This document shows positions 1 through 46,035 of a stretch of 46,035 bases of DNA, piece by piece; positions within the stretch are counted from its first letter, which is position 1, and each line of letters opens with the position of its first letter. A model generated the notes under the pieces. The model worked only from the letters and a program-made list of their open reading frames with translations. It did no database searches and was not told where the DNA came from. A program made the translations under genes and the position numbers. The DNA comes from Thermotogaceae bacterium (GTDB taxonomy: Bacteria > Thermotogota > Thermotogae > MWEM01): positions 1 to 46,035 of the forward strand of contig JAAYCF010000065.1 in assembly GCA_012744415.1 (NCBI GenBank), in the 5' to 3' direction.

Positions 1-666
1 ACCGCGGGGAAGTTTATTAAAGAACTGATTCCCAGCCATCACCGGATCGGAATCGGATGGGGAAAGACCGTTTATCAGACTGTCCTCGCGATTTGCGCCG
101 AACGTTCCGGCGAAAAACCTAAGCCTACCGTCAAAAGGGAGCTTACCTTTTTTCCGCTCATCGGAGGTTTGGGACAATCGCTTCCCTACTACCAAGTAAA
201 TGCCATGATCGATCGTCTTGCCGAGCACTTTCACGCGAAAAGCCGGTTTTTAAATATCCCGGCGCTATCGCAGAAAGAACAGGTTCTTCCCGTTCAGATG
301 CGCGAGAATTACGAGTCCATTCGTAAGATCTGGGAGACCATCGATCTCGCCATTATCGGTCTTGGGGGCCCGATACAAAACTCAGAGATCATCAAATCGG
401 AAATCGATCGGGAAATCCTTTTTCAACTACTGCAACAACGGGCTATCGGAGACATCTTAGGACGATTTTTCGATGCGAAAGGCGAAGCATGCCAATCCGG
501 GTTGGAATCCCAGCTTCTCGGCTTGGATCTGGAATTGTTGCGAAAAATCAAGAATATCGTTTGCGTATGCGGAGGAAATAACAAAGCGCAGGCTATTCAA
601 GTTGCGCTTGAAAACCGGTTTTTTAATCACCTGATCACCGATCAACAGACGGCAAGCATTTTATAA
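1..666 (+). CDS. SorC/DeoR-family sugar-sensing transcriptional regulator, C-terminal effector domain (5' end outside window)
   Basis: Frame 1 is open from base 1 (TAGKFIKELIPSHHRIGIGWGKTVYQ...FPLIGGLGQS) and runs into the listed 169..666 ORF. 'GIGWGKT', 'PLIGG' and C-terminal 'VCVCGGNNKAQAIQVAL' fit the sugar-phosphate-binding domain pattern of SorC/CggR-type regulators. The HTH must lie upstream of the window. Confidence 0.6.
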   Translation, partial: TAGKFIKELIPSHHRIGIGWGKTVYQTVLAICAERSGEKPKPTVKRELTFFPLIGGLGQSLPYYQVNAMIDRLAEHFHAKSRFLNIPALSQKEQVLPVQMRENYESIRKIWETIDLAIIGLGGPIQNSEIIKSEIDREILFQLLQQRAIGDILGRFFDAKGEACQSGLESQLLGLDLELLRKIKNIVCVCGGNNKAQAIQVALENRFFNHLITDQQTASIL

Positions 667-672
667 AGCGAG

Positions 673-1677
673 GTGGTTATGTTGAAAGCCTTGATTTATT
701 CGGGCCCGGGAAAACTAAGCATTCAAGAGGTTTCAGATGCGCAAGGAAAGACGGTCGTCGATGTCTGCTACGCCGGAATTTGCGGGACAGATGTCAAAAC
801 TTTTCTCAAAGGCCATCCTTTGTTTCAACCTCCGACCGTATTGGGGCACGAGTGCATCGCCCGCATCGTGCGGACCGACGCGATCGACTCGGACCTCGCC
901 GAAGGGTTGTTGGTGGCGATGGCTCCCTACGCGGAGTGCGGTATTTGCGAAAATTGCCTGAAAGGCTTTCCCGAACTCTGCCAGAATAAGTCTTTCGCTT
1001 CCTCCGGCAGTTTCTGCGAGTCTTTGGGAATGGAAACCGACTACGCGGAAAGAGCGCTTTTCCCAATACCCGAAGCGCAACCGGTTTACACGCTGATGGA
1101 ACCGCTGGCGTGCGTTTTCAACGGGCTGGATAAGATCCGGCTCTTGCGAAACCTTGAATCGGTGAAAACCCAGATCAAAACGCTCATCGTTGGCGGCGGG
1201 CCGATGGGGGCTCTCTTTGCCACCTGGTTTCGAGCCCAGAATATCCCCTACGCTATCCTCGAAAACAATCCCTGGCGCTGGGATTACCTGTCTTCCAGAG
1301 GCTATCTCTTAACCACGGAAATAACACCCCATACTTACGACGTGATTATCGTCGCCGCAAATACGCCCGAACTCTCCCAAACCGCCTTAGATCAGGTGAA
1401 AGATGGTGGAGACCTAATGCTTTTCGCCGGATTCCCTTCCGCCACGCGGTTAACATTGAACCCGTTTTCGATCCACTATCGGGAAGTTTCGGTGACCGGC
1501 AGTTTTGGATACGGACTCGCCCATTTCCGTAAAGCTTACTGGGAGATTCTTCGAAACCCGGCGCTTTATGGAGAACTGGTCTCTCATCTCTTTCCCCTGG
1601 AAGACTATACGGAGGCCTTTCAGAAAGCAATAGCGGGAGAAGCGATGAAAGTAGTCTTTCGGGTGAATCATACATGA
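673..1677 (+). CDS. Zn-dependent medium-chain dehydrogenase/reductase (polyol/sorbitol-dehydrogenase-like)
   Basis: Catalytic-Zn motifs 'CYAGICGTDVKTF' and 'LGHE', structural-Zn Cys cluster 'CGICENCLKGFPELC', Rossmann 'LIVGGGPMG'. Start is GTG 673 or ATG 679. ATGA overlap with the next gene. Confidence 0.8.
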   Translation: MVMLKALIYSGPGKLSIQEVSDAQGKTVVDVCYAGICGTDVKTFLKGHPLFQPPTVLGHECIARIVRTDAIDSDLAEGLLVAMAPYAECGICENCLKGFPELCQNKSFASSGSFCESLGMETDYAERALFPIPEAQPVYTLMEPLACVFNGLDKIRLLRNLESVKTQIKTLIVGGGPMGALFATWFRAQNIPYAILENNPWRWDYLSSRGYLLTTEITPHTYDVIIVAANTPELSQTALDQVKDGGDLMLFAGFPSATRLTLNPFSIHYREVSVTGSFGYGLAHFRKAYWEILRNPALYGELVSHLFPLEDYTEAFQKAIAGEAMKVVFRVNHT

Positions 1678-2576
1678 AGGTGCGATTTCGAGGACAACGG
1701 TTCTATCTTCGCGAAATTGGCGTTGCATGGCTCTGTTTAGCTCCGGCGTTAGGATTGGCGGTCGTTTTCGTTTTCATCCCCCTGGTCCAGGTGTTCTTTC
1801 TCAGTTTTACGAATTGGGATCTGCTTCGCGCGACAAAAAACTGGATCGGTATAAAAAATTACGAATACATCTTTAAAGATCCCAAATTCCTCCAATCGAT
1901 CTGGAACACGCTCTATTTCGCCGGCGTGAAAATCCCTTTGGATTTGGTGCTATCCTTGTTTATCGCCGTGATGCTGGATCGGAAAATAAAAGGGCTGCGA
2001 TTCTACCGCGCTTCCTACTTCGCCCCGGTCGTCATACCTGTCGTGGCCGCTTCGCTGATCTGGGTATGGTTGTTCGATCCCGGACTCGGCCCATTCAACC
2101 AGATTCTGGGCTTGTTCGGCATCAGCCCGATCCGATGGCTTCACGATCCCGCTTCTTCGATGCTTTCGATCATTCTCTTCTCCCTTTGGAAAGGATTGGG
2201 ATATGATATCGTGATTTTCCTCGCGGGTTTGCAGGGTATTCCTCCTACCTATTCCGAAGCGGCAAGCATCGACGGCGCAGGCCAATGGAAGATTTTTTTC
2301 AAGATCACCTTGCCGCTTTTGTCACCGGTGATATTTTTCGTCATTTTAATGGGGATTATCAATTCCTTTAAGATATTTACGGAGATTTCGGTAATGACGC
2401 CGAAGGGAGGGCCGCTTTACTCCACCGGCGTGATCGTCTTCTACATCTATCAGCAGGCTTTTGAGAACTACCGGATCGGAAGAGCGGCGGCCGCCTCGGT
2501 GATTTTGTTCCTCATGATCCTTGCGATTACGACGGTCCAAAGAAAACTCGGCAGAAAGTTCGTCGACTATGAGTAG
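1674..2576 (+). CDS. ABC sugar-type (CUT1) transporter permease, MalF/UgpA-like
   Basis: Multi-TM protein with EAA loop 'YSEAASIDGAGQWKIFFKITLPLL'. Start overlaps the dehydrogenase stop (ATGA). Confidence 0.85.
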   Translation: MKVRFRGQRFYLREIGVAWLCLAPALGLAVVFVFIPLVQVFFLSFTNWDLLRATKNWIGIKNYEYIFKDPKFLQSIWNTLYFAGVKIPLDLVLSLFIAVMLDRKIKGLRFYRASYFAPVVIPVVAASLIWVWLFDPGLGPFNQILGLFGISPIRWLHDPASSMLSIILFSLWKGLGYDIVIFLAGLQGIPPTYSEAASIDGAGQWKIFFKITLPLLSPVIFFVILMGIINSFKIFTEISVMTPKGGPLYSTGVIVFYIYQQAFENYRIGRAAAASVILFLMILAITTVQRKLGRKFVDYE

Positions 2577-2583
2577 GTGAGCC

Positions 2584-3396
2584 ATGAGAAAACATTGGTG
2601 GGTTTACGCGATCCTTTCGATCGGTCTCATCGCGATGCTGTTCCCGTTTCTCTGGATGGTCTTGTCCGCGTTTAAAACGAACGCAGACGTTTATGTTTAT
2701 CCGCCGAAATGGTTCCCGTCGCAGTGGAATTTCGATAATTTTAAACGTGTCTTCGAAATGGTCCCTTTCGCGCTCTATTACTTCAACAGCTTATTGGTCA
2801 CGGTTCTCGTAACCTATGGGCAGCTCATCGTCTCTATTCTGGCCGCTTTTGCCCTATCCCGGCTGAACTTTCCCTTTAAAAACACGATCTTCATTATCGT
2901 GGTTTCGACGATGCTGATGCCGTTCGTCGTCACGATGATCCCGGTTTTCTTGATTGTTAGCAGCTTCAAGTGGATCGATACCTATCAGGGTTTGGTCATT
3001 CCGGCCTTATTCAGCGGTTTTTCAATCATTTTCCTCAGACAGTTCTTCATCTCGATCCCGCAGGATTTACAAGACGCGGCGATGATTGACGGATGTGGGT
3101 TTTTCCGGATCCTCTTCCAGGTCATTCTCCCGAACGCGAAGCCCGCGATTGCGACAATTACGTTGTTCAACTTTTTAGGCGAGTGGCGCAACTATCTGTG
3201 GCCGCTCATCGTCACAAATACCACGAAGATGCGGACCTTGCCGGTGGGGCTGCGTTATCTCATGACGGAGGGGGGCGGGGAATACCATCTGATGATGGCC
3301 GCTTCGTTGATGGCCATTCTCCCGGTATTGTTGGTTTATATCTTCTCGGAAAAGCAATTCATCAAATCCGTGACCTTTACGGGTTTGAAAACATAA
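2584..3396 (+). CDS. ABC sugar-type (CUT1) transporter permease, MalG/UgpE-like
   Basis: EAA loop 'LQDAAMIDGCGFFRILFQVILPNAKPA'. Six-TM layout. 7-nt gap from the preceding permease. Confidence 0.85.
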   Translation: MRKHWWVYAILSIGLIAMLFPFLWMVLSAFKTNADVYVYPPKWFPSQWNFDNFKRVFEMVPFALYYFNSLLVTVLVTYGQLIVSILAAFALSRLNFPFKNTIFIIVVSTMLMPFVVTMIPVFLIVSSFKWIDTYQGLVIPALFSGFSIIFLRQFFISIPQDLQDAAMIDGCGFFRILFQVILPNAKPAIATITLFNFLGEWRNYLWPLIVTNTTKMRTLPVGLRYLMTEGGGEYHLMMAASLMAILPVLLVYIFSEKQFIKSVTFTGLKT

Positions 3397-3408
3397 GGAG
3401 GGTTACGT

Positions 3409-4665
3409 ATGAGGAAATTAATGCTTATTTTAATGGTCCTTCTCGTATTCTGCACCTTAGGTCTCTCAAAAACGAAAATCACCTTTTGGTACGCCATCAG
3501 CGGCACGAGCGGTGAAGCGCTTAAGACGCTGATTGACCGCTTCCAAACCGAAAACCCGACCATCGAAGTGGAAGCCGTCTACTCCGGCAAGTACGCTGAC
3601 ACGGCCCAGAAGATAACGGCCGCTCTGGCTGCCAACGCGCTCCCAAATGGCGGGGTTATTCCTGCCGGGCCGATTTTTACGGGGCCGCGTGGTAACTATG
3701 CTATTCTCGACTATATGTTGAAAGATCCGACCTTTGACATGTCCGATTTTTATGACGGGATGTGGGATTACGCCAAGTATAAAGGAAAAATATGCGCGGT
3801 TCCATACAACATCAGCACTCCCGTTCTTTACTACAATAAAGAATTGATGGAAAAAGCGGGACTCGATCCCACGAAACCGCCTTCTACCTGGGAAGAACTT
3901 CTCGACTACGCTAAAAAAATCACCCAAGACACCAACGGAGACGGCACCCCTGACGTCTGGGGACTCAATATGGCCGATACCGCCTGGATTTTCAAATCTT
4001 TCCTCTTGCAGAATGAGAACGATATCGTCAAAGCGATCCCCAAGAATGAAGACTACGACATCGTCCCGCTCTTCGACCAAGCTTCTGCCTTAGAAACGGC
4101 GGAATACTGGAAAACGCTGATCGACGAGAACGCGATGCCCGTGGGTCTGCACTCCCTGGCGGAAAAGCAATTTCTTGGCAATACGCTCGGGTTCTATCTC
4201 GGTACCTCTTCCCGAATCGGAACGTGGACGGGCAATACGGCTTTCGATTTCGGTGTAGGGTTCCTGCCGAAAGGCAAACGGCTTGGGATTCCGATCGGCG
4301 GAGCCGTTCTCGTTCTCTTCCCCGCTTCGAAAGACCAGATGGACGCGACCTATCAATTGATCAAGTGGCTTACCCAACCCGACAAAATCGCGGAATTCGC
4401 CATGAAAACCGGATACATTCCGATCCGTAAATCTTCGTTGGACCTTCCGGAAATGAAAGCCTTTTTTGAAACGAAACCTTTCTATAAAACCGCTTTTGAA
4501 CAATCTGAATACGCTTTTTCCTACTGGCACTTCGATGCGATGGGAACCATGGACTCCTTGATCGTGGAAGTGTTGGAAAAGATTGAACGGGGCGTCTCAA
4601 CTACCAAAGAAGGCATGAAATGGCTCCAAGAGACGACCGTTGAAGAGATCGAAGCGAGTATGTAG
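3409..4665 (+). CDS. ABC transporter extracellular solute-binding protein (family 1, carbohydrate-type)
   Basis: Signal-like N-terminus 'MRKLMLILMVLLVFCTLG' and family-1 SBP blocks ('KITFWYA', 'YYNKELMEKAGLDPTKPPSTWEELL'). RBS AAGGAGGG lies 6 nt upstream of the ATG. Confidence 0.85.
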   Translation: MRKLMLILMVLLVFCTLGLSKTKITFWYAISGTSGEALKTLIDRFQTENPTIEVEAVYSGKYADTAQKITAALAANALPNGGVIPAGPIFTGPRGNYAILDYMLKDPTFDMSDFYDGMWDYAKYKGKICAVPYNISTPVLYYNKELMEKAGLDPTKPPSTWEELLDYAKKITQDTNGDGTPDVWGLNMADTAWIFKSFLLQNENDIVKAIPKNEDYDIVPLFDQASALETAEYWKTLIDENAMPVGLHSLAEKQFLGNTLGFYLGTSSRIGTWTGNTAFDFGVGFLPKGKRLGIPIGGAVLVLFPASKDQMDATYQLIKWLTQPDKIAEFAMKTGYIPIRKSSLDLPEMKAFFETKPFYKTAFEQSEYAFSYWHFDAMGTMDSLIVEVLEKIERGVSTTKEGMKWLQETTVEEIEASM

Positions 4666-4668
4666 CCG

Positions 4669-5463
4669 ATGCGGATCTCCTTCTCGACGGCCGGGCTGTA
4701 TCCCATCGAATCGATCGAGGCCCTGAAACTGGTTTCGCAGAGCGGTTTTTCTGAAGCGGAACTGATGCCTCAGTGCTATCATGAGATCACCGAATCTTTC
4801 GCCATCAAGGCTCGAAAAAACCTAAAAGAGATGGGGACGCCTTTACGTGTTTCCTCAATCCACTTTCCGTTGGTTTTTTTCTCCACCTTCTACAATATGT
4901 ACCCTGGTATGAGGAAAGAGGCCGAGCGTCTTTCCGAAAAAGTGGCGACTTGCGCTTCCATTTTCGGGACGGAAGTCATTGTCGTCCATGCGCCGGACAA
5001 ACCCAAACCGGGAGACTTGTCGGAGTACAGCGAAACGGTTATCCATAACATCCGTTACCTCTGCTGGGTCTGTGAGGAGATGGGGATCACTGTCGCTTTG
5101 GAGAATAACCCCAAAACGATCGCTGATACCCCCCCGCACTGGCGTGAAGCCGCGGCCTTGATCGATTGTCCAAACCTAAAACCGATGCTCGACACAACCG
5201 AAGCCTCAGAGGCCGGCATACAACCGATCGCGTTTGTAGATGAGGCGCCGTGCGCGCACTACCATCTGAGCGATCATTCGGGAGTTGTCAAACATCTTTT
5301 ACCGGGAGAAGGAGACCAGGATTGGCCTTTGTTCTTCGAAAAGAACGCGAAGAACGGTTACCGGGGCATCTATGTGGCGGAACCTTCTTATCGATTCGTG
5401 AGTGGGAATCCGATCGAAAACCTGGCAAAAGTCAGACGGTTTTTCGATCCGTATTTGTACTGA
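4669..5463 (+). CDS. Sugar-phosphate isomerase/epimerase, xylose-isomerase-like TIM barrel
   Basis: 'VIVVHAP', 'VALENNP' and 'HYHLSDH' are spaced as in AP-endonuclease-2/xylose-isomerase-like TIM barrels. 3-nt gap after the SBP gene. Confidence 0.65.
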   Translation: MRISFSTAGLYPIESIEALKLVSQSGFSEAELMPQCYHEITESFAIKARKNLKEMGTPLRVSSIHFPLVFFSTFYNMYPGMRKEAERLSEKVATCASIFGTEVIVVHAPDKPKPGDLSEYSETVIHNIRYLCWVCEEMGITVALENNPKTIADTPPHWREAAALIDCPNLKPMLDTTEASEAGIQPIAFVDEAPCAHYHLSDHSGVVKHLLPGEGDQDWPLFFEKNAKNGYRGIYVAEPSYRFVSGNPIENLAKVRRFFDPYLY

Positions 5464-5471
5464 GGAAGCCT

Positions 5472-6458
5472 ATGAAGGTTGGGCTTTTAGCCAATCAAGG
5501 CGCCGGCAGATACCGGCTCGTACCCGAAGCCGTTCGACGCTACCGAGAGGCCTTTCCGGAGCATGCGCTATATGCTCCGGAAGGGCGTTTTTCTCCCGGC
5601 GCGCTGGTCGGAGTCTCTTCTATCATATCCGGGGCATCAAATTCGAAAAGTTATCTGGAAGCGTTGTCAGATGCCGTTTCTTTGCTCGTTCAGGAGCGTT
5701 GCGACCGTCTCGTCGCCTTCGGCGGGGACGGGTTCTTTACCAATATTTGCGCCGCACTCATCGCCGAAGCGAGACCGATTCCCTTCATGGGTATCGGGAC
5801 AGGGACGGCCAACGTGGGTGTCCTCACCCAGTTTTCTCCGGAAGACCTCACGAGCGGACTTCCGATCGATCAAACCGATCAAATCTCTCCCTTGGCAATC
5901 TACAGAGACGGTCAGGCAATCGGATACGCCTTTCACGATATCGTCATCGGCGATACCTTTTTAGGGACATTTGACGGGGCAACACGCAATTTAAGCGCCG
6001 AAAAGTGGATGACCGACCGCGCGCTGTTGCCTGAAAAACCAAAGCCGCTTTCTTTTACCCAAGACTTTCGTATCTGCCGGTGCGCGGAACCACTCCCGTT
6101 GAAGTTATCTCCGATCGCTCAAATAATCATATCCCCGATCTATCGGGGGATCGGGTTCTCCGGAAAAGCGATCACGGGATTACTCTGTTTCAGTCCCTAT
6201 TACCCGGGTTGTTTCTGCATGGTATTGGCCGATCGCATATTGGTGGAGATGTCGTCTGCCTTTCCAGACTATGGGTGCGAGATCGAACAATACCTTTTCC
6301 AAAAAGGGGAGTCGTTGATCATGGAAGGCCTTTCGCCCGGTCACTTCATCATAGCGGACGGGAATCCTTTGTGCGAGGCGACTGGGTCCGTAAGGATCTC
6401 GCGGTCGGAAAAGCGCGTTCCGATCATCGTGAACCTCCTGCGATCACAGCGCTTCTAA
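5472..6458 (+). CDS. NAD-kinase / diacylglycerol-kinase-fold (GGDG motif) protein, substrate unknown
   Basis: ATG 5472 has GAGGAAG just upstream; the listed 5250..6458 ORF is an upstream run-on overlapping the previous gene. 'RLVAFGGDGFF' and 'GIGTGTANVGVL' resemble the GGDG and glycine-rich motifs of the NAD kinase/DAGK/AcoX fold. Confidence 0.45.
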   Translation: MKVGLLANQGAGRYRLVPEAVRRYREAFPEHALYAPEGRFSPGALVGVSSIISGASNSKSYLEALSDAVSLLVQERCDRLVAFGGDGFFTNICAALIAEARPIPFMGIGTGTANVGVLTQFSPEDLTSGLPIDQTDQISPLAIYRDGQAIGYAFHDIVIGDTFLGTFDGATRNLSAEKWMTDRALLPEKPKPLSFTQDFRICRCAEPLPLKLSPIAQIIISPIYRGIGFSGKAITGLLCFSPYYPGCFCMVLADRILVEMSSAFPDYGCEIEQYLFQKGESLIMEGLSPGHFIIADGNPLCEATGSVRISRSEKRVPIIVNLLRSQRF

Positions 6459-6482
6459 ATTTGAGAAGAAGGGGGTTAACTT

Positions 6483-7487
6483 ATGGCAAAAGAACTGTTT
6501 ATCCGCGCGCTCGAGGCTTTCGCCATCGGGGATGCCGTCGGTCTTCCCACGGAATTTATGACGCGTGACGAGATTCGCCGTGTTTATACTGAGATTGACG
6601 GATTGCCGAACCCGAAATTTTCGCGGTTCCACTCCGATCTGCCCGCGGGAAGCATATCGGATGATACGGAACAAAACCTTTTTCTCCTGGATGCTTTTCG
6701 AGAAAAAGGAATATCTACCGAAGCGACCGTCTATGCTTTGCTGAAATGGATAGAGGAGTCTCGGGCTGTCGAAAAGAAGTTTATCGGCCCGAGCTCGCTG
6801 AAGTCTTTACGAGCGATACAAAGTGGGGAATCTCCGCAAAAAGCGGGTTACGGAAACACGACGTGCGGTTCCGTGATGCGTGTTTTATCGGCTTCTTTGT
6901 GTACTCCCGCAAAGTCTTGGGACCAGCTGGCAACGCACATCTATTGGACGACTCTGCCGACGCATTTTTCGGAATCCGCGTTGGAAGCGGCGTTGGGCTT
7001 CGGGTTCGCCTTAAACGCCGCTGCAGAATCCACCTGTCTTGAAGAGATTATCTCCGCCTTTTTCGCAGGCGCCGCCAAGAGCAAGCAATACGGGGCGCCG
7101 GAATTTTCGATTCCCTCGACAGCGGCGCGCGTTCGCTTCTTTCTGGGTCACCAAAACCGGTTTTATGATCGCGATCAGATTGCCGAATATCTCTCGGATG
7201 TGCAGGGGACAGGACTTTATGCTAATGAAGTTTCACCTTCCGCTTTCATACTCTTCTTAACTTCCCCGAATGATTGCTGGGACAACATCCGATTAGCCGC
7301 CACGTTAGGCGGCGACACGGATACGATTGCGGCGCTCGCCGGCGCCCTGACCGCGCTATACAATAAAGGGCATAATATTCCCGGTCCTGTTGTGGATCGG
7401 GTTCTTTCTATCAACCGCCTCCACTTGGAGAAGTACGGGGAGATCATTTCAGCGTTACGTGCATCGAAAGCGACTTTTAGGGTATAA
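6483..7487 (+). CDS. ADP-ribosylglycohydrolase-family protein (DraG/ARH3/YegU-like)
   Basis: 'AFAIGDAVGLPTEF', 'ISDDTEQ' and 'TLGGDTDTIAALAGAL' are the metal-binding signature segments of this family. Confidence 0.8.
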   Translation: MAKELFIRALEAFAIGDAVGLPTEFMTRDEIRRVYTEIDGLPNPKFSRFHSDLPAGSISDDTEQNLFLLDAFREKGISTEATVYALLKWIEESRAVEKKFIGPSSLKSLRAIQSGESPQKAGYGNTTCGSVMRVLSASLCTPAKSWDQLATHIYWTTLPTHFSESALEAALGFGFALNAAAESTCLEEIISAFFAGAAKSKQYGAPEFSIPSTAARVRFFLGHQNRFYDRDQIAEYLSDVQGTGLYANEVSPSAFILFLTSPNDCWDNIRLAATLGGDTDTIAALAGALTALYNKGHNIPGPVVDRVLSINRLHLEKYGEIISALRASKATFRV

Positions 7488-7653
7488 TATCCGAAAGTTG
7501 GAAAGCGATGTCGAGCGGTTCGTCTTATAGAGCCGGACTGAAGTGGAATACCCGATGCTTACGGAAAGCGTCGCCTCTGTCGAGCACCGTCGCAGCTTAG
7601 CATAATGATCGTATTGAGGCGACAGATAGACTACTTTGATTGGAGCGTTCAAT

Positions 7654-9027
7654 ATGGACCCTACCGCAAGAGCCCGATTGTTAGGAGAGGGGAAGATTCT
7701 CTCTCTGATTTGGAAATTCAGCGTACCCGCCATCGTCGGGATGTTGACAAATGCGCTATACAATGTGGTGGATCGCATATTTTTAGGACGCGGCGTCGGA
7801 TCACTGGCGCTCGCGGGAATTACTGTCTGTTTTCCTATCATGACGGTCATGATGGCGCTCTCAATGCTCATCGGAGTCGGTTCCGCCACCCTTATCTCTA
7901 TCCGCTTGGGAGAAGGGAAAAAAGAGGAAGCCGAAAGGCTTATAGGTCAAGCCTTCTTTTTTGTCGTTGTCATTTTTAGTCTTTTCACGGTCATCGGACT
8001 CCTTCTGATCGATAAACTGCTCTTCCTCTTTGGCGCTACCGAAACGATTCTACCCTACGCGAAAGAGTATATGTCGGTTATCCTGCTGGGATCGACGATC
8101 TTTGCCGCAGGGATGGGCATGAATTATTGTATCCGGGCGGAAGGAAATCCGCGCGTCGCGATGGCCACGATGCTGATCGGCGGCATCCTGAACATCATCC
8201 TCGATCCGATCTTCATCTATTTATTTGGTTTGGGTATACGCGGCGCGGCGATCGCCACCGTGATCTCTCAAACCGTATCCGCGTTATGGGTGCTTAGGTA
8301 CTTCACCAGCGGAAAAAGCGTTATCACGCTGAAATGGCGAAATCTTCGGATGGACTGGACATTGGCTAAGGGAATGTTTTCAAACGGTTCGGCTTCTTTC
8401 TCGCTTCAGCTTGTCGCCAGCATGATGAACGTTATATTGAACCAAAGCTTGAAGAATTACGGCGGGGATTTGTCCATCAGCGCGATGGGGATTATCCAAA
8501 GCATCTTTACGTTTGTACTGATGCCCATATTTGGATTAAATCACGGTCTGCAGCCGATTTTTGGATATAATTACGGTGCGAAAAAGATCGATCGGGTATT
8601 TTTAACGTTAAAATACGGGTATCTCTTTGCCACCATTCTGTGCACCGCGAGTTTTTTGGCGTTGCGGTTTTTTTCGATCCCGATCATACAGGTCTTCAAC
8701 CGCAGCGATCCGGCATTGCTTGAACTGACCGTTCACGCGATCTTCTACTATTCGCTGATGATTCCGGTTATCGGCGTACAGGTCGTTTCTGTCGGTTTTT
8801 TCCAAGCCCTCGGGAAACCAAAAAGCGCGATGTTTCTGAGTCTTAGCCGACAGATCCTTTTCCTGATACCGCTACTGCTCATCCTGCCTCGCTTCTTCGG
8901 ACTAGACGGCATTTGGTATAGCGTCCCCATCTGCGATACCTTGTCCTTCGTCGTGGCTGCGTTTTTCGTAACCCGAGAGATAAGAAAACTGCGGGTTCTA
9001 ACGCACCAGCCAAAGGAGATCGGATAG
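7654..9027 (+). CDS. MATE-family efflux transporter
   Basis: 12-TM profile with MatE block 'VPAIVGMLTNALYNVVDRIFLGRGVG' and an internal duplication. ATG 7654 has GGAG 8 nt upstream; TTG 7636 is the alternative start. Confidence 0.85.
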   Translation: MDPTARARLLGEGKILSLIWKFSVPAIVGMLTNALYNVVDRIFLGRGVGSLALAGITVCFPIMTVMMALSMLIGVGSATLISIRLGEGKKEEAERLIGQAFFFVVVIFSLFTVIGLLLIDKLLFLFGATETILPYAKEYMSVILLGSTIFAAGMGMNYCIRAEGNPRVAMATMLIGGILNIILDPIFIYLFGLGIRGAAIATVISQTVSALWVLRYFTSGKSVITLKWRNLRMDWTLAKGMFSNGSASFSLQLVASMMNVILNQSLKNYGGDLSISAMGIIQSIFTFVLMPIFGLNHGLQPIFGYNYGAKKIDRVFLTLKYGYLFATILCTASFLALRFFSIPIIQVFNRSDPALLELTVHAIFYYSLMIPVIGVQVVSVGFFQALGKPKSAMFLSLSRQILFLIPLLLILPRFFGLDGIWYSVPICDTLSFVVAAFFVTREIRKLRVLTHQPKEIG

Positions 9028-9098
9028 TAAACACAAGCGAGTAAACATCCTCTTAAGCTGGTTGGCAAAGTGAGCTGTCGGGCTTGGAGCTATGCTCG

Positions 9099-10826
9099 CT
9101 ACACCCACCGCTGGGTGATCGGAAGCCCTTGTTCTCCGTTGAAGCTTACCTTCGTCAGTTTCGGGCCGATGGGATTCACGTGACGCTTAAATTCGCTGCG
9201 GATGTACAATTCACAGACTTTGTGGACGCTTTCCTCGCGGAATCCTTCTTTGATAATCTCATCGGCGGAATACCGTTCCTCGACTAACAGACGAACGATC
9301 GGGTCCACCTCTTCATAGGGCGGCAAGCGGTCCTGATCGGTTTGACCGGGATACAGCTCGGCCGTCGGTGCTTTATTGAAAACGCTTTCCGTGATCACCT
9401 GAGTACCCAGCAGTTTGTTCAGCGTCTTTCCCAGCGCGTAAACCTGGTATTTGTACAAATCCTTTATAGGGGCAAATCCCCCGGCGGAGTCGCCGAAAAG
9501 CGTGCTATACCCGCATGCAGACTCGCTTTTATTGCCGGTCGTCAAGACGAGCCATCCATAACGGTTCGATAAGGCCAGTAGGGTGTTCGCCCGAATCCGA
9601 GGCTGCAGGTTTTGCTCGCACAAGTCTCCCGTGTTTATTTCGAACTCAGCCTCGAATAGCTGTCGATAGCTCTCCAAAACGTCTCCGATCGGAAGCGTCA
9701 GGGTTTTAATCTGAAGGGCGTCGGCTAGATCTTGCGCATCTTTGATACTGGTGTCGGAAGTATACCCCGTAGGCATTAAAACGCCGATTACCCGCTCACG
9801 TCCTAAGGCCGAAACAGATAGCGCCGCGACGACCGCCGAGTCAATGCCTCCGCTTAAACCCAAGACCACTTTTTCGAAACGGTTTTTCCCAACGTAATCG
9901 CGCAGCGAAAGCTGCAAGGCCGAACAGATCGCGGCGGATTCGTCCTCCGGATAATCAAAGATTTTGGAATTGATCTCCGGTTTAAAGGAAGCGGAGAAGT
10001 CGCAATCGATTCGATTGACGGGCCATTCCTGAAAACGGAGTCCGCACCGAATCGCCCCTGTCTCCGTTTTTCTTCCGCGTAGGGGCAATTCGATGTCTGC
10101 GACGACGAAATCTTCCTCCAGCATCTTCCCGCGCGCTTTAATCCGGCTGCGCCCGTCGAAGATCATGCTGTTGCCGGTGAAGATCCATTGATCCTGACCG
10201 CCGATCGCGTTCGCGTGGACGATGCCCATCTCGAAGTCCTTCGAGCGGCTGAACAACCGTTGCTCCGTTTCGGTGTATTCACCCGCCAAAAAAGAAAACG
10301 CGGAAAGATGGAAAAGAATACAAACGCCGTATCGATCGTAAGTGGAAAGCAGATCATATCGATCCCACAGATCGTTGCCAATGACGACGCCCGCTTTGAT
10401 CCCCTCTATATTGAGTAAAATCCCTTCATCACCGGATGAGAAAAACCCCGTATCGACCCCGTCGTTTTCGGGGCATATCGCGATTTTTCGATAAGAACCC
10501 AGCCACTTTCCGTTTTGTATGAATCCGGCGCTGTTGTAATATCGGTTCTCTTCGGCATCCAAAAACCCGAAGACGATTAAGGGCTGTTTTCCTTTCGAGA
10601 ACTGGATGATCTCGTCGATGCTCCGGCGCGTTTCTTTCAGGAAGGCTCGATTTTTCGATAGTTCCTGACAGTTTAATCCATTTAAGCATAGTTCTGGAAA
10701 GATCAGAGCATCCGCCCCGATCTCATGTCCCAGCGCGATCCCTTGTTCAAGATTCTTCGCGTTATCCTTTAAGGCGCCCGTGATGGTATTCAGCTGACTC
10801 ACCGCAACTCTCAACGTTTTTTTCAT
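9099..10826 (-). CDS. nadE: Glutamine-dependent NAD+ synthetase
   Basis: N-terminal CN-hydrolase (glutaminase) domain plus C-terminal NAD synthetase domain with PP-loop 'VLGLSGGIDSAVVAAL'. 575 aa. Confidence 0.9.
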   Translation of the reverse strand: MKKTLRVAVSQLNTITGALKDNAKNLEQGIALGHEIGADALIFPELCLNGLNCQELSKNRAFLKETRRSIDEIIQFSKGKQPLIVFGFLDAEENRYYNSAGFIQNGKWLGSYRKIAICPENDGVDTGFFSSGDEGILLNIEGIKAGVVIGNDLWDRYDLLSTYDRYGVCILFHLSAFSFLAGEYTETEQRLFSRSKDFEMGIVHANAIGGQDQWIFTGNSMIFDGRSRIKARGKMLEEDFVVADIELPLRGRKTETGAIRCGLRFQEWPVNRIDCDFSASFKPEINSKIFDYPEDESAAICSALQLSLRDYVGKNRFEKVVLGLSGGIDSAVVAALSVSALGRERVIGVLMPTGYTSDTSIKDAQDLADALQIKTLTLPIGDVLESYRQLFEAEFEINTGDLCEQNLQPRIRANTLLALSNRYGWLVLTTGNKSESACGYSTLFGDSAGGFAPIKDLYKYQVYALGKTLNKLLGTQVITESVFNKAPTAELYPGQTDQDRLPPYEEVDPIVRLLVEERYSADEIIKEGFREESVHKVCELYIRSEFKRHVNPIGPKLTKVSFNGEQGLPITQRWV

Positions 10827-10855
10827 AGCGTCCTCCTATCGCACGATGTTTGCGT

Positions 10856-11674
10856 TCACGACCCCTTGGAAAACCAGTCGATAATCTCCGCTCTAAACCG
10901 TTCTCCGTGCTCGGGGTCGTAGAAGGTTTCGTGGTAAGCCCCCTCGAAGGTTTTAAAGGCTTTCTCAGGACTCGGGACATGTTCGTAAAAGCGATTCGCG
11001 GCTTGTGGAATCACGATACGGTCGGCTGATCCAGTCACGAACAGCGCCGGCAGTTTCACTTTATCCGATTCGGAAAAAGCCTGTTGGATCTCCCGGTAGA
11101 TGCTGTAACCCAGCGCGAGGGAGATCTGGTCGTGTACCAGAGGGTCACGGGTATAGGCATCCACAATCGACCGATTACGAGAGAGCAGTTCGGGCGCGAG
11201 TCCGTTCTTAACGGTCAAAAAGGGCATCAATTTTGCCAGCCACGCCATCGTCTTGATCCGTTTCTCCTGTTCAGTTGGTAATCCGAGGAGAGGCGCGGAG
11301 ATCGCCGCGCGGTTAAAGAGTGTCGGGTTTTTTTGAATCGCCCGAATCGCCACCAATCCACCCAGACTGTGCCCAAACAAACCGGTAGAAACCCCGGGGT
11401 TTTCTTTCTGAGCCATAGAGACGACCTGTTCGATAACGGCGACCATTTCCTGCACCGTCGCGTGTCCCCGTTTTCCATTATTAACGCCATGCCCCGGCAG
11501 ATCAGCGGTATAGACGCTAAACCCCGCGCGATTCATTTCCCCGAAAAACTCCGTGTATCGTCCGGCGTGTTCCCCAAGACCGTGAACGACCACGATAATC
11601 CCTTTAGGTGAAGGGATTGGATAGGCGAATCCTTTAATATCGCCTTTTCGAGAGACCAGGTCAAATGTTTTCAT
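10856..11674 (-). CDS. Alpha/beta hydrolase (monoacylglycerol-lipase / lysophospholipase-like)
   Basis: 'VVVHGLGEHAGRY' and nucleophile elbow 'GHSLGG'. 14-nt overlap with the upstream membrane-protein gene. Confidence 0.8.
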   Translation of the reverse strand: MKTFDLVSRKGDIKGFAYPIPSPKGIIVVVHGLGEHAGRYTEFFGEMNRAGFSVYTADLPGHGVNNGKRGHATVQEMVAVIEQVVSMAQKENPGVSTGLFGHSLGGLVAIRAIQKNPTLFNRAAISAPLLGLPTEQEKRIKTMAWLAKLMPFLTVKNGLAPELLSRNRSIVDAYTRDPLVHDQISLALGYSIYREIQQAFSESDKVKLPALFVTGSADRIVIPQAANRFYEHVPSPEKAFKTFEGAYHETFYDPEHGERFRAEIIDWFSKGS

Positions 11675-12188
11675 CGGTACCGCCTCCTTGATGTTCCTGA
11701 TGTTGATCCAAGTGTTTTTTTCTTTTCACCATATCTCTGACGACGATCATGAACAAAGCCGCGACGACGAGAATACCTCCGGTTAATCCAAATGCCTGTT
11801 GCCCGATAAAGAACATCGGGATGGCGATAGGCGTCCAGAAGCCGAGAAGGAATAACAGCTCAAGGAACGGATGCCGTTTCATCTTCGAAAATAGCAGGAG
11901 TTCGACTCCGGCGAAGAGAAGCGACACCGAAAGGCAGTTCAGAAAGAAGGCGATGCTCGTTTGGTCCCACTTTTTGTTGAGCGTGAAGAGGACGAGGATC
12001 AAGAGCATAAACAGGATATTGAGGGTCATCAGCAGCTTTTTTCCATCCTCCCGACCCAATAAAAAAGCGGGAATGGCCAACAAAATGGCTGCGACGACCA
12101 GCCAGGCCGTTCCGAAAGGATGATGGAAGACGAAGAACAGTAAAAACAGTAATAAGACAGAAAGAAGAATGCTCACGATTTGGCGCAT
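11661..12188 (-). CDS. Hypothetical integral membrane protein
   Basis: Five to six hydrophobic helices, no recognisable motif. ATG 12188 is preceded by AGGAG with a 7-nt spacer. This avoids the 71-nt overlap with the upstream gene implied by the listed 12269 start. Confidence 0.5.
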   Translation of the reverse strand: MRQIVSILLSVLLLFLLFFVFHHPFGTAWLVVAAILLAIPAFLLGREDGKKLLMTLNILFMLLILVLFTLNKKWDQTSIAFFLNCLSVSLLFAGVELLLFSKMKRHPFLELLFLLGFWTPIAIPMFFIGQQAFGLTGGILVVAALFMIVVRDMVKRKKHLDQHQEHQGGGTDENI

Positions 12189-12198
12189 GACTCCACTC

Positions 12199-13107
12199 CT
12201 ATTGGATAATTTCATCGATGATTCCATCCTGTTCGTGATCGATCCGCACCGACTTCCTACCTCTCGCAAGCTTCGGAGAGGTTTGGATAACAGGTCGTTT
12301 CCTTTGCTGAAATGCGGCCTGATAAAGCGCCAGAGAAGCGGCGATCGCGACGTTCAACGAATCGCACCGTCCGTACATAGGGATCGAAACCGTTTGATGC
12401 GGGAATGCGTACCATTCTTTGCTGATCCCATACCGTTCGCTGCCAAGTATAAACGCGGTGCGGTCCGGAAAACGCGCCTCAAAGATAACAGCTTCCGCTT
12501 CCGAATCAAGCAGGTACAGCGTTACCCCTTGTTCCTGGAGCCACGCCCCGGCGTTAGGGACGTCCGTTTCGACAACCGGCACTGAAAATAAAGACCCCAA
12601 ACTCGCTTTAAGAACCTTTGGATGTGTTAGCCTGGCCCGACGGTTCGTCACAATGAACCCATTTCCGCCGGCGCCATCAATCGACCTGAGAATCGTTCCG
12701 ATATTGCCGGGAATCTCCACGCCATCGGTCACTGCATAGAGCGCCTTGGGAGCGGGAGATAGGTCTTCTAACCTCAAACGGGGCAGTGGAACCAACCCCA
12801 GCAAACCATCCGGTTGGTCCCTCTCACTCAACGAACGAAAGGCTCTTTCAGACACCTGATAGGCATTCCGTGATAAAGAGACGGCTTTCTGAGCGCAAAT
12901 TTGAGATTCCGGCGAACGCGTCAATTCCGGACAATAGAGGAAGAAGTGGGGACTTAGCCCGTTTTCGAAGGCTTTCTCCAAAGCCCACAAACCCTCGGCA
13001 ATCACATAGTTTTCGGGGTTTGATTTCGTATTGTCCCGGATGTTGAGAACTTTTTTGATTAATCCGCTTTTGATGCCGATTTGAGGGATATTTTTCCCGT
13101 CCGTCAC
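12199..13107 (-). CDS. TrmH/SpoU-family RNA 2'-O-methyltransferase
   Basis: SpoU motifs 'PGNIGTILRS', 'FILGSERYGIS' and 'SLNVAIAASLALY', with an N-terminal substrate-binding extension. Confidence 0.8.
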   Translation of the reverse strand: MTDGKNIPQIGIKSGLIKKVLNIRDNTKSNPENYVIAEGLWALEKAFENGLSPHFFLYCPELTRSPESQICAQKAVSLSRNAYQVSERAFRSLSERDQPDGLLGLVPLPRLRLEDLSPAPKALYAVTDGVEIPGNIGTILRSIDGAGGNGFIVTNRRARLTHPKVLKASLGSLFSVPVVETDVPNAGAWLQEQGVTLYLLDSEAEAVIFEARFPDRTAFILGSERYGISKEWYAFPHQTVSIPMYGRCDSLNVAIAASLALYQAAFQQRKRPVIQTSPKLARGRKSVRIDHEQDGIIDEIIQ

Positions 13108-13220
13108 CGTTCACCCTTTCAAGAATTCACTGGGTTTCATTATACCATTTTGACGCTTCGGATAGAATGCCCGAGCGCATCTCTCAACCCTTAAGATTCG
13201 TCTTTGCGTTTCCGACAACA

Positions 13221-13248
13221 AAAAAGGCGCGATAATCGCGCCTTTTTT
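13221..13248. terminator. Bidirectional Rho-independent terminator
   Basis: Inverted repeat GGCGCGAT-A-ATCGCGCC flanked by an A-run upstream and a T-run downstream. Lies about 18 nt beyond the peroxiredoxin stop. Confidence 0.7.
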
Positions 13249-13265
13249 ATCTATTCGCCTGGGTA

Positions 13266-13952
13266 TTAGATCTTTTTATAGCAAAGCCACCAGTCTTTAC
13301 ACTCAAAAGCTCCGGTTTTGGCCTGTTCCAGTCGTTCTTTCGCTGTTTTCACGTCTTTTGCCGGAGGAATGATGACTTTATCGCCCATAATTTCATTATT
13401 CGGCCAGTTCGCGGGCATCGCCACTTTATTTTTGTCTGCAAACTGCATGGCTTCCACCACTCTGAGGATCTCATCCATATTTCTTCCCAATTCTTGGGGA
13501 TAGTAAAGGATAATCCGGATGATCCCGTCGGCATCCACGACAAATACAGCTCGGACGGTATTGGTCCCTTTCCCGGGGTGAATGAGCCCCAGTTTATTCG
13601 CCACGGCTCCGGTGTCCGCAATAATCGGGAACTGAATTTCTACGCCCATCTTTTCGTGAATCCACTCTTCCCATTTAATATGGGCAAAAACCTGATCAAC
13701 GCTCATCCCAATGAGTTCGGTGTTCAACGCCTTGAATTTATCGTATCGGGTTTGAAACGCGATGAATTCCGTGGTGCAAACGGGCGTGAAATCGGCAGGA
13801 TGGCTGAACAACACGAACCATTTGCCTTTAAAAGCCTCCGGCAATACCATCTCTCCCCGAGTGGTCTGAACAGTCATATTTGGAAATTTGTCTCCTAATA
13901 ACGGCATCGAAATTCTTTCTTCTTGAGCGCAGCAGTCTTTTTTTTCTTCCAT
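13266..13952 (-). CDS. Peroxiredoxin, Prx6-subfamily / archaeal-type
   Basis: Peroxidatic-Cys motif 'FTPVCTTE'. C-terminal Cys pair 'FECKDWWLC' as in archaeal-type thioredoxin peroxidases. RBS AAGGGGG upstream of ATG 13952. Confidence 0.9.
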
Positions 13953-14108
13953 TTAAAATGCCCCCTTTTTGTGATTTTTGCAACTATCTATAGAGACGAG
14001 AAAAGAAAGACTCTTATTCTTTTGTATTTTTTATTTGGTATTTCACTTAATAGTCATACTTTATTAAAATATAAATGACCAATCGCATCAATAGCCGTTT
14101 CAAGATAC

Positions 14109-14137
14109 TTGATTTTTTTGTCAGACCCCTCTATAAT
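14109..14137 (+). promoter_or_regulatory. Sigma70-type promoter candidate for the aldolase gene
   Basis: TTGATT, 17-nt spacer, TATAAT (14109-14114 / 14132-14137), about 150 nt upstream of the aldolase ATG in an AT-rich divergent region. Confidence 0.45.
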
Positions 14138-14294
14138 TAGAAAAGGTTCAAAGCGGACGAAAGCGCATCGCGCATTCTTCGGCGAAACCGGGCTGTCTCT
14201 GTTATTCGACCGATAAACGAGTCGAAAAAACGAGAAAACGACCGTCGGCGGATCGGATCACAAAAGGCCGAAGGAGTCTAATGGAGGAAAATGT

Positions 14295-14939
14295 ATGATT
14301 GGAAACCGATGTTGTACACAACTACTGGATGCCTGCCATCGAATGGAAGCCGGTGGAATGACCGTGGGAACTTGGGGAAACATCAGTCTTCGAGTGGATG
14401 AAACCCTTTTCCTGATCACTCCGAGCGGGATGAAATATGGCCTTTTAACGACGCAAGATATGGTTTTAATGGATATGAACGGCGAGATCATCGAAGGCAA
14501 TCGGAAACCCAGCATCGAGAACGGGCTTCATAGAATGATCTACAGCGCCCGTCCGGATGTACAGGCGATCGTTCACACCCATCCGAAATCCTCGATCGCG
14601 TTTTCCGTCGCGCGGAAAGATATCCCCCCCGTTACCGAGGAATTGGTTCAGATAATCGGTGAGGGCGTACGATGCGCCTCTTATGCGCTGCCGGGTACCG
14701 AAGACCTGGCGAAGAATGCGGTTGAAGCGCTCGGAGACAGAAATGCGGCTTTGTTGGCGAACCACGGGGCGGTATGCGTCGGGGAGTCGATCGAGAAAGC
14801 CTTCTTGGTGGCTGAAGTTTTGGAAAAATCCGCGCAAGCCATCCTCTACGCGACGCTCATCGGCGCGCCCCATGTTTTGCCCCATGAGGATTGCGTCGCG
14901 ATGAGAAACTTTGTAACCCATTCTTACGGGCAAAGATAA
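14295..14939 (+). CDS. Class II aldolase/adducin-family protein (FucA/AraD/MtnB-like)
   Basis: 'WGNISLR', 'TPSGMKY', Zn-ligand block 'IVHTHP', 'ANHGAVCVG'. GGAGG RBS upstream. Confidence 0.8.
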   Translation: MIGNRCCTQLLDACHRMEAGGMTVGTWGNISLRVDETLFLITPSGMKYGLLTTQDMVLMDMNGEIIEGNRKPSIENGLHRMIYSARPDVQAIVHTHPKSSIAFSVARKDIPPVTEELVQIIGEGVRCASYALPGTEDLAKNAVEALGDRNAALLANHGAVCVGESIEKAFLVAEVLEKSAQAILYATLIGAPHVLPHEDCVAMRNFVTHSYGQR

Positions 14940-15031
14940 ACAAGCTTAGGCGCGTCGGAGGGTTTTTTGGAGCGCTATACATCAAGAGCTTTTCCGCAAT
15001 AGCGCGACCGGCATAATTTCCGAATAATTGT

Positions 15032-17215
15032 CTATTCCCGGTGGTATTTCAATCGCAGCGAGTTCAGGATGACCGTGATGGAGCTTAAGGCCATCGCGAT
15101 CTCTCCGATGGCCGGGTGCAGAATCCCGAGCATCGCCGCCGGAATCGCGATCACGTTGTATAAGAACGCCCAGATCAGGTTTTGTTTGATGATTCGAAAA
15201 GCCAATCGCGAAATTTTCAGGCTTTCGACCACTTGGGGAATGCCTCCGCGAACGATGACGATATCGGCGCTGTCAATCGCAAGGTCCGTTCCCGAACCCA
15301 TAGCGATGCCGATATCGGCGGCTTTTAGTGCCGGCCCATCGTTGAGTCCGTCTCCCACCATCAGGACTTTTCCTTTACCGCGATGATGTTCGTGGATTAA
15401 AGCCAGTTTTTCGGATGGTTTCATCTGGCTTTTAAAATCGCTGATTCCAGTTTCCTTGCTGACACGTTTGGCAGCTTCGAAATGGTCGCCCGTCGCAAGA
15501 ATGACGGTTAACCCCATCGCGCGCAACGCGGCAATTCCGGGTATCGTATCCTCTCTCAGGGGATCCGCAACGGCAAAAGCGCCCTGTATTTCCTCATCCA
15601 AACGCGCTTCGACGATCGAATATCCTTTTTCTGTCCACGAGTGGTAGATATCGTACTGGATCGGCTTCCCCACGAATAAAACTTGATTTTCCCATCTACC
15701 CGAGATCCCCTCTCCGGGGGTTTCTTGGACATCCTCAATATCCGCCGGGTTCACTGATCCGTTTCCCTTCGCGAATTCCACCAGCGCCTTAGCCAACGGG
15801 TGAGCCGACTGGGTTTCGAGTCCTGCTATCGCTGGCAAGAGGGTATCCGGGACGGTGGTTTCAATTACGGTCGGTTTTCCGAGCGTCAACGTGCCGGTTT
15901 TGTCAGTAATGACTGTCCTGATCTCGCCCGCCGTTTGGATTGCCTCTCCGTTTCGAATGATCAAGCCTTTTTTCGCCGATAGGGATGAAGCCCCAATCAA
16001 CGCCATAGGGATCGCTAATCCCAGTGCGCACGGGCAAGCGATCACCAGCGTGGCGACGAAGACGAAGAGGCTATGGGATAGCGCGTCCGCATGGGCGTTG
16101 ACCCAAGGGATAATCTTTCCTAACGATTCAAGCGCGGGCTGTAAGCTTTCAAACCCGAAAAACCATATCAACGCGGCCGAAAGCGCTAAGAGGAGCACGG
16201 TCGGAACAAACCATAAGGTGATCCGGTCCGCAAGCGCCTGGATAGGCACTTTCGTTCCCTGCGCTTCTTGGATCATGGATATAAGCTGGGAAAGGAACAG
16301 GTCTTCTCCCACTTCGGTCACCCGCACCGTTAACGGCGCGTTCAGGTTAAGAGATCCCCCCGTCACGCGAGAACCAGTTTGTTTTTTCAAAGGCATAGAC
16401 TCGCCGGTGATCATCGATTCGTCTACCGACGAAGTCCCCTCCGCCACTTCCCCGTCCAACGGGATCCGTTCGGAAGGCAAAACCTGTATCACACTATCTA
16501 TTTTAACCGCGACGATCGGAATCAAGACCCACCCTTCACTAGTTCTAACCCGCGCTTCTTTCGCCTGTAACTGCAGCAATGCTTTGACATCTTTGGCCGC
16601 GCGGTCGCGCAACCACGATTCGATATATCTCCCCGTGAGGTGGATGGCTACGATCATCGCGCCGATACTGCCGAAAGAGGCGATTTTCAACCCCAAGAGC
16701 GCCAGCAGCGTCGTTGAAAAGGCGGTGACCGATCCCAAAAAAATAAGGGTGTCCATATTAAAATGCGCGTGTATCAGCGCGATCCAAGCGCCTTTGATCG
16801 TATGACGGCCGGTATAGAAGATGACGAAAGCGGCCATCAGCGGTTCAAGATATCTGAATATCGGAAGATGATACCCGGACATGTGAAGCAGCATCCATAC
16901 CATCAGCGGAAAAGTTGCCATCCACGAGAGGAATAGATTTCTACCTGCTTCTTGGTACCGTTTTTTCGCGGCGTCCGGGGTTACCGATTCGGCGATTTCG
17001 TATCCAACCTCAGACACGGCTTTCTTTAGCCTGTCGAAATTGATCTCTTGTTCGGAAAGCGCAAAGCCAGATTCCGTCGCAAGGTTGACGGATACAAAAT
17101 AAACGCCTTCCACTTTTTTAATCGCGCGCTCTACATGCTTGACGCACGTGACACACGTCATTCCTTTCACGTAAAAGCTCTGTTTGTACGAGGCTTTATC
17201 CGGACGGTGTTCCAT
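15032..17215 (-). CDS. copA: Copper-translocating P1B-type ATPase
   Basis: HMA domain 'GMTCVTCVKHV', membrane 'ACPCALGLA' (CPC), phosphorylation site 'DKTGTLT', hinge 'GDGLNDGPAL'. RBS AGGAGA 5-6 nt upstream. Confidence 0.9.
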   Translation of the reverse strand: MEHRPDKASYKQSFYVKGMTCVTCVKHVERAIKKVEGVYFVSVNLATESGFALSEQEINFDRLKKAVSEVGYEIAESVTPDAAKKRYQEAGRNLFLSWMATFPLMVWMLLHMSGYHLPIFRYLEPLMAAFVIFYTGRHTIKGAWIALIHAHFNMDTLIFLGSVTAFSTTLLALLGLKIASFGSIGAMIVAIHLTGRYIESWLRDRAAKDVKALLQLQAKEARVRTSEGWVLIPIVAVKIDSVIQVLPSERIPLDGEVAEGTSSVDESMITGESMPLKKQTGSRVTGGSLNLNAPLTVRVTEVGEDLFLSQLISMIQEAQGTKVPIQALADRITLWFVPTVLLLALSAALIWFFGFESLQPALESLGKIIPWVNAHADALSHSLFVFVATLVIACPCALGLAIPMALIGASSLSAKKGLIIRNGEAIQTAGEIRTVITDKTGTLTLGKPTVIETTVPDTLLPAIAGLETQSAHPLAKALVEFAKGNGSVNPADIEDVQETPGEGISGRWENQVLFVGKPIQYDIYHSWTEKGYSIVEARLDEEIQGAFAVADPLREDTIPGIAALRAMGLTVILATGDHFEAAKRVSKETGISDFKSQMKPSEKLALIHEHHRGKGKVLMVGDGLNDGPALKAADIGIAMGSGTDLAIDSADIVIVRGGIPQVVESLKISRLAFRIIKQNLIWAFLYNVIAIPAAMLGILHPAIGEIAMALSSITVILNSLRLKYHRE

Positions 17216-17252
17216 ATCCGCTCTCCTTTCTTCAATTCAAATGGCGAAAACT

Positions 17253-20200
17253 TTATCTTTCGACGTGAAAGGGCAAGAAAAAATTGTAGCGGTCGGTTTC
17301 TTGGGGGCTGAGACCGATCCATTTCGGAAAGTATTTAAAGAGGAACGGCTCCGCCGAAGAAGTGAACCCGATGATTTGAAACTGATGGGTATACAGCATC
17401 CGCATCGGGATCTCAAGTAGCGTTTCCGTATTGATGTGTCCGAACAGGTGGTCGAGGACCAAGATCGACGAGGTGTTGGAACGCGGGGCATATCCCTTCC
17501 ACCAAGAGAAAAGCGAAGCGTAGAGCATAAGGTAAATCGCCATTTTTTCTCCGGTAGACCACTTCTCAACGTCCTTCCAGGCATACTTTTCATCCATCGC
17601 CCTGATAAAGGGAGGTTTGCTGATGCGTATTTCCAACCGTTGATCAAAATAGAACTCCCATAAGGTTCTCAACGGCCACCGCAGAAGAACGTCCTGCCGC
17701 TCAGACCCTTGCCGATCGAGGGTATCGGCAATACGATTTGCGAAGCGCTCGAGGTCATCTTCGCGCGCGCGTCTCGGAAAAGAAAATTCGAGCAGCGTGG
17801 TATCTTCCGGACCCGGGCGGGAGAAACGCGCGATATCCCGCAGGTGCGCATTCACGATTTCCATCACGGAACCGATCTCTTTTGAAAAACGCGACAAGGC
17901 CGTCTGCGTTCTTCTCTCTTCCGATTGCTCATCGCTAATTTTTTTCCTGAGCCCGTTCAACAGGTGCGTGACAACTTTGTTCCCGCCTTCGAGCCCATCC
18001 TCTTCCGAAGCGTCGAAAACGGGTTCTTCCCAATTTTCCGCGGGATCGAGCGTTTTTTTCAACTCCACCCATTCGTTATCCAACACCTGCCTTTGCCGTT
18101 CGACCGCGTACAAGTGCTTTCGGTATTCCGCTTCCTTCTCTTCCCAAAGGTTATCAAGATCGTTTTTCAAAAAAATTCGGGCTAAACCTGGGATGTATTT
18201 TTTATCCCCATCATCGCAATCGGACAACGTGATTTGCTGTCGCCGCGCGAGGGATCCCAGCCTTCGCAGGGCATTTTCTTTTTCGGCGATCGATCGCGTT
18301 GTTTCTTCCCGGCTCTCTTCTATCTCTCGTATTCTTCTTTCCAAGGTTTCCGCGGACTCCACGCCCTCGGAAACCCGCTCATCCTCGAAATCCCCTGCGC
18401 CGTCCGCAGATGGGGACAGTATCGGGTCAAGCTCGGGCAACGCCCTCTTTCTGGCGCAAAGGGTCGCTCGTTCGTCAAAAAGATTCGGCAACTTGCTCTC
18501 CTTGTTTCTGATCTCCGCGATGATCTCCCAAAGAAGTCCCGGGTGCGCCTCAAATACCGACGGATCAGTTTGCGGTTCCCGCGCGACCAGGGAAAGCAAA
18601 GGATTCTTCAACTCCTCGAGAGCGTCTTCCATCTCTCGATCCGTATCCTGAACTTGCGTCTCCCATTCCGAGAGTCGTTTCTGAATCGATAGGCAAAAGA
18701 GCGAAAAGTCTTTTAATGGCACTCCACACACTTGTTCGATTTCGAAGGAAAGCAACGACCACTCTCGTTCTTCTTTCTCAAGCGCTTCTATCTTTTGCCG
18801 TAGAATTCGTTCTTCTTCGCCCAAAGAGTGGGAAAGCGCCACCGACGCTTGGATTTTTTCCCTGACGTCGTCCAGGCTTTTCGAAACCAGCCGGAAGCCT
18901 TTTTCGAGGAAGGCGCGTTTTTCACGGCACCTTTCATCGGCTGTCTCCGGGTCCGGACCCAGCGTTTGCGAGAAGATCGCCAGACGTTCCAATTGGTCTT
19001 CGGTTTTCTTCAACGCCGCGACGAGGCTATCTTTCCGATCGCGAAAAACGACACGACGGGTTTGCAGCCATTGTGTCAGATCTTCACGATACCCGCGGGT
19101 ATTCTCTTCCGAGGCGGGGCGCCCGGGATTAAGGCGAAGCTGGAGGGCATGTTCGGTTAGAGAAGGAACCCACCGCAGCTTCAGTCGCATCATCGTGCGA
19201 TATTCGCTCGCTTCGACGAGGGTTTCCGCTTCCCTGACAGATAAAACCGGTATTGGAAGCGTTGGAAAATCTTCAAGGGGTAAACAGGAAAGCGCCTGAT
19301 CCATCTCCAAAGGATATTCGGTAATCAGCGCAAAGGTCAAAAAAGGATTGCGACTCTTCCCGCTTTTGATCCAATCCGAGCCTGTTTCGAATCCTAAAAA
19401 GCCGTTTCGCGCGAGGACTGAAGCCAGCTTCTCAACTTCTTCGGGAGTACGCGAGCCGATCGAATCGGCCTGACTCGTCTCCAACTGATCGATGCGTTCG
19501 ATCTCCCGGCTGGCCTCGTATATTTGGATATGCAAACGATTACGTTTCTCATCCAACCTCTCTTTTATGAAAGGAAGCGGGCGGTTCCCGTCTAAAGATT
19601 TCAGCAATTCGACAAAATCCTGGTAAGCACGGATTTGTTCCCCGCGCGGATCTTCTTCGGCAAGCTTTGATTTCAAGCTTTCCCGATCGCCTTCATATCC
19701 CTCCAGCTTTTGACGGAGCTTCCTTCTTACCGCTTTTTGAATCGCTTGCCGCCTTTGATTCCGTTCCAGCGCGCTGATCGCCCTCTCTTTCTCGTACCCG
19801 GTCTTTTGGTAGCCAGGCATCTCACCAAGCCTTTTGTAGCGTTCCTGAAGACTGGAGCAGCGCTGCAGAATCGAAAGAGTCTCCCAAGAAGACTGTAAAA
19901 TCGTTTCCCGACGTATCTGACCGGATTTGACCGTCTCCAGAAGCGTCTCCAAGTGGTGCTTCGTCATCAGCGCCCAAGAGACCGACGCGTTACTTTGCAT
20001 CTGTGACATTGCCGAGGTAGATTCGCCGGAAGGTTTTTCATCCGCTTCGGCAGCCATACGGCGTCGTAGGGTTTCGTATAAAAGCGCTATTTTTTGTTGT
20101 TTTTCTTCGATTTCTCCGGATAACGCAGCTTCAGTTTTCTCCAACTCCGCTTTTTCGAGAGCGCGTTCTCGATGGACCCGAAGCCAGTTCTTTCGACGAC

Positions 20201-21113
20201 AGTCCGCTTGCGCTTCATCCAAACCGCAGAGTTGTTCCTCCATCCGTTGAATGTCGGTATGCGCTTTTTGTATCTCTTTATGGGTGTATGCCTGTATCGT
20301 CCGAAGGGAACAAACCGCGTCACGTAGATCTTCTTTCGCTTCATGATAGGCGCGTAGCAGAGTCATACGGGACTGAAGCCGATCCTTTAAGGCGACATCG
20401 AGATCGACGCCCCTGTTCGGCTTCCACATTCTTCTATGCGAAAAAAAAGTGGAGATCCTTTCTCTCAGATCGGTTCCTTCAATTTTCAGGCGTTTTTCGA
20501 TCAAAGGGAAAACCATCGGATCAAGGATTTTGTCGGAGGTATTGCCCAATACCTCCTGCAAAGGCAACATGCCTTCCAAAAACTGGTTGAAAGAGAGAAT
20601 CAGACACCATTCTTCCGATCCTAAACCAAATTCGCCCAATTGTTGTTCGTAAGCGGTCAAATCTTCTCGCCGGAAGGCGTTGAATCGATCTCCGTACAAC
20701 GATCTCATGAGCAGCGGCAGCTCTTCGTAATCCAATACTGACTCTCCTCGCCGAATCGGAAGGCGTTCGATATCGAAAAGTCCTTCGAGTCGAAGAATCC
20801 AGTTGAAGTATGTCCGATCCGCTTTCTTGCGGGTGCTGAAACCCAACAAAACCGTTTCGTCCTCGACCGAGAACGCGGCGAGGATATGGGAGGTCCCGGT
20901 GCATTTCGAGAACAAATCATCCACGGTTCTTGGCTGCAGGAAGGCGCCGGGAAGGATCGTCTGAAAAAAACACGAAAGCAAATAGGTTTTCCCCGCTCCG
21001 TTTGGCATCAAAATGAGCGTATTACGCCCGCCAAAGTCGAGTGTCAGATCGGGGATGACGTAAGACTCTCCGTAAGCGAGATTCAGCACGCGAAACCCTT
21101 TCAGTTCAGGCAT
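17253..21113 (-). CDS. MukB/MksB/JetC-like SMC-family ATPase (1286 aa) with atypical Walker B
   Basis: The N-terminal head 'FRVLNLAYGES...TLILMPNGAGKTYLLSCFFQTILPG' parallels MukB 'FRSLTLINWNG...[24 protein letters not shown]'. It is followed by a long heptad-rich coiled coil, a globular hinge at about residues 560-690, and a second coiled coil. The C-terminal head 'WSTGEKMAIYLMLYASLFSWW...SILVLDHLFGHIN...FQIIGFTS' parallels MukB 'LSTGEAIG...QSW...[11 protein letters not shown]...LQLIIAAPE'. Confidence 0.75.
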   Translation of the reverse strand: MPELKGFRVLNLAYGESYVIPDLTLDFGGRNTLILMPNGAGKTYLLSCFFQTILPGAFLQPRTVDDLFSKCTGTSHILAAFSVEDETVLLGFSTRKKADRTYFNWILRLEGLFDIERLPIRRGESVLDYEELPLLMRSLYGDRFNAFRREDLTAYEQQLGEFGLGSEEWCLILSFNQFLEGMLPLQEVLGNTSDKILDPMVFPLIEKRLKIEGTDLRERISTFFSHRRMWKPNRGVDLDVALKDRLQSRMTLLRAYHEAKEDLRDAVCSLRTIQAYTHKEIQKAHTDIQRMEEQLCGLDEAQADCRRKNWLRVHRERALEKAELEKTEAALSGEIEEKQQKIALLYETLRRRMAAEADEKPSGESTSAMSQMQSNASVSWALMTKHHLETLLETVKSGQIRRETILQSSWETLSILQRCSSLQERYKRLGEMPGYQKTGYEKERAISALERNQRRQAIQKAVRRKLRQKLEGYEGDRESLKSKLAEEDPRGEQIRAYQDFVELLKSLDGNRPLPFIKERLDEKRNRLHIQIYEASREIERIDQLETSQADSIGSRTPEEVEKLASVLARNGFLGFETGSDWIKSGKSRNPFLTFALITEYPLEMDQALSCLPLEDFPTLPIPVLSVREAETLVEASEYRTMMRLKLRWVPSLTEHALQLRLNPGRPASEENTRGYREDLTQWLQTRRVVFRDRKDSLVAALKKTEDQLERLAIFSQTLGPDPETADERCREKRAFLEKGFRLVSKSLDDVREKIQASVALSHSLGEEERILRQKIEALEKEEREWSLLSFEIEQVCGVPLKDFSLFCLSIQKRLSEWETQVQDTDREMEDALEELKNPLLSLVAREPQTDPSVFEAHPGLLWEIIAEIRNKESKLPNLFDERATLCARKRALPELDPILSPSADGAGDFEDERVSEGVESAETLERRIREIEESREETTRSIAEKENALRRLGSLARRQQITLSDCDDGDKKYIPGLARIFLKNDLDNLWEEKEAEYRKHLYAVERQRQVLDNEWVELKKTLDPAENWEEPVFDASEEDGLEGGNKVVTHLLNGLRKKISDEQSEERRTQTALSRFSKEIGSVMEIVNAHLRDIARFSRPGPEDTTLLEFSFPRRAREDDLERFANRIADTLDRQGSERQDVLLRWPLRTLWEFYFDQRLEIRISKPPFIRAMDEKYAWKDVEKWSTGEKMAIYLMLYASLFSWWKGYAPRSNTSSILVLDHLFGHINTETLLEIPMRMLYTHQFQIIGFTSSAEPFLFKYFPKWIGLSPQETDRYNFFLPFHVER

Positions 21114-21921
21114 CTCCAGCCTCTTTGATACCTAAATCAACCCAAGCGTCTTCTTCTTTCCACATACCGTATACGGCGCGGGCTTTTGCCGTCGGAACGA
21201 TCGTTCGCTGCTTCTCAAAGTACGTGACTAACCCTTGCTCATTCAGAACTTGAACGGCTTTGACGATCAACCCAACCTGCGAATCGCTCTTATAACTGGT
21301 CCAGTCGCCGGGTCGGATAAATCCTTCCGAAAGTCCTTCCCAATCGGAAATCCAGCGTTCCGGGACGGCGCCGCTTTCCTTTCTTGGCGATGGGTCGGCC
21401 CAACGCAATTTGGCCCCCGCGACCAGCTTCCGGATGCGCTCGAGTATCTCGGACAAGACCACATACTCCGCGTTCTCCTCGAAAAACATAAGGAAGAGGA
21501 TAGCGGTGAGGACCTCGAATAGCTGCCATCGTTTTGAGGGGAAGGGGATTTGCTTAAAAAAATCGACTTTTTTCATCGTGAAAGGACTTTCTTCCGCGCA
21601 AAAAAAATAGATCGCTTCCGCGTCTTCCCGTATCAATAGCCGGGCTTCTTCCGCAAAAACGCGGACCAAGTCGCGAATTTCGATACTTTCGAAGTAAAGG
21701 GCGTAGAGTCGAGGATCATCTTGAAAGGTGATCGTTCCCGTCGCCAAGGCGCGGGCGATCATCTTGAATACCCATCGCATTTGTTCACGGAGGGAGGCTT
21801 CCACCCTTTCACCTTCCCTAACGATACATAGGAAATCTTTATTGCAATTATACAGGTCTATTTCCGGGTTGTCAATGAAGGGTGTGTTATAATCGGCAAA
21901 GTAGACGAAAGCGCCCGTCAT
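21106..21921 (-). CDS. Acidic 271-aa partner of the SMC-like ATPase; possibly MukE/MksE/JetB-like (DUF4194-like), unverified
   Basis: Its stop overlaps the ATG of the 1286-aa gene (ATGCCTGA, 8 nt), and AAGAGG lies 6 nt before that ATG. Segments 'DLVRVFAEEARLLIREDAEAIYFF' and 'VVLSEILERIRKL...GLIVKAVQVLNEQGLVTYFEKQ' recall tandem winged-helix MksE/JetB proteins. No Shine-Dalgarno precedes ATG 21921, so the start is uncertain. Confidence 0.55.
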   Translation of the reverse strand: MTGAFVYFADYNTPFIDNPEIDLYNCNKDFLCIVREGERVEASLREQMRWVFKMIARALATGTITFQDDPRLYALYFESIEIRDLVRVFAEEARLLIREDAEAIYFFCAEESPFTMKKVDFFKQIPFPSKRWQLFEVLTAILFLMFFEENAEYVVLSEILERIRKLVAGAKLRWADPSPRKESGAVPERWISDWEGLSEGFIRPGDWTSYKSDSQVGLIVKAVQVLNEQGLVTYFEKQRTIVPTAKARAVYGMWKEEDAWVDLGIKEAGDA

Positions 21922-21954
21922 TGGGTCCGATAAGCCTGCAAAGAGATAGAAGGA

Positions 21955-22416
21955 GTGAGGAAGATCGAAGATATATTCCGAAGGTTAAAATTTCGAAGTT
22001 CGGGTCATGCCTTGGTGTGGAACACACCCGAAGAGTTTCGTATCCGTTTAAACCGCTTGCGGGAGATCGTGCCGGTCCACGAAGCTGTGATCGAAAACAT
22101 CCGATACGGTTTCTTTCTTCTGTTTGTGAAGGGGCAGGAGGACATACGTCTAAGTCTCCCATTCCTTTCGGAAAACCTCGAACCAGACGGGATCCTTTGG
22201 TTCGCCTACCCCAAAAAATCTTCGAAGAAGTACGATAGCCGCTTGAGCCGAGAGGTTGGATGGGACGCGATCCGCCAACTGGGTTACGAACCGGTACGCC
22301 AAGTTGCCATCGACCAAGACTGGTCTGCTTTGCGCTTTCGAGAAGAGCGGTATATCCGCCTGCTCTTGCGAAATAGAAATAATGAGCCGTCCGGCGGCCA
22401 TTCGGATAAGCTTTGA
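21955..22416 (+). CDS. Small conserved-looking hypothetical protein (153 aa)
   Basis: GTG 21955. The C-terminal block 'ILWFAYPKKSSKKYDSRLSREVGWDAIRQLGYEPVRQVAIDQDWSALRF' resembles a DUF3052-like pattern, from recollection only. The antisense 191-aa ORF over the same DNA is R/G/P-rich and is rejected. Confidence 0.5.
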   Translation: MRKIEDIFRRLKFRSSGHALVWNTPEEFRIRLNRLREIVPVHEAVIENIRYGFFLLFVKGQEDIRLSLPFLSENLEPDGILWFAYPKKSSKKYDSRLSREVGWDAIRQLGYEPVRQVAIDQDWSALRFREERYIRLLLRNRNNEPSGGHSDKL

Positions 22417-23518
22417 GCGCAGGACGACCGTGAAGGAGCAAACGTTCGAGTCCATCCGTCATAAAGGGTATGATATCCGGTTTCGCAGCAAACCGAATTT
22501 TGACAGGCTTTATGTTGAACTATCCACCGCCTGCAATTTTTCTTGCGAGATGTGTTTTTCCTCCGGACAGGAAAGAAAGAGCGGGACGATGATCGCGGCG
22601 CAGACAATAACGCGGTTGGCAGATGAGCTCTCCGGGTATCCGGATAGACCTGAGATCGTTTTCGCGGGGATCGGGGAACCGCTGCTTCATCCTGACTGGA
22701 GGGCCTTTCTTCTCCGATTTAAGGAGATCCCTGCAAAAGTAGGCCTTCACACCAACGGAGCGCTGTTGGACGAAGAAGCCCTGACCTTTCTGGTCGACGC
22801 GCAAACCGATCATTTGTGTCTATCGGTCGATCCGGAGGGATTTGGCCATGAGAGCGCCGAAAAATCGCTGGAAACCTTGGAAATGCTCCATGCGATCAAG
22901 AAGCGAAAAGGTAGCCTGCTTCCCTTGGTATCGATTCAATCGGTCCTCTGCTCGAAGAACATCGGAGGGAGCGACGCCTTCGGAAGGCGGATCGAATCTC
23001 TGGGGGTTTCCGAATGGATCCTTTCGAACCTCGTGCCGATGAATGCTGAGCAAGCGAAAACCGCGCTTTATCCGATGAGCCCTATCAGTTTGGCCACGCC
23101 ACTCGGATTGTCTTTTGCTTCCCGCTTTCCTTTCGCGCGGGTCCCCTCTTTTCGGCTGATCGGAGAACGTGGCTGTCCGTTTATTGACAAAAACAGTCTT
23201 GTTGTCGGCGCAGACGGTCGAATAACGCTATGCTACCCCTTTCTTCGATCGCATGAGACATACCCGTTCGGGAAAAAACATCCTGTCGCCGCCTACGCCT
23301 TTGGGCATTTTCCAGACGAAAGGCTCCTGTCTGTCTGGCAAAAAACTGATGTGTCCAGCTTTCGGGCAAAAGTTCGCCTCGGGCTCTTTCCCTACTGTTT
23401 TGAGTGCGAATGGATCGATACCTGCGAACTGATTACCCGCGGATCAACGGATTGCCACGGCAATATGCCTTCTTGCGCCGATTGTTTATGGTATCATCGA
23501 TTAGTCATGTGCTTCTAA
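22382..23518 (+). CDS. Radical SAM enzyme with Cys-rich SPASM/twitch-like C-terminal domain
   Basis: 'LSTACNFSCEMCF' gives the CxxxCxxC cluster motif, and 'FAGIGEPLLHP' the SAM-binding GGE-like block. The C-terminus 'CYPF...CFECEWIDTCELITRGSTDCHGNMPSCADCLWYHRLVMCF' is Cys-rich. The start is ATG 22382 (35-nt overlap with the upstream gene) or GTG 22430. Confidence 0.75.
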   Translation: MSRPAAIRISFERRTTVKEQTFESIRHKGYDIRFRSKPNFDRLYVELSTACNFSCEMCFSSGQERKSGTMIAAQTITRLADELSGYPDRPEIVFAGIGEPLLHPDWRAFLLRFKEIPAKVGLHTNGALLDEEALTFLVDAQTDHLCLSVDPEGFGHESAEKSLETLEMLHAIKKRKGSLLPLVSIQSVLCSKNIGGSDAFGRRIESLGVSEWILSNLVPMNAEQAKTALYPMSPISLATPLGLSFASRFPFARVPSFRLIGERGCPFIDKNSLVVGADGRITLCYPFLRSHETYPFGKKHPVAAYAFGHFPDERLLSVWQKTDVSSFRAKVRLGLFPYCFECEWIDTCELITRGSTDCHGNMPSCADCLWYHRLVMCF

Positions 23519-23552
23519 TCCACGAAAAAAATCGTAAGTGAAAGGACCGGAT

Positions 23553-24734
23553 ATGGACACTCGAATCATCTTGAAAAGATTGTTGTCTCCCAGGATCACG
23601 AACGGACATCCCTGGATATACGATAACGAAATCGAGAAGATTGAAGGCGAACCAGCGCCGGGGGAGATCGTCGACGTACTTTCTTCCTCGCGGCAGTGGC
23701 TCGGCCGCGGGTATGCGAATACGCATTCTAAGATCGTTGCGCGGCTTCTCACCAGGAAATACGAAACGATTGATGCGGAGTTCTTTTGCAGACGCATTGA
23801 CGAGGCCATCAATCATCGCCGTTTCCTATTCCAGAAGTCCTGCGTTTGCCGTTTGGTCTTCGGCGAAGCGGACGATCTGAGCGGATTGGTTATCGACCGT
23901 TTTGAGGATGTCATTGTCTTTCAGTTCAATACAGCCGGAATGCACCGGTTTCGTAATGAGATTATTAACTGTATCCGCGAACGGTTCCCTGAGGCTTTCT
24001 TCTATGATAAGAGCGACTTAAACGCGCTCATGAAGGAACAGGTGACACCGCTGAACGGTTGGATCGGGAGAGCATGCCCCGAACCCTTTGAGATCTCCTA
24101 TCACGGGTTGCGGTTCGCGGTTTCCCCGAGCGAAGGCCAGAAAACCGGCATTTACATCGATCAGCTCGAAAATGCGGTGATCGCGGCCTCGCTCTGCTCG
24201 CCCTCCGGGAAGACCGTATGGGACGTCTTTTCGAACTCGGGCAATTTCGGACTGCGTCTGCTTCAAAATGGCGCGAAAAGCGTCGCGTTCATCGACCAAT
24301 CGGGGACCGCCCTATCCGATTGCCAGGAAAACCTGCGTTTGAACGCGTTAACCGGCGCCTCTTTTCACGAAGGAAACGCCTTCGACATCCTGCGCTCCTG
24401 GGAAGAACGCGGCGAAAAGGCCGATATCATCGTTTTAGACCCGCCTTCCTTCACGAAATCCCGTTCTTCAAAAGGAAACGCTTTGAGAGGATACAAAGAG
24501 ATTAATCTACGCGCGTTGAAATCCCTGAACCCGCGCGGGTTTTTAGTTTCCGCATCATGTTCTCAAGCCATTTCCAGGCAAGAGTTCGAGATGATGATGT
24601 ACGCTGCCGCCACGGATGTAGGGTCTCGGCTCCGTCTCGTTTACAGAGGCGGCCAACCCGCGGACCATCCGGTGGTCTTGAACATCTTCGAAACGGACTA
24701 CTTAAAGTTCTATATCTTTGAAAAACTCCCGTAG
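23553..24734 (+). CDS. Class I SAM-dependent rRNA methyltransferase, RlmI/YwbD-like (PUA + MTase)
   Basis: N-terminal PUA-like region, MTase motifs 'VWDVFSNSGNFGL' and 'IIVLDPPSF'. ATG 23553 is preferred over GTG 23538. Confidence 0.75.
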   Translation: MDTRIILKRLLSPRITNGHPWIYDNEIEKIEGEPAPGEIVDVLSSSRQWLGRGYANTHSKIVARLLTRKYETIDAEFFCRRIDEAINHRRFLFQKSCVCRLVFGEADDLSGLVIDRFEDVIVFQFNTAGMHRFRNEIINCIRERFPEAFFYDKSDLNALMKEQVTPLNGWIGRACPEPFEISYHGLRFAVSPSEGQKTGIYIDQLENAVIAASLCSPSGKTVWDVFSNSGNFGLRLLQNGAKSVAFIDQSGTALSDCQENLRLNALTGASFHEGNAFDILRSWEERGEKADIIVLDPPSFTKSRSSKGNALRGYKEINLRALKSLNPRGFLVSASCSQAISRQEFEMMMYAAATDVGSRLRLVYRGGQPADHPVVLNIFETDYLKFYIFEKLP

Positions 24735-24864
24735 TCTTGTTCTAAAGGCTTTCTCCTTTGTTGGAGGCTAAATCCGTGTTATAATGGTTCTGACCCGGGA
24801 GGGAAAAAAACTTCTAATAAACAACGATAAAATGCTCGACATACCGATTAGAGGAGTGAAGACG

Positions 24865-26265
24865 ATGAGAGACGTATTTTTTGTCGATACCACGCTGCGG
24901 GACGCCCACCAGTCTTTGTTAGCCACACGGATGAGTACGGAAGAGATGCTTCCGATTCTGAAGACCATCGACAAAACGGGCTACCAATCTCTGGAGGTTT
25001 GGGGAGGAGCCACTTTCGACAGTTGTATACGATTTTTGGATGAAGACCCTTGGGAACGCCTCCGGACCATCCGAAAAAACATCAAGCATACGGAACTGCA
25101 GATGCTGCTTCGAGGCCAGAACGTCGTCGGGTACAAGAATTACGCGGACGACGTCTTGGAACTATTCGTAAAAAAAGCGATCAAGAACGGGTTGGATCGT
25201 ATTCGAACCTTTGATGCGCTCAACGATTTGAGGAATCTGGAAAAGTCCATCGAATACACCAAGAAGTATAAAGGGCATATCCAAGTCGCCATTTGTTTTA
25301 CAACGAGCCCGTTCCACACCCTGGAATACTATTCGTCTCTGGTTGACAGTATTCTGAATTACGAACCGGATTCGATCTGTATCAAGGATATGGCCGGTTT
25401 ATTGACCCCCAAGATCTCCTACGATCTCGTCAAGATGATTAAAACGAAAAAAGAAATCCCCGTCGAGATGCATACCCATTGCACGGTGGGAACCGGGGAA
25501 CTCAGCTATCTTTCGGCTTTTGAAGCGGGGGCGGATTTGTTCGACACGGCGTGCTCTTCTCTGTCCGGGGCATCCTCTCAACCGGCTGTGGAGAGCTTCT
25601 ATTACAGTTTCAAGGAATATCCGGAGACGCGTTGCCACTTGAACGCCGAAAACTTTCTGGAGATCTCGGATTATTTCGAAGGCGTTCGGCAAAAACACGC
25701 CCATGACGACGTGAATATAAAACATATGGATCTGAGGGTGCTTTCTTCGCAGGTTCCCGGCGGCATGCTCTCCAACCTCTACAGTCAGCTAAAAAAGCAA
25801 AACGCGATGCATCGCTTGAACGACGTGATGGCGGAGATACCCTCGGTGCGCAAGGATCTCGGTTATCCCCCTCTCGTTACCCCGACCAGTCAGATTGTCG
25901 GTGTGCAGGCGGTTTTAAATGTATTGACCGGAAAACGGTATTCACGTATAACGAAAGAGACGGAGCAGTATGTGAAGGGGCATTACGGAAAACCGCCCGC
26001 GGATATCGACCCGGATTTGAAAAGCGCGATCGTAAAAAACCCTTCCGATGTCATCGACTGTCGCCCTGCGGATCTGATACCGCCGCAACTGCCGGAGATG
26101 CGGAAGCTGCTGGGATCTTTCGTCGAGAAGGACGAAGACCTTCTCAGTATCGCCTTATTTGGAGATCTGGCGCTGAATTTTTTGAAAGAGAAGTATTACG
26201 GTCGGATCGGGATTGATGAATCACTCGCGGACATGGTCGAAAACGGCGTCTATCCGGCTGTGTAA
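24865..26265 (+). CDS. Oxaloacetate decarboxylase alpha / pyruvate carboxylase subunit B-type carboxyltransferase lacking a biotinyl domain
   Basis: 'FFVDTTLRDAHQSL' TIM-barrel carboxyltransferase block plus the conserved C-terminal helical domain. The protein ends at 466 aa with no 'AMKM' biotin-carrier motif. ATG 24865 has GAGGAG 8 nt upstream. Confidence 0.8.
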   Translation: MRDVFFVDTTLRDAHQSLLATRMSTEEMLPILKTIDKTGYQSLEVWGGATFDSCIRFLDEDPWERLRTIRKNIKHTELQMLLRGQNVVGYKNYADDVLELFVKKAIKNGLDRIRTFDALNDLRNLEKSIEYTKKYKGHIQVAICFTTSPFHTLEYYSSLVDSILNYEPDSICIKDMAGLLTPKISYDLVKMIKTKKEIPVEMHTHCTVGTGELSYLSAFEAGADLFDTACSSLSGASSQPAVESFYYSFKEYPETRCHLNAENFLEISDYFEGVRQKHAHDDVNIKHMDLRVLSSQVPGGMLSNLYSQLKKQNAMHRLNDVMAEIPSVRKDLGYPPLVTPTSQIVGVQAVLNVLTGKRYSRITKETEQYVKGHYGKPPADIDPDLKSAIVKNPSDVIDCRPADLIPPQLPEMRKLLGSFVEKDEDLLSIALFGDLALNFLKEKYYGRIGIDESLADMVENGVYPAV

Positions 26266-26296
26266 TATCCGCGCCGATCCATACCGCTCAGCAATA

Positions 26297-26329
26297 TAGA
26301 AAAAGAACCCCTCAGGGGTTCTTTTTCTA
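26297..26329. terminator. Bidirectional Rho-independent terminator between convergent genes
   Basis: Perfect 15-bp inverted repeat TAGAAAAAGAACCCC-TCA-GGGGTTCTTTTTCTA. The A/T runs are built into both arms. Confidence 0.8.
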
Positions 26330-26347
26330 TGGATACAGCCGACGGGA

Positions 26348-27223
26348 TCAGGCCAGATAATCGGACAGAAAGGGCGGAATTTGAAAAGCGGCGGAATGGA
26401 TGTCGGAGGTATAGTAGCGCAAATGAGGCGGGATTCTTCGTACCGCTTCAGGCGACAACTGGTAAAAGTCAGGCTTGTTTTGCCCGTCTTGGGAACGATA
26501 CCCGATGCTATAGGTCCAAAAACCTGACGGGTACTGGGGACTGAATCCCAGATAGATCCCCGCGGTCGGAAAAGCGGCCGCGATACGGCGATAAGCCGTT
26601 CGCATCCATTCACGGTCATAGATCGGATTCTCCGTTTGGGCCACGCAGACGCCTCCTGGAACGAGTCTATCCCGACAAAGCGCGTAAAAAGCGTCGGTAA
26701 ACAAATGTCCGCCTTCTCCCGCCGTTGGATCGGTCGAATCGATAAGGATGGCATCCCACGTTTGAGATGAGCCTTTCAGATAGGCGACGCCGTCTTCGAA
26801 GACACAGGAAACCCGCGGATCCGACAAGGCATGGCTCAGGGTCGGCAGATACGTTTTGGCCGCTTCCACGACATCCCGATCAATTTCACACAGAACGGCG
26901 CTTTCAACCGAAGGATGCTTGAGCGCCTCTCGAATGGTTCCGCCGTCTCCCCCTCCGATCACGAGGACATGTTTCGGACGCTCGCAGATCTGCAAAGGAA
27001 CATGCGCAATCATCTCATGATACATAAACTCCCAGCGTTCCATCGTTTGAACGATGCCATCCAAGGCTAAAACACGCCCATGGGAGACAGTATCGAAAAT
27101 ATCTATTTTCTGAAAAGATGTCTCTCGGGAGTAAACCCAGCGGGAAACTTCCAGCTCCAGAAAGGATCTTTGATCCTGATAGACTTCTCGGAAGCAGAAC
27201 GGACTCTTTTCGTTACGGTTCAT
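26348..27223 (-). CDS. speE: Spermidine synthase
   Basis: 'VLVIGGGDGGTIRE' and 'ILIDSTDP' motifs. ATG 27223 has GGAGGG 6 nt upstream; the listed ORF start 27277 is a run-on. Confidence 0.85.
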   Translation of the reverse strand: MNRNEKSPFCFREVYQDQRSFLELEVSRWVYSRETSFQKIDIFDTVSHGRVLALDGIVQTMERWEFMYHEMIAHVPLQICERPKHVLVIGGGDGGTIREALKHPSVESAVLCEIDRDVVEAAKTYLPTLSHALSDPRVSCVFEDGVAYLKGSSQTWDAILIDSTDPTAGEGGHLFTDAFYALCRDRLVPGGVCVAQTENPIYDREWMRTAYRRIAAAFPTAGIYLGFSPQYPSGFWTYSIGYRSQDGQNKPDFYQLSPEAVRRIPPHLRYYTSDIHSAAFQIPPFLSDYLA

Positions 27224-27291
27224 ATGAAACCCTCCACTTTCGGAAATGATCAAACCTTCAAGCCGCGAAAAAGGCAATATCGAAGACGCTC

Positions 27292-27693
27292 TTAGGCCGA
27301 GGCTTCTACCGCCTTATATGAGGCCTCATCCGAGATACCCAGGGCTTTGTAGTTGCCCCTCTGGTACTCGTCAATCAGAAAGCGTTGCGCTCCGAAGGCT
27401 TTCTTCAGGAAATCGAAGGCAACCCATGGATCCACGTGATCGCCGCACGTGAAAACGTCGACAGCCGCATACCCATACTCCGGCCACGTATGGATCGACA
27501 GATGCGACTCCGAAATGACCACAACGCCACTGATGCCATAGGGCGAAAATTGGTGAAAACTCGAATCGACGATACAGGCACCTGCGACCAGCGCTGCGTT
27601 TTTCATTCTTTCCTCGACCGTATCGACATCATTCAAGGTGTCGGTGTCGCAATCGTAAAATTCGGCAATTAAGTGTTTCCCCAAAGCTTTCAT
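27292..27693 (-). CDS. speH: S-adenosylmethionine decarboxylase proenzyme (small pyruvoyl type)
   Basis: Self-cleavage motif '[11 protein letters not shown]' and N-terminus '[15 protein letters not shown]'. ATG 27693 has AAGGAG 9 nt upstream. Confidence 0.85.
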
Positions 27694-27717
27694 GGGTATC
27701 AACTCCTTCCTGACAGG

Positions 27718-28251
27718 CTAATCAATTTTTATCCATAAAAATTTGGCTTTGACCGCCGGATCTTGGTTCATGATACTGTGTTTCTTATCGGCGCGGTAAT
27801 AGAAGGAATCTCCCTTCTCGCATCGATAGTCTGTGCCATCGAGGATGAGATGAATCGTTCCGGTTAAAACGTAACCGAATTCGTCTCCGGCGTGATAATC
27901 CTCTTCCATCGTTTTGCTTCCCGGTTTTAACGTCACGAACATCGCATCGATCTTTTTGTTTTCCACTTCATCCATCAATAAGGTCGTTTGCACTCCCGTT
28001 GGTTGGTCATACAACGGAACCCCTTCCGATTTCAGATAGATGATTTTCTCTTCCTTTTCTTCGGAAAAAAACGCTTGAAGCGTCGTCCCGACCGCTTTCA
28101 AAATACGCTCAAGATTGTCCAGCGTCGGCGAAGTCTTATCTGTCTCCACCTGCGAGATGAAACTTCTCGCTAAATCCGCCCGAACGGCCACCTCTTCTTG
28201 CGTCATATCAAGGGCCATTCTGAGTTTTCTGAGCTTTTCGCCGTAGGTCAT
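27718..28251 (-). CDS. XRE-family HTH transcriptional regulator with C-terminal cupin domain (PuuR-like)
   Basis: N-terminal HTH 'LRKLRMALDMTQEEVAVRADLARSFISQVE'. C-terminal cupin 'HAGDEFGYVLTGTIHLILDG...GDSFYY'. It heads the speH-speE operon. Confidence 0.8.
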   Translation of the reverse strand: MTYGEKLRKLRMALDMTQEEVAVRADLARSFISQVETDKTSPTLDNLERILKAVGTTLQAFFSEEKEEKIIYLKSEGVPLYDQPTGVQTTLLMDEVENKKIDAMFVTLKPGSKTMEEDYHAGDEFGYVLTGTIHLILDGTDYRCEKGDSFYYRADKKHSIMNQDPAVKAKFLWIKID

Positions 28252-28274
28252 TGGAACTCCCTTCTTGTGCCTTT

Positions 28275-28334
28275 AAATGACACGTTTCGTCATTTTACGC
28301 GACATTATATCATAAATGACGATCCATGTCAAAT
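28275..28334. promoter_or_regulatory. Two tandem operator-like palindromes upstream of the XRE-cupin regulator gene
   Basis: AAATGAC-N7-GTCATTT at 28275-28295 and AAATGAC-N7-GTCAAAT at 28314-28334. Both have the same 7-nt spacer and their centres are 39 nt apart. They lie 24-85 nt upstream of the regulator ATG. Confidence 0.35.
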
Positions 28335-28473
28335 AAATAGACAACCGGGAAAAAGAAAGGTCCGGCCGCTCTCCTTCCCGTTTCCCGAGTGAAAAAAACC
28401 GCATGAAAAGAGTTTAGGAAAACGATAGGAGAATATAGAAATATGGTTTAGCAAACGGAAAGGAGAGGAAAAG

Positions 28474-28881
28474 ATGGCGGGGTTGTACAACTCAAACTTT
28501 ACAACTTTGGCGATGGCGATGGATGTGGCCAGTCTGAGGAATGAAGTTTACGCCCACAATATCGCGAATGCCGAAACGCCCGGGTATAAACGCCGAGAGG
28601 TTTCTTTCGAAGAAAACTTCAAAAACGCGCTATCTTCGGATGACCTTCGGCTGAAAACTTCCCGGTCAAAGCACATCCCGAACTATCCGACCTCCTTCGA
28701 CGATATCGACCCGGATGTTACGCAAATAACGAACACCACAATCACCAACGACGGCAGCAACGTGGACATCGACAAAGAAATGGCCGCGTTATCCGCGAAT
28801 ACCCTCCGATACCAGACATTGACGCGGTTGATGGATTTGAATATTGTCAGGTATAATATCATACTGAAAGGAACCCGCTAA
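28474..28881 (+). CDS. flgB: Flagellar basal-body rod protein FlgB
   Basis: Rod N-terminal motif 'NIANAETPGYKRREVSFE'. RBS AAGGAGAGG upstream. Confidence 0.9.
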   Translation: MAGLYNSNFTTLAMAMDVASLRNEVYAHNIANAETPGYKRREVSFEENFKNALSSDDLRLKTSRSKHIPNYPTSFDDIDPDVTQITNTTITNDGSNVDIDKEMAALSANTLRYQTLTRLMDLNIVRYNIILKGTR

Positions 28882-29333
28882 TGTTGGACGTATTCCGCAC
28901 CTTGAACATCAGCGCGTCAGGGTTGACCGCTCAAAGAGCGCGTTTGGACGTTATCGCCAGCAATATTGCCAACGCCGAAACCACGCGTTCCGATGAGGGC
29001 GGCCCGTATCGAAGAAAGGCCGTCATCTTTAGGGAAGTTTTCGAAGAAGCGGTAGGGGAAGCCCATTACCGAGATAACCGGCTGCAAACCGATTCGATGC
29101 AGGGCGTAGAAATCGCCGCGATCGAAGCGGATAAACGGCCGTTCCGCTTGGTTTATGATCCTTCTCATCCCGATGCGAATGATGAAGGATACGTCCAGAT
29201 GCCGAATGTGAACGTCCTGCGCGAAATGGTAGATCTCATCAATGCCCAGCGTTCCTACGAGGCGAACGTGACGGCGATGAATGCGACGAAATCATTTGTT
29301 AATGCTGCCTTGCAGATAGGGAAGGGTGGTTAA
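28881..29333 (+). CDS. flgC: Flagellar basal-body rod protein FlgC
   Basis: 'SNIANAETTRSDEGGPYRRK' and C-terminal 'VNVLREMVDLINAQRSYEANV'. TAATG overlap with flgB. Confidence 0.9.
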   Translation: MLDVFRTLNISASGLTAQRARLDVIASNIANAETTRSDEGGPYRRKAVIFREVFEEAVGEAHYRDNRLQTDSMQGVEIAAIEADKRPFRLVYDPSHPDANDEGYVQMPNVNVLREMVDLINAQRSYEANVTAMNATKSFVNAALQIGKGG

Positions 29334-29335
29334 AC

Positions 29336-29662
29336 ATGGCACAATCGATAGACCCGATCGGTAGGATAGGAAGCACCAATCCGATTCAGAAGGTATCCCG
29401 AGTCGGCCAAACGCCGAAACAGGCGGAAAAATCTGAAATAGAGCCCGATTTTATGAAAATTTTACAGCAAGCGCTGGAAGAAACCAATACCGATCAGTAC
29501 GAAGCGGAGCAAGCGGCGGATGAATTCGCGGCGGGAAGACTCAGCAACATTCACGACGTGCTCATATCCGCCGAAAAAGCGGCGATGTCTTTGCGGTTGA
29601 CCCTTGAGGTACGCAACAAGATCGTCGACGCTTACCGCGAAATCATGCGCATGCAGTTGTGA
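29336..29662 (+). CDS. fliE: Flagellar hook-basal body complex protein FliE
   Basis: C-terminal FliE block 'HDVLISAEKAAMSLRLTLEVRNKIVDAYREIMRMQL'. 108 aa. Confidence 0.85.
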   Translation: MAQSIDPIGRIGSTNPIQKVSRVGQTPKQAEKSEIEPDFMKILQQALEETNTDQYEAEQAADEFAAGRLSNIHDVLISAEKAAMSLRLTLEVRNKIVDAYREIMRMQL

Positions 29663-30702
29663 TCCGTCCTTCGCGTCAAAAATGTGGTCTCTTATGCGGT
29701 TTGCTATTCCCGCTAATATTGTGGGCGGGAATGGAAGGGCTCGCTGTTAAACCGCTTTTGTTTATTCCTTACGATCAAACCCGCATCTACTTCTCCGATT
29801 TTTTCGACACGGAAACGATCCTTTCCAAGGAGCTTGCCGAAAAGCTCCAGTCGATCGTTTTTGGATTCGCCCCTTTGCCTGGGAAGACGCTTCTCTATCA
29901 ATCCGACTATGTCCGTTCCAAGATATCTCTCTACTTTCCGGAGATCGATCCCCTTATCCAATCGGATACAGTGACCGTTTCGAGAGGAAACGCGCTGATC
30001 GAAACGCCCTTGTCAGCGACGACCTCTTCCGTACCCGCGACAAAAACCTCGGAAGACCCCCCCGGCGCGCTCATCGACGCGGAAGAATGGAAGAGCCGGT
30101 TGGAGGAACACGCGAGGGTGTTCCTAACAGATATGTGGATGGTCGCGATTCCTGCGGAAGCCTTTCACCTGGAAATCATGACGGAACCGCCTACCGCCTT
30201 TTCGGAAATGCCTTGGGAAATCACTTATACCAGATTCGGGAAGAGCGATTTATTTGTAAAAATAGCCGCCGGTTCTCCCGTCGCCTCTCAAACCACCCGA
30301 TGGACGGGGAAAGTGAAGCCGGTCTGGATTAGGAATTTGGCCACGGCCGGTAGAAATATCAAGTACAAGGAAACCTTTTTGTCAGATGCGGTGGTCTACA
30401 AACCGTTGAACTACTTTGACTACCGGGATCCGGTCGTGGAAGGCGTCGCCTTTCCAAAAGTATCCAAAGCCTTCATAAAGTCGGGGACGGTGATAGAAGG
30501 CGCGTTGATTGCGAATCCTCCCTATGTGAGGGCAGGACAGGTGATCTTCGCGGTCGTGATCATCGGCGGAGTGGAAGTCAAGGGAATGGTAGAGGTTCTG
30601 AAAGACGCGCAGATCGGAGAGGTCATCCAGGCGAGGAATGTGGAAACCGGCGCCATTCTCACAGGAATCCTTGAAGAAGGTCCCGTATTACGCCTTTACT
30701 GA
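29659..30702 (+). CDS. flgA: Flagellar P-ring assembly chaperone FlgA (long form, 347 aa)
   Basis: C-terminal SAF/FlgA block 'PPYVRAGQVIFAVVIIGGVEVKGMVEVLKDAQIGEVIQARNVETGAILTGIL'. Signal-like N-terminus. The GTG start overlaps the fliE stop by 4 nt. Confidence 0.7.
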   Translation: MIRPSRQKCGLLCGLLFPLILWAGMEGLAVKPLLFIPYDQTRIYFSDFFDTETILSKELAEKLQSIVFGFAPLPGKTLLYQSDYVRSKISLYFPEIDPLIQSDTVTVSRGNALIETPLSATTSSVPATKTSEDPPGALIDAEEWKSRLEEHARVFLTDMWMVAIPAEAFHLEIMTEPPTAFSEMPWEITYTRFGKSDLFVKIAAGSPVASQTTRWTGKVKPVWIRNLATAGRNIKYKETFLSDAVVYKPLNYFDYRDPVVEGVAFPKVSKAFIKSGTVIEGALIANPPYVRAGQVIFAVVIIGGVEVKGMVEVLKDAQIGEVIQARNVETGAILTGILEEGPVLRLY

Positions 30703-30716
30703 GAACGGAGGTTCTA

Positions 30717-31331
30717 ATGAAGAAAATCGGGTTGTTCGCTCTCATCATTTTATGGATCGTCCCCTGTTTTGGGGTTTCTCTATGGTCCTCCTCAGATAAT
30801 GAAAAATTCCGAAATTTGTACAGCGACAACAAAGCCTTTAAAGTGGGAGACATCGTCACGATCCTCATTACGGAAACGGTGGATCTGTCTCAAAGCGATA
30901 CGACCGATAATAAGTCCAAAGGGTTAATCACGTCGACTTTATCGATCATAAAGAATGTCAGCAACATAGACCTCTCTAAATTTCTTCCGACATCTGTCTC
31001 CGATAGCGGCTCTTCCAGCAGCTCGAAAACGAATAATTCCGCCGAGCAACAGATGCAGGCGAAGATAGCGGCGATTATCACCGAAATCGATGGATTCGGA
31101 AACCTGACACTGGAAGGCAAGAAAGAAGTGAAGGTGGGGCAGGACCGGAGAGAGATGATTATCCAGGGTGTTGTCAGGCCGGGGGATGTCTCCGCGAGTA
31201 ACACCATCGATTCTTTCAAGATCGCGAACGCCAAGATCTGGTACAACGGAGATGTCGTTTTCGTTCAAGACCCTTCGGAACAAAGCTGGGTCAGCTATAT
31301 CTTGTCGGGATTATCGAAAATTATCTTTTAA
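30717..31331 (+). CDS. flgH: Flagellar L-ring lipoprotein FlgH
   Basis: Signal and lipobox-like 'IVPCFG'. Conserved blocks 'FKVGDIVTILITE' and 'GNLTLEGKKEVKVGQDRREMIIQGVVRPGDVSASNTI'. Confidence 0.85.
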   Translation: MKKIGLFALIILWIVPCFGVSLWSSSDNEKFRNLYSDNKAFKVGDIVTILITETVDLSQSDTTDNKSKGLITSTLSIIKNVSNIDLSKFLPTSVSDSGSSSSSKTNNSAEQQMQAKIAAIITEIDGFGNLTLEGKKEVKVGQDRREMIIQGVVRPGDVSASNTIDSFKIANAKIWYNGDVVFVQDPSEQSWVSYILSGLSKIIF

Positions 31332-31346
31332 AGCAGGTGACAGACG

Positions 31347-32357
31347 ATGAAAAAAACGTGCGTGTGTGTTGTTGTCCTAATGCTCGTTTCTCTATTATCC
31401 TTCGGCGCGTTAGTACGTTTGAAAGATATTGCGCGGTTTCGCGGCGCCCGAGACAATCAACTCTTCGGCGTGGGTGTCGTGATCGGGCTTAACGGAAGCG
31501 GAGATTCCGGTACCGTCCCTTCCACGCTGATCAGCAATATGCTAAAGAACTTCGGCATATCGATATCGAACCAAGACTTGAAATCGAAAAATGCCGCCAT
31601 CGTAATCGTGACCGCCGATATTCCGCCCTACTTCAAGCCCGGCATGCGCTTGGACATACAGATTTCTTCCATTGGGGATGCGAAGTCACTGGCCAATGGT
31701 ATCCTTTTGCAAACGCCCTTATATGGCGCCGACGGTATCGTCTACGCCGTTTCGCAAGGTCAGATCAGCTTAGGTGGCGCCGATATCAAGGCGTCGATTA
31801 ACCTTCAGCCGCGTTATACGGTCGTCGGAACTATCCCCGGGGGCGCGATCGTCGAAAAGGAAATCCCGATACAGATCGTGGATGCGAAATCCGTTAGCCT
31901 TTTGCTTTCGAATCCGGACTTCACCACGGCGGCCAGGGTATCACAGGCAATCGACACCAAATTCGGGGAACGCATCTCTAAGGCAATCGACGCATCCACC
32001 GTCAAGGTAACGGTACCCGACGTCTTTTTTGACGATGTAATTACCTTTTTATCCATCATCGAAGAGGTCGAGGTCATTCCGGATGTCGCCTCCAAAATCG
32101 TGATCAACGAGCGTACCGGTACGATCGTCATGGGGGGCGGTGTTCGCGTTGAGGACTTCACCGTGGCCTATGGAGGGTTCTATGTGACGATCCGGAACGG
32201 GAAGTACACAGCCGGAGACAATCCGGGTGTGGATAGCTCCGTGGAGAATTTGGTCAGCGCGTTGAAATCCATCGGCGCGAAACCTCAGGATATCATCGGG
32301 ATCTTGCAAGCGATGAATCAAGCGGGCGTATTGCACGCGCAAATTATCGTCATGTAA
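31347..32357 (+). CDS. flgI: Flagellar P-ring protein FlgI
   Basis: 'RLKDIARFRGARDNQLFGVGVVIGLNGSGD' and C-terminal 'LKSIGAKPQDIIGILQAMNQAGVLHAQIIVM'. Confidence 0.9.
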   Translation: MKKTCVCVVVLMLVSLLSFGALVRLKDIARFRGARDNQLFGVGVVIGLNGSGDSGTVPSTLISNMLKNFGISISNQDLKSKNAAIVIVTADIPPYFKPGMRLDIQISSIGDAKSLANGILLQTPLYGADGIVYAVSQGQISLGGADIKASINLQPRYTVVGTIPGGAIVEKEIPIQIVDAKSVSLLLSNPDFTTAARVSQAIDTKFGERISKAIDASTVKVTVPDVFFDDVITFLSIIEEVEVIPDVASKIVINERTGTIVMGGGVRVEDFTVAYGGFYVTIRNGKYTAGDNPGVDSSVENLVSALKSIGAKPQDIIGILQAMNQAGVLHAQIIVM

Positions 32358-32390
32358 CGGACCTGTCCGACAAAATCGAGGAGAAGCGTT

Positions 32391-32702
32391 ATGAAAATTA
32401 ATAATTCGGTAACACCGGTACAAAATAATGGGCGTATACTATATGAGAAATCGGAAAAACCCAAGGATGATGGACTCAAAGAGGCCGTTAGCGAGTTTGT
32501 GTCGATACTGTTATCTAAGATTTTCAAGGATATGGATAAATCGATACCGAGAAGCGAGCTCACCGAAGAGTCGTACGGTCAGAGTTGGTTTCGAGAGATG
32601 ATCTTGGACGAATACGCTAAAACCGCGTCAAAGCAGGCGTTACGTTCTTTAGGAGAAACCGTATACAAACAGATAGCTGGGGTGCAACAAAGAGGGTCTT
32701 AA
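32391..32702 (+). CDS. flgJ: Rod-binding protein (FlgJ N-terminal domain only, no muramidase domain)
   Basis: 103 aa. 'FVSILLSKIFKDMDKSIP...SWFREMILDEYAKTASKQ' fits the rod-binding domain. The position after flgI is canonical. Confidence 0.65.
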   Translation: MKINNSVTPVQNNGRILYEKSEKPKDDGLKEAVSEFVSILLSKIFKDMDKSIPRSELTEESYGQSWFREMILDEYAKTASKQALRSLGETVYKQIAGVQQRGS

Positions 32703-32729
32703 TTGCCGCGAGGGGTTCATTTTTCTGTT

Positions 32730-32770
32730 GGGGGGTTTTTGTGAGGTTGGCTGCGGCGCCCCCCTTTTTT
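32730..32770 (+). terminator. Rho-independent terminator of the flagellar operon (also readable on the minus strand after lplA)
   Basis: GGGGGG (32730-32735) pairs with CCCCCC (32759-32764), followed by TTTTTT (32765-32770). The internal loop is long, so the structure is imperfect. Confidence 0.5.
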
Positions 32771-32771
32771 A

Positions 32772-33767
32772 TTACAAATCCAGCGTCTTCACCCACCCGG
32801 ACAGATCCGACTTCATAGAGGCCGTATTCGGCTCGTTCAATTGATCTATCGCATCCACGATATGCGGGACTTTGAAGGGAATATCGGTCAGCGCCGCTTC
32901 GACGCGATCGATAAAATCGGGGTACAAACTATCAGAAAAGACTCTCGTCCGCAACAACGCGCCTTCGCTCACATGGAAGCAGAGCTCCACTTCCCCCCAA
33001 TCGAACCGTTTGGTTCGTGTATACTCAAAATCCGGCGAGTTTCCGTATCGCCAAAGATTCGAAGCATGTCTCCTCGTCATCTCCCGCAAGATTTCCTTAT
33101 CGATTTTTAGCTCGGCTTCGGAAACGCTTGTCGGAGCGTAGACTCTTAAAAAGACTTCTCGAAGTTTCGGGATCAGGGCTTCCACGGTTAAGCCCGGTTT
33201 CTTTTCCTGAAGATTGATGATTCGAGATCGGACGGAAGCGACCCCCTTCGCCTTCAACTTTTCTTTCGAAGGACTCAGATATCGCGCGGCGCGTTCGAGG
33301 TCGGCGTGAACGAGAATCGTGCCGTGGTGAAGCGCTTTCTTGCCCAAGTAATAATAAGCGTTTCCGGAAAACTTTCGATCCTCAAGCAGCAGATCATTTC
33401 GACCGCTTTTTTGGACCTCCAGGCCGAAGCTTTGAAGTGTCTGCTGGATAACCGAAAATTGTTTTTCAAGATCGTAGTGCGTTTTATCGGCGATAAAAGA
33501 GAAATTAAGATTCCCGAGATCATGATAGACGGCGCCGCCTCCGGACAATCGCCTCGCCAATTTTCCGTCTTCGGCTTCGAAAACCGCCATTGAAACCTCT
33601 TTCCATGGGTTTTGATTCCTGCCGATCACGATGGTATGCTGGTTTTGCCAGAGATAAAAAATCACGTTCTCCGTTGGTTGAGAGCGCATCCAGTACTCTT
33701 CGAGCGCAAGATTCTCCCAGGGATTGTGGCCGGTTCCGATCACGATACTGGCAGTCATGGGGGTCAT
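32772..33767 (-). CDS. lplA: Lipoate-protein ligase A
   Basis: 'RRLSGGGAVYHDLGNLNFS' ligase motif. The listed ORF starts at TTG 33812. ATG 33767 ('MTPMTASIVIGTGHNPWENLALEEYW') has GGAAG upstream and fits the usual N-terminus. Confidence 0.85.
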   Translation of the reverse strand: MTPMTASIVIGTGHNPWENLALEEYWMRSQPTENVIFYLWQNQHTIVIGRNQNPWKEVSMAVFEAEDGKLARRLSGGGAVYHDLGNLNFSFIADKTHYDLEKQFSVIQQTLQSFGLEVQKSGRNDLLLEDRKFSGNAYYYLGKKALHHGTILVHADLERAARYLSPSKEKLKAKGVASVRSRIINLQEKKPGLTVEALIPKLREVFLRVYAPTSVSEAELKIDKEILREMTRRHASNLWRYGNSPDFEYTRTKRFDWGEVELCFHVSEGALLRTRVFSDSLYPDFIDRVEAALTDIPFKVPHIVDAIDQLNEPNTASMKSDLSGWVKTLDL

Positions 33768-33827
33768 CAGTCTTCCGTCCTTCCGTAGCGTATCCCGCCA
33801 CTCTGATGTCAAATGCCTGTGTCTCCT

Positions 33828-34574
33828 TTAACATGAAGCATCGAACTTTCTTCTCTCTCTTTCATCCAGTAAGCGGGAAAAACATCTCCAATCAGAAAAG
33901 GTGTCTGATTTATTCGCGTCCTCTCCCGTTCCGGATAAACCCGCAGCGTCTTTCCGATACCACAATGTCTCCATTCCGACGGCTTGCGCCCCGAGAATAT
34001 CGCTTTCGTAGGAATCGCCTATATACAGGCTTTCTTCCGGTGAAGTCCGAAATCGCTCCAGAATGGATAAGAACATATCCGGATGAGGTTTTCCGACACC
34101 GACCTCTTCGGAGGTAAGGATATGTGTAAAGAAGGGTTTAAGTCCCGAAAGCGCCACTCTCCGCTCTTGAACCCGGCGAACGCCGTTGGAGAGTAATCCC
34201 ATCCGATAGCCCCTTTCTTGAAGCTTTTCCAGGGTTTCATAGGCGTGATCCTCCAAGATGGCGATTTCGGAAAGGTTCGTTAGATACCGGGCGTTGATCT
34301 CGGCAGCCAAGGGAAAAAGAACCCCGAGCGCCGTGCCGCACAAGAACCGTTGGAATCGACGTACCGTCGTTTCTTCTTTGGTTTGGTTCCCCAACTCGAA
34401 CTGTCGCCACTCTTCCCGGTTGATCCGGGTATATTCGGCCGTCTGGGCGTCGCTCAAAGTGTGACCATAAGCCGCAAGCGTCTTTTGCAGCGCGATCTGT
34501 TCGCTTTTCGAAAAATCGAGCAGCGTGCCGTCGAGGTCGAAAACGAGGAGGAAACAGCGTCGGCAGCTGGTCAT
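33828..34574 (-). CDS. HAD-superfamily hydrolase (YjjG-like nucleotidase/phosphatase subfamily IA)
   Basis: Motif I 'LVFDLDGTLLD' and motif IV 'YIGDSYESDILGA'. ATG 34574 overlaps the pncA stop (ATGA); the listed start 34619 is a run-on. Confidence 0.75.
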   Translation of the reverse strand: MTSCRRCFLLVFDLDGTLLDFSKSEQIALQKTLAAYGHTLSDAQTAEYTRINREEWRQFELGNQTKEETTVRRFQRFLCGTALGVLFPLAAEINARYLTNLSEIAILEDHAYETLEKLQERGYRMGLLSNGVRRVQERRVALSGLKPFFTHILTSEEVGVGKPHPDMFLSILERFRTSPEESLYIGDSYESDILGAQAVGMETLWYRKDAAGLSGTGEDANKSDTFSDWRCFSRLLDERERRKFDASC

Positions 34575-35098
34575 ACCAACGCCACACCGAAAACGGATTT
34601 CAACTGGTCGTAGGTCCATTTACACACTTCATCTGAGGGACCTTCCGAAGCGTTCATCAGGACCGTTGTCGGGATCTCTCGGTAGAAAAGATCCTCGCAG
34701 GTGTACAAAATACAGATGTTGAGCATTACCCCGCACAGGGCAATCTCCTGGATCCGGTTCGTCTTGATGATCTCGTCGAGTTTGGTTTCCTTGAAAGCGG
34801 TGAAATACCGCTTATACAGTCGAATATGGCGATGATACCCGTTTAGCGACCGTTTCAATTCCGTCAAGAGGTCGGACCCCCACGTGTTTTGCAGACAATG
34901 CGGCGGGAAAAGCCGGAATTCGGGGTCGTTCGATTTATGCCAATCCTGGGTGGTAATAATATACTGCTCTTCTTCCTGAGCTTTCTCGACTGCCCGAATG
35001 ATACCGGTTATCCGTTCCGGAAAGCGGTTGTTGAACAAGACCCCTTCGGGTGAAAAGAAATCGTTCTGTACATCCACGACCAAAAGCGCTTTCATCAC
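34571..35098 (-). CDS. pncA: Nicotinamidase / isochorismatase-family cysteine hydrolase
   Basis: 'ALLVVDVQNDFF' and catalytic Cys context 'IALCGVMLNICI'. 10-nt gap after ligA. Confidence 0.75.
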   Translation of the reverse strand: MMKALLVVDVQNDFFSPEGVLFNNRFPERITGIIRAVEKAQEEEQYIITTQDWHKSNDPEFRLFPPHCLQNTWGSDLLTELKRSLNGYHRHIRLYKRYFTAFKETKLDEIIKTNRIQEIALCGVMLNICILYTCEDLFYREIPTTVLMNASEGPSDEVCKWTYDQLKSVFGVALV

Positions 35099-35108
35099 AC
35101 TCTCCTTT

Positions 35109-37139
<2,031 letters not shown>

Positions 37140-37793
37140 TCACCCCTTTTTCCACTTCAGAATCGCAGCTTTCGGTTCCTCTGCGCCAAATATGGCCGAT
37201 CCCGCCACCAGGATATCGGCTCCGCTCTCGCACAACTCTTCGTAGTTGTCATCGTTGACGCCGCCATCTACAGAGATGAGAAACCAGTTTTCCCCCGCTT
37301 CTCGCATTTGCGCCAGTTTTCTGATCTTTTCAAAGCTGCCCGAGATGAACCGCTGACCCCCGAATCCCGGATTCACGCTCATTATCAAAACCCCGTCCAC
37401 ATACGGCAGGATCTCTTCGAGAATAGAAACCGGCGTGTGCGGATTTAAAGAGACAAAGGCCTCTACCCCGGCGCTTTTGATTCTGGCGATCGAAGCATGG
37501 AGGTGTGGACAAGTTTCGTAGTGTACGGTTAGTGGGTTTGCCCCTGCCCGGATGAAAGTATCGATATAGTCGTCCGGCCGCGAGATCATGAGATGGACAT
37601 CCAGTTTAAGAGAAGTGACACGTCGGATGGCTTCTACCACCGGAATCCCGATCGTGATATTCGGCACATAATGGCCATCCATTACATCGATGTGGAGGTA
37701 ATCGCTAACCTCTTCGACGCGGCGAATCTCTTTCTCCAAATTCGCAAAATCCGCCGCCAGGATCGACGGTGAGACGCGAATACGATGTTTCAT
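37140..37793 (-). CDS. rpe: Ribulose-phosphate 3-epimerase
   Basis: 'PSILAADFANL', 'HIDVMDGHYVPN' and 'MSVNPGFGGQ' motifs. 4-nt overlap with rsgA. Confidence 0.9.
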   Translation of the reverse strand: MKHRIRVSPSILAADFANLEKEIRRVEEVSDYLHIDVMDGHYVPNITIGIPVVEAIRRVTSLKLDVHLMISRPDDYIDTFIRAGANPLTVHYETCPHLHASIARIKSAGVEAFVSLNPHTPVSILEEILPYVDGVLIMSVNPGFGGQRFISGSFEKIRKLAQMREAGENWFLISVDGGVNDDNYEELCESGADILVAGSAIFGAEEPKAAILKWKKG

Positions 37794-38749
37794 CTCTTCT
37801 CCTTTTGGTACTTGTTGATCGGATGTATGCGCTCGAAATCCACCAGCTCGCGAACCATCTGAAGGTAATTCTCATATCGAGAGAGGAGGATTTCTCCCTG
37901 ATCCACCTGCTCGTGGACTCGGCATCCCGGTTCATCTATATGCAAACAGTCTTCGTAATAACAGTGACTACCCGCCCTCACAAACTCCGGGAAACAAAAT
38001 TTCAGCTCATCGGAAGGAATATGCGTCAAGCTAAGATTCGCGAATCCGGGCGTATCCGCCACCAACCCTTTGTTCGCCACGGGCAGCAGCTCGGAATAGG
38101 TCGTCGTGTGTTTCCCAACTTCCAACTGCTTGGAGATTTCTCCTTCCTTCAACCCCAAAGAAGGATCGATCTGATTGAGCACCGTGCTTTTGCCCACACC
38201 GGACATGCCGGCCAAGGTGGATATTTTACCCGAGAGAACGGAGCTGACCTCGAGGATCCCTTCTCCTGTTTTCGCGGAGACGGGGATCACCGTGTAGTCC
38301 TTTGAATAATAGGCGACGTATTGTTCAAGGCGCTCCCGGCCTTCTCGATCCAGCAGATCGATTTTGTTGATAACCAGACATACTTCGAGGCTGTTACGTT
38401 CGGCCAGGACCAAAAACCGGTCTACGATAAACGCGGAAACTTCCGGATACTTCAACGATGTGACCAACAGGACCTGATCGATATTGGCAATATTCGGCCG
38501 ATCCAAGACATTCCTTCGGGGGAAGATATTCTCGATTCTCCCAGCAGGCATCGCTTCCACGCCGGGTGATGCCCCCGCGACCGTTTCTCGAAAGCCAATA
38601 TATTCCACGACATCGCCGATGATCGGGCGGATGTTTTGCGTTTTAAAACGTCCCCGCAGACTGCACATAAAACGCTTTTGCGTCAGCGCGTCTTCAACGG
38701 TGACGATATTCGAATGGAAACGGACTACGATTCCCTGGCGTCTATCCAT
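37790..38749 (-). CDS. rsgA: Ribosome small-subunit-dependent GTPase A
   Basis: Circularly permuted GTPase ('LVINKIDLL' then 'GMSGVGKSTVLN') with C-terminal Zn knuckle 'CYYEDCLHIDEPGC'. Confidence 0.9.
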   Translation of the reverse strand: MDRRQGIVVRFHSNIVTVEDALTQKRFMCSLRGRFKTQNIRPIIGDVVEYIGFRETVAGASPGVEAMPAGRIENIFPRRNVLDRPNIANIDQVLLVTSLKYPEVSAFIVDRFLVLAERNSLEVCLVINKIDLLDREGRERLEQYVAYYSKDYTVIPVSAKTGEGILEVSSVLSGKISTLAGMSGVGKSTVLNQIDPSLGLKEGEISKQLEVGKHTTTYSELLPVANKGLVADTPGFANLSLTHIPSDELKFCFPEFVRAGSHCYYEDCLHIDEPGCRVHEQVDQGEILLSRYENYLQMVRELVDFERIHPINKYQKEKR

Positions 38750-39336
38750 GTTTTCTCGCTTTGTTCGATGAAATCTTTCGAGTTTTCAAAAATCAATCCC
38801 ATCATGATGAGATCTTCCACCCGGCCGGAGTCGAAAACCACGGCGCCTCTACGCCGGCCTTCGACCTCAAAACCCAATGACTGATAGAGGGTTAATGCCC
38901 GGAGGTTGTGCCCCATCACATGCAAGGTCACTCTCTTCAACAAAGGATTTTCGGTAGCCCACGTAATAAAAATTTCCATCATGTGCCGTCCGATACCCGC
39001 TCCCTGATAGTCGACCGCGACCGAAATCCCGACTTCCCCATCGTGACTGATCCGCTGTTTCATCCCGCCCACAAAATTGAGGAGTCCGACAATCCGCTCG
39101 GAATGAACGGCCACGACCATCACCGCGTTCTTTCGAAGCGCATGCGCCTCGATGTAATCTTTCTCGTACTTCGCGTCTTGATTCACTTCCCAAGAGTTGG
39201 AGATCATATAATCGAAACGGTCCTGATTGTCTCGTATGTAGCGGATAACCCCTTTTGAGTCTTCTGTTTTCGCGCTCCTGAAAAGGATCTCTCTGTCGCG
39301 TCGATCCTTGAAAATACTCTGACGAATCTCTCCCAT
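38725..39336 (-). CDS. GNAT-family N-acetyltransferase
   Basis: Acetyl-CoA-binding block 'VAVDYQGAGIGRHMM'. AGGAG RBS. 25-nt overlap with rsgA. Confidence 0.75.
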   Translation of the reverse strand: MGEIRQSIFKDRRDREILFRSAKTEDSKGVIRYIRDNQDRFDYMISNSWEVNQDAKYEKDYIEAHALRKNAVMVVAVHSERIVGLLNFVGGMKQRISHDGEVGISVAVDYQGAGIGRHMMEIFITWATENPLLKRVTLHVMGHNLRALTLYQSLGFEVEGRRRGAVVFDSGRVEDLIMMGLIFENSKDFIEQSEKTWIDARES

Positions 39337-39422
39337 TTTACTCCTTTTTGATGAAGATACGGGGATTATACCATGGCCGCCTGTGCTATAATTCTCAGAC
39401 AGACCGATCGGGAGGTTAAAAG

Positions 39423-40598
39423 ATGGTAGTGGAGATTATTACGGTGGGGACGGAAATACTTCTCGGAGATATCGTCAATACGAATGCCCGGTACCTCGCC
39501 CGGAGAATTGCCGATTACGGTTTCAGTTGTTACCGCCAAACGGTCGTCGGAGACAATCCCGTTCGCTTGAAACAAGCGATTGGCTATGCCTTCGAATCGG
39601 CCGACCTTGTCATCGCCACGGGCGGATTGGGGCCGACCGATGACGACCTAACCAAAGAGGTTGCTGCAGCCTATTTTGGGATCCCGTTATGTTTTCACCT
39701 ACCCTCCTGGGAACGCATACAAGAACGCTTTGCCGACAGAATGATGCCGATTCCCGAATCCAACAGAAAGCAAGCCTTTTTCCCAATCGGCGCGCAGATA
39801 TTAGAAAACCCGAACGGAACCGCGCCGGGCGCTCTGTTCGGCAATGGTGAAAAAACGATTGTAGTCTTGCCGGGTCCCCCCTCAGAGATGATCCCCATGT
39901 TCGAGAATACGGTTGCCCCCTTTTTGGATGCAAAAAACAGCGGGGTGATCGTGTCGCGAGTCCTTAAAACTGTCGGGATCGGGGAAAGCGCTCTGGCCGA
40001 ACTTCTGAAACCGATTATCGACAGCCAAAGCAATCCCACCGTCGCAACCTATGCCTCGGAAGGGGAGATAACGGTCAGAGTAACCGCGCGCGCGCCCGAC
40101 AATCAAAACGCCATACAATTGATAGAAGAAACGCAACAATCGATCATTTGGTTGTTAGGGGACCTCTATTACGGTTATGACAACCAGTCTTTGGAAGAAC
40201 GCGTGGTCGAGCGCTTCGCCGCCCGGGGATGGGATCTGGCCGTCTTCGAGTCGATAACCGGGGGCGCCCTATTCGCTGCGCTTTCAGGTGTGAGCGGAGC
40301 GACTCGGGTATTATCTCGTGGATGGTGTTTTAACGCGGAGGAAAGAAGCCGTCACTGGCTTTCCGAAACCAAAACTGTCACAGGAGACGGAGCGCAGGCC
40401 TTCGCGAGAGCGGCAAAAGCGCGCGCGGGCACAAAAATCGGGATCGCCGTTCACATGGAGAATCCGCAACAAGCGACGATCGCCGTATGCTTTCCCGATA
40501 AAGAGGTCATAAAAATCGTCCGCTGCCTCGAACCGCTCGTCAAAGCGCGGCAACGGATCGTGAAACAAGCCCTGAATACCTTGCGTTTAGAGGGGTAG
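39423..40598 (+). CDS. cinA: CinA-family protein (MoCF-binding domain + nicotinamide-mononucleotide amidohydrolase PncC domain)
   Basis: N-terminus 'VEIITVGTEILLGDIVNTNARYLA' and C-terminal domain 'FESITGGAL'. Confidence 0.85.
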   Translation: MVVEIITVGTEILLGDIVNTNARYLARRIADYGFSCYRQTVVGDNPVRLKQAIGYAFESADLVIATGGLGPTDDDLTKEVAAAYFGIPLCFHLPSWERIQERFADRMMPIPESNRKQAFFPIGAQILENPNGTAPGALFGNGEKTIVVLPGPPSEMIPMFENTVAPFLDAKNSGVIVSRVLKTVGIGESALAELLKPIIDSQSNPTVATYASEGEITVRVTARAPDNQNAIQLIEETQQSIIWLLGDLYYGYDNQSLEERVVERFAARGWDLAVFESITGGALFAALSGVSGATRVLSRGWCFNAEERSRHWLSETKTVTGDGAQAFARAAKARAGTKIGIAVHMENPQQATIAVCFPDKEVIKIVRCLEPLVKARQRIVKQALNTLRLEG

Positions 40599-40625
40599 GT
40601 CTCTTGTTTTTGACTCGATATCTGC

Positions 40626-40654
40626 TTGCAATCGCACCGAATATGTGTTACACT
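40626..40654 (+). promoter_or_regulatory. Sigma70-type promoter candidate for the TAXI-TRAP operon
   Basis: TTGCAA, 17-nt spacer, TACACT, with a TGT extended -10. About 105 nt upstream of the receptor start. Confidence 0.4.
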
Positions 40655-40758
40655 ATATTTATCATTCATTCCACCTCATATTCTGGACTTTTCGTCTGCA
40701 CCCAATTTCGGATTATTTTCGCGTTATTGGCAACATACATATGAAGGAGGAGATCTAC

Positions 40759-41703
40759 GTGAAAAAAGTCACTTTCCTAATCACTCTGGCACTCTTGTTC
40801 TCTCTCACTCTCAGTTTTGGCGTAATGAATCTGTATATGGCCACAGGCGGTACTTCTGGAACCTACTATCCCTTTGGCGGAGCCGTTGCCCAGGTGATCG
40901 GCCAACGCTACCCCGAAGTCCGCATCCGTGTGCAGTCTACCGGCGCCTCGGCCGCGAACATCCGTCTTATCGCCGAGAAAGAAGTCGACATCGCGCTCGT
41001 CCAGAACGATGTGATGCACTACGCTTACACCGGCACCGTCCTTTTCAAAGCAGGCAAAATCACCAACTTCTATACGTTGGCAACCGTGTACACGGAAGTG
41101 TGCCAGGTCATCACAAGAGCCGATTCTGGAATCAATACCATCGCCGATCTGAAGGGGAAGAGAGTATCGGTAGGGGATGCCGGAAGCGGCGTTGAAGCCA
41201 ATACGATCCAGATTTTGGAAGCCTACGGAATGACCTTCAAAGACATCAACGTCCAAAACTTGTCCTTTGCCGAATCCGCTTCGGCGCTTAAGGATCGAAA
41301 GATCGACGCGTTCTTTGTCACGGCTGGCATTCCGACAACCGCGATCGTCGAGCTCGCCAGTACCAATGCGGTAAAAGTGCTGCCCGTCGACGTTGAGAAA
41401 GCCAGCACGCTGATCAACAACTTCCCATTCTATGTCAACTTCATCATTCCTGCGAATACCTACAAAAACCAAACAGAACCTGTGAACACCGTTGCCGTTA
41501 AAGCGACCTTCATCGTTCGCGCCGATCTTCCGCTCGATACGGTCTACAACATCACCAAAGCGATTTTCGAAGGACAGGCGGAGATCGCGGAAGCCCACGC
41601 CAAAGGAAAAGAGTTTAACCTTCAAGAAGCTGTGAAAGGAGTCTCTGTTCCTTTCCATCCCGGAGCGGAAAAATACTTCCGTGAGGTCGGAGCGATTCAA
41701 TAA
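40759..41703 (+). CDS. TAXI-family TRAP transporter solute-binding receptor
   Basis: 'ATGGTSGTYYPFGGA' TAXI block and signal peptide 'VKKVTFLITLALLFSL'. GTG 40759 lies 7 nt after AAGGAGGAG; the listed 40645 start is a run-on. Confidence 0.8.
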   Translation: MKKVTFLITLALLFSLTLSFGVMNLYMATGGTSGTYYPFGGAVAQVIGQRYPEVRIRVQSTGASAANIRLIAEKEVDIALVQNDVMHYAYTGTVLFKAGKITNFYTLATVYTEVCQVITRADSGINTIADLKGKRVSVGDAGSGVEANTIQILEAYGMTFKDINVQNLSFAESASALKDRKIDAFFVTAGIPTTAIVELASTNAVKVLPVDVEKASTLINNFPFYVNFIIPANTYKNQTEPVNTVAVKATFIVRADLPLDTVYNITKAIFEGQAEIAEAHAKGKEFNLQEAVKGVSVPFHPGAEKYFREVGAIQ

Positions 41704-42214
41704 TCCTTTGATCGATTCATATTCAGGCGCACGTTTTCGTGCGCCTGATTCTTTCTTTGTTCGCGTTCGCGCTCTTCTTTTACCAATCTTGGTTAGCACG
41801 TTTTTCACGTTTGGCTTCGCGCAGGCCTTGATCATCGAAGATACGATTTCTTCCGAGGCGATTGCCCGGTTTGATCTGTTTGAAGGGGAATCTTTCTCGA
41901 TCGGTTTCGTCCATTCGGTCAATCAAAGTCCCGTTGAAGAGACCTATCAGATTCTCGAAGGGAAGATTTGGCTCATTTCTTGTTTATACTACCACTTTGG
42001 GGCAGGAGTCCTCACGGAGGTCCAACCGGGACAAGAAATGGTGGCGCAACCGGATGGCGGCATGCTCATTCGCGGTCTCTTTTATGAGATAGACGAACTG
42101 TTGTATATCGTCGGTACGGTAAGCGATCATGTGTTGAAAATAAAAGGAAAGATTGTCAGTTTGAGAGAACTATGCGGTCAAAATCGAAAGATTCTGTTAC
42201 GTTATCGGCAATGA
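41681..42214 (+). CDS. DUF1850-like small protein of TAXI-TRAP loci
   Basis: Sits between the TAXI receptor and the fused permease. Signal-like 'RVRALLLPILVSTFFTFGFAQA' and block 'FSIGFVHSVNQSPVEETY'. The only in-frame start upstream of the signal is GTG 41681, which gives a 23-nt overlap with the receptor gene. Confidence 0.55.
   Translation: MRSERFNNPLIDSYSGARFRAPDSFFVRVRALLLPILVSTFFTFGFAQALIIEDTISSEAIARFDLFEGESFSIGFVHSVNQSPVEETYQILEGKIWLISCLYYHFGAGVLTEVQPGQEMVAQPDGGMLIRGLFYEIDELLYIVGTVSDHVLKIKGKIVSLRELCGQNRKILLRYRQ
41723..41760 (+). terminator. Strong hairpin plus T-rich tract just after the TAXI receptor stop (partial terminator/attenuator)
   Basis: TCAGGCGCACG-TTTT-CGTGCGCCTGA (11-bp stem) followed by TTCTTTCTTTGTT. 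It lies inside the 5' part of the DUF1850 reading frame. Confidence 0.55.
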
Positions 42215-42321
42215 ACGATGTCATCCGTAGTCATAAAAACCATCTCGCTTGGCAAATCAAGTGCCGACTTTTAAACAAAACGGCGCGATGAGATCAAGCG
42301 GAATATCCGGAGGTGTTTCCC

Positions 42322-44349
42322 GTGGCGGGAGATAAAAAAAAGGCGTCAAAAAACGCACAAGAAATGAAAACTGTCGAAGATCAAAAGGCAAAGATGACTG
42401 GCGGAAACGAAAGCGATGAATTTGAAGTGGTGAGCGAAGAACAGGTGAAAGCGGTTCTCGCGCAATATGATCGCGAATCGAACACGAGGGAGTTCACCGG
42501 TATCCCGAAGTTTATTATCCGCTGGATGCTGGTGGCGTTCTCCATCTTCGCGGTTTTAGCCAATATCGTCTTTACCCTCCCCGAGCAAATCAAACGGGCG
42601 AGTTTTCTCGGGATCGTCATCTTCATCGCCTTTCTTCTGTTCCCCGCTTCAAAAAAAATCAAAAAACGCGTCAATTACGTGCCCTGGTATGACTTAGCCC
42701 TCGGAATCGTAGGATTCTGCGCCTTTTTTTATCTGGTCGTCAACTTCCGCACGATAGCCGATCGAGCCGGGTTATTCACTCAGACGGACCTGGTGTGGGG
42801 GGTTATCGGGATTCTGATCGTTCTGGAGATCTGCCGTCGGGCCGTCGGGTTGCCGATCGTCGTCGTTGTCTCGTGTTTCATTGCCTTCGCTTTTTATTCC
42901 GGTTTTTCTTTCAAGCGGATCGTCACCCACCTGTCCTATACCTTGGAAGGGGTTATCGGGATTCCGTTGGGGGTTTGTACGACTTTCATCGTGATGTTCA
43001 TCCTGTTTGGCGCCTTCCTTGAAAAAACGGGCGTCGGGCAATTTTTCATCGATATCTCCAATTCGATAGCCGGTTTTGCGAGCGGGGGACCCGCGAAGGT
43101 GGCCGTCATCGCCAGCGCGATGGAAGGAATGGTATCGGGAAGTTCAGTTTCCAATACCGTCGGTTCAGGAAGCTTTACCATCCCGATGATGAAAAAAATA
43201 GGCTATAAACCCGAATTCGCGGCCGCGGTAGAAGCGACGGCATCCACCGGCGGACAAATCATGCCCCCGATCATGGGCGCGGCGGCCTTTCTGATGGCGG
43301 AGATTACCGGCATACCCTATTCTAATATCGTCATCGCAGCGTTTTTACCCGCCGCCCTCTATTTCACCGGGATCTTCCTGATGATCCACTTCGAAGCGAA
43401 AAAACTCGGACTGAAGGGGTTAAGTAAAGAAGAGCTCCCGAATTTTTGGAAACTCTTCTTCACCAAAGGCTATCTGCTCATCCCGTTAGTCGTTATCATC
43501 TATCTGATGATGAGCGGGTCCACCCCGACGATGGCAGCCTTTTGGTCCATCGTTTCCGCGATTGCCGTCAGTATGGTCCGTAAAGATACGCGGCTTAACT
43601 TCACCAAAGCCACCGACGCTTTAGAAAATGGCGCGCGTAACACACTCGGCGTCGCGATCGCCTGTTCTGCCGCGGGAATCATCATCGGCGTCGTGACCTT
43701 GACGGGAGTGGGACTTGAGCTCGCGACAGGCTTGCTCACCCTTTCCGGGGGAATACCGATCCTGGCGCTGTTCTTCACAATGATCGCGTGTATCGTCTTG
43801 GGAATGGGCGTTCCCACCACTGCCAACTACGTTATTATGGCCACGATTACGGCCCCGATCGTCATGAAATTGGGGGTCCCGATTATGGCCGCCCATATGT
43901 TCGTCTTTTACTTCGGGATCGTCGCCGATATCACGCCCCCGGTCGCTTTAGCCGCCTATGCGGGTTCGGCCATCGCTCACTCGAATCCGTTAAAAACGGC
44001 CATCACGGCGACACGCTTGGCGATCGCGGCGTTCATCATTCCATACATGTTCGCGCTGAACCCTGCGATTCTTTTGGGGCCTCAATCTTTTGCGACCGTC
44101 GCCTCGACCTTTAAAGTGTTGTTTATGATTCTGACCTCTTTTGTCGGGATGTTCTCAATTTCAGTGGGGATGGAAGGGTATTTATTAAAGCATATGCGTT
44201 TTTGGGAAAGAATCCTCGCGATCGGGGCAGGCCTCCTGTTGATCGATCCCGGTTTGGTAACGGATATCGCCGGATTGTCTTTAATCGCCTTCGTCATCGC
44301 GCTTCAATATTTCGGATCGCGTTCAAGAAATCAACCGGTGGCGGCATAG
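42322..44349 (+). CDS. TRAP transporter fused 4TM/12TM permease (TAXI-type)
   Basis: About 18 TM helices with a hydrophilic N-terminal tail. GTG 42322 lies 8 nt after GGAGG; GTG 42313 and ATG 42364 are alternative starts. Confidence 0.85.
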   Translation: MAGDKKKASKNAQEMKTVEDQKAKMTGGNESDEFEVVSEEQVKAVLAQYDRESNTREFTGIPKFIIRWMLVAFSIFAVLANIVFTLPEQIKRASFLGIVIFIAFLLFPASKKIKKRVNYVPWYDLALGIVGFCAFFYLVVNFRTIADRAGLFTQTDLVWGVIGILIVLEICRRAVGLPIVVVVSCFIAFAFYSGFSFKRIVTHLSYTLEGVIGIPLGVCTTFIVMFILFGAFLEKTGVGQFFIDISNSIAGFASGGPAKVAVIASAMEGMVSGSSVSNTVGSGSFTIPMMKKIGYKPEFAAAVEATASTGGQIMPPIMGAAAFLMAEITGIPYSNIVIAAFLPAALYFTGIFLMIHFEAKKLGLKGLSKEELPNFWKLFFTKGYLLIPLVVIIYLMMSGSTPTMAAFWSIVSAIAVSMVRKDTRLNFTKATDALENGARNTLGVAIACSAAGIIIGVVTLTGVGLELATGLLTLSGGIPILALFFTMIACIVLGMGVPTTANYVIMATITAPIVMKLGVPIMAAHMFVFYFGIVADITPPVALAAYAGSAIAHSNPLKTAITATRLAIAAFIIPYMFALNPAILLGPQSFATVASTFKVLFMILTSFVGMFSISVGMEGYLLKHMRFWERILAIGAGLLLIDPGLVTDIAGLSLIAFVIALQYFGSRSRNQPVAA

Positions 44350-44410
44350 AGATACCTTTATTGGATTAACAAAGCGAACGGGGGTCGGGCGAGAATTAAC
44401 TTTGCCGATC

Positions 44411-44460
44411 CCCCTTAACAAAGAAAGGCATCGGATCCGATGCCTTTTTTTGTTAAGGGG
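44411..44460. terminator. Bidirectional terminator embedded in a 50-nt near-perfect palindrome
   Basis: The core AAAGGCATCGGA|TCCGATGCCTTT (44424-44447) has an A-rich 5' arm and a T-run 3' arm. The outer arms CCCCTTAACAAA / TTTGTTAAGGGG extend the symmetry. The right arm contains the stop codon of the minus-strand gene. Confidence 0.75.
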
Positions 44461-46035
44461 CGTAAAGGTACTCGGTATATTCGATCAAGGTCCCTTTCGA
44501 ATCGTAAAGGCTCGTTTTTTCCGGCTCTCCGGTTATCGCGTAGTCAAAGGTTTGAAGCCATTTGATCTCGTTTCCCTCTTTAATGGTAATTTGCGTTAAG
44601 CGGTTTTCTCCGTCATAGGCGTAAAGGGTTTGGCGAACGCGTTTTCCGGTTGCGTCGTACCCGTCGGTTCGTTTTAGGAGTTCTCCTTCATGGAAGCGCT
44701 CTTCCGTGTAGGTCAAAGCGCCTTTCGCGTCATAAGTCGTCACGCGGATCGTCTGTCCTGTGGGGTTTTTTTCTATCTTTTGAATGGCTCTAAGCGCCTT
44801 GTCCTCCCGAAATTCTATCTTTATCGTTTCGTGTTCCCGATAATCGTAGGTTTCCATTCTTTCTTGCCCGGAAGATCCGACTGATCGAACGCTGAGGAGT
44901 CGATCCTCTTCGTCGTAGGTATAGGAGGAAGTTTCCAGGACCGATCCGTTTTTGTCGATGATTTGCATAGCAGATGCCTTCCCGGTATCATCGTAGGCGT
45001 AGCGAATCCTCAGATAGCCTTCAACGTTGTCTATCAATATCCGGCGCTCTTCGACCAGCCGTTTTTGGTTTTTTGCCGGGATGGCTTCGGCTCCTTCACT
45101 CGCAGCAGATGAGGGTCCTTCGGTTTGCGTTTCGAGGGTTAAGCGTAGATTCTCCTCCATTAATCGGGCATTCTCGCTCTGCAACGCCACTATCCGTTCG
45201 GCCTGCCTTTCGACTTCTTTTGACAACCCTTGGGTTTGCGCCTCTCGGAAAGACAGCAGTTGTTGCAGCTGGTAGAGGCGGGTTTCTTTCTCCGCAAGGG
45301 ACTCTTCCAGCTTTTTTATGCGAACGTCGGCTTCCGCCAGCTGCCTCCCTTGTTCTTGGAAAGCGTCGCTCTCGATTCGTTTTCGTTCGTCGCCGATACG
45401 AACTGCGCTTTCAGAGGCCTCGAAGGTCGCGACGGTTTCTTCGAGGGCGCGAATGCGTTGTAACAGTTGGTTATTCAGCTCGGCGATATGCAGTAGCGCG
45501 TTCGTTTGATCCGACAGATCCGTTTTCGTTTTTTGTAATTGGTTTTCCAAGATTGTTTCCTGATACCGTTGCATCCGATGAAACGCGTTTTCTTCAGACA
45601 CAATCCGCTCCAGTTCTTCGGCTCGCGCTCCTGGAAACGCGAGACTGGCGCCGCTTAATAAAGGATCGGCAACTCCGTTCAAGAGATTTGCCTCATAGGA
45701 AAGGTCGAAGACCAAGCGCGTGAGGCCGTGAGAATCGAGCAGAAAACAGAACGGGAGAGTCGAAATGTCGGTGAGAAGCCAACCGTGTATCGTTCCGCTC
45801 TTACCGCTCGCGAAACCAGTTCCTTCGAATAGCAGCCTTGTTTCCCCAAAACCGGATGCTGAGAAAAGAGACTGCAGGTCGGCCGCATAAGCCGCGAAGT
45901 CAGTAAGATCCGAACCCGAGAGCGCTTCCGTATAGACGGTTATGACATTCTTTGAAACATCGAGCTGCACCCGATGAGAAAAATGCCCGTAAATCGCGAT
46001 ACTCCTCCAGGGATAGTCATAGGCGACGGATAATC
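44453..46035 (-). CDS. Coiled-coil protein with C-terminal YD (Rhs-type) repeats, N-terminus outside window
   Basis: The minus-strand frame stays open from the listed GTG 45970 to the window edge (…LSVAYDYPWRSIAIYGHFSHRVQLDV…). A central coiled coil of about 170 aa rich in E/Q/L/R follows. The tail carries about 8 YD repeats ('YAYDDTGKA', 'YTYDEEDRLLSV', 'TYDAKGAL', 'GYDATGKRV', 'YAYDGENRLTQI', 'LYDSKGTLIE'). Confidence 0.7.
   Translation of the reverse strand, partial: LSVAYDYPWRSIAIYGHFSHRVQLDVSKNVITVYTEALSGSDLTDFAAYAADLQSLFSASGFGETRLLFEGTGFASGKSGTIHGWLLTDISTLPFCFLLDSHGLTRLVFDLSYEANLLNGVADPLLSGASLAFPGARAEELERIVSEENAFHRMQRYQETILENQLQKTKTDLSDQTNALLHIAELNNQLLQRIRALEETVATFEASESAVRIGDERKRIESDAFQEQGRQLAEADVRIKKLEESLAEKETRLYQLQQLLSFREAQTQGLSKEVERQAERIVALQSENARLMEENLRLTLETQTEGPSSAASEGAEAIPAKNQKRLVEERRILIDNVEGYLRIRYAYDDTGKASAMQIIDKNGSVLETSSYTYDEEDRLLSVRSVGSSGQERMETYDYREHETIKIEFREDKALRAIQKIEKNPTGQTIRVTTYDAKGALTYTEERFHEGELLKRTDGYDATGKRVRQTLYAYDGENRLTQITIKEGNEIKWLQTFDYAITGEPEKTSLYDSKGTLIEYTEYLYAP

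Follow-up and report, generated by a model that had tools for sequence, protein, structure and literature searches.

A jetBC-like gene pair in a Thermotogaceae bacterium, apparently derived from a type III Wadjet operon without its nuclease and kleisin genes

The window analysed here, a stretch of 46,035 nucleotides from a Thermotogaceae bacterium, carries on its minus strand two overlapping open reading frames, 17253..21113 (1286 aa) and 21106..21921 (271 aa), both present as the original prediction had described them. The larger is a jetC-like gene encoding an SMC-like ABC ATPase homologous to type III JetC, and the smaller is a jetB-like gene encoding a KITE protein with tandem winged helices of the DUF6063/JetB3 type. 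The sequence also bears out the proposed translational coupling. The stop codon of the jetB-like gene and the start codon of the jetC-like gene share the eight nucleotides ATGCCTGA (21106..21113, minus strand), with AAGAGG placed 6 nt ahead of the jetC-like ATG, and the same 8-nt stop/start overlap is found at the related loci L007 and L015. However, the 271 residues originally given to the small protein are too many. Its orthologues begin VEASLRE, at a GTG equivalent to position 21804 of the window (V40 of the 271-aa frame), and a sigma-70 promoter predicted to drive the pair (TTGACA, 17 nt, TATAAT; 21847..21875, minus strand; 12 of 12 consensus positions) falls within the first 39 codons of that frame. 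The jetB-like gene is therefore 21106..21804 on the minus strand and encodes 232 residues. A Shine-Dalgarno sequence, GAAGGTGA (21809..21816, minus strand), stands ahead of the corrected GTG, and GAAGGTG in this region is invariant in five lineages. The two promoter hexamers, together with a large part of the spacer, are likewise invariant in the window, L007, L015, L017 and L012, and promoter and Shine-Dalgarno sequence have been kept although synonymous sites are saturated.

With the start corrected, the gap to the divergent upstream gene is 150 nt and not 33 nt as first described, while copA does lie 37 nt downstream of the pair. The GC content of the pair matches that of its host (0.511 versus 0.508 for the window). 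Pfam searches of the flanks returned housekeeping genes only, and the pair does not lie in a defence island, a setting about which the original prediction had asked. A 191-aa minus-strand ORF (21887..22462) was considered as a kleisin remnant and set aside, since it has no family matches and the 153-aa ORF on the opposite strand is the conserved gene. The divergent 153-aa protein was in turn rejected as a third component, because it has no kleisin features and is absent from the L015/L008 lineage, where the pair is intact.

The small protein matches the Pfam family PF19539 (DUF6063; E = 3.3e-13, 49.9 bits against a cutoff of 27) and the PADLOC JetB3 model (E = 2.9e-11), its JetB3 score being 41.3 bits as compared with 62 for the canonical protein of locus L016. 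The best Foldseek matches of its AlphaFold model (pLDDT 80) are JetB structures (8dk1_E at 3.7e-4, 8as8_C and 9qe0_D), with MukE next. The assignment of the small partner to the tandem winged-helix MukE/JetB type, made originally from faint resemblances, is thus upheld by Pfam, PADLOC and Foldseek, whereas its acidity is mild (pI about 5.1). One literature search under the family name found no papers on DUF6063, and the broad alignment of the family was too diverse to yield patterns for locus searches.

The large protein matches PADLOC models of JetC3 (7.4e-8, 2.8e-7 and 1.4e-6) and aligns by BLASTP with the canonical L016 JetC3 colinearly over its full length (3e-38 plus 2e-13), although its JetC3 score is 28.7 bits versus 212 for the L016 protein. 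A PDB sequence search with the large protein and a five-sequence profile gave nothing significant, neither MukB nor a JetC relative of type I or II. Besides DUF6063, the Pfam matches of either protein at E<=0.1 were DUF2398, SbcC_Walker_B and AAA_23, and an NCBIfam scan of both proteins returned weak ABC-transporter matches only. The motifs that had been read by eye are all present, in split N- and C-terminal heads on the minus strand. They comprise a Walker A P-loop PNGAGKT (residues 37-43; 20985..21005), an ABC signature-like WSTGEK (residues 1185-1190; 17544..17561), which in canonical type III JetC reads KWSGGEQ or SWSGGEK, and a Walker B ILVLD (residues 1217-1221) followed by His1222 without the catalytic glutamate (17448..17465). 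The P, N, G, G, K and T of the P-loop are invariant in the window clade and L016 JetC3, and the Pontibacillus JetC3 has ENGGGKT; across the clade, the G-GKT core, W-S-G-E and the Walker B aspartate do not vary.

The Walker B aspartate is followed by either His or Asn in proteins of the window clade; L016 and Pontibacillus JetC have ADNPFG at this place. Five type III JetC sequences were inspected in the C-terminal head, and none has the canonical glutamate. Its absence is, judging from these sequences, a trait of the type III family and not a clade-specific loss. A reading of the large protein as an ATPase-dead SMC, in which the Walker B glutamate, D-loop aspartate and H-loop histidine had been lost in this clade alone, was rejected because canonical type III JetC also has a D-N Walker B and the L016 protein also lacks the H-loop histidine.

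Compared with a 35%-identical orthologue, the large protein shows about 50% identity in its heads, 37% in the hinge and about 25% in the arms, a profile that fits the SMC layout; the extreme C-terminal head is the best-conserved part, at 62-69% identity. The putative hinge (residues ~556-665; 19119..19448, minus strand) appears in an AlphaFold model of residues 500-760 (pLDDT 71) as an alpha/beta domain flanked by helices of about 37 and about 90 residues, and it shares the motif GF..F..G...NP with L016 JetC3. Its best Foldseek match is the Smc hinge of P. furiosus, which at E = 0.09 and a probability of 0.63 is not significant. The MukB/SMC architecture claimed for the protein stands as regards heads and motifs, and the identity profile is in keeping with it; the hinge is putative.

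Several SMC-type systems resemble the pair in part. Like MukBEF and MksBEF, it combines an SMC-like ATPase with a tandem winged-helix KITE protein, whose fold comes near that of MukE (Foldseek E ~0.02), and its chromosomal, vertically inherited context would fit a housekeeping role as in those complexes. Unlike them, it has no MukF/MksF kleisin, and neither Pfam (E<=0.1) nor NCBIfam scans place its proteins in a MukB or MukE family. Lamassu systems share an SMC-like ATPase in a small operon without kleisin, but the pair differs from them in its JetB-type KITE partner and in an ATPase about twice the size; PADLOC does not match the large protein to LmuB, and a gene for an LmuA-type effector is lacking. 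RecN and Rad50/SbcC are long coiled-coil ABC ATPases able to act on DNA without a kleisin, and by analogy they may serve as a working model for JetC alone binding or bridging DNA. They lack a KITE partner, however, and Rad50/SbcC team up with the Mre11/SbcD nuclease. The SbcC_Walker_B signal in the large protein is below threshold (E = 0.034, 14.8 bits against a cutoff of 27), and no gene for an SbcD/Mre11-type phosphoesterase lies nearby.

The closest named system is Wadjet type III, itself largely uncharacterised (bioRxiv 10.1101/2025.03.10.642339). The original prediction held that the pair fits no named system, but at the level of protein families it does, with a DUF6063/JetB3 small protein and a JetC3 large protein whose nearest relatives occur in complete jetD-jetA-jetB-jetC operons, an outcome that the prediction itself had listed as refuting it. 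JetB3 and JetC3 homology is seen by profile, sequence and fold; jetB is followed by jetC with stop and start overlapping; and the head motifs are shared, including the unusual Walker B D-N/H without glutamate. The canonical order jetD3-jetA3-jetB3-jetC3 is found in L016, L024, L025 and a Pontibacillus plasmid, and the nearest relative of the pair lies in a complete operon, in a MAG with the same taxonomic label. Unlike these systems, the pair has no local JetA kleisin or JetD Toprim nuclease, stands behind its own consensus promoter at a housekeeping chromosomal site and not in a mobile or defence context, encodes a JetC of 1286 aa against 1398 and 1705 in the canonical proteins inspected (~110-420 aa shorter), and scores far weaker against the type III profiles. 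Taken together, these comparisons suggest that the pair is a jetBC derivative of Wadjet III that lacks the nuclease and apparently also the kleisin.

The weak scores could be taken instead as the mark of an independent, ancestral two-gene family of SMC and KITE proteins, sister to Wadjet III and never associated with a kleisin or nuclease, a reading in line with the two-component module of the original prediction. The long branch on which the pair sits (28.7 bits for JetC3 and 41.3 for JetB3, against 212 and 62 for L016) and the lack of any detectable jetA or jetD remnant would agree with such an origin. We nevertheless regard it as improbable, since the pair shares the type III JetC motifs (the D-N/H Walker B, FG and the KWSxGE signature), its nearest relative belongs to that complete operon, and it is very narrowly distributed. 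Among 1.84 billion representative proteins, a profile built on the small protein matched only 6, of which half are canonical JetB3-like, and genome and metagenome scans recovered only a handful of pair loci. From this distribution we infer that the direction was one of loss and not the persistence of an ancestral two-gene state.

The claim that no kleisin or nuclease gene adjoins the pair held in tblastn, profile HMM and Pfam/PADLOC searches. JetA3 and JetD3 gave nothing by tblastn and HMM (--max) in the 46-kb window or in 13 orthologous loci, there was no trace of JetA or JetD in the 10 kb past the left end of the window, and no kleisin-sized partner gene lies near the pair. Neither of the two ORFs upstream of the pair matches a Pfam or PADLOC model. 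JetD_C (PF09983) was confined to two of the complete operons, L016 and L025. A protein-database search with JetA3 carries little weight for pair-only lineages, because it reached only relatives of at least 57% identity, from the full-operon clade. If jetA and jetD lay elsewhere in the genome, an ordinary plasmid-cleaving JetABCD complex could still assemble from a split but complete Wadjet, and several observations are what such an arrangement would lead one to expect. Every KITE protein characterised so far attaches to the middle portion of a kleisin, and in canonical SMCs the kleisin binds the cap interface of the extreme C-terminal head (bioRxiv 10.1101/2025.03.10.642339), the region of highest conservation in the large protein here. 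A JetB without a kleisin thus has no known attachment to JetC, strong purifying selection on both genes would be expected if the canonical complex still formed, and the part of the genome inspected amounts to ~56 kb. Against this stand the lack of JetA and JetD signals in the window, beyond its left end and at the orthologous loci, the contiguity of the four genes in all complete type III systems examined (L016, L025 and Pontibacillus), and the pair's own conserved promoter directly upstream of jetB. In addition, the species-representative MAGs of the pair carriers L014 and L015 gave no second match to two peptide patterns, drawn from an alignment including L016-type JetB, in a scan limited by the patterns and by MAG completeness; the same scan found no pair-only copy in the L016 MAG with the full operon. 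On balance a dispersed but complete Wadjet seems rather unlikely, although it deserves to be taken seriously.

Conservation of the pair in other genomes is well supported, with the same syntenic site occupied in at least four lineages. Orthologous pairs with identities down to 35% (large protein) and 47% (small protein) lie at the same chromosomal site, and in the L015 lineage the pair is intact though both flanks have been rearranged. Both ORFs (3.9 kb and 0.7 kb) are intact in the window, L007, L015 and L012/L013, and L021 and L023 give full-length tblastn matches. The dN/dS ratios, approximate because dS is near saturation (1.2-1.7), are 0.10-0.18 for the small gene and 0.16-0.18 for the large gene, as compared with 0.10 for the neighbouring PUA-methyltransferase gene. 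These values accord with the original view that the pair is not decaying and indicate that selection maintains it; its carriers are a small group of uncultured bacteria, in which it keeps to a single site on the chromosome.

A truncated defence operon without current function might be suspected where two of the four genes essential to Wadjet are lacking, the more so as the copy in the L014 MAG has a frameshifting 8-nt indel in the large gene and the pair changes more quickly than the genes around it (dN over the same divergence is 0.70 for the large gene versus about 0.30 for the PUA-methyltransferase gene). Yet the intact ORFs, the low dN/dS, the retention of promoter, Shine-Dalgarno sequence and overlap despite saturated silent sites, and conservation structured by domain (heads above hinge above arms) all make a decaying remnant highly unlikely. 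The term truncated Wadjet remnant, which the original prediction had set against its own reading, applies in part: the nearest relative does stand in a complete operon, while the orthologous loci searched carry the pair without JetA3 or JetD3.

We consider it somewhat better than an even chance, with a probability of roughly 0.55, that the pair is left over from a type III Wadjet operon that lost jetD and jetA, and that selection has retained it. Since the canonical order is jetD-jetA-jetB-jetC, a single deletion covering the operon's 5' half would suffice to take both genes together. The surviving pair would have been retained as still useful and would since have diverged quickly from canonical JetB and JetC. 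Without JetD, plasmid cleavage would not be possible for it. By analogy with kleisin-less SMC relatives, a hinge-dimerised JetC-like ATPase could bind ATP, engage its heads and clamp or bridge DNA, and a JetB-like dimer, kept stoichiometric by the translational coupling, may have the heads or the DNA itself as its direct target. The outcome would be non-nucleolytic binding, compaction or silencing of DNA, whether of the chromosome or incoming, and not restriction. More tentatively, and with doubt prevailing, we suggest that after the loss of jetD and jetA the two proteins evolved a direct, kleisin-independent partnership that was exapted to chromosomally inherited, non-nucleolytic DNA organisation or episome silencing.

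Current models of SMC complexes give the kleisin two tasks, to close the ring and to serve as the sole tether for KITE subunits. A JetB-JetC pair long kept by selection without kleisin or nuclease would test this rule. Were a kleisin to be encoded elsewhere in the genome, the pair would be merely an unusually split Wadjet III, of limited interest. Because defence-system finders require all four genes, derivatives of this kind are missed. If our reading is correct, the pair would offer a natural minimal system for learning what an SMC-like ATPase and a KITE protein do alone, and a kleisin-independent partnership would make its JetB the first natural KITE protein to work without a kleisin. It would also illustrate concretely how a defence system can lose its effector and afterwards be domesticated.

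Two coupled minus-strand open reading frames (ORFs) make up the pair, as the original prediction had it: the upstream ORF ends, and the large, jetC-like downstream ORF (17253..21113, minus strand, 1286 aa) begins with its ATG, inside the shared ATGCCTGA, with AAGAGG 6 nt 5' of this ATG. The small, jetB-like ORF, however, is shorter than first read (21106..21921, minus strand, 271 aa). Its orthologues are 229-231 aa long and begin at the position of V40 (VEASLRE...), the Shine-Dalgarno sequence GAAGGTGA lies just ahead of a GTG start at 21804, and a perfect TTGACA-17-TATAAT promoter (21875..21847, minus strand) falls within the supposed N-terminal codons of the 271-aa ORF; the small gene therefore spans 21106..21804 (minus strand) and encodes 232 aa with a pI of about 5.1. 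Five lineages, one of them with a large protein that is only 35% identical, show no change in either promoter hexamer, in the Shine-Dalgarno sequence or across much of the spacer, and a 150-nt promoter region separates the small gene from the divergent gene. A box upstream of the -35 element, CGATTATAACACACC, and the promoter spacer AAATAGACCTG (21847-21900, minus strand) are nearly invariant between the window and its equivalents in L007, L015, L017 and L012, even though silent sites are saturated in these lineages, which suggests a putative regulator-binding site overlapping the pair promoter. In L008, a locus of the ADurb.Bin062-type lineage, a second, partial copy of the box with TATAAT is found about 290 nt further upstream.

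Both proteins match families of Wadjet type III, DUF6063/JetB3 and JetC3, and at the level of protein families the claim of an unnamed two-gene system does not hold. The small protein matches Pfam DUF6063 (3.3e-13, above the gathering score) and the PADLOC JetB3 models (2.9e-11), and the best PDB matches to its AlphaFold model (pLDDT 80) are JetB chains (P. aeruginosa 8dk1_E, 3.7e-4; E. coli 8as8_C; N. vireti 9qe0_D), with MukE next. Its nearest outgroup, at 30% identity, is the JetB of a complete type III operon (locus L016), whose MAG bears the same taxonomic label. The large protein matches the PADLOC JetC3 models (7.4e-8) and aligns colinearly and at full length with canonical type III JetC (3e-38 and 2e-13). 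Pfam, PADLOC and NCBIfam scans set the pair apart from MukBEF/MksBEF, Lamassu and SbcCD.

All the motifs first quoted for the large protein are present in it, namely the P-loop PNGAGKT (residues 37-43), WSTGEK (residues 1185-1190) and the Walker B ILVLD (residues 1217-1221; 17448-17465, minus strand, including the next residue), and the orthologues all keep the core residues of these motifs (G-GKT, W-S-G-E and the Walker B Asp). In a comparison with the 35%-identical orthologue, identity is about 50% in the heads (74% in the first 50 residues and 62-69% in the last 85), 37% in the hinge region and about 25% in the arms; an SMC-type protein is expected to show such a fall in conservation from head to hinge to arm. 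AlphaFold models residues 500-760 as an alpha/beta domain with long helices on both sides. A fold search with this hinge model gave no significant match to SMC hinges (E=0.09), and neither protein nor profile queries found solved relatives by sequence. A dead ATPase was first suspected from the His/Asn following the Walker B Asp, a reading that was dropped as canonical type III JetC likewise lacks the catalytic Glu. Because the JetC of both L016 and the Pontibacillus plasmid (L027) reads ADNPFG at the same place, the missing Glu is, judging from these sequences, a feature of the type III family and not a degeneration of the window copy. In all five type III JetC C-terminal heads examined (L016:6741-10937, L027:4711-9828 and the window included; L025, another type III locus, ends before the region), Walker B takes the form hhhD-N/H, then P/L-F-G, without the catalytic Glu, and a conserved Glu stands nine residues beyond it. 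The H-loop histidine is absent from L016 and the window clade and kept in Pontibacillus JetC.

JetA3 and JetD3, searched for as sequences and as profile HMMs, gave no match across the 46-kb window and 13 orthologous loci, in agreement with the original prediction that no kleisin or nuclease is adjacent. These results show a pair derived from JetB/JetC of Wadjet type III that has no kleisin or nuclease next to it. The complete L016 operon has the order jetD3-jetA3-jetB3-jetC3, and the same D-A-B-C order recurs in L024, in L025 (whose JetA is 57% identical to that of L016) and in the Pontibacillus plasmid, annotated as JetD / hypothetical / DUF6063 / hypothetical. In an operon so arranged, one deletion spanning the 5' half takes out the nuclease and the kleisin together, and we infer that the pair originated by such a deletion. 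That the family had only two genes ancestrally is unlikely in view of its narrow distribution and of the motifs it shares specifically with type III. A search of 1.84 billion representative proteins with the small-protein profile gave 6 hits, the scans found 3 genome and 8 metagenome loci, marking the family as rare, and the clade carrying the pair is small and uncultured. The pair probably descends from Wadjet III and is predicted to work like it, but JetA and JetD, two defining features of that system, are missing locally, and the pair is for this reason not filed as a Wadjet system.

At least four lineages carry the pair at the same syntenic site (oadA, PUA-methyltransferase ... / jetB-like, jetC-like / copA, ahpC). 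More than 100 assembly blocks represent the window species; small and large proteins are 75% and 68% identical in the L007/L014 group, 68% and 62% in the ADurb.Bin062 group (L015, L008, L021, L023), and 47% and 35% in L012/L013. The ADurb.Bin062 group keeps the pair intact with the flanks rearranged on both sides, the radical-SAM and 153-aa genes missing, and transposase and nuclease genes filling 6 kb between the pair and copA. This insert (L015:14729-20195) encodes an SNase-Ada zinc-finger protein, DDE_5 and YhgA-like transposases, and an ATPase with an Mrr_cat domain. Pairwise dN/dS, approximate at a dS of 1.2-1.7, ranges from 0.10 to 0.18 in the small gene and from 0.16 to 0.18 in the large one and is 0.10 in the neighbouring methyltransferase gene, and the GC content of the pair is that of its host. 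These comparisons show a vertically inherited pair under purifying selection, with a conserved promoter predicted to be strong. A non-functional, degenerating pair would agree with the 8-nt frameshift in one MAG copy, L014, but the selection data contradict such decay, which we regard as very improbable. The frameshifting indel lies in the large gene (L014:11423-11690, CAZMHO010000002.1); the JGI contig L007, 99.6% identical to this copy, has an intact 1290-aa large gene and a split copA, and the indel and the split copA reflect either mistakes in assembly or genuine polymorphism. L017:1-3416 (Ga0172362_10046427) is a mosaic contig, 85-95% identical to L007 over bases 1-1700 (153-aa gene, jetB-like gene and start of the jetC-like gene) and 98-99.5% identical to the window over bases 1800-3416, which points either to a chimera assembled from two co-occurring species or to recombination within the N-terminal head.

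When annotated with Pfam, the window and 10 kb past its left end showed housekeeping genes only (mfd, sugar ABC transport, NAD synthase, ahpC, copA, oadA, speDE, flagellar rod and ring genes, ligA, rpe, rsgA and cinA); the site is not a defence island. Downstream, copA follows after 37 nt (17216-17252). Since this gap contains no terminator-like structure and is of similar length in L012 (40 nt), most lineages may transcribe copA together with the pair. Upstream lie a divergent, conserved 153-aa gene without known family (21955-22416, plus strand) and a radical-SAM/SPASM gene, whose start the 3' end of the 153-aa gene overlaps. The 153-aa protein is 55% identical in L012/L013 and has no match in Pfam, NCBIfam or PADLOC; a 191-aa minus-strand ORF overlapping its gene was rejected as spurious, having no family matches while the 153-aa gene is conserved. 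The submitters' labels for the MAGs, Thermotogae or Thermotogaceae (titles of the L014-L016 records), may be imprecise, as the window encodes the flagellar L-/P-ring proteins FlgH and FlgI beside FlgB, FlgC, FliE and FlgA (28474-32357). A 505-aa ORF at the right edge (44453-45970, minus strand) weakly matches RHS repeats (4.5e-6) and may encode a portion of a toxin-delivery protein.

We infer that the pair is retained for a function other than JetD-dependent plasmid cleavage. With a probability of about 0.55, the JetC-like protein, dimerised through its hinge, would bind ATP and clamp or bridge DNA, and the co-translated JetB-like dimer would act on the heads or on DNA directly, with non-nucleolytic DNA binding, compaction or silencing as the result. 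The main alternative, appreciably less probable, places jetA, alone or with jetD, at another site in the genome, with an ordinary complex still assembling. It is favoured by the kleisin being the sole known route by which KITE proteins bind SMC complexes, and by the very good conservation of the extreme C-terminal part of the head, the head being where the kleisin-binding cap interface lies (bioRxiv 10.1101/2025.03.10.642339); it is weakly disfavoured by the pair-bearing MAGs, which gave no second match to the peptide patterns of our scan, built from an alignment including L016-type JetB. If the pair does act without a kleisin, an SMC-KITE pair kept by selection in this form would come as a surprise to specialists.

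Follow-up and report, generated by a model that had tools for sequence, protein, structure and literature searches.

Suppression of plasmid transformation by Wadjet needs all four of its subunits, and the operons that encode them fall into three types (PMC10586767). In the engineered mutant JetC(EQ), hydrolysis and DNA cleavage are both abolished (bioRxiv 10.1101/2022.10.04.510915). The Lamassu protein LmuB carries a natural E-to-Q exchange in Walker B; its ATPase is very slow and DNA-stimulated, at about 1 ATP per minute in the presence of DNA, and it works as a one-way switch (PMC10586767; bioRxiv 10.1101/2025.03.14.643221). MukB and type I JetC (MksB) have Asp-Glu at this site, their E-to-Q mutants are hydrolysis-dead (10.1101/2022.10.04.510915), and they always occur with a kleisin, either MukF or JetA. 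Here, we analyzed a gene pair within a 46,035-nucleotide stretch of DNA from a Thermotogaceae bacterium (hereafter, the window), the larger member of which encodes an SMC ATPase of this kind without the catalytic glutamate.

The two genes are overlapping and translationally coupled, with the stop codon of the jetB3-like gene overlapping the ATG of the jetC-like gene (ATGCCTGA). The smaller protein matched Pfam DUF6063 (3.3e-13, 49.9 bits, above the cut-off of 27) as well as PADLOC JetB3 (2.9e-11), and it aligned with JetB3 of relatives. We reset its start to the GTG at 21804, because an in-frame stop closely precedes it in orthologues, the ribosome-binding site GAAGGTGA is conserved, and the longer open reading frame contains the promoter. 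Two further genomes of the genus carry the promoter block in identical or near-identical form between divergent flanks. The neighbors of the pair are a radical-SAM gene and copA, and neither Rfam nor tRNA scans gave matches in the window. A complex prediction combining the JetB-like protein with two JetC-like head halves scored 0.00 and returned no answer. The features of the locus are listed in the table.

Table. Coordinates of the jetB-jetC-like genes, their promoter-like site, and the ATP-site motifs of the JetC-like head in the window
Feature	Position	Strand	Description	Basis
jetC3-like gene	17253..21113	-	1286-aa MukB/JetC-type SMC ATPase	ORF and translation
jetB3-like (KITE, DUF6063) gene	21106..21804	-	about 232 aa	Pfam DUF6063, PADLOC JetB3
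Promoter-like site TTGACA-17 nt-TATAAT	21847..21875	-	about 40 nt upstream of GTG 21804	12/12 consensus matches
Walker A / P-loop M36-T43 (MPNGAGKT)	20985..21008	-		translation
N-lobe motif N176-G181 (NQFLEG)	20571..20588	-	candidate alternative Mg/water ligand (putative role)	family consensus N-x-x-E-G-G
Signature (C-loop) W1185-E1189 (WSTGE)	17547..17561	-		family columns, hhalign
Walker B strand S1216-D1221 (SILVLD) and H1222	17448..17468	-	H1222 at the catalytic-Glu position	AF2 strand, family columns, hhalign
D-loop region L1223-E1230 (LFGHINTE)	17424..17447	-	N1228 at the D-loop Asp position	hhalign, family counts
Strand F1245-S1253 (FQIIGFTSS)	17355..17381	-	H-loop strand equivalent, without the switch His	AF2 strand 1245-1250

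The JetC-like protein, translated from the ATG at 21113, contains SSILVLDHLFGHINTET, which gives the numbering D1221, H1222, H1226, and N1228. On the minus strand, the codons GTC (17459-17457), CTC (17456-17454), GAC (17453-17451), and CAC (17450-17448) encode V, L, D, and H, just as the first-pass annotation had read them. The residue that follows the Walker-B Asp is His1222 in place of the catalytic Glu, and the D-loop Asp is absent as well. When the PDB was searched with a sequence profile of the C-head, built from either 3 or 33 sequences, no SMC-family chain was found; hence, the register was settled by hhalign against MukB, SMC, and SbcC together with a fold search. With the 33-member C-head profile, D1221-H1222 fell on the Asp-Glu of E. 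coli MukB, of the genus's own SMC, and of the genome's own SbcC; against these single-sequence templates the probabilities were low (4-29%), with one register in all three. A phylum-wide search with Pfam AAA_29 was much too broad to retrieve type I/II JetC; its only useful product was the SbcCD locus of the genome. The alignment of DHLFGHIN to DEGFGTLD of SbcC was gapless and set N1228 at the D-loop Asp, where the first-pass annotation had also put it, whereas the SMC register, with a one-residue gap, places T1229 there. In the AF2 model of the C-head (pLDDT 82.9, pTM 0.72), a strand at model residues 190-195 corresponds to 1216-1221 and ends at D1221. The best structural matches of the model were JetC 8as8 (Z 8.6) and MukB 7nyx (Z 8.5), with Rad50 and SMC heads ranking next, and all top Foldseek and VIA matches were JetC, MukB, Rad50, SMC, cohesin, or RecF heads, as expected for the C-lobe fold of a head. 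Profile alignment and model thus agree with the by-eye placement of H1222 at the catalytic-Glu position.

The other ATP-site motifs differ in how much of the canonical pattern they retain. In Walker A, NGAGKT (38-43) conforms to GxxGK[ST], with N38, G39, G41, and K42 invariant among 32 family N-heads, and the N-head profile of the protein matched type II JetC 9qe0 and MukB. The S, G, and E of the signature are invariant (33/33), with T1187 in the clade of the window versus Gly in the family. WSTGE aligned to STGE of MukB and to SGGE of SMC and SbcC, and a helix spans 1187-1208 in the AF2 model. The protein therefore has its Walker A, signature, and Walker-B Asp intact, as originally described, and it shares the head fold and motif order of MukB and type I JetC, with an S-T-G-E signature as in MukB. 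The H-loop strand aligned to QFIVITH of SMC, with Q1246 invariant and T1251 in 31/33 members; the switch His is missing, as FTSS stands opposite ITH. Position 1253 is Ser here and L in 12, H in 10, and I in 9 members of the family; MukB also has no His at this point.

We then compared the motif across homologues. Among 1.84 billion representatives, an exhaustive HMM search found 52 matches, and all canonical JetC3-length matches read DN, nearly always followed by P-F/V-G (motif DNPFG). About 50 canonical JetC3 representatives were examined. In 33 aligned full-length members, the Walker-B Asp was present throughout (33/33), position 1222 was N in 32 and H in 1, and position 1228 was S in 25, N in 6, and I in 2. 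The same DNPFG was present in JetC3 proteins found independently via the N-terminal part of the protein, in related genomes with full jetD-A-B-C operons. None of the homologues carried the canonical Asp-Glu, and our literature searches found no statement on the Walker-B variant of type III JetC. Because every canonical JetC3 examined has Asn at the first site, with Ser or Asn at the D-loop site, the family columns indicate that the catalytic Glu and the D-loop Asp were not lost in the lineage of the window. The first-pass annotation had described a natural E-to-H plus D-to-N head: the absence of both acidic residues holds, but the exchanges are not local ones, since the parent family has Asn at 1222 and Ser or Asn at 1228, and the local event is an Asn/His exchange. 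The locus is new in two respects, its His variant and its architecture, reduced to two genes. With the parent family already lacking the Glu, the locus is distinctive for a jetC-like ATPase and one helper gene standing alone, without the ring-closing and DNA-cutting partners.

The match of the protein to the PADLOC JetC3 models was weak (7e-8 to 1e-6); however, a profile search with it returned JetC3-length proteins exclusively. In the tree, its clade has a long branch (2.58) and falls within JetC3, grouped with the sequences from related Thermotogota (SH-aLRT 98). These relationships identify the protein, on sequence grounds, as a fast-evolving branch within type III Wadjet JetC. The pair shares with type III Wadjet the JetB3/DUF6063 and JetC3 homology, the overlapping jetB-jetC genes, the Walker-B Asp without Glu, and the missing D-loop Asp. 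In contrast to type III Wadjet, it has neither the JetA kleisin nor the JetD nuclease, and it sits in a syntenic housekeeping neighborhood rather than on a mobile island. Compared to canonical JetC3, the protein is shorter by 100-200 aa, reads DH-L-F-G instead of DN-P-F-G and WSTGE instead of WSGGE, and is devoid of the usual JetC3 His 10 residues past the Asp. The idea that this His had relocated in the clade from +10 to +1/+5 was rejected as weak, because His occurs at neither +1 nor +5 in those family members that have Phe at +10. The protein also resembles Lamassu LmuB in being a natural SMC-family ATPase of an immune system without the catalytic Glu. LmuB nevertheless belongs to another family (PADLOC LmuB gave an E of 0.62, in the coiled-coil region only), and it has Gln, short coiled coils, and the effectors LmuA and LmuC, while the window shows His/Asn and no effector was seen. 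Thus, the protein resembles LmuB in function, through the natural loss of the catalytic Glu, and not by family.

All three Wadjet types are reportedly active against plasmids. If so, the Asp-Asn motor can support whatever ATP turnover this requires, and another residue may act as the base. One possibility is that the whole JetC3 family is a normal hydrolyzing motor with a carboxylate supplied from elsewhere, for example, by a partner subunit or by the N-lobe Glu (E180). The Asn of the N-lobe motif is invariant and its Glu is present in 30/32 members, being kept in the clade of the window with a shift of one residue. However, when the N-lobe profile was compared with SMC and SbcC by hhalign, the Walker A region alone was aligned, and the alignment to MukB ended at residue 170. 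Neither structure nor alignment placed E180 at the active site. We consider such a relocated carboxylate unlikely.

Next, we examined whether His1222 itself could serve as a substitute general base, so that the clade would have regained an efficient, differently catalyzed hydrolysis that was lacking in its Asp-Asn ancestors. Histidine can act as a general base by accepting a proton, whereas asparagine cannot. Orthologues of three other lineages read GAT-CAT, GAC-CAT, and GAC-AAC at D1221-H1222, so that the clade has His in three lineages and Asn in one. These different codons show that the His is not a sequencing quirk, and its retention in three lineages despite the synonymous change between CAC and CAT is in keeping with a role for the residue. 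Furthermore, three near-invariant ATP-site residues have changed in the clade (G1187T, P1223L, and H1231T), which suggests a remodeled ATP site. However, the orthologue with Asn, from Thermotogae bacterium ADurb.Bin062, is an intact gene with a nearly identical surrounding head, which argues that the His is dispensable, and by parsimony either His or Asn may be ancestral to the clade. A catalytic role of His1222 thus appears improbable.

We also searched for the missing Wadjet subunits. Neither the JetA3 model PDLC00558 nor the JetA3 protein of one relative had a match in three genomes of the genus (G000, G001, and G002), while the model matched two genomes of related genera (G006 and G016) at 1e-38. 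Likewise, the JetD3 model PDLC00592 had no match in G000-G002 and matched G006 and G016 at about 1e-61, and Pfam JetD_C (PF09983) had none in G000. The genomes of the genus are MAGs, 90-93% complete and in 200-418 contigs, and the queries comprised one JetA3 model, one JetD3 model, Pfam JetD_C, and one JetA3 protein. A complete Wadjet could accordingly have its jetA and jetD in unassembled contigs or in a form diverged beyond the models. To our knowledge, there is no working precedent for an SMC without a kleisin, which leaves room for a partner encoded elsewhere. Against this, the same absence recurs in three independent assemblies, the models do match in related genera, and the four genes are contiguous in all type III loci examined. 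We therefore regard a hidden complete system as very unlikely.

The absence of JetA and JetD in these three genomes could also mean that the pair is a decaying Wadjet remnant without a present function. In line with this, the JetC-like protein evolves faster than the products of neighboring genes (63-66% identity versus 78-85% for CopA and the methyltransferase), and it sits on a long branch. However, the dN/dS of the jetC-like gene was about 0.17 against an orthologue and ranged from 0.13 to 0.18 over the head and coiled-coil regions, intact ORFs of 1286 codons were found in several lineages, and the ORFs stay open down to 32% overall identity with the C-head still highly conserved. The promoter, the ribosome-binding site, and the translational coupling of the pair are likewise conserved across orthologues. 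The only apparent split, into genes of 336 aa and 949 aa in GCA_964566085.1, was rejected as a pseudogene, as it results from an assembly N-gap. Thus, the pair is intact and under purifying selection, with a conserved perfect consensus promoter, and decay is hardly credible.

Together, we think it probable that the pair is a reduced type III Wadjet derivative, with an ATP-gated, slowly hydrolyzing DNA clamp or sensor as its most likely function. It would be a vertically inherited operon that kept a JetB3-type KITE and a shortened, fast-evolved JetC3-type ATPase and that dropped the JetA kleisin and the Toprim nuclease JetD of its ancestor. The JetC-like head would most likely still bind Mg-ATP and engage a partner head, since its Walker A Lys-Thr, its S-x-G-E signature, and its Walker-B Asp are all conserved and under purifying selection. 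With no general base, hydrolysis is expected to be slow, an extrapolation from E-to-Q mutants such as JetC(EQ) and from LmuB. Because neither a kleisin nor a nuclease accompanies it, the complex would most likely form a long-lived ATP-gated DNA clamp or sensor and not a plasmid-cutting loop extruder. On the same precedents, LmuB E-to-Q and JetC(EQ), the earlier proposal of a switch or sensor rather than a loop extruder is plausible. It is conceivable, although we would not expect it, that this Thermotogota genus domesticated JetB-JetC as a constitutively expressed chromosomal complex with a new cellular role and with neither kleisin nor nuclease, in which His1222 acts as the base and turnover has been re-tuned compared to the Asp-Asn ancestors.

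The loop-extrusion models for Wadjet derive from type I complexes, which an E-to-Q exchange inactivates. The Asp-Asn class and its Asp-His offshoot raise the question of the level of ATP hydrolysis that an immune sensor of the SMC type requires, and the reduced pair raises a second one, namely, whether SMC and KITE proteins can function as a pair when no subunit closes the ring. The locus also provides a natural allelic series for simple ATPase comparisons, with His in three lineages and Asn in one on a near-identical head, and Asn across the canonical family.

Translation of the ORF at 17253-21113(-) yields a 1286-aa SMC-like ATPase (JetC-like) containing ...SSILVLDHLFGHINTET..., and the minus-strand codons 17459-17448 in the window sequence read GTC CTC GAC CAC. 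Numbered from the ATG at 21113, the product carries D1221, H1222, H1226, and N1228. The first-pass annotation had reported these codons, the P-loop, the signature, a histidine at the position of the Walker-B catalytic glutamate, and an asparagine at that of the D-loop aspartate; rechecking of codons and translation confirmed all of these statements. The protein matched only SbcC_Walker_B and AAA_23 in Pfam, both below threshold, and three models of JetC3, the SMC ATPase of type III Wadjet, in PADLOC (7e-8 to 1e-6). The gene upstream of and overlapping it encodes a DUF6063/JetB3 (KITE) protein (Pfam, 3.3e-13; PADLOC, 2.9e-11).

Sequence features of the jetB-like/jetC-like pair and residue counts among JetC3 proteins (window numbering)
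Feature	Position	Strand	Observation	Basis
P-loop MPNGAGKT	21008-20985	-		translation
Signature-like WSTGE	residues 1185-1189 of JetC-like protein			translation
Promoter TTGACA-17-TATAAT	21875-21847	-	12/12 consensus	
Aligned residue	1222		N 32, H 1	33-sequence alignment
Aligned residue	1223		P 29, L 4	33-sequence alignment
Aligned residue	1228		S 25, N 6, I 2	33-sequence alignment
Aligned residue	1231		H 28	33-sequence alignment

The genes around the pair are ordinary ones: copA lies 37 nt downstream, and the upstream side has a divergent radical-SAM/SPASM gene, a PUA-methyltransferase, and an OadA-like carboxyltransferase. No JetA-like (kleisin) or JetD-like (Toprim nuclease) gene was found among the neighbors of the pair in the window. 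The copA gene (P-type Cu ATPase with HMA domain, 15032-17252(-)) begins ~37-41 nt past the jetC-like stop, a spacing shared by three of the four lineages (the window and loci L002 and L023, the distant JGI contig among them), with no terminator predicted between the two genes in those three. Cotranscription of copA from the jetB promoter is possible, and no functional link between copA and the pair is evident. In Thermotogae bacterium ADurb.Bin062 (locus L024, MWEM01000001.1, 12041-17167), the radical-SAM gene is absent upstream, and ~6 kb of inserted DNA separates the jetC-like gene from copA. Carried on this insert are genes for a YhgA-like transposase, an SNase-Ada_Zn nuclease-like protein, and an ATPase_2 + Mrr_cat protein, along with a fragment of a DDE transposase; it resembles a small mobile or defense insertion.

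The register of H1222 and N1228 was assessed by hhalign of the family C-head profile against three canonical templates. With Escherichia coli MukB, STGE fell on SGGE and LLFLDE on VLiaDN; with the SMC of the window's own genus, ilDE fell on iaDN and ivitH on IcfTa; with SbcC of the window's genome, LDEGFGTLD fell on LDHLFGHIN without gaps, placing the D-loop aspartate on N1228. This SbcC (1232 aa, from a canonical SbcCD pair on contig C57, L038 3709-8691) has a normal DEGFGTLD Walker B and D-loop and served as within-genome control. The catalytic glutamate thus mapped to H1222 with all three templates; the probabilities were low (4-29%) because the templates were single sequences, yet the placements are consistent. 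An AlphaFold2 model of residues 1027-1286 (pLDDT 82.9, pTM 0.72) showed a post-signature helix, a strand (1216-1221) ending in D1221, a helix (1230-1242), and a strand (1245-1250). Its best structural matches were all SMC-family heads, led by E. coli JetC (8as8, Z 8.6) and MukB (7nyx, Z 8.5), followed by Rad50, SMC, cohesin, and RecF. The N-head profile matched type II JetC (9qe0, 9e-6) and MukB (hhalign probability 93.6%).

Both other examined genomes of the window's genus, ADurb.Bin062 and an "uncultured Thermotogaceae" MAG, carry orthologues, and a more distant one lies on a JGI metagenome contig. Because the codons at position 1222 are CAC (window), CAT, CAT, and AAC, histidine is the commonest residue in this clade yet not obligatory, and parsimony on these sequences cannot decide whether histidine or asparagine is ancestral. 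H1222 may itself act as the base, a reading weakened by the asparagine orthologue. Compared with canonical JetC3, the clade has T instead of G in the signature, L instead of P directly after position 1222, and T/S at +10, where histidine is usual. In a maximum-likelihood tree of concatenated heads rooted with MukB, the clade nested with JetC3 of related Thermotogota (SH-aLRT 98) on a long branch (2.58 substitutions per site). The clade therefore arose inside type III and has changed at an accelerated rate.

A word-based search returned only three close relatives. When 1.84 billion representatives were searched exhaustively by HMM using the C-head profile, 52 proteins matched: the four clade members and proteins of 1390-1510 aa or fragments of such. 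In the region from the signature to the H-loop strand, every canonical match read D-N, and P-F/V-G came next in nearly all cases (DNPFG). In an alignment of 33 full-length members, S1186, G1188, E1189, D1221, G1225, and Q1246 were invariant. JetC3 proteins of three related genomes (G006, G016, and G055), fetched via the N-terminal part of the protein and matching the JetC3 models strongly (3.9e-63), also read DNPFG; the result is therefore not circular. The histidine 10 residues after the Walker-B aspartate, present in 28/33 members, has been lost from the window's clade. An N-lobe N-x-x-E-G-G motif (window residues 176-181) is found family-wide, with N invariant and E in 30/32. A catalytic carboxylate may come from elsewhere, and this motif (N176, E180) is a candidate.

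The jetC-like ORF is intact in all lineages, the one apparent split being an assembly N-gap. Public annotation divides the L002 orthologue (GCA_964566085.1, CAZMHO010000002.1) into 336-aa and 949-aa genes because a short N run at ~9750-9760 shifts the frame. Against a 62%-identical orthologue, dN/dS was 0.17 over the full length, with 0.13 for the N-head and 0.15 for the C-head; dS was ~1.5, near saturation. The JetC-like protein evolves faster than its neighbors (63-66% identity versus 78-85% for CopA and the methyltransferase). In three genomes, the promoter and the GAAGGTGA-GTG start have been conserved between diverging flanks. Since orthologues carry a stop codon upstream of the GTG at 21804, jetB-like starts there and not at ATG 21921. 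The start of the 271-aa ORF from that ATG is probably mis-set: the added stretch, 21805-21921(-), contains the conserved promoter and meets an in-frame stop in orthologues, and the conserved RBS-GTG is at 21804. The 191-aa ORF at 21887-22462(-), with a low-complexity, Arg-rich translation, is probably not a gene.

Neither the JetA3 model (PDLC00558) nor a related genome's JetA3 protein matched in the three genomes of the genus (90-93% complete); JetD3 (PDLC00592) likewise found nothing there, nor did Pfam JetD_C in the window's own genome. The same models matched the related control genomes G006 and G016 at 1e-38 (JetA3) and 1e-61 (JetD3). Gene order in canonical operons is permuted among related Thermotogota: jetD-jetA-jetB-jetC in G006 (L016 3539-10937, JetB3 also matched) and jetC-jetD-jetA in G055 (L018 2144-8346). 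In G016, JetB3 adjoins JetC3, and JetD3/JetA3 lie on a different contig. Dropping the 5' half of an operon ordered as in G006 would leave exactly the window's pair. The window's genome also encodes canonical SMC and SbcCD, so the pair is not their replacement.

The literature searched held no mention of an Asp-Asn Walker B in type III JetC. New at the window locus are the histidine variant and a jetB-jetC pair that is conserved, looks expressed, and lacks jetA and jetD. The ATP-binding motifs of the JetC-like head (Walker A, signature, and Walker-B aspartate) are intact and constrained, and the general-base glutamate, D-loop aspartate, and switch histidine are all absent. Type I JetC(EQ) complexes form and neither hydrolyze ATP nor support DNA cleavage (10.1101/2022.10.04.510915). 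Lamassu LmuB, in which an E-to-Q change is natural, turns over ~1 ATP per minute in the presence of DNA and has been interpreted as a one-way sensor (PMC10586767; 10.1101/2025.03.14.643221). By analogy, the JetC-like head would bind ATP, engage, and turn over slowly, and a JetB-JetC complex free of kleisin and nuclease would act as an ATP-gated DNA clamp or sensor.
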